From Candidatus Eiseniibacteriota bacterium (GTDB taxonomy: Bacteria > Eisenbacteria > RBG-16-71-46 > CAZAMP01), in NCBI GenBank assembly GCA_965224245.1, contig CBDCYW010000002.1, positions 1 through 12,589 on the forward strand: a DNA stretch of 12,589 nucleotides, given 5' to 3'. Positions 1 through 12,589 of this stretch are shown here, piece after piece. The notes below the pieces were generated by a model. It was not told the DNA's origin. It ran no database searches and was given only the letters and a program-made list of their open reading frames with translations. Position numbers and translations under genes: made by a program. The stretch's first letter is position 1; every line of letters begins with the position of its first letter.

Positions 1-334
1 GTCGACCCGCGGGCGTATATCGCGTTGGGGCGCAACGTTCTCCATCGATTTGCAGGCGTCGAATTCTCAGCATTTTCACGCGCCAGGGAGCCCGGCGACG
101 CGGTTCGCAGGGCGTCCGCCGTGGGCGCCAATTCTCAGCATCTGCGAACCGGCAGCCTCCTTGTTTACAGCGCCGCTGTAACCCGTTGGTATGCCTCAGG
201 CCGGACTGCGGCTTTCCACGACTCGCACGCCAACGCGACGACCACCTAAACTCATCACCAGCACAGACCGGACGTTATGGACGGGTCCGCAGACGGAGCC
301 CGATGTCGTCAACTGCGAGCACTGGGAGTACCTT

Positions 335-2515
335 ATGTCAAACCAGCGTTTACGAGAACTACTGTTCGCCGATCTGGCGAACGTGGTTGCCGCCCTAGCC
401 TTGCTCACCGTGCCGTTAGGGACTCCGGCTCAAGCGTCCCAGGACTACGGTGTCGGGGAAGTCATCGTCGAATTCCAGGCCGGACGTATCGAGTTTCCTG
501 ACGGACTTGAACGCTGCGGGTTCGGTGACGTGACGGTGCATGATCCTGTTCTGAGGACACTTCTCAACTCGTGGGGGGTTCGGGCCTTCCAAGTGATCTG
601 CCCGGAATGGCGAGGAATCGACGAATCCGACATGTTCGATATTCAAGGTCGACCAATACTCGAGCCCCTCAAGGACTTCGAGAATGTCTATCTTCTCTAC
701 TTCGACGCTTCTCACACCGTAGACGAGGTAGTCGCCGATCTACGAACCCGGGACGACTATGTGATCTTCGCGCATCCGAACTACCGCGCTCGCGATACTG
801 GGTGCCCGACAATCCCGGTCTCGATTGGGGAAACACTGTACCATCAAACGGCAACACACACTGGATCCTGGGGCATGAGCAACCCAGGCCTGTTCAGCGA
901 GATTGTGGGCGCCGATTCGGTTCAAGCGCTCTTGGACACGGATATCAATCTGCAAGAGGCATGGAGTATCTACAACACAGCCACCAAGAAGGTCGCGGTA
1001 CTGGATCGTGGCATTGACATGTGTCATGAGGACCTTCCTGTGGACGCCGTTCTCTCGAAGTGCTTCAGCGGCAACTCCTGCTCGACCGACGAGACGGACC
1101 CTCAACGAGCCCATGGAACAGCAGTAGCGGGCATCATCGCTGCGATTGCAAACAATGGGGTGGGTGTTGCTGGCGTCCTCGGTCACCCGTCATCAGACGA
1201 TGACCTCATTGTCTCGCTTCAGCTCAGGTCGGCGGACGGTTCAGGACAGACGGCTCATGCGGCAACCGCGATCAGCTACGCTGTTGGCACGGGTGTGATC
1301 CCTGTAACGAACATCAGCATGACTTTCGCCGGGGTCCACGTTGACGCACTCAAGCTAGCAATGAAAAACGCGTTTCTCGCTGGAATGACTTTCGCGGTTT
1401 CCGGGGGGAACAGTTCGAGCGATGTGTCTCCGCAAGAGTGGGGGCGGTTTGGCATCGGAACGACCGGGATCAATATTGATGGGAGTGATCCAGGCTGGCA
1501 CGAGGGGCCCTGGATCGATGTGACTGCTCCGGGGCCCGCGGGAGCACCGTTGGGCGTTCAGCAGGGCGTGTATACCACTGCATGGGTCTCGTTCAACCAA
1601 GACTGCAAGCGCTATGGGTGGTTTCACGCCACCTCGTCCGCAGCTCCACACGTCGCCGGAATGGCGGCGCTCATACTGTCCCACGTTCCGATTGCAACGA
1701 ACGAGGATCTCTTGGAGGTGATTACTCGAACTGCCAGGGACCTCGGGCCAACGGGATATGACGAAACCTGGGGTCACGGCCTAGCTCGACTCGACAACGC
1801 TCTCTGCTTTGTGACGGAGCGAACGCTGGTCCATGGCGACGTGTCTGGGGCATACGACCAGTTGACGTTCGTTGAAGATCGCACCCAAACGTTTCTCAAC
1901 CTGAAGGAGAGTTGGGGGGGAGAAGGCGACTACTGGGTGGATGTGTATAAGGCGACAAAGTCAGTTGGCTTTCCTAGCAACGTTGAGGATTGCCCAATCA
2001 ATACTACCCAGGTTTGGGCGCGAGGTCGTCAATGTTCGGGCTGGCGAAACGAGTCTACGATCGACGTGGCTCTCGACACGACGTGGGGGGGGGTTGTGAA
2101 TGAAACGATCACTCCCTTTGGCTGCGACATTTCGACATACTTCTATGAGGTGTTCGCGGACGAGAACGCATCCAGTTCCCTGGGGTGGTTCCCCTACGAT
2201 CCCGATGATGCGTCGTCTCCTCCCCTGAGTTGGGGCTACACGTACCTCGTGCTGCCTTCCTGTCCGCAACGGATCGGAGGGAACGCGATCGAGAACCTTC
2301 AGGCTCCCACTGTCACAACGACCGTGCAAGTCTATGACGTAGCTGGCCGCCGAGTCCGCGAGTGGGACATGGAGGGCCCAACGTCCGCAAGTTCCATCGA
2401 GTGGGATGGGCGGCTAGACTCCGGTCGCCTGGCACCGACTGGTGTATACTTCGTGCGAGCGCGGAACGCCGTAGGTGCAGCAGCAATGAGTCAGCGCGTG
2501 CTCGTGGTTCGATGA
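335..2515 (+). CDS. Secreted S8 (subtilisin-like) serine peptidase with C-terminal FlgD-Ig-like domain
   Basis: Triad motifs VAVLDRGID (Asp), HGTAVAGIIAA (His) and ATSSAAPHVAG (Ser), with oxyanion Asn in VSGGNS. C-terminus VQVYDVAGRRVR...WDGRLDSGRLAPTGVYFVR is FlgD-Ig-like. ATG 335 follows GGGAG (324-328) and gives a signal peptide (...ALALLTVPLGTPAQA); the ORF extends up to 191. Confidence 0.9.
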   Translation: MSNQRLRELLFADLANVVAALALLTVPLGTPAQASQDYGVGEVIVEFQAGRIEFPDGLERCGFGDVTVHDPVLRTLLNSWGVRAFQVICPEWRGIDESDMFDIQGRPILEPLKDFENVYLLYFDASHTVDEVVADLRTRDDYVIFAHPNYRARDTGCPTIPVSIGETLYHQTATHTGSWGMSNPGLFSEIVGADSVQALLDTDINLQEAWSIYNTATKKVAVLDRGIDMCHEDLPVDAVLSKCFSGNSCSTDETDPQRAHGTAVAGIIAAIANNGVGVAGVLGHPSSDDDLIVSLQLRSADGSGQTAHAATAISYAVGTGVIPVTNISMTFAGVHVDALKLAMKNAFLAGMTFAVSGGNSSSDVSPQEWGRFGIGTTGINIDGSDPGWHEGPWIDVTAPGPAGAPLGVQQGVYTTAWVSFNQDCKRYGWFHATSSAAPHVAGMAALILSHVPIATNEDLLEVITRTARDLGPTGYDETWGHGLARLDNALCFVTERTLVHGDVSGAYDQLTFVEDRTQTFLNLKESWGGEGDYWVDVYKATKSVGFPSNVEDCPINTTQVWARGRQCSGWRNESTIDVALDTTWGGVVNETITPFGCDISTYFYEVFADENASSSLGWFPYDPDDASSPPLSWGYTYLVLPSCPQRIGGNAIENLQAPTVTTTVQVYDVAGRRVREWDMEGPTSASSIEWDGRLDSGRLAPTGVYFVRARNAVGAAAMSQRVLVVR

Positions 2516-4209
2516 TCCAGGACTTCACGAGGCCGTCGGGGATGCTAAGGATGTGTCAACTGAGACGTATGGTCTTCTGCTTGGGCTGCCTCTGTCCTGT
2601 CTCGACTGGGATCGCAGGTGTGTCGGACACCACGTGGTTTGGTGGATCGGATCCCAACACGGGCATTGCCGTACAAGGTGGCATCTGGGACTTCGAGGAC
2701 TGCACGACACAGGGCTGGTCCAGCGTCGATCGAAGCGACGAGGGGCTCTTCGTGACGCACGTCACACCCGACTCGAACGCCGTGCATGGAGATGGTGACG
2801 TGACCGCCATCAATTCCTCTGGATCAATCTGGTTCGGTGCCCACGCGGACCGCGCAGAGGAAGAGTGTTGGCCAGGCGGTCAGGGCTACGACAACGCCTG
2901 GGTACAGGTCGCGCGCAAGACGTTCTCATACGGCGGCAGCGGCGACGTCACGATCGAGTTCGACTACTTCGCCGACAGCTCGGCGGGGTTTGACTTCACG
3001 TACGTCTACATCGCGACTGACGACGTAACCATCGGCCCACTCAACCCGGGGGCGTGGGGCCCGGGGTATTCAGGTTCGGTTGGGTCGCCGCAGAGCCCAG
3101 CGCACGCTGTACTGGTGGCAAGCGAAGTTGACCTGGCGACAGTCGTGGACTCGTTCGACGTCGTGTTTCAGTTCGAGGCAAACGAGTCTGAGTCGGATGG
3201 CTGGGACGCGCTTGGGACCACGATAGACACGATTGGCGGGTTCGGTCTCGACAACGTAGGGGTCGTCGGCAACGCGCTGGACGACTTCAGCGACTTCGAA
3301 CCCGGCGCGATTGGAGGCGCTGAGCGCGATGGCTGGCGCCTCTATGAGGCACCCCCCATTGGCAGTTTCGGAGACGTCGCTCCGCTGGAGGACGTCGACA
3401 CGAACCAGGAGGTGCCGGAGAGCTGCCCGGTCGTGGGCTGCGTGCTCCTCGCTTCGGATGCGCTCGGGGGTGGGGACCCCCATCCGTACTTGCAGCACGA
3501 GACTCTTCGGTCGAATGCCGTCCCTGCTGTGGAGATGATGGTCGACGCGGTCGTGCTCCAGTTCGATGCGTGGCTGAACTGGCCCGACGGGATGGGTATC
3601 TTCTTCTATCTCGGCGTCGAGTACTACCCGTGGACTTGCCCGGAGAGCGGCGTCGTTGGCTGGTCCCCGATACCGACTCTGAGTGTCTCAGGCGTGGCTG
3701 CGCCGGCGATCTGCGCCAGCGATGCAGTCGTGGATGTGACCGGAGACCTGCCGCCGATTGCGCTCGTGGACTCGCTCCGGATCGGGATCATCATGCAGAG
3801 GTCGTGTGATCCGTTTTCGCCAAGTTGTGCTCGGGACGCATTCAGTAACGCCCCGTCGCCATTCTTCGACAATCTTCGCGTTGGGTTCGTCCGATCGAGC
3901 GTTGGCGTTGTGGACCATTCATGGCCAGGGCCGCGTCCATACGAAGTAGTCCCGTCGCACAATCCGATCAATACCGGGGTACTGTGCACGTTCTTCCTGC
4001 CGAACGCTGAGTCGGTGCAATTGTCAGTGTATGATGTCTCGGGAAGACTGGTGCGCCTCTTGCGCGACGAGGATCTTCCGAGGGGTGAACACTCCACTGG
4101 CTGGAACGCAACCGATAGCGCGGAACGCCGGGTGGCTCCGGGAATGTACTTCCTTCGTCTGAAGACGCCCCACGCGTCGCACACTTCGCGCGTGATTGTG
4201 GCCCGTTGA
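2512..4209 (+). CDS. Secreted acidic, Cys-containing protein with C-terminal FlgD-Ig-like domain
   Basis: Long ORF. ATG 2512 overlaps the upstream stop (ATGA); alternative ATGs at 2542 and 2551. Hydrophobic N-terminus. C-terminus HNPIN...VQLSVYDVSGRLVRLL...WNATDSAERRVAPGMYFLRL. Confidence 0.8.
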   Translation: MIQDFTRPSGMLRMCQLRRMVFCLGCLCPVSTGIAGVSDTTWFGGSDPNTGIAVQGGIWDFEDCTTQGWSSVDRSDEGLFVTHVTPDSNAVHGDGDVTAINSSGSIWFGAHADRAEEECWPGGQGYDNAWVQVARKTFSYGGSGDVTIEFDYFADSSAGFDFTYVYIATDDVTIGPLNPGAWGPGYSGSVGSPQSPAHAVLVASEVDLATVVDSFDVVFQFEANESESDGWDALGTTIDTIGGFGLDNVGVVGNALDDFSDFEPGAIGGAERDGWRLYEAPPIGSFGDVAPLEDVDTNQEVPESCPVVGCVLLASDALGGGDPHPYLQHETLRSNAVPAVEMMVDAVVLQFDAWLNWPDGMGIFFYLGVEYYPWTCPESGVVGWSPIPTLSVSGVAAPAICASDAVVDVTGDLPPIALVDSLRIGIIMQRSCDPFSPSCARDAFSNAPSPFFDNLRVGFVRSSVGVVDHSWPGPRPYEVVPSHNPINTGVLCTFFLPNAESVQLSVYDVSGRLVRLLRDEDLPRGEHSTGWNATDSAERRVAPGMYFLRLKTPHASHTSRVIVAR

Positions 4210-4222
4210 TTCTGATCGAACG

Positions 4223-4248
4223 ACAAAACCCGGCGCAACCGCACCGGG
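4223..4248 (-). terminator. Intrinsic terminator-like hairpin downstream of the distal gene X remnant
   Basis: Minus strand CCCGGTGC-GGTT-GCGCCGGG followed by TTTTGT. The 22-mer at 4227-4248 is identical to 6937-6958 downstream of intact gene X. Confidence 0.65.
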
Positions 4249-4274
4249 CAAGCAGAACCGTCTGGGGCTGACGG

Positions 4275-4413
4275 CTAGCTCTTGAGCACCGCCCTCAACC
4301 GGTTCTGCAACGACCCCTGCTTGTTCCCGACCACGTCCCTCGGCCCGATGTGCTTCTCGCAGTACTGCTCGGCCGACTTCCCGATCGAGACCTTCAGCTT
4401 CTCCGTGGGGATC
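4275..4413 (-). pseudogene. Distal 3'-end remnant of gene X (last 45 codons)
   Basis: Translates IPTEKLKVSIGKSAEQYCEKHIGPRDVVGNKQGSLQNRLRAVLKS*, homologous to the gene X C-terminus. About 121/139 nt identical to 5411-5549, with 58 bp perfect at 4331-4388. No homologous 5' part. Confidence 0.85.
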
Positions 4414-4465
4414 GTGCGACTGCAGCAGAGCGTATCCGCGGAGTACTTGAGACGCTCCGGCTGCA

Positions 4466-5302
4466 CTACGTCAACGCCCCGAACGCGTTGGGCCAGGTGC
4501 TTCGTACGAACGCCAGTCCGAGCTTGGTGGCGTGAAGGCCGTGCCAATCCGGGTTCGTGCCGTCGTCAGCGACGCGATAGTCAAGTTCGAGCAGACCACG
4601 AGTCAGCAGCTCACGGACGGCGCCGTCAAAGACCAGCGGCCTCGTGTCTGCGTTCTTACCTAGGTTCTCGTCGTGAGCGATCAGGCCCTCATGGAGTGAG
4701 AACTTCGGATTGCTCATCCTCAAACGGCCATACAGGTTCATGAGGTAGACGGCCCTAGAACTTAGAGAACGCCGGATATTCGCCAGCCGCTCACCGATCG
4801 CTCCTTCGAACTTTGTGGCACCCTCAAGCAGCGCTTGGGAAACGCGCTTGATCGGATCACCCTGATCGTAGGCGACGACTCGGTTGTCTTTGATGTCAAA
4901 GTGCAAGTCACGCAGGTCACCTTGCGCGATGAGGATGATCTGGCTGAGAGGCTTGAGGGACAGGGCAACACCGGTCTCTACCAGTACTCCATGATTGGCC
5001 ATTGTGAGGTCTGCGACGAAAAAGTGGTCGGCGAGTATGTGCTCTACGATCTCCTCGGTGATTTCGGAGGCGTTCGGCGCCAAGCGATCGGCTCGAACTG
5101 GTGGGCATGCGAACGGGCGAGCCGGCCCCTGCTCGTTGGCGCGCTTCACCGCCTCACAGATGATTGTGTCGAACACATCGGTTGCTCGATAGCTGAACTG
5201 ATCCCGAAATGGCATCGCTACGAACGTGGTGTAGCGATCGGCAACAATCTGGCCGGCCAAGGCGTCTTGCCCTGTTTCTCGCCAAATGCGATCCGCGTTC
5301 AT
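4466..5302 (-). CDS. Nucleoside 2-deoxyribosyltransferase-like (NDT/TIR-like fold) protein with probable C-terminal winged helix
   Basis: Motifs FVAMPF, VRADR, EIVEHI..DHFFVADLTMANHGVLVETGVALSLKP and LHFDI..NRVVAY. C-terminus VRELLTRGLLEL...LHATKLGLAFV is wHTH-like. ATG 5302 has GGGAG upstream; alternative starts at 5335 and 5344. Confidence 0.75.
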   Translation of the reverse strand: MNADRIWRETGQDALAGQIVADRYTTFVAMPFRDQFSYRATDVFDTIICEAVKRANEQGPARPFACPPVRADRLAPNASEITEEIVEHILADHFFVADLTMANHGVLVETGVALSLKPLSQIILIAQGDLRDLHFDIKDNRVVAYDQGDPIKRVSQALLEGATKFEGAIGERLANIRRSLSSRAVYLMNLYGRLRMSNPKFSLHEGLIAHDENLGKNADTRPLVFDGAVRELLTRGLLELDYRVADDGTNPDWHGLHATKLGLAFVRSTWPNAFGALT

Positions 5303-5563
5303 TCTGATGCTCCCGGGTTCTGATCGCGTGATCATAGCCAGCATCGAGCGAGATGCTACAAATAAGCGCGGAGCTTCGGACCAGGGCAGGAGGGAACCTG
5401 GGCAGGGCTGCTAGCTCTTCAGCGCCGCCCGCAGCCGATTCGAGAGGCTGCCCTGCTTGTTCCCGGCCACGTCCCTCGGCCCGATGTGCTTCTCGCAGTA
5501 CTGCTCGGCCGACTTCCCGATCGACACCTTGAGCTTCTCCATCGGGATCACCTCCTCGGTTTC

Positions 5564-5595
5564 CGGCCGTTATGCCGAGCTCGGCATAACGGCCG
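5564..5595. repeat. 32-bp perfect palindrome CGGCCG-TTATGCCGAG-CTCGGCATAA-CGGCCG
   Basis: Read directly. Built from two copies of the adjacent element's terminal decamer between CGGCCG hexamers. Confidence 0.95.
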
Positions 5596-5878
5596 TTATG
5601 CCGAGTGCCGGATTATGCCGAGCCGGCGCCAAGAGCCTGCGGTCACTGTGGCCTGGAGTCGATCCTACTCGGCATAATCGGAGGCACTTCAGTGCTCCAA
5701 AGCGCGGGATAGCCGCAATGAAGCCCAACCTGGCGCACCGTCCTCGTCGTCCGGCTCTGATCCGGGTCGAGGAAGAGGTCCGTTTTATGCCGAGCGTCAA
5801 GCGTTCTGAACGCGTGCAAGTCTGTGCTGCGTCTCACGGCCTGCTATGTGGCTCGGCATAATCCGGCACTCGGCATAA
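5596..5878. mobile_element. 283-bp non-autonomous miniature element with RIT-like terminal inverted repeats
   Basis: Perfect 29-bp inverted repeats TTATGCCGAGTGCCGGATTATGCCGAGCC (5596-5624 and 5850-5878). Inner inverted cores at 5668-5677 and 5785-5794. Flanked by CGGCCG (5590-5595, 5879-5884). It splits a gene X remnant and encodes no recombinase. Confidence 0.8.
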
Positions 5879-6205
5879 CGGCCGGCCCTTGACGGTGACC
5901 CTGAGCCCCTTGGCGACCTTGACGACGTCGAAGCTGACGCGCTCGGAGACGTTGGTGGCGCGGCCGCCAGTGAATTCGCGACCGCGTTGCCAGATAGTAG
6001 CTTTCGAGGCCCGTGCTAGACTCATCGAATGTGCGAAGTCGTCCATCTCCAGCTCTTGCTGGCGACGCTCTCGGCGTGGATCGGACGTTGTCGGGCGGGC
6101 GGTCATCGCCCCCGATCGCATTCCTGCTGAGCCCTACGTCGTCAGTGCCGCTGACGGTTGCCTGTCGCGAGGGACGCCGTGGACTCCTGAGGTACGGGGA
6201 GCGTG

Positions 6206-6829
6206 ATGCGTACAACGATGCTGCTGGTGCTCTCCTGTGCCGCCGTCGTCACGTCGGGCCGTGCCGATGGACCGCCACAGATGATCGCGGCTGCGGACCT
6301 CGGTTTCTGCCAGTCGCCGCCGCACGAGGACCGGGACTGCGATGACATACTCTCAGAACTCAGTGAGTTCGGCGGTCTCATCGACGTCCTCGTGCAAGGT
6401 CTTCCGAGGATCAAAGAAGCGCGGTTCGGCGTGTTCATCGACGGTGACGACACGGAGTTCGGCTGGACCCAGTACGGCGGGTTCACCGTCTCCGTGGTGG
6501 ACACACTCCCGAGCGTCCAGTACGCGATCATTGCAACAGCCATCGACGGCTGCCACAAACTCAGCGATGGGATGCACCATCTGCTGTGCTTCTCGAACGC
6601 CTTTGTTCGCGAGGAAACGACGTTCGCGGTCGTTCCCGACCCCAGGATTGGCCGCGCACAAGTGACCACCTGCGACGACATTGTGATCACGATCCCGGAG
6701 GAGTACCTCGGCATCGTCGGGATCGGTGGCCCACCAGGCTACAACCCCTGCGAAGAGGGCACGGTGGACGTGCCAGATACCCCCCTCCAACGATCATCGT
6801 GGACGACGGTCAAGTCCCTTTACCGGTAG
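6206..6829 (+). CDS. Secreted hypothetical protein with C-terminal SWxxVKSLYR motif
   Basis: GGGGAG RBS precedes GTG 6203/ATG 6206. Signal-peptide-like MRTTMLLVLSCAAVVTSGRA. Ends TPLQRSSWTTVKSLYR. Confidence 0.8.
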   Translation: MRTTMLLVLSCAAVVTSGRADGPPQMIAAADLGFCQSPPHEDRDCDDILSELSEFGGLIDVLVQGLPRIKEARFGVFIDGDDTEFGWTQYGGFTVSVVDTLPSVQYAIIATAIDGCHKLSDGMHHLLCFSNAFVREETTFAVVPDPRIGRAQVTTCDDIVITIPEEYLGIVGIGGPPGYNPCEEGTVDVPDTPLQRSSWTTVKSLYR

Positions 6830-6932
6830 CCGTGTTGAACAACAGCGGGGCCGCACGTGGTGTAGGCTGTCCATGCCGAACACCGACTGCGCGCGCGGAC
6901 GCGGCCTGGATGGTTGGCGACACGGGACAAGG

Positions 6933-6959
6933 AGAGAACCCGGCGCAACCGCACCGGGT
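6933..6959 (-). terminator. Terminator-like hairpin downstream of gene X
   Basis: Same hairpin as 4229-4248, followed on the minus strand by TTCTCT; about 30 bp after the gene X stop. Confidence 0.55.
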
Positions 6960-6987
6960 GAAGTGGAAGCGTCTGTGGCCGGCGCCG

Positions 6988-7594
6988 CTAGCCTCTCAGC
7001 ACCGCCCGCAACCGGTTCGCCAACGACCCTGACTTGTTCCCGACGACCTCACGCGGCCCCAGGTGCCGATCGGTGTAGTCCAGCGCCGCCTTGTTGATCG
7101 AGACCTTGATGAGCTCGGGGTTCAGCACCTCCTCGGTGTCGGGGCGTCCCTTGATCGCGACCTTCACGCTCTTGCCGCTCTTCTCGACGAGGAACGTCAC
7201 GCGCTCGGCGACGTTGGTGGCGCGGCCGCCGGTGAACTCGCAGGGGACGCCGGCCTTCTTGCAGGCGTCGCGGTAGGGGCCGAGGACGTCGCGGAACTGG
7301 GCCTTGGCGTCGGCGATGAGGGTGTTGGCCTCGCCGCGGAGCGTGGCGGCCTCGGCCTGCATCTCCCGGACGTTCCGTTCGGCGTCGACGACGGCGGTGC
7401 GGAGCGCGTCGAGGTTGGGGGCGGCCGTGTCGCCCGTCGTCGGGGGCGGTGTCGGCGTTTCGGCGGCCGGGGCGGCCGTCGGGGGCCTTCGTCGGCCGAG
7501 CCTTTGCGGTGCGGCCCGATTTGGCGCCGGTGCCGCCCTTGGTCGCCTTCGCCGCCGTCGCCTTCCTCGGAGCCTTCTTCTTCGTCGTCGCCAT
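6988..7594 (-). CDS. 'Gene X': uncharacterised ~201-aa protein (Lys/Ala-rich N-tail, Pro/Ala/Thr linker, coiled coil, conserved C-terminal domain); apparent frameshift near 7481-7485
   Basis: Strong AGGAGG RBS (7600-7605) before ATG 7594, giving MATTKKKAPRKATAAKATK. Removing one base from the G5 run joins this to PTAAPAAETPTPPP...NLDALRTAVVDAERNVREMQAEAATL... and ORF 6988..7362. Very high GC3; two paralogous remnants conserve the protein sequence. Confidence 0.8.
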
Positions 7595-7647
7595 GTCGTC
7601 CTCCTGGGCCGATGTCGCAGGCGCGCCCGATTGCGCGCCAGTGCGAC

Positions 7648-7678
7648 ACACGACCGCTCTGGCCTCTGGTTAAGTCAA
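7648..7678 (-). promoter_or_regulatory. Promoter-like motif TTGACT-N13-GAGCGGTCGTGT facing gene X
   Basis: -35-like TTGACT at 7678-7673; mirrored by the same motif on the + strand at 7713-7743. Confidence 0.55.
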
Positions 7679-7712
7679 GCAATGGCAACGGGTTAATTCG
7701 TGGCTTTCTCGG

Positions 7713-7743
7713 TTGACTGGAGCGTCGCGGCGAGCGGTGATGT
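7713..7743 (+). promoter_or_regulatory. Promoter-like motif TTGACT-N13-GAGCGGTGATGT facing the recombinase
   Basis: Same hexamer, same 13-nt spacing and 10/12 identical second box as the minus-strand motif. Confidence 0.55.
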
Positions 7744-7921
7744 AGCGGAAAACAGAACGCCCCCGGGCGCGGCCGCGTGAGCTGCACCGGGACGGAGTTG
7801 CTCCCCGAAAGACGGAGGTGGGAGCGGCGGTAACAAGGATGAGCGCGCCGGCTCCCCGGGAACGAAGGACACAATTATCCGAAGCGAGTCCGTTAGGCTC
7901 GACGCAAGAGGGAGGTGAGGA

Positions 7922-8512
7922 TTGCCGTACCGCGCCCCCGAGACCATGACCACCGCCGAGCAGCGACGCCTCCTCGACGTCAGCGCCGAGAGCCCGAGGC
8001 CGCGCGATCACGTGATGATCTCGCTCGCGCTCGGCACCGGGCTTCGACTCGGTGAGCTGCTCGCGCTCGACGTCGGTGACGTGAGCCCCGATGGCGTCCA
8101 CGTGCGCACGCGCGTGAAGCTGCGCGTGGAGACGACCAAGGGCGCGCGCAAGGGCGAGGTGTTTCTGCCGGATCGGGTCGTCGAGAAGCTGACGCGGTTC
8201 CTGGCGTGGAAGCGCATGATGGGGGAGTCGCTCGATGGCGACGCGCCGTTGTTTGTGTCGTCATGGGGGCGGCGGTTGTCGCCGAGGCGGACGCAGATGA
8301 TGTTTCAAACGTGGCAGCGGAGAGCAGGCTTCGATCGACTGTACAACTGGCACTGCACCAGGCACTCGGCCATTTCCAACGTCTACCGAGCGTCTCGGGA
8401 CCTCTTTCTCGCCCAGAGGTTCGCTCGCCACGCGTCACCCCTCACCACCATCATCTACACCCATGTATCAGATGAGGAGATGGCGGAGAGGGTACGAGCG
8501 TTACCGTGCTAG
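7922..8512 (+). CDS. Short tyrosine recombinase/integrase (catalytic domain only, 196 aa)
   Basis: RDHVMISLALGTGLRLGEL (Arg), TKG (Lys), HCTRH (HxxR), FARHASPLTTIIYTH (His, Tyr). GGAGGTGA RBS before TTG 7922. Confidence 0.93.
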   Translation: MPYRAPETMTTAEQRRLLDVSAESPRPRDHVMISLALGTGLRLGELLALDVGDVSPDGVHVRTRVKLRVETTKGARKGEVFLPDRVVEKLTRFLAWKRMMGESLDGDAPLFVSSWGRRLSPRRTQMMFQTWQRRAGFDRLYNWHCTRHSAISNVYRASRDLFLAQRFARHASPLTTIIYTHVSDEEMAERVRALPC

Positions 8513-8620
8513 TCTTGTTCGGTCCTTTACGCAAGGGCGGTCGGACACGCACGTGAGCCGGCCCCCACGAAGGTGGGGAGAGAGGCTAACGGGTACCCCT
8601 CTTTCGTGTCTGGTGATGAA

Positions 8621-9792
8621 ATGGCAAACAGCGTGACGGTGGCGAGCCGCGTTGGTCTTCTGGTCGCACTGGCGGCGATCGGCATCGGGTGTGCTTCGAC
8701 CGCGCACGTTCGAGCCCGATCAGGCATGGTAGCGATCTGCGACCCAGTTGTCGCGATCCACCCAGACTCGACGATCGGACGGTGGCGAGATGGCCCATTT
8801 GAGGATTGGAAGAAGATCGGTCCGCGGGGTCTCGCCATGGACGTCGTGGGGGTGGATGAGGTTCTTGCGGATGAACTGCGATCACTCGGATCGCAGGCGA
8901 TCGAGCTGGGAAGGACTGCGGCTGAGACGCAGTGCGACTTCATTGTGGTGCCCGCGATCGTGGCTGCGAAGCTCCGAAACGTGGGTACGGACTACCTTCG
9001 TCGTGCGTCAGTCACGGCGACAGTTCGGTGGATCGGCATCGAGAACCCCTCAGGTCGAGGTCGCTTTGAGATCGAGAACGTCTGCGCGGCGGAGGGTGGG
9101 TCCGCCCGGAAGGCATGGATGGAAGCACTCCGCGTCGGTCTACGATCTATGCTCGCGGATGGGAGGATCGGCGAGCACTGGTTGTCCACCGCGCCGACCG
9201 CGCAGGATGAGGCGGCGATCGAGGCGGCGGATCAACCGGCGGGGGATTGGCTGCTGGAAGCCCGGAGGTCCGTGTTCACGCTCCTCAACTACCGCGACCA
9301 TGGCCACGGAAGTGGCTTTGCGTTTGCCAACGGCGGCTGGGGGTTCAGCAACGTACACGTCTTCGGCAGGTCGTCCGCCCTGTTTGCTACGGTAGATGGA
9401 ACCGATCAACGCGCCGCGCTCGCGTGGCGCCGAAACCGCGAACGGGATGTCGTTCTTTTCAGGTTCTCAGGCGACCCGGTCGCGAGCTTGCCGGTAGCGA
9501 GCACTCCGCCTGAGATCGGCGCCGATGTGTTTGTAATCGGCAGTCCGCTGGAGTGGAACGCGGCCGGTAGTGTCGCGAAGGGCGTCGTCAGCAACCGTGC
9601 GATGCGCGAGGGGCAAGAGTTCATGCAAACGGACGCGCCAGTCAATCCGGAAACAGCGGGGGCCCCGTCCTCAACGAACATGGATCGGTTGTGGGCGTCA
9701 TCGTGGAAAAAGTCGTTGGGCTTGCCGTCGAAGGAATTGGTTACGCAATCCCGATTGAGAACGCGATGGAGTCAGTGGACTGGCCTAACTGA
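8621..9792 (+). CDS. Lipoprotein with C-terminal trypsin-like (S1C/HtrA-type) protease domain; frameshifted at ~9647-9650
   Basis: Signal plus lipobox-like VGLLVALAAIGIGC. Motifs GSGFAF, SNVHV (His) and RDVVLF (Asp). One added base restores [45 protein letters not shown]...WPN* (stop 9790-9792). Confidence 0.85.
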
Positions 9793-9830
9793 CTCACTCT
9801 GTTGAGGCTGCGAGTCCGGAAGAAACGCCG

Positions 9831-10984
9831 TCAGCGCTCACCCCTGATCCGATAGTTCGCCTCCAGCCCATCCCAGAGCCGCTTGAACGCCATTCCGAAC
9901 GCCCGCTTATCCTCCCAGCCCCGGAAATCGACGATGTTGTACGTCCGCTTCATGTGTGCGAGATCGGCTTTGCCGATGCCGAGCCTCGACGGCGGGTTCT
10001 CCCACGTGTTGTCGATGCTAATGGGGCAGAGGACCGGCCTGCCGAGTTCACGCTCCTTCTTCTCCGCGGCCTCGACCTCCAAGCCCACCCACTTCGACTC
10101 CAGGGACTCTCTCGACAGGACGAGGATGGTCACGTCGTTCAGACGGATCGCGCGAGTGAGTGAGGCTCGATCTCCCCGGCGTCCATGTCCTTGATGTCGC
10201 GCCAGTGGCGGAAGCCCTTCGAGTCGAACTCGGTCGAGAGACGGTCAACGAAGCGGGTGTTGGCGTCGCAACGGGCGTAAGAGATGAAGGCGCCGCCGAT
10301 CAGGAGCGGGCCGGCGGAGACGAGCTCGTCGATCTTGTAGATGATGCGATGGATGGCGTCTTCGTTGCCGACGTTCTCGGGGCGTCGGAGGTCATACGTG
10401 AGGATGGCGAGGTCGGAGAGGCCGCAGGTTCGCAGAAACTCCATCGGCAGCGACGGATTGATCTCCAGTGTGCCGACATCAATCGCGCATGGGCCGGAGT
10501 TGACAATACGATCCAGACCGGTTGCTCCTGTCAGGCTGGTTCGGAAGAATCCAGCACCTTGGAGCATGGCGCGGTCGGCAGCCGCCCGGTCTAGTACCGC
10601 GAGTCGGAGGTCACAGAACTCGGCGCGTGCGCCGTTGAGCTGGGCAGCGGTTAGGTTCGCCTGACTGAGATCAGTTCCACGCAGCCTGCTGGTCCGGGTG
10701 CGTGGAGTGGCGAGTCTTCGCGGTGATGAGGGACTGAAAGGTCCCAAATCGACTCCTTGCAGGTTCGCAGCACGGAGGTCGATGAAGCTCAGGTTCGCGC
10801 CACGCAGATCCGCACCACCCAGGTCCGCGCCACGTAGGTCAATCGGGATTCGCCATCGCATGTTCGTGTGGGCAGCCGGAACAACACCCTGGCTCTGTTG
10901 GGAATCGTGCCACTCATTCCACTCCTCCACCCGTTCCGCCTTCAGCGTCTCAATCGCCCACTCCCGCGACCCGATCTCTGCCAT
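9831..10984 (-). CDS. Pentapeptide-repeat + TIR (TIR_2-like) domain protein; frameshifted at ~10160
   Basis: Repeats DLRGADLGGADLRGANLSFIDLRAANLQGVDL. TIR start AFISYAR...FVDRL...GFRHWRDIKDMDAG. One added base gives EIEPxLTRAIRLNDVTILVLSRESLESKWVGLEVEAAEKKE...VLCPISID, about 384 aa in total. Confidence 0.85.
10943..10984 (-). repeat. Copy A of a 42-bp direct repeat (start of the pentapeptide-TIR gene)
   Basis: 38/42 identical to 12005-12046, with 27 bp perfect; encodes MAEIGSREWAIETL. Confidence 0.9.
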
Positions 10985-11922
10985 CACTCGTCCTCGCCCG
11001 GCACGATGAGCCGATTGTTCCTAATGTACAGCTTACCGTTGGGGTTGGGCTGGTACTCGTTGATCCACTCGAGGATGGCCTCGTAGTCCTTGAGTTCGAA
11101 GTCGTAGCGGGATGCCTTGAAGTCCTTGACGCCCTTCGTGAAATGCGACGTTGTCGCGAGCATGGCATTCGCCGCCCGTACTTCACCCTTTACCGCGTAC
11201 AGCGACCGCGCGATGTCGATGCCGACTTTGCGGTCGAGCCGGTACTTTTTGCACTCGATGATCCACGAGGTACGCACGCCAGCCCCGTCCTTTGAGATCG
11301 CGAGGATATCGTACCCGCCGTCTCGGGTTGGCGGCGTGAGCTGCACGGACCAGCCGTAGCCTGCGAGGATCTCAGCGATCAACTCCTCAAACTGGTGGGG
11401 TCGTATCACGTCAAGCTTGTGCGGGTGTTGCTGGAGGTGGGCAATGAGTCGCGCAGCAACCAGGTCGACGACTTCCACCAGTTCACCGGGGGGATCGGCG
11501 GGGCCGAACAGTCGGTGAGGCGGTGCAACGGAGTCTTGAGCCTCCAGAATGCCACCATAGACGTTGTCGTATTCGTCGCTCGCATACCGAGGCAGTGCCG
11601 TCGCTGTCGAGAGTTCGGGCAGGCGCAACGGAGGATCGTAGGTTTCCTTACACGCGACCCGCATGCGAACCCAGTAGTATGTGTTGTATGGTGGAGTCTG
11701 CGCTTCTTCGTCGTCGCCGATCACGATGCGCTCATCCTGCGTCACGGCAGAAACTAGGCCCCACCCAGCCAGAAGAGTGGGATCTGAGGAATCGACAACA
11801 AGCAGCGAGTCACCCGGCGAGATTTGGAGCGGAGCCCAAACCGAGTAGCTAAGCTGGAGCTCTCCTTCGACCTTCCCGTTGGACGTGTCTCGAAGTGCGA
11901 TCCAGCTAGACATGTTGTTCAT
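10984..11922 (-). CDS. Mrr-family (PD-(D/E)xK) restriction endonuclease with N-terminal EVE/PUA-like domain
   Basis: FEELIAEILAGYGWSVQLTPPTRDGGYDILA...IIECKKY...VG....RSLY...AMLATTSHFT is Mrr_cat-like. N-terminus ISPGDSLLVV...LAGWGLVS...YWVRMRV...DPPLRLPEL resembles EVE. Start 11922 or 11913; stop overlaps the TIR ATG (TGATG). Confidence 0.82.
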   Translation of the reverse strand: MNNMSSWIALRDTSNGKVEGELQLSYSVWAPLQISPGDSLLVVDSSDPTLLAGWGLVSAVTQDERIVIGDDEEAQTPPYNTYYWVRMRVACKETYDPPLRLPELSTATALPRYASDEYDNVYGGILEAQDSVAPPHRLFGPADPPGELVEVVDLVAARLIAHLQQHPHKLDVIRPHQFEELIAEILAGYGWSVQLTPPTRDGGYDILAISKDGAGVRTSWIIECKKYRLDRKVGIDIARSLYAVKGEVRAANAMLATTSHFTKGVKDFKASRYDFELKDYEAILEWINEYQPNPNGKLYIRNNRLIVPGEDE

Positions 11923-12004
11923 CCCCGTTTCCAATCGCGACCATTGGGATGTGCCAACAAGTGACGTGTGATCGAAGGAAGCCCAGTGGCACCTGATGAG
12001 TTGC

Positions 12005-12046
12005 CAGCATCTCAATCGCCCACTCCCGCGACCCGACTTCCGCCAT
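12005..12046 (-). repeat. Copy B: orphan 5' start of the pentapeptide-TIR gene
   Basis: MAEVGSREWAIEML with a GAGAGG RBS upstream; runs into unrelated sequence and stops at 11906 (46 aa). Confidence 0.85.
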
Positions 12047-12165
12047 GGCGCCCTCTCATAGAGTTGGTGAATGGCGGGAGTATAGACAGGAGAGTCAGTC
12101 CGGCGAAATCTCAATGCGGCAGTCGTTCGCGGACAAGTGGCCGATGGCAGGGGAGGTAGGGCTCC

Positions 12166-12387
12166 CTATTCCTGCCATCCGTGCTCTGCTTTGACCTTCT
12201 CCATGGCCGCGATGACGCGGGCGATGTCGGGATTGTCCGCGATGTCCTCGTACTTCTTCCGCCACGCTTCGAACTCAGCCATTGCCATGGCAAGAGCTTC
12301 GGCGCGTTCACGGGGAGTGAGCGCTTCACGAGCTCTTACCTTTCGCTCCAACCTCAGCCGGCCAACTTCATCCTCGGGAGCTGACAT
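12166..12387 (-). CDS. Small alpha-helical hypothetical protein (73 aa)
   Basis: GGAGG RBS before the ATG; protein-like amphipathic sequence; no family recognised. Confidence 0.65.
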   Translation of the reverse strand: MSAPEDEVGRLRLERKVRAREALTPRERAEALAMAMAEFEAWRKKYEDIADNPDIARVIAAMEKVKAEHGWQE

Positions 12388-12471
12388 CGTGTCCTCCGTG
12401 GAACAGTGAGTGGGACAGCGAGTATACCGTCGAAAGCGAGTGTCTGCCTCCGTTCGCGGCCACTGACCTCG

Positions 12472-12588
12472 CTACGAGGGCAGCACGCGCCGTTGATCGC
12501 TCCACCTGGCGGTCCGCAACGCCTCCCTCAACCGCCGCTCCCCAACCACGATCGTCCCATCGAGCAGCCTCACCTGGATATCCGGTGC
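12472..12588 (-). CDS. Possible 3' end of a gene entering from beyond the window
   Basis: Open frame APDIQVRLLDGTIVVGERRLREALRTARWSDQRRVLPS* with high GC3. Confidence 0.4.
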   Translation of the reverse strand, partial: APDIQVRLLDGTIVVGERRLREALRTARWSDQRRVLPS

Positions 12589-12589
12589 C

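Follow-up and report, generated by a model that had tools for sequence, protein, structure and literature searches.

The analysed window, a whole contig of 12,589 nucleotides (12.6 kb) with repeats at both ends, was found to contain three cargo blocks divided by two same-strand 3' remnants of one gene, X, beside X itself and a tyrosine recombinase. In the interpretation reached, which as a whole carries about even confidence, the window represents one end, with the accessory genes, of an element belonging to a prophage-like integrative family; X, accompanied in this lineage by the small tyrosine recombinase, is the final backbone gene that is conserved, with a cargo hotspot after it; and the array grew by recombination between related elements. 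The array illustrates how accessory and defence genes accumulate in elements of this kind. Its features were as follows.

191..2515, plus strand: cargo 3a, secreted S8 subtilase with an FlgD Ig-like C-terminal domain (Pfam Peptidase_S8 6e-25, FlgD_ig 3e-7)
2362..4209, plus strand: cargo 3b, FlgD Ig-like / type IX secretion-type tail (Pfam FlgD_ig 1e-6)
4228..4249, minus strand: terminator hairpin after remnant 2 (terminator-like site; repeat D5)
4275..4413, minus strand: X remnant 2, allele type B, final 45 codons and stop (tblastn E 6e-12, match 4403-4281)
4466..5344, minus strand: cargo 2, 292-aa protein of no known family (unique in the genome by blastn)
5411..5569, minus strand: 3' part of X remnant 1, allele type B, 50 codons and stop (tblastn E 7e-15, match 5569-5417)
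5570..5879, no strand: 310-bp insert dividing remnant 1 (inverted repeat I1)
5880..5979, minus strand: 5' part of X remnant 1, 33 codons, from X residue ~118 (tblastn E 8e-8, match 5977-5879)
5979..6097, plus strand: truncated copy of a dispersed repeat (blastn, 10 other matches on contig C1)
6203..6829, plus strand (opposite to X): cargo 1, 208-aa protein with a signal-peptide-like start (ORF list)
6929..6958, minus strand: terminator-type hairpin after resident X (repeat D5, alignment)
6988..7593, minus strand: gene X, allele type A, with a one-base frameshift (frame translations, intact paralogs, nucleotide alignment)
7922..8512, plus strand: tyrosine recombinase, 196 aa, catalytic domain only, divergent from X (Pfam Phage_integrase 2e-22)
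8573..12114, no strand: second variable block, on the far side of the recombinase (Pfam, PADLOC)

The order and coordinates of the array, as originally described, were reproduced by tblastn and by a repeat search, which gave the same families (D1-D3). Both remnants lie on the minus strand like X and run to the X stop position (tblastn), and the breakpoints at 5979 and 4413 were correct. The predicted terminator after remnant 2 (4228-4249) was found to be a copy of the X hairpin (repeat D5: 4219-4248 and 6929-6958, 90% over 30 nt). No terminator hairpin followed remnant 1 in an alignment of the downstream regions. The observation was thereby confirmed; the interpretation placed on it was supported in part.

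X, which had been called intact, has one base more than the C1 and C11 alleles, at 7478 (nucleotide alignment), and this shifts the frame: three-frame translations placed the X start (ATG at 7593, Lys-rich tail) and the X body in different frames. A tblastn search with the X frame matched the window copy at 7467-6991 on the minus strand (E 6e-102). The frameshift marks either a pseudogene or an assembly error. X is predicted to consist of a Lys-rich disordered tail, then a long helix, then a small C-terminal domain (model with pLDDT 70; residues 1-54 disordered, helix 60-113, then three strands and helices); no family match (Pfam, NCBIfam) and no fold match were obtained. The hairpin after X has 8-bp arms and a 4-nt loop and the appearance of a plain terminator. 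It is kept after nine of the 14 X tails in the source genome, with conservation stopping ~12 nt past it. GC3 was 0.95 for X and 0.84 for the recombinase, against 0.65-0.78 for the left-hand cargo genes (191-6829).

Remnant 1 had been described as one piece of 83 codons. The total stands, but the piece is not continuous, since the 310-bp insert splits it into 33 and 50 codons. The insert has perfect inverted ends of 35 nt (5590-5624 and 5850-5884), and the word CGGCATAA occurs in eight copies, all within the insert, against 0.13 expected; 18 copies were counted genome-wide. One perfect 10-6-10 palindrome within the insert is unique in the genome. No further copies of the insert were found in the source genome, and related alleles are without it. 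The 5' part of remnant 1 corresponds to repeat D2 (77% to 7142-7241 in the repeat search), and its 5' edge abuts the truncated dispersed repeat. In an alignment, seven other copies of this repeat stay alike for ~20 bases past the point at which the window turns to X sequence; in the longest copy, the repeat is the start of a 170-aa ORF for which no Pfam or NCBIfam match was found. At least one remnant 5' edge, this join of the truncated repeat to X, is, judging from the alignment, a secondary rearrangement.

Over 34 aligned codons, remnants 1 and 2 differ by 6.5 synonymous and 6.5 non-synonymous changes, so that the differences, reported as largely synonymous, are so per site (pN/pS 0.30) but not by count. 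In the 34 aligned codons, remnant 2 matches the intact C18 allele exactly; relative to the C23b allele it shows only synonymous changes (four). For this reason the remnants look like pieces of working type B alleles, unlike the resident type A X, in agreement with the prediction that they had once been functional.

Cargo 3b gave a Por_Secre_tail match (0.002) under the Pfam cut-off and is also present on C11. Cargo 2 had been labelled NDT-like. It gave no Pfam, NCBIfam or PADLOC match, and the label was reduced to a weak lead: its protein language-model neighbours are hypothetical, and entries with PF05014 or PF10137, which might point to kinship with deoxyribosyltransferase or TIR-like effectors, score just 0.89. 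For cargo 1, no Pfam, NCBIfam or PADLOC match and no second copy in the genome were found. The second variable block (a trypsin-like protease, a pentapeptide-repeat-TIR gene in two ORFs and an Mrr-type nuclease) is defence-like cargo between the tyrosine recombinase and a conserved serine-recombinase module, and its position is filled by other genes in other copies of the element.

The recombinase match spans positions 2-171 of the 172 in the Phage_integrase profile; its NCBIfam matches were all far under the cut-offs. Eight full-length copies (85-99%) were found in the source genome, X lying beside all of them, and the window locus is one of these eight X-recombinase heads in a repeated prophage-like element. 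The repetition of the element was observed directly, its backbone being common to several contigs at 80-92%. Backbone genes include a large serine recombinase, AAA_24, ERCC4, Prim-Pol, D5_N, D12 methylase, ParB_N and a terminase-like piece. The X-recombinase pair belongs to this element and not to a chromosomal capture platform. Co-assembled strains may have contributed some of the eight copies, which would then be alleles.

X had been called the recombinase's partner gene, and this did not hold generally in a wider survey of 97 X loci from other phyla and metagenomes. The adjacent divergent pair of the source genome (G000) was present at none of them; five gave a weak recombinase-like match, never in the divergent adjacent position, and 92 gave none. 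X is usually single at these loci and lies in phage contexts, adjoining baseplate or portal, capsid and tail genes, often with defence systems after it (type III restriction-like, SNF2/DUF1156/DUF499 or Druantia). Arrays were seen only in the two genomes with an X-linked related tyrosine recombinase, apart from the short metagenome contigs L125 and L129. Remnants were absent from all 39 other loci with at least 3 kb downstream, two of which hold a second full X.

Recurrence of tandem remnants, which had been anticipated, was observed directly on contigs C11 and C23 of the source genome, in genome G011 (same class, other family; X 44-49% identical) and on L125 and L129. By tblastn, two same-strand tandem C-terminal remnants (87 then 74 codons) lie behind a full X on C11, and one on C23. 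G011 gave 19 X matches, five full-length and the remainder C-terminal pieces; up to four remnants follow a single X in the protein search, and a motif scan gave at least ten junction modules. These junctions also carry a terminator, a sigma-70-type promoter and a leader, and each cassette (0.6-3 kb) has its own promoter and leader copy. L125 and L129, with G011-like alleles, show the same array pattern and are too short to show a recombinase. The described shortening of remnants with distance was seen in the window (83, 45) and on C11 (87, 74) but not in G011.

Chimeric joining of strain variants of one locus during assembly could in principle generate such repeats, the window being a whole 12.6-kb contig bounded by repeats, and the depth in public run X1 being 2-3 for window-specific parts but 11 for the shared block in its C11 form. 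This explanation is highly improbable: other contigs and another genome show this architecture too, and short-read contigs from public runs (possibly the assembly's own sample) cover 4359-5024, 5126-5496, 5495-5593 and 5566-5805 with no differences. They include the junctions of remnant 2 with cargo 2, cargo 2 with remnant 1 and remnant 1 with the insert, and because these independent contigs match, those junctions are not long-read chimeras. The suggested circular X-3'/cargo junctions, like other excised forms and recombination intermediates, were not found in these low-depth contigs, which could miss rare forms.

Growth of the array was followed by comparison with C11. Positions 532-4413 of the window (outermost cargo and remnant 2) match C11:41912-45793 at 98.6% over 3882 nt, with nothing in common between this block and X; the heads are far less alike (X 90.6%, recombinase 85%). 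The same distal block with different proximal content fits growth at the X-proximal end, as had been proposed. Outward displacement of just the old 3' end was not upheld: C23 carries two complete recombinase-X heads in tandem, 11.9 kb apart, with a small remnant further out, and this, with the heads diverged beyond the distal cargo, indicates that often the whole old head moves outward and is later cut down.

The 5' edges of the remnants are ragged, and no fixed att-type edge or constant att-like extent was found among them, as predicted. Remnants in the source genome start at X residues ~112, 118, 125, 154 and ~163. In G011-type arrays they comprise about 55, 54, 52, 47, 42, 36, 35, 35, 34, 34, 33, 32, 30, 26, 22, 20 and 14 codons, three further junctions have the terminator only, and the G011 lengths cluster at ~30-36 codons (8/20). 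The overall range is 0 to ~122 codons. Remnant 2 was inherited with its downstream cargo in both the window and C11 and is cut at two points, leaving 45 codons here and 74 there. Given the uneven 5' ends, and the one remnant that two contigs carry with different cuts, the remnants were read as former heads, truncated and eroded through repeated recombination between related elements, a reading as likely to be wrong as right.

In each such event X, at times along with the recombinase, would arrive beside the backbone as a new head with cargo of its own, and the older X, broken at some point within its body, would stay ahead of the older cargo. The truncated copies would retain the X tail and terminator, spared by selection or chance, and in G011 also the promoter and leader driving the next cargo gene; deletions and insertions would later shorten them. 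Joins would arise where conserved parts of X and its terminator undergo homologous recombination, and by illegitimate joining, perhaps assisted by recombination genes of the element (Sak4-type AAA_24 ATPase, ERCC4 nuclease), and capture would not need the tyrosine recombinase. Mosaic X alleles were observed directly: full-length C22 and C23a are chimeras of both allele types, with the switch point within the conserved PYRDAC...GGRATNV stretch. Counting against recombination between elements are the G011 length cluster, the restriction of arrays to recombinase-linked genomes, which fits a role for the recombinase (the two genomes being kin and not independent), and the sharp distal edges. In the source genome, cargo-specific sequence begins within ~4 nt of one point, ~12 nt past the hairpin, in 7 different contexts, and the 17 complete modules of G011 and L125 all stop at an identical leader position, ...GTAGTT. 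Purely illegitimate joins would not produce such edges, which call for a site-specific step or for an ancient boundary common to them.

Integron-like capture would supply such a step. The recombinase would join a site in the junction module (the X hairpin in the source genome, the leader end in G011) to the same site on excised circular cassettes, which would enter beside X with the X tail riding along. Besides the sharp edges, G011 cassettes all lie on the X strand, in arrays of at least ten; the recombinase is X-linked at 8/8 heads here and its G011 homologue (36% identity) at 2/3 judgeable heads, ~6.7 kb off X; and fam15 cargo (92.8% alike) is joined exactly at the hairpin, where homology starts, to X tails of both types, A on C11 and B on C23. 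This mode of capture was nevertheless considered rather unlikely. No recombinase-type core site (two inverted arms, 6-8 nt spacer) common to the junctions was found, and the recombinase scored 48.8 bits (cut-off 265) and 23.8 bits (cut-off 435) against integron-integrase models. Were each cassette to end in an X tail of its own, remnant 2 would go with its upstream cargo, the opposite of what was found. Cargo strands are mixed in the source genome, and no G011 cassette was found at two places. Also counting against this capture are the plain-terminator look of the hairpin, the lack of such a recombinase at 92/97 other loci and the failure to find circular forms, which low-depth reads could miss.

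The tandem heads on C23 also suit the decay of whole elements integrated in tandem at the same end via the serine or tyrosine recombinase, with later deletions leaving the terminal X tail and a few genes resembling cargo. Many related element fragments occur in the genome, a ~140-kb region of C1 is rich in element repeats, one remnant edge carries the truncated dispersed repeat, and accretion in tandem with later decay is already known from the available part of the work on tycheposons (bioRxiv 10.1101/2020.12.28.424599). Decay of this kind is clearly unlikely, as no backbone genes or fragments besides X lie between remnants in the window, C11 or G011, the remnants lack a constant att-like extent, and 0.6-3 kb cassettes with their own promoter and leader would hardly result ten times from random decay of 17-kb elements.

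As in phage morons and P2/P4 defence hotspots, defence-like cargo occupies a fixed place between conserved phage genes, and units have their own promoter and terminator as morons do. Known prophage and satellite hotspots usually hold one alternative cargo per genome, and a literature search on phage hotspots and integrons, which turned up a preprint about hyper-variability hotspots of phage genomes, returned no arrays punctuated by partial copies of a flanking gene. Orphan C-terminal modules of Rhs/CDI loci are likewise same-strand tandem 3' fragments of an upstream gene with other genes after each. Those fragments encode toxin tips that vary, come with immunity genes and can be brought in by exchange, whereas the tails of X are its conserved portion and are separated by unrelated cargo genes. 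With integrons the arrays share a tyrosine recombinase at the head, cassettes of one or two genes that lie on the same strand and in many cases are defence-like, conserved junctions and a plausible newest-proximal order. They differ in that the recombinase is not IntI, the junctions are not attC, G011 cassettes each have their own promoter in place of a common Pc, and the conserved protein gene X lies between recombinase and array. At fda in Streptococcus thermophilus (the ICESt work), ICEs, IMEs and CIMEs reportedly accrete in tandem at the 3' end of a protein gene, with direct repeats of that end between them, as here. The repeats there are att sites, short and constant, that a dedicated integrase generates; X repeats range from 0 to ~122 codons, and no pair of integrase and site was found for them. 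The mode of growth had been thought undescribed. In the available part of the account of tycheposon islands in Prochlorococcus (Hackl et al., bioRxiv 10.1101/2020.12.28.424599), however, growth takes place beside a tRNA target with the newest element proximal, and partial target copies separate successive elements. The likeness lies in an island growing beside one target gene with partial copies of it between elements; as far as that account extends, tycheposons have a tRNA target, att copies of fixed extent and an integrase in each element, whereas the X arrays have a protein-gene target on a mobile element, ragged 5' ends and cassettes without an integrase.

The original prediction described an array of cargo genes running leftward from gene X and the recombinase and separated by X remnants (partial 3' copies of X). 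In tblastn searches the remnant pieces (E = 7e-15, 8e-8 and 6e-12) were all on the X strand with the X stop as their common end, and the array order and coordinates were therefore confirmed. The features are listed below.

Features of the window, from the recombinase leftward
7922-8512, plus strand: tyrosine recombinase, 196 aa, catalytic domain only
~7593 to stop at 6988, minus strand: gene X, divergent from the recombinase
6929-6958: terminator-type hairpin, first leftward of X
6203-6829, plus strand: cargo 1, second leftward of X
5979-6097: dispersed repeat, truncated copy, third leftward of X
5880-5979 and 5411-5569, X strand: X remnant 1, with a 310-bp insert in between
4466-5344: cargo 2, fifth leftward of X
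4275-4413, X strand: X remnant 2, with a hairpin copy at 4228-4249
Outermost, leftward beyond remnant 2: two secreted-protein genes

The X gene that had been called intact was present, but as assembled it was frameshifted by one extra base at 7478, identified against the alleles on C1 and C11 (two other contigs of the same genome, G000). The base is located in the Lys-rich N-terminal region, and the Lys-rich start and the body of the gene were in different frames, through either a real mutation or an assembly error. Remnant 1 was a piece of X as proposed but was not continuous, being interrupted by the insert, and its 5' edge was real but adjoined the truncated repeat instead of cargo. Cargo strands were mixed. 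By sequence pattern, window positions 4100-8000 contained terminators only and no promoter-like site. Neither the window nor the array of G011 (a second genome, of the same class and another family) had an Rfam match. The window is the whole contig, and both its ends are repeats (1-285 and 12477-12589) that are also found at several places on contigs C1, C11, C23, C18 and C9 of G000; the assembly probably broke because of them. The left-end repeat precedes secreted-protein genes at three loci.

X was compared with Pfam, NCBIfam and PADLOC without a match; the best E value against PDB sequence profiles was 0.13, Foldseek of the X model against PDB or viral models returned nothing at E <= 0.001, and a protein atlas had no usable match. 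Toxin families were not found in X or the remnants (Pfam, NCBIfam, PADLOC). What the X tails retain is the C-terminal domain, the conserved part of X; two types of this domain occur in G000, the resident gene being type A and both remnants type B. Over 34 aligned codons, remnant 2 was identical to the intact C18 allele and differed from C23b (one of two X alleles on C23) by four changes, all synonymous. Remnant 1 differed from these type B alleles by 6.5 synonymous and 6.5 non-synonymous differences (pN/pS 0.30). On these substitution patterns, the remnants are best read as pieces of other, working X alleles. Alleles C22 (on the contig of that name) and C23a were type A/type B chimeras, with the switch inside the most conserved stretch of X. 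GC3 was 0.95 in X, 0.84 in the recombinase and 0.65-0.78 in the left-hand cargo.

The window locus belongs to a repeated prophage-like element. G000 contained eight full-length copies of the recombinase (85-99% identity) plus fragments, with X beside every copy. Past the recombinase, a variable block was followed by a conserved module common to many small contigs and C1:6103282-6119970 (80-92%). The C1 module contained a large serine recombinase, a sigma-like protein, AAA_24 (proteins that we take to include Sak4-type phage recombinases), ERCC4, Prim-Pol, D5_N, a D12 methylase, ParB_N and a terminase-like piece. Word depth in public runs was 2-3 in window-specific parts, whereas the shared block reached 11 in its C11 form, and some of the eight copies may therefore be alleles of co-assembled strains.

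A defence-like block (pentapeptide-repeat-TIR, trypsin-like protease and Mrr-type nuclease) was located between the recombinase and the serine-recombinase module. The pentapeptide-repeat-TIR gene at window 9831-10987 was in two ORFs (10139-10987 and 9831-10133), with the TIR domain divided between both. A repeat of 42-70 nt was found at window 10943-10984 and 12005-12046 and at C23:16272-16341, on the other side of the recombinase. It contains an initiation codon and 11-14 opening codons (MAE.GSREWA..), and heads two window cargo frames and a third gene on C23; it may mirror the X-tail punctuation, with 5' ends as its units. At two further G000 heads (X with or without the recombinase), C1:6103273-6103884 and C22:18-647, X was followed by a conserved gene of 204-209 aa instead of a terminator. 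The start of this gene overlaps the X stop region and its product matched no known family; it is an alternative, operon-like backbone ending.

Remnant arrays were also found elsewhere. On C11 two remnants, of 87 and 74 codons, lay behind a full X, and C23 carried two complete recombinase-X heads 11.9 kb apart, with a small remnant further out. X was present in 3 of 61 genomes of the class, G000 included. In G011, where X was 44-49% identical to that of G000, 19 X matches were obtained, five of them full-length and the rest C-terminal pieces behind these on the same strand; at least 10 junctions were counted in 11.7 kb behind X on its contig C12, and all G011 cargo genes were on the X strand. 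Each G011 junction module began with an X tail of variable length and its stop codon; a terminator hairpin came next, then a TTGACA-17-TATGCT promoter and finally a leader of ~100 nt, which ended sharply at ...GTAGTT directly ahead of each cargo gene's own ribosome-binding site. Seventeen complete modules of this type were collected, each with TTGACA-17-TATGCT by sequence pattern. At L052:7617-18816 (an X-bearing locus of G011) and other G011 loci, the terminator-promoter-leader module was repeated at least 17 times in short and long leader forms, the leader terminating in a small hairpin. The module had no Rfam match and may be a regulatory leader common to all cassettes. A 286-aa homologue of the recombinase (36% identity) was located ~6.7 kb upstream at two G011 heads, in divergent orientation, and was absent within 12.6 kb at a third.

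The window and C11 were 98.6% alike over window 532-4413 (cargo 3, hairpin and remnant 2) and had nothing in common from there to X; in the heads, X was 90.6% and the recombinases 85% alike. The distal block is therefore old and shared, and the proximal part and heads were renewed independently, the most variable end being proximal and the shared end distal in this single comparison. The shared remnant 2 comprised 45 codons in the window versus 74 on C11; its ancestor would have been longer and would have been cut separately in the two lines. As expected of a former head, remnant 2 travels with the cargo downstream of it, and the complete tandem heads on C23 represent the earlier stage. Recombination between related elements is the proposed route of growth, and inside X recombination was evident from the C22 and C23a chimeras and from cargo family fam15. 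The tail preceding this family was of type A on C11 but of type B on C23, and the homology began at the hairpin.

The 5' ends of remnants in G000 were ragged (X residues ~112, 118, 125, 154 and 163), and G011-type remnants were between ~55 and 14 codons long, clustering loosely at 30-36, and at three junctions only the terminator was left. The distal edge, in contrast, was sharp at every junction, within ~4 nt in seven contexts in G000 and at the same leader end in G011-type modules. Since, in addition, arrays and a linked recombinase coincided in both array-bearing genomes, site-specific capture of cassettes by the linked tyrosine recombinase was retained as an unlikely but serious alternative. 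However, the junctions shared no recombinase-type core site, the recombinase was far from integron integrases (NCBIfam), remnant 2 was inherited with its downstream and not its upstream cargo, and no excised or circular form was found in public runs, in which low-depth contigs are unable to show one. The only joints seen in these runs were paralogous alleles. The joints 4413>5879 and 5564>5880 were considered as excisions and rejected, being the C11 allele and a type B full-length allele, respectively. A 5' edge common to remnant 1 and the first C11 remnant was also rejected (~6 residues apart, 112 vs 118). Somewhat less probable still is the wider proposal of a cassette-capture platform carried by phage-like elements and made up of X, the junction module and the small tyrosine recombinase linked to them. 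Such a platform would be an integron analogue whose recombination site is placed behind a conserved gene, within the terminator or leader, and in which, in one lineage, each cassette brings its own promoter; it would stockpile defence and surface genes.

The 310-bp insert in remnant 1 (5570-5879) had inverted ends perfect over 35 nt. It contained eight copies of the word CGGCATAA (0.13 expected) and a perfect 10-6-10 palindrome, the 6-nt centre of which (CGGCCG) recurred where the insert meets X on either side, as well as in X alleles without an interruption. The insert resembles a small element that entered X through a reaction of the tyrosine-recombinase or transposase type. A multi-copy MITE was ruled out, as G000 contained one copy only. 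Although CGGCATAA was also present in the G011 leader hairpin, it was dropped as a general recombinase binding site because at G000 X loci it was confined to the insert (8 of the 18 genome-wide copies inside it, none at other X loci). The dispersed repeat at the edge of remnant 1 lacked ~20 terminal bases that seven other copies keep, and the 5' edge, where X is joined to this truncated copy, is a secondary deletion joint. The dispersed repeat (5979-6097) was considered as a candidate insertion sequence, the peptide it starts being reminiscent of transposase N-termini, but in its longest copy the 170-aa ORF matched neither Pfam nor NCBIfam.

Among 5.8 billion proteins, 34 relatives of X were found at E <= 0.001; all were unnamed and lacked a Pfam family of their own, and one carried Pfam domains from an adjacent cargo gene. 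A further 97 X loci were collected from species-representative genomes (Planctomycetota, Acidobacteria, Desulfomonile, Verrucomicrobiae, Kuenenia and Gemmatimonadales), viral contigs and metagenomes. Full X was present in 94, of which 39 had at least 3 kb downstream; X remnants were found in 0 of these 39 and a second full X in two (L147 and L150). A remnant was present at L125 and L129, on shorter contigs with G011-like alleles. Recombinase-like matches were obtained at 5 of the 97 loci and were a divergent neighbour in none; the X-tyrosine recombinase link is specific to the present lineage. At ten loci (Pfam), X adjoined baseplate or portal, capsid and tail genes, and restriction-like, SNF2/DUF1156/DUF499 or Druantia genes were located behind it. 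X is thus a conserved phage-element gene at the border of a hotspot for cargo and defence genes. A serine recombinase with 49% identity to that of the G000 element was located 1.5 kb downstream of X in a Kuenenia MAG.

At L071:8440-9456 (Planctomycetota MAG), an HSDR_N-domain gene inserted between phage tail genes ran on in frame at its end into an X C-terminal remnant, and no full X was present within the contig. The fusion looks like a cargo-plus-X-tail unit moved elsewhere in a phage. The metagenomic locus L147:201-5846 contained two full X in tandem, then a run of three tyrosine-recombinase-like genes (24-26% to the query).

Where accessory and defence genes stand in arrays, integrons or tRNA-gene-targeting integrases are the usual explanation. 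Here the hotspot marker is a rare, uncharacterised phage gene, and in two genomes the hotspot has grown to arrays of up to ten or more cassettes punctuated by fragments of the gene that flanks them. If related elements that are co-resident need only recombine with each other to build such arrays, this is a simple, general route for prophage families to stockpile cargo; if the linked recombinase builds the arrays, it is a new capture system. The asymmetry of ragged and sharp junction edges is a handle for separating the two readings, and the G011 promoter-leader module is a ready marker for more arrays in metagenomes.

A full-text literature search that covered arrays of this kind at prophage hotspots and integron-like arrays within prophages gave no title or abstract match, which does not imply absence from print. 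Compared with integrons, no IntI was found (recombinase against TIGR02249, 48.8 bits, cut-off 265; NF011946, 23.8 bits, cut-off 435), and, as regards attC, the junction hairpins were short terminator-like stems of 8 bp (7 bp with a bulge in G011). Integron cassettes are promoterless and share a common promoter, whereas the 17 G011-type modules carried their own promoter pattern. Rhs/CDI orphan modules consist of variable toxin tips with immunity genes, and the X tails are conserved. Shufflons invert alternative gene ends between inverted sites; the remnants were co-stranded with the X of their array, and a repeat search found no inverted repeats linking remnants in the window. As in phage moron or prophage cargo hotspots, the cargo has a fixed place beside a conserved gene in a phage-like genome; by sequence pattern, G011 showed putative units with their own promoter and terminator, and the window had terminators only. 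ICEs and CIMEs are known to grow by tandem accretion, the same mode as that of tycheposons. At tRNA genes, tycheposon islands grow beside the target; partial copies of it separate successive elements, of which the newest is proximal, according to a preprint (bioRxiv 10.1101/2020.12.28.424599). A most variable proximal end and a shared distal end are common to these systems and the present array (window versus C11 only), but their units are separated by att repeats of constant extent, whereas remnant extents varied here. Unlike in tycheposons and ICE/CIME, the target here encodes a protein and belongs to a mobile element, its partial copies have no fixed extent, the cassettes are without an integrase and, in one lineage, the junction is by sequence pattern a full expression module.

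Follow-up and report, generated by a model that had tools for sequence, protein, structure and literature searches.

What is a 283-bp DNA segment with perfectly inverted ends and no recombinase gene of its own, lodged within one member of a repeated gene family, and how did it come to be there? The question is raised by positions 5596-5878 of the window, i.e., the whole stretch of DNA analysed here, which is the entire 12,589-bp contig C3 of a Candidatus Eiseniibacteriota assembly (G000; 6.94 Mb in 27 contigs, 68.6% G+C, 97% complete). The segment is very probably an internally deleted derivative of a recombinase-in-trio (RIT) element. RIT elements, said to have been described by Van Houdt 2009 and Ricker 2013, reportedly comprise ritA-ritB-ritC together with terminal inverted repeats.

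The papers cited below by PMC number were available as excerpts, and the statements taken from them hold for those excerpts. Published RITs carry a trio of genes with short overlaps and are ca. 3.5 kb in size (PMC3414803, PMC2864759, PMC10214605, PMC5737581). Their terminal inverted repeats are 28-29 bp (PMC3414803) or 34 bp long (PMC10214605), and a palindrome adjacent to or overlapping the RIT ends has been noted (PMC3414803, PMC5737581). RITs are widespread, yet, as far as the excerpt of PMC10214605 goes, no laboratory transposition of any RIT has been reported, and the choice of target is untested. The clean insertion site present in the window gives clues to the movement of these little-studied elements.

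Insertion site and interrupted host gene

The host frame, which lies on the minus strand and is interrupted in the window, is a member of a multi-copy gene family. The assembly contains four uninterrupted paralogs, two of them on C23, one on C18, and one on C11. The empty site reads GGTCTC-CGGCCG-GCCCTT in C11 and in the second C23 copy, and has GGGCCG at the place of CGGCCG in the first C23 copy and in C18. The filled site has the order X, palindrome, X, element, X, where X is CGGCCG. Insertion at CGGCCG in the host frame, proposed in the initial annotation, is thereby confirmed by the paralogs. The extent of the insert needed correction: the element 5596-5878 is real, but a 20-bp palindrome to its left and a third CGGCCG had been missed. 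The DNA that the paralogs lack, i.e., the true insert, is therefore 315 bp long (palindrome, 6-mer, element, 6-mer), not 283 plus 6. The features of the region are as follows:

5411-5563, minus strand: 3' part of the host gene (ETEEVIPMEKLK...RAALKS, then stop), 85-88% DNA identity to the C23, C18, and C11 paralogs
5564-5569: CGGCCG copy 1, the target 6-mer, present once in the uninterrupted paralogs (CGGCCG or GGGCCG)
5570-5589: 20-bp palindrome, absent from the paralogs; with the flanking 6-mers a 32-bp palindrome
5590-5595: CGGCCG copy 2, separating palindrome and element; with the adjoining 10-mers a 26-bp core-type site (10-bp arm, 6 bp, 10-bp arm)
5596-5622, plus strand: outer direct 10-bp repeats of the left end (5596-5605 and 5613-5622; 10-N7-10 layout), probably the ritC-side end
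5668-5677, minus strand: inner inverted 10-bp repeat of the left end; the ritC stop TGA abuts the equivalent repeat in 20/20 full RITs
5678-5692, minus strand: probable remnant of the last ritC codons, TGA changed to CGA (profile match, modest score)
5693-5784, minus strand: rest of the centre, probably the ritA-side leader with a few ritA codons at most (weak profile match); no long open frame that matches a family
5785-5794, plus strand: inner inverted 10-bp repeat of the right end (repeat finder, motif count)
5852-5878, minus strand: outer direct 10-bp repeats of the right end (5852-5861 and 5869-5878), probably the ritA-side end
5879-5884: CGGCCG copy 3 (sequence and paralog comparison)
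5885-6121, minus strand: 5' part of the host gene (...EFTGGRATNVSERVSFDVVKVAKGLRVTVKGRP), within ORF 5834-6121 (minus); paralog matches of 93-95%

The host frame enters the element and stops at 5834, 14 codons in. Full-length paralogs have ca. 185 residues or more, including a Lys/Ala-rich N-terminal part that the window copy lacks, so the latter was probably a fragment already before the insertion. As the interrupted copy of a repeated gene was already truncated, the effect on the organism should be small. No protein family was found for the host gene in Pfam or NCBIfam; its products combine a histone-tail-like Lys/Ala-rich N-terminus with a conserved C-terminal domain that gives no family match. 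Copies and fragments of the family are scattered on the small contigs C23, C18, and C11, and three lie in the window, the other two at 6988-7651 (minus) and 4274-4413.

Repeats of the element

The 283-bp element has perfectly inverted ends. The repeat finder delimits two arms, 5590-5624 and 5850-5884, of 35 nt including CGGCCG, 100% complementary and separated by 225 nt. Each arm consists of CGGCCG followed by two direct copies of TTATGCCGAG with 7-bp spacing, and the 29-bp repeat first described, TTATGCCG-N9-TTATGCCG, is the inner portion of these arms. The same program recovered the inner inverted cores at 5668-5677 (minus) and 5785-5794 (plus), 107 nt apart, so the original description of perfect 29-bp repeats with inner cores holds in full. 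Altogether the element keeps all six repeats, i.e., at each end two direct 10-bp copies 7 bp apart and one inner inverted copy. To the left of it lies the perfect 20-bp palindrome 5570-5589, which combines the initial 10 bp of the left end with the terminal 10 bp of the right end; the third CGGCCG lies beyond it at 5564-5569.

Counted with at most one mismatch, the 10-mer TTATGCCGAG occurs eight times in the window, always within 5570-5878, and shuffled sequences gave a mean of 0.42 and a maximum of 3 occurrences (0/200 shuffles reached 8). Outside this region, a single extra copy is found in the 6.94-Mb assembly (C11:28789). No recombinase ORF lies inside 5596-5878, and hence the window element counts as derived from a RIT but not as a RIT proper. 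In a Pfam search (E up to 0.01) the two frames that enter the flanks, 5457-5861 (plus) and 5844-6215 (minus), matched no family; among the frames touching the element, the search covered these two. The promoter/terminator scan returned no promoter-like site and one terminator-like site (5763-5782).

Full-length RIT elements with the same ends

Elements of 3356 and 3373 bp with an identical end layout occur in G012 and G032, respectively, which belong to the same class as G000, each element carrying three co-directional tandem Phage_integrase genes (404, 309, and 331 aa). In the G012 RIT (L017, 2479-5834) the genes of the trio overlap by 4 bp. The ends of the window element are 84-87% identical to those of the G012 and G032 elements over 54-58 nt.

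A public scan of one genome per prokaryotic species with the pattern TTATGCCG-N4-CCGGA-TTATGCCG gave at least 142 stretches from many phyla; the matches listed include proteobacteria, acidobacteria, actinobacteria, planctomycetes, verrucomicrobia, firmicutes-type MAGs, and one archaeal MAG. Among these matches 76 loci were fetched with long flanks (L030-L105), yielding 27 distinct end pairs. All the full-length pairs among the matches listed, 3.07-3.66 kb in size, enclose RitA-RitB-RitC in this order (22/22 by tblastn), and none of them encloses a transposase other than the tyrosine recombinases. Twenty of 20 aligned full RITs have the three-repeat layout at each end, with the ritC stop TGA abutting the inner repeat. 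The initial annotation had proposed that tandem-core ends mark RITs, moved by tyrosine recombinases rather than by a DDE transposase, and had suggested a search for a three-recombinase element with the same ends. Such elements do exist in G012, G032, and the public genomes, though not in the assembly of the window, and their tyrosine-recombinase trio argues against ends of a DDE type. The marker value of the ends is narrower than supposed: the RIT of plasmid pHG1 has a different end motif despite 62.7% identity between its RitC and the L017 one, which means that TTATGCCG ends mark a large subfamily and not all RITs. There is no RIT-specific model in NCBIfam, the three L017 proteins matching the XerC and XerD models below the cut-offs.

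Several further observations concern these full-length elements. L017 sits within a homologue of the 196-aa recombinase gene described below, at its 'RH' codons, and its flanks (2400-2452 and 5861-5920) both read as inverted copies of the same 3' part of the gene. Likewise, in L071 (1179-4525) and L104 (4501-7874), as in L017, one flank repeats the other over a long stretch in inverted orientation (45 nt shown), which suggests RIT-mediated inversions between paralogous target sites. Related RITs occupy the same position of the same gene families in the pairs L037/L083, L071/L074, and L088/L104, which points to a target preference. To judge by gene names read from the flanks, the recurrent target families are a transposase-like one with ...WQRC.VH... 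and another with ...WQ.H(T/S)VRG. An inverted repeat CTCCTC...GAGGAG is present upstream of ritA in many RITs (L017, L019, L035, L037, L071, L074, and others) and could mask the ribosome-binding site in a predicted hairpin. Finally, a contig labelled Candidatus Aenigmatarchaeota (L103, 4475-4525) carries a RIT-type end with its palindrome at its terminus, which could be an archaeal RIT or a binning error.

Probable remnants of the rit genes

Profiles made from the two sides of 20 full RITs were compared with the window element. The best match of the ritC-side profile (5692-5663, minus; 12.9 bits, E 1.7e-5, a modest score) aligns with the last ritC codons and the stop, at which the window has CGA for TGA. 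The ritA-side profile matched 5797-5747 (minus) with an E value of 8.9e-4, no better than its matches to other repeat copies. Probably ca. 15 nt of the ritC tail are retained, and ritA, ritB, and ritC are otherwise gone. If this reading of the ritC tail holds, the element would run from the ritA side to the ritC side on the minus strand. The deletion would then have taken out essentially all of ritABC, ca. 3 kb, yet spared every repeat. GGAGG (5679-5683) and GTG (5692-5694), earlier noted as an orphan GGAGG...GTG, are indeed present; in the light of the profile match they more probably represent the opposite strand of the ritC tail than a start signal.

Search for copies and helpers in the genome of the window

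Other copies of the element in its own genome, which the initial annotation had suggested looking for, were not found: BLAST against the assembly returned self-matches only. The assembly also contains no other RIT-type end (up to 4 mismatches), no other such palindrome (up to 2 mismatches), and, although 97% complete, no RIT trio detectable with RitA, RitB, and RitC; these searches met generic recombinases only, at separate loci and with 27-38% identity (two best places per query). With no RIT, no other end, and no second copy in the assembly, the window copy is an orphan, and, given that there is no RIT to move it, an immobile one at present.

Searched against 206 genomes of the class, the element gave end matches but none to its centre; three GC-rich matches of 22-46 nt (G159, G201, and G069; E 1e-4 to 8e-4) were taken as chance. 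So were four matches of 20-21 nt, devoid of the repeat motif, to an exact 20-mer from the centre in metagenome contigs.

The sequencing runs were checked through Logan assembled contigs of three runs from one sample. The depth of the element equals that of the unique flanks, both being low (2-2.8). A joint skipping the 315 bp, as well as the loose ends, carries the paralog-type GGTCTC and not GGTTTC of the locus; these 'empty' joints come from the paralogs and do not represent excision. One contig of run X3 joins 5623 to 5852, which would put the outer repeat pairs back to back in a palindrome of ca. 55 bp; the shorter side of this joint is 26 nt, which is weak, and the contig may derive from another organism in the sample.

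As for the surroundings of the element, ORF 7922-8512 (plus), 2 kb away, codes for a 196-aa tyrosine recombinase comprising the catalytic domain only (Phage_integrase), similar short ones being encoded on C26 and C7. The region 8573-12114 resembles a defence island, its genes encoding, among others, a trypsin-like peptidase, a pentapeptide-repeat protein that weakly matches TIR, and a restriction endonuclease of the Mrr type.

Miniatures in other genomes

Short end pairs recur elsewhere. Five of the 27 pairs among the matches listed are only 329-392 bp apart, and none of the five encloses a Rit gene. Other short elements were met in G032 (L018), at L131, and in G065, which has a second copy. 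In nine of nine short elements (that of the window, L018, L030, L054, L056, L082, L097, and the two of G065), which measure from 283 to about 430 bp, the two inner repeats are present, if not unchanged then as recognisable variants.

The miniatures elsewhere behave as mobile units. In G065 two 341-bp miniatures are 91% alike over their full length and have unrelated flanks. G061 has two 329-bp copies (C5:3620584-3620912 and C8:43309-43637; L170 and L175) with 1 mismatch in 341, and their flanks differ by 4 mismatches in 142 and 4 in 141 (8 of 283); the two are oriented in opposite directions, and the palindrome is on the same side in both cases. Both G061 copies are inserted at the YADD codons of the reverse-transcriptase gene of a group II intron, in two copies of the intron. 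The G063 miniature is made up of 174 bp of one end and 177 bp of the other end of a full RIT from the same genome (92.5% and 84.3% identity, respectively), and in G064 a miniature and a ritA-bearing contig have identical terminal 25-mers. A full RIT is also present in four of the seven miniature-bearing genomes (G032, G061, G063, and G064), G062 and G065 having been searched by the end pattern only.

Junctions and proposed mechanism of movement

A palindrome lies exactly 6 bp outside the end at 58 of 147 distinct ends, and 93 of the 147 are preceded by CA. At the 58 ends the outer 6-mer agrees with the reverse complement of the inner one at 6/6 positions in 21 cases, at 5/6 in 12, at 4/6 in 19, and at fewer in 6, the value expected by chance being 1.5. 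Among 29 end pairs the element-adjacent 6-mers are inverted copies of each other at 6/6 in 13, and direct copies only in L056 and in the window, whose 6-mer is itself palindromic. In the 17 pairs with one palindrome, the outer 6-mer directly repeats the far flank at 6/6 positions in 8 and at 5/6 in 5, so that a direct repeat of 6 bp encloses the unit 'palindrome, 6-mer, element'. Palindromes occur on the ritA side and on the ritC side without preference. In L083 and L088 the 'old' and the 'target' 6-mers lie side by side, and in L083 they differ by synonymous changes in codons of the host gene. Not all loci conform: the L056 and L030 miniatures have plain direct 6-bp repeats without a palindrome, a misfit to the model given below, and L131 and L105, with poorly related flanks, fit the junction rule poorly.

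These arrangements can be accommodated in the following scheme, drawn from the sequences. The 10-bp repeats would be the putative recombinase binding sites, and strand exchange would take place in the 6-bp overlap adjoining the outermost repeat, as in ordinary tyrosine-recombinase reactions. The junction of a circular form would read right end, X, palindrome, X-inverted, left end, and would thereby comprise two mirror-image core sites (10-bp arm, 6-bp overlap, 10-bp arm). A crossover at either core with a matching target 6-mer would produce X, palindrome, X-inverted, element, X; exchange at either core would leave the position of the palindrome relative to the target fixed and the orientation of the element free, as in the G061 pair. 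An inner 6-mer unlike the target copy would be the overlap carried from the previous site, as may be the case in L083 and L088, and an overlap carried from site to site would also pick the target. The inverted flanks of L017, L071, and L104 would represent secondary inversions. In Tn554 and Tn916-type elements the overlap is likewise carried over from the previous site.

Hairpin or telomere-resolvase-like models might also be considered for the combination of a palindrome with inverted 6-mers, and hairpin intermediates have been proposed (PMC5737581). They were set aside in favour of the circle with two cores, which would explain the G061 pair as well.

Origin of the window element

Positions 5570-5878 with one CGGCCG make up a non-autonomous RIT miniature together with the 20-bp end-to-end palindrome that most RITs of the subfamily carry. 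It is somewhat more likely than not that it was a miniature on arrival and that RIT recombinases acting in trans had moved it, be it in an earlier host of this DNA or before a helper was lost. We lean this way because miniatures elsewhere are found at unrelated sites or beside a full RIT. Nothing shows that the window copy itself moved as a miniature, as it is single, has no helper, and its centre was found nowhere else; of the initial proposal of a deleted RIT derivative moved in trans, the RIT ends are supported, movement in trans being conjectural for this copy. By the standard set there, that a single copy would suggest deletion in situ rather than mobility, a second history has to be weighed, in which a ca. 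3.3-kb RIT inserted at CGGCCG and later lost ritABC, the 283-bp form never having moved. It has a lesser but still considerable chance of being right. The single copy, the missing helper, and the lack of a homologous miniature anywhere searched all agree with it, RIT arrays with missing or truncated genes have been reported (PMC3414803), and the case of G063 shows that a resident RIT can give rise to a miniature by simple internal deletion. It requires, however, two events at one site, and the retention of the inner repeats, or of variants of them, in 9/9 short elements of 283 to about 430 bp looks like selection for a mobile unit and not like random decay. The occurrence of miniatures at unrelated sites elsewhere also argues against it, though none of these points bears directly on the window copy.

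Two further readings were weighed. As a segment of ca. 300 bp bounded by perfect inverted repeats and lying 2 kb from a Phage_integrase ORF, the element could be an invertible switch flipped by the short tyrosine recombinase 7922-8512 in a fim-type control of genes, and the G061 miniature does occur in both orientations at paralogous sites. We nevertheless hold such a switch to be very improbable: the insertion breaks a coding frame and is absent from the four paralogs, its ends are RIT ends, no promoter-like site was found, and the short family of the neighbouring recombinase occurs on other contigs without such repeats. The assembled read contigs show a single orientation, with the proviso that such contigs drop rare variants. 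The small size, terminal inverted repeats, flanking 6-bp repeats, and lack of coding capacity would suit an ordinary MITE of a DDE-transposase insertion-sequence family. This origin can be practically dismissed, as the full-length elements with these ends (22/22 among the matches listed) encode only three tyrosine recombinases, and the multiple sub-terminal repeats with 6-bp spacing fit recombinase core sites. Arrival of a ready-made RIT miniature is the reading that we adopt.

Significance

The RIT type, its terminal repeats, and the palindromes at its ends are already in print, and gene-less miniatures are the part for which no description was found: the literature searched, i.e., without Ricker 2013 and Van Houdt 2009, yielded no paper on miniature or non-autonomous RITs. 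('RIT' in the RepRanger paper stands for terminators and is irrelevant to recombinase-in-trio elements.) We put forward tentatively, as a proposal more open to doubt than the derivation of the window element, that gene-less miniatures of ca. 0.3 kb are a regular by-product of RITs across phyla (5/27 end pairs among the matches listed), MITE-like and moved by the tyrosine-recombinase trio through a circle junction with mirror-image cores, in which the carried 6-bp overlap picks the target. If this is true, the 315-bp unit is close to the minimal cis substrate of a transposition system that has never been reconstituted. A natural 283-bp derivative that has all the repeats, a perfect junction, and 'before' sites in its paralogs defines the requirements in cis and provides a testable model of the junction. 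Such miniatures also break genes, and they are invisible to annotation keyed on recombinase genes.

Comparison with known systems

The window element resembles RITs in its terminal inverted repeat of 29 to 35 bp, as against 28-34 bp in the excerpts of the literature available, in having the same ends as 22 full trios among the matches listed, and in the palindrome at its end; RITs, too, tend to sit in genes of other mobile elements. It differs from them in the lack of recombinase genes and in size, 283 bp compared with about 3.3-3.5 kb.

With MITEs it shares its 283-bp size, non-coding character, and 35-nt repeats, and CGGCCG is present on both sides of the palindrome plus element where the paralogs have one copy. 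Unlike typical MITEs, it occurs in one copy, with no autonomous partner in its genome. Multiple copies are found in G065, and an autonomous partner in G032, G061, G063, and G064. MITEs and the Tn3-derived inverted-repeat miniature elements (TIMEs; PMC4133298) are similarly gene-less, keep the ends of the parent, and depend on its enzymes in trans. The enzymes there are DDE transposases, whereas here the parent encodes only tyrosine recombinases, with three repeats per end and a 6-bp overlap.

The likeness to Tn554 and Tn916-type elements lies in the 6 bp beside the RIT element, which seem to travel from the former site to the next (L083 and L088). Those elements have no such terminal inverted repeats, possess other recombinase sets, and carry cargo genes. 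Cis-mobilizable elements (CIMEs), which derive from integrative conjugative elements, and integron gene cassettes are also non-autonomous, with sites for a tyrosine recombinase encoded elsewhere; they use a fixed attachment site or attC/attI pairs and are devoid of long terminal inverted repeats with tandem binding sites.

Follow-up and report, generated by a model that had tools for sequence, protein, structure and literature searches.

The divergent gene pair at positions 6988–8512 of the window, by which we mean the whole 12,589-nt stretch of Candidatus Eiseniibacteriota DNA that was analysed, encodes a short tyrosine recombinase (Rec) and a basic protein (X). Since each gene is found elsewhere without the other, the two appear to share a hotspot of cargo exchange as neighbours, and not to make up a two-part machine. 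The explanation that we favour, and to which we give about an even chance of being right, is that Rec and X are mobile-element genes independent of each other that became fixed as neighbours in a single family of phage-like integrative elements, and that they do not form an obligate two-component recombination system.

Rec (7922..8512, plus strand, stop included) starts at a TTG codon with GGGAGG 6 nt on its 5' side, and, as read from the sequence, its frame is closed just upstream by a TGA at 7916–7918. The product, of 196 residues, is a tyrosine recombinase reduced to the catalytic domain. Residues 8–185 matched PF00589 (Pfam) with 80.2 bits against a cut-off of 27.1, which places Rec in the tyrosine recombinase superfamily. 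An earlier reading of this DNA, made from the sequence only, had described a recombinase with the full R-K-HxxR-H-Y set, beginning only about 27 residues before the RD box and devoid of the N-terminal core-binding domain, and all of this held. The active site is complete (R42, K73, H144, R147, H170 and Y179) and its residues were invariant in 30/30 aligned members of the family; R28-D29 is the RD motif, with 27 residues ahead of it; and the core-binding domain can be said to be absent because the alignment of Rec covers only the catalytic half of known structures, namely residues 133–308 of XerA (5hxy, 317 aa) and 103–286 of XerD (1a0p, 290 aa). No SAM-like (core-binding) Pfam match was found in Rec, and the protein did not classify as a simple Xer-like recombinase.

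Rec is a member of a large, strongly conserved family of catalytic-only tyrosine recombinases of ~196 residues with a full active site. We obtained 2390 matches at E ≤ 1e-5, and 114 of the 120 matches listed were 186–205 aa long; longer members of the family (6/6) contained PF00589 only, with no N-terminal domain. Literature searches did not turn up any paper describing such a family of catalytic-only recombinases. The best sequence matches of Rec are Xer recombinases (XerA, XerC/D), with E 6e-14 for XerA 5hxy and 88 bits for the model NF040815. Simple tyrosine recombinases, as described by Smyshlyaev et al. (2021, PMC8138268), are built of a core-binding and a catalytic domain; unlike these and the Xer proteins, Rec has no core-binding domain, falls far below the equivalog cut-offs (220–335 bits) and is present in eight copies on mobile DNA, as opposed to one chromosomal gene. 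The Xer equivalog models of NCBIfam all scored below cut-off (NF040815, 88.1 vs 220 bits; TIGR02224, 83.8 vs 335; TIGR02225, 67.6 vs 330), and so did the integron integrase models TIGR02249 (48.8 vs 265 bits) and NF011946 (23.8 vs 435) and the NCBIfam model of the FimB/FimE invertases, NF007371 (21 bits vs 222).

X lies on the minus strand at 6988..7597, in a frame broken by one extra G near 7478. Its start codon, an ATG at 7597 preceded by GGAGGA, opens a 5' part (7479..7597, minus strand) that encodes a Lys/Ala/Thr-rich tail and matches the N-termini of seven intact paralogues. The 3' part (6988..7477, minus strand), which is in a second frame and ends with a stop at 6988–6990, encodes a long helix and a conserved C-terminal domain; the 3' ORF at 6988–7362 stays open further upstream. 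We place the frameshift, a one-base insertion read as an extra G on the plus strand, at approximately 7478 because that base is a gap in 7/7 of the intact paralogues in this genome (193–207 aa), and the window copy of X thus appears to be out of frame. No contig free of differences spans 7478, and the extra base could be either an assembly error or a real mutation. At this position, one contig of a paralogue differs by the same single nucleotide.

We read the features of the protein from an intact paralogue, P0001, which is 95% identical to the X of the window and has an overall pI of 10.0. Residues 1–55 (pI 11.5) are predicted to be disordered, residues 60–113 form a single long helix in the predicted structure (pLDDT 84–93), and residues 114–199 have a pI of 9.7; the C-terminal domain modelled alone gave a pLDDT of 82 and a pTM of 0.64. 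These data match the sequence-only description of X as having a histone-H1-like Lys/Ala tail, a coiled coil and a conserved basic C-terminal domain. X is a real conserved protein: relatives exist (34 in one search, 172 representative clusters in another), and in 29 sequences of its 3' end the synonymous sites are free to vary whereas the amino acids are kept.

X is a member of a small basic coiled-coil family whose C-terminal domain matches no known family. It was absent from the four family libraries searched, that is, Pfam (queried with the 124-aa ORF of the window, the intact C1 copy and one copy from the relative G011), NCBIfam, PHROGs and PADLOC, and it is a protein without a name by which to search the literature. 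The best PDB profile match, with E 0.054, was to a coiled coil, and Foldseek returned nothing from the PDB at E ≤ 0.001 for either the whole protein or its C-terminal domain. With VIA-align, whole X matched coiled coils only (best Z 6.0), and the best match of the C-terminal domain was a WNK CCT-like domain with Z 6.3, rmsd 2.6 and 63 residues aligned, values inside the chance range of the tool. Searches of GenBank phages with X gave no match, IMG/VR yielded 2 contigs, and a Protein Atlas search gave no usable match. Scanning 20 longer proteins for domains fused to the C-terminal domain produced only AAA_25, glycosyltransferase and CHAP-type matches, which seem to stem from gene calls that extend into remnants of X.

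The earlier suggestion that X is an H-NS/Lsr2-like protein survived in part. Like H-NS, Lsr2 and MvaT, X is small and basic, combines a putative oligomerising helix with a separate basic (and apparently globular) domain, and is tied to horizontally acquired genes, so that the general nucleoid-type build stands. Kinship found no support: X adds a disordered, basic, histone-H1-like N-terminal tail, has no match to an H-NS or Lsr2 sequence family, and had no H-NS/Lsr2/MvaT-type chain among the best 50 fold matches of either the whole protein or the C-terminal domain.

This genome holds eight intact Rec/X pairs, all divergent, and one decayed pair; the DNA of the eight differs by 8–30%. In 6/8 pairs, a large serine recombinase gene lies 1.2–5.0 kb beyond Rec and converges on it, followed by RepO and DnaB, or by AAA_24, DUF669, Prim-Pol, D5_N, D12 methylase, ParB_N and terminase gpA, and then by host genes. 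These phage-like elements are ~14 kb long and encode replication proteins, a methylase, and ParB-like and terminase-like proteins. Between the host genes and the serine recombinase at the element edge lies a region of variable cargo that has the divergent pair as its conserved core. Nuclease, TIR, protease and secreted-protein genes are among this cargo, which differs between two haplotypes with 98.6%-identical flanks. P2-like phages and P4-like satellites are described as carrying defence hotspots (PMC9122126), and the elements found here resemble them in having variable defence-type cargo at a fixed place in an integrative phage-like family; they differ in that they probably integrate with a large serine recombinase and in that their hotspot holds a conserved recombinase/X pair along with gene remnants.

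Within the window, the cargo beyond Rec consists of a trypsin-like peptidase gene (8573..9805, plus strand; PF13365 54.7 bits, with a weak PADLOC RT-Protease match), a split pentapeptide-repeat/TIR gene (9831..10987, minus strand), whose ORFs at 10139–10987 and 9831–10133 are separated by a frame change and spanned by one TIR_2 profile, and a gene for an Mrr-type nuclease (10984..12114, minus strand; PF04471 68 bits, PADLOC matches PDC-S02 and mREase_IV). The last 113 nt before the contig stops (12477..12589) are the start of a conserved ~2.4-kb block, which in other copies contains the gene for the large serine recombinase. On the other side, a 208-aa cargo ORF with a signal-peptide-like start and no family match (6203..6829, plus strand) converges on X. 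Further out lies a remnant, X', whose upstream piece (5880..5984, minus strand) covers about residues 66–101 of X and is 93–95% identical to the X genes of copies C18 and C23, and whose downstream piece (5398..5549, minus strand; repeats D1 and D3) covers about residues 102–149 with the stop and 13 nt more, without a hairpin. The two pieces are split by a MITE-like insert of 315 bp (5565..5879) with 35-nt perfect terminal inverted repeats (I1). A second remnant, X'' (4262..4413, minus strand), covers about residues 104–149 plus the stop, and a 292-aa cargo ORF without a Pfam match (4466..5344, minus strand) sits between X' and X''. This ORF is present in the window haplotype and missing from the C11 haplotype, and one contig runs from 4413 to 5879 with 14 different letters in the gap.

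We also compared the window with contigs from four runs of one sample, possibly its own source sample, which left several parts of the window without cover. Over the covered parts we saw no inversion or circle junction in these contigs, which drop rare forms. The contig joints 5564/5880 and 8490/12538 are explained by paralogues; contigs joining 5564 to 5880, and hence without the MITE-like insert, may be paralogues.

The flanking of cargo genes by 5'-truncated remnants of both X and Rec points to cargo turnover. The 5' ends of the X remnants differ (residues 62, 66, 75, 104 and ~150 in this genome; 96–136 in G011). The Rec remnants are likewise 5'-truncated and share no sequence past the stop codon, as simple decay would leave them.

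Outside this genome, each gene of the pair occurs without the other. The 22 X loci taken from elsewhere (20 on genome contigs and 2 viral) all lack Rec, giving no match at E ≤ 1e-3 to Rec, to a second tyrosine recombinase or to the serine recombinase; their flanks reach about 6 kb only, with at least 4.6 kb on each side of X in 12/22. When five X-bearing genomes were searched whole, a PF00589 gene lay within 10 kb for 2/8 X copies, and both were ordinary long integrases, 27–29% identical to Rec. Seven X queries found X in 0/26 metagenome Rec loci; of these loci, only 5 hold a close, full-length relative and extend 1.4 kb or more upstream of it. Among 40 relatives, X was present in one and a Rec-like match in 11; the relative G011 has a full-length tyrosine recombinase, 36% identical to Rec, 5.9–6.6 kb upstream of X in 2 loci. 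Across hundreds of metagenome contigs the neighbours of Rec vary and never include X, and the ~196-aa form is kept. In other phyla X adjoins phage genes and is immediately followed by helicase, methylase, DruA and DUF499 genes; X does stand at the head of cargo genes.

In our reading, the serine recombinase would integrate the element, and Rec would be an autonomous site-specific recombinase with a second job, the likeliest being to resolve multimers of the element's circular form or to rearrange or exchange the adjoining cargo. Cargo exchange driven by Rec would fit the truncated Rec and X remnants described above. X would most likely use its basic tail and C-terminal domain to bind nucleic acid and its long helix to oligomerise, and would regulate the cargo genes that typically follow it. 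We propose these roles from the genomic context alone, in which neither a recombination site nor an excised circle or an inversion came to light. Two points speak against independence. All eight copies keep the divergent arrangement despite their DNA difference, so that the pair was retained while the element family spread, which may reflect a shared function; moreover, a recombinase that has no core-binding domain might need help in holding DNA, and X is basic.

An unlikely alternative, in our judgement, is an integron-like capture platform, in which Rec or a trans-acting recombinase would insert cassettes of cargo plus an X 3' repeat downstream of X, with promoters in the repeats driving expression. 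Remnants of the X 3' end with intervening same-strand cargo do occur downstream of X at 2 loci here and in G011, and all X copies share one 3' boundary: in an alignment of 14 X 3' ends, copies and remnants alike end their similarity at a G+C-rich hairpin followed by a T-run (6929..6958, minus strand; repeat D6), of which a second copy (4219..4248, minus strand) lies 10 nt from the stop of a flanking FlgD_ig gene. In G011, one junction unit was matched 28 times, 11 of them over 13 kb, and consists of a hairpin and then a TTGACA-17-TATGCT promoter ahead of same-strand cargo, with a 50-nt leader common to three units. The difference between the two haplotypes here is one cargo unit exactly, with 152-nt repeats at its ends, yet homologous recombination between the repeats could equally remove such a unit. 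Also against capture, the remnants have variable 5' ends, the Rec remnants look like products of simple decay, and the G011 arrays contain no Rec-clade gene. We also rejected the idea that the 3' end of X holds a conserved DNA site, as the freely varying synonymous sites in the 29 sequences argue against a family-wide one.

A broader form of the idea, in which X marks an undescribed gene-capture array, appears quite improbable to us. Cassettes would pile up downstream, each bounded by an X-3'-derived junction with a terminator hairpin and a promoter, and would be moved by a recombinase, Rec here and another enzyme in G011. If true, phage-like elements of Eisenbacteria-type genomes would harbour an analogue of the integron that bears promoters. 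In integrons (IntI, attI, attC), too, a fixed head gene is followed by same-strand arrays of cargo whose junctions are repeated and bear hairpins; unlike theirs, the junctions here are gene 3' ends with terminator, promoter and variable 5' ends, the G011 arrays are without a Rec-clade gene, and Rec falls far below the TIGR02249 cut-off.

The divergent intergenic region (7598..7921, 324 bp) is conserved among the eight aligned modules over the ~100 nt nearest X and variable over the rest. The conserved part contains an imperfect 34-nt palindrome (7614..7647), with two ~13-nt arms around 6 nt, in the leader of X just 5' of its ribosome-binding site. By eye on the alignment, the palindrome was recognisable in 7/8 modules, once per module; its strict full-site pattern occurs at only 2 places in the genome, both inside modules, and its half-sites at 283 places, matching 7 modules and, outside them, only as scattered single half-sites. 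The palindrome could be an operator, an RNA hairpin or a site for a recombinase. A 15-nt inverted match (7534–7548 / 8130–8144) was taken as chance, both arms coding for Thr-Lys-Gly.

As a recombinase site, the palindrome would allow Rec to keep a circular replicating element monomeric, by multimer resolution of the Cre/loxP or Xer/dif kind. The full site being confined to the modules is consistent with this, as are the replication and ParB-like genes of the elements, the serine recombinase already at hand for integration, and the comparable G011 element, which also carries a tyrosine and a serine recombinase. However, no similar palindrome was found upstream of Rec in 12 other loci from relatives and metagenomes, or upstream of X in 16 other loci; the palindrome folds as an RNA hairpin (−40.3 kcal/mol, z −1.8) beside a ribosome-binding site and may be an operator or mRNA element; and a circular or plasmid stage of the element is hypothetical. 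On balance we find multimer resolution at this site rather unlikely. Cre/loxP of phage P1 and TnpS/TnpT of Tn4651-type transposons are cases of a mobile-element tyrosine recombinase acting on one site beside its own gene, and the TnpS/TnpT site lies between divergently transcribed genes for the recombinase and an accessory protein. Rec is much shorter than Cre and TnpS, its site is a candidate only, and the likeness of X to TnpT is one of arrangement.

The sequence-only reading had proposed that X is a DNA-binding or bridging cofactor providing target recognition to a recombinase that has no core-binding domain, so that the divergent pair would be a two-protein recombination system. The eight intact pairs, the missing domain, the basic character of X, whose long helix could bridge DNA, and the palindrome between the genes in 7/8 modules all accord with it. 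That reading had itself named rare co-occurrence as counting against a cofactor, and rare co-occurrence is what we found (0/22, 0/26, and 1/40 vs 11/40), with the short form of Rec preserved in metagenome contigs in the company of varied neighbours. Within this genome, too, Rec and X diverge out of step, since the C18 copy is 96% identical to the window in Rec and 60% in X and the C10 copy 85% in both. A complex prediction for Rec and residues 55–199 of X gave no answer (score 0.00, mark 0.32) and counts neither way. We therefore regard the cofactor as unlikely.

FimB and FimE of Escherichia coli, which invert a promoter element (PMC6083910), resemble Rec in having ~200 residues, essentially the catalytic domain alone, and an R-K-H-R-H-Y site; the comparison of size and build drawn in the earlier reading is thus sound. 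Rec differs in being multi-copy, in residing in phage-like elements, in scoring below the NF007371 cut-off and in that no invertible segment was found. A fim-like phase switch, with Rec inverting a promoter-bearing segment between itself and X, is very improbable despite this build and the divergent genes around a 324-bp intergenic region, because no inverted repeats were found to flank that region (9-nt repeats could escape these scans), the segment was inverted in none of the eight paralogues nor in any sample contig, and the invertase model scored so low.

Whatever Rec and X do in the element, the attractive idea that they are one machine lacks support from their co-occurrence, and each is of interest as a mobile-element gene in its own right. 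To our knowledge, the FimB/FimE invertases are the main known examples of tyrosine recombinases devoid of a core-binding domain. The family of Rec is a separate, large and tightly conserved catalytic-only build on the mobile DNA of poorly studied soil bacteria. X, a conserved protein of mobile elements, combines a histone-like tail with a domain that fits no known family, and it heads defence-type cargo in several phyla. The promoter-bearing junctions formed from gene ends may show how the cargo of such hotspots is stacked and kept expressed.

The recombinase gene (Rec) occupies positions 7922–8512 of the plus strand as an ORF of 196 aa with a TTG start; GGGAGG precedes the TTG at 6 nt, and an in-frame TGA (7916–7918) closes the reading frame upstream. 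Its sole Pfam match was the catalytic domain PF00589 (residues 8–185, 80.2 bits, cut-off 27.1). Among solved structures, Rec aligned only to residues 133–308 of 317 in XerA and 103–286 of 290 in XerD, meaning that it begins where the catalytic domains of those enzymes begin. The active site consists of R42, K73, H144, R147, H170 and Y179, and the RD pair recognized in the sequence-only reading is indeed there, as R28-D29.

A search at E ≤ 1e-5 through 5.8 billion proteins, restricted to sequences of 107–343 aa, gave 2390 matches for the Rec family. Among the relatives listed, 114 of 120 measured 186–205 aa (identity 59–90%). Six relatives were scanned, namely five of the six listed outside that length range and one 205-aa member; all six had PF00589 alone and no N-terminal domain. 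In a 30-member alignment the six catalytic residues, an N-terminal P-x-T-x-T..EQ motif and the final Cys were invariant. Listed lengths, domain scans and invariant residues thus indicate that the short form is the norm of the family, not a truncation. Such a build is unusual, because "simple" tyrosine recombinases usually comprise a core-binding and a catalytic domain, as described in part of the text of Smyshlyaev et al. 2021 (PMC8138268). Rec does not belong to the curated Xer family (88 bits, cut-off 220), the integron integrases (IntI; 49 bits, cut-off 265) or the FimB/FimE-type invertases (21 bits, cut-off 222).

Gene X (6988–7597, minus strand) diverges from Rec. Its ATG at 7597, preceded by GGAGGA, opens a Lys/Ala/Thr-rich tail, and the ORFs place the helix and C-terminal domain in another frame, ending at 6988. 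An extra G near 7478 is missing from all seven intact paralogues in the same genome (193–207 aa). The ORFs and this alignment confirmed the earlier description of the two genes, including the frameshift in X.

A word-indexed search gave 34 relatives of X, and the C-terminal domain was found in 172 representative clusters (E ≤ 1e-3, 1.84 billion proteins); relatives are recorded in MAGs of Planctomycetota, Acidobacteria, Desulfomonile, Verrucomicrobiae, Gemmatimonadales and Nitrospinae. The Pfam, NCBIfam, PHROGs and PADLOC models gave no match. In the predicted structure of an intact paralogue, a disordered tail (1–54) is followed by a helix (60–113, pLDDT 84–93), three strands and two to three further helices; the last 99 residues modelled alone reached pLDDT 82 and pTM 0.64. 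Foldseek returned no match at E ≤ 0.001, and the best VIA-align match of the C-terminal domain, a WNK CCT-like domain (Z 6.3, rmsd 2.6, 63 residues), fell within the range that the tool itself assigns to chance. X resembles H-NS/Lsr2-type proteins in architecture, but no family or fold match to such proteins emerged. One 325-aa relative, P0035, has HSDR_N nuclease-type domains (precomputed Pfam PF04313, PF13588) and terminates in the X C-terminal domain; it may be a genuine nuclease fusion.

The assembly (6.94 Mb) comprises one 6.45-Mb contig of 69% G+C and 26 small contigs of 57–66%; the window is the entire 12.6-kb contig C3. Eight intact divergent X/Rec pairs were present (one each on C3, C1, C10, C11, C18 and C22, two on C23), together with a decayed one at C1:892582–894274. 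DNA identity between copies was 70–92%, and the two genes diverge unevenly: between C18 and the window, Rec is 96% and X 60% identical. Six of the eight pairs have, 1.2–5.0 kb past Rec and convergent with it, a gene for a large serine recombinase with Resolvase, Recombinase and Zn_ribbon_recom domains. Only the initial 113 nt of this conserved block fall within the window, at its end; after the eighth pair comes another pair. The genes on the far side of the serine recombinase are RepO and DnaB, or AAA_24, DUF669, Prim-Pol, D5_N, D12 methylase, ParB_N and terminase gpA ATPase genes, and host-type genes come after this replication/methylase/terminase block. The X/Rec-bearing units are small phage-like integrative elements of ~14 kb.

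The last ~350 kb of C1 (6.09–6.45 Mb) and the 26 small contigs share repeats, IS3 and IS66 elements and defence-type genes, as well as FlgD_ig/Por_Secre_tail secreted-protein genes and ~10 serine-recombinase element copies, and have the appearance of one extensive hypervariable zone. Window positions 1–285 recur at C23:5072–5319, at C11:27308–27580 and at four places in C1:6.096–6.194 Mb (82–87% identity). The assembly broke here because both ends of the window contig consist of repeats. Positions 191–4209 encode an S8 peptidase and a 615-aa protein, both secreted and with FlgD_ig/type IX secretion-like tails; C11 has a second copy, 98.6% identical.

Between Rec and the serine-recombinase block, the window carries genes for a trypsin-like peptidase, a pentapeptide-repeat/TIR protein split into two ORFs (9831–10987, minus strand; the TIR_2 profile is divided across two frames) and an Mrr-type nuclease. 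At this place C11 has a beta-propeller protein. The two contigs share a 98.6% identical left flank (532–4413), but their cargo is different. Depth in the public contigs from a single sample was 11 for the C11 form and 2–3 for window-specific pieces, making the window a minor haplotype of a variable locus. Three genes are broken in these 12.6 kb of low-depth haplotype (X, pentapeptide/TIR and Mrr), through what may be real mutations or assembly errors. The pentapeptide/TIR and Mrr-type genes have a common 42-nt start of ~14 residues (10943–10984 and 12005–12046, 90% identical), found also at C23:16272–16341. At 12046 this start and the long Mrr ORF lie in different frames, suggesting a shared N-terminal module and a further frame break.

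Downstream of X, on the same strand and with cargo in between, lie 5′-truncated X remnants: X′ (5398–5549 and 5880–5984), split by a 315-bp insert (5565–5879), and X″ (4262–4413). The insert looks like a MITE, with 35-nt perfect terminal inverted repeats (5590–5624 and 5850–5884); a 16-nt inner palindrome lies at 5564–5595. A ~110-nt repeat (5979–6088; at least nine copies, 77–86% identity, C1:6.14–6.35 Mb and C1:4109243) adjoins the 5′ break of X′. C11 and C23 hold comparable X remnants. X copies and remnants have a common 3′ boundary (stop, ~35 nt, hairpin and T-run, ending at 6929 and 4219); their 5′ ends are not alike. The window exceeds C11 by exactly one 1136-bp unit, a 292-aa ORF plus a 152-nt X repeat, either gained in the window or lost in C11. 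Rec remnants, also 5′-truncated and downstream of Rec, occur at C22:2960–3085 and at four loci of relatives, with similarity ending exactly at the stop codon; one of the pieces at C22 and at locus L082 (2315–2425 and 3188–3346) has an internal stop. In relatives G034, G012 and G021, Rec copies cluster 3–35 kb apart.

In the 2.6-Mb genome of relative G011, a 361-nt junction unit was matched 28 times, 11 of them inside 13 kb (C12:25456–38712; loci L089 and L124). It consists of 0–55 X codons, the hairpin and a near-consensus TTGACA-17-TATGCT promoter, and one or two same-strand cargo ORFs come next (including DUF4062, STAND/TPR, Abi_C and methylase-nuclease genes). On one side the array adjoins Prim-Pol/D5 genes, ParB-methylase genes and a tyrosine recombinase of full length; on the other stands a large serine recombinase. 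Remnants and cargo fit capture at a site, tandem elements that build up and then decay, or homologous exchange among related elements. An integron-like capture platform is unlikely: over the last 65 X codons of 29 sequences residues are conserved and codons free (one invariant Arg uses six different codons), so the X 3′ end is under selection as protein and not as a DNA site.

The X leader contains an imperfect 34-nt palindrome (7614–7647; two ~13-nt arms around 6 nt), recognizable in seven of the eight pairs and nowhere else in the genome. As an RNA hairpin it scores −40.3 kcal/mol (z −1.8); its candidate roles are operator, mRNA element and Rec site. That Rec resolves multimers of a circular form at this palindrome is quite unlikely; no counterpart was found upstream of Rec at 12 other loci or of X at 16.

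The proposal that X is a DNA-binding or bridging cofactor of Rec was not supported and is decidedly improbable. Of the 22 X loci compared from outside this genome, 20 came from species-representative genomes and two from viral contigs, and 12 had at least 4.6 kb on both sides; none matched Rec, the G011 recombinase or the serine recombinase at E ≤ 1e-3. In five genomes of that set searched whole, two of eight X copies had a PF00589 gene within 10 kb, of 459 and 522 aa and 27–29% identical to Rec. Relatives of Rec were also located at 26 metagenome loci, and seven X queries matched none of these; only five of the 26 combine a close, full-length Rec relative with 1.4 kb or more of upstream sequence. 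Among 40 same-class relatives, 11 had a Rec-like match (E ≤ 1e-20) and one, G011, had X; its Rec-like gene encodes 286 aa, with an N-terminal domain and 36% identity to Rec. Neighbours elsewhere are varied for Rec (FlgD_ig or Por_Secre_tail secreted proteins; HSDR_N/RAMA, DUF4145 and peptidoglycan-binding genes) and phage genes for X (portal, head completion, baseplate J, primase), with large helicase, methylase, DruA or DUF499 genes immediately downstream of X. A fim-like switch is very improbable: Rec resembles FimB/FimE in build, yet it scores below the cut-off of that family.

We give about even chances to Rec and X being independent mobile-element genes, which one element family would keep side by side inside a variable cargo arm. 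The serine recombinase would integrate the element; Rec would act unaided as a site-specific recombinase in a further role, either multimer resolution of a circular form or cargo rearrangement, and X would be a nucleic-acid-binding oligomer regulating the cargo downstream of it. We infer these roles from genomic context, and no recombination product was observed in this analysis. Defence hotspots in P2-like phages and P4-like satellites (PMC9122126) offer a similar setting, except that the elements here would integrate by a serine recombinase. The finding is an uncharacterised catalytic-only recombinase family beside an uncharacterised basic protein family.
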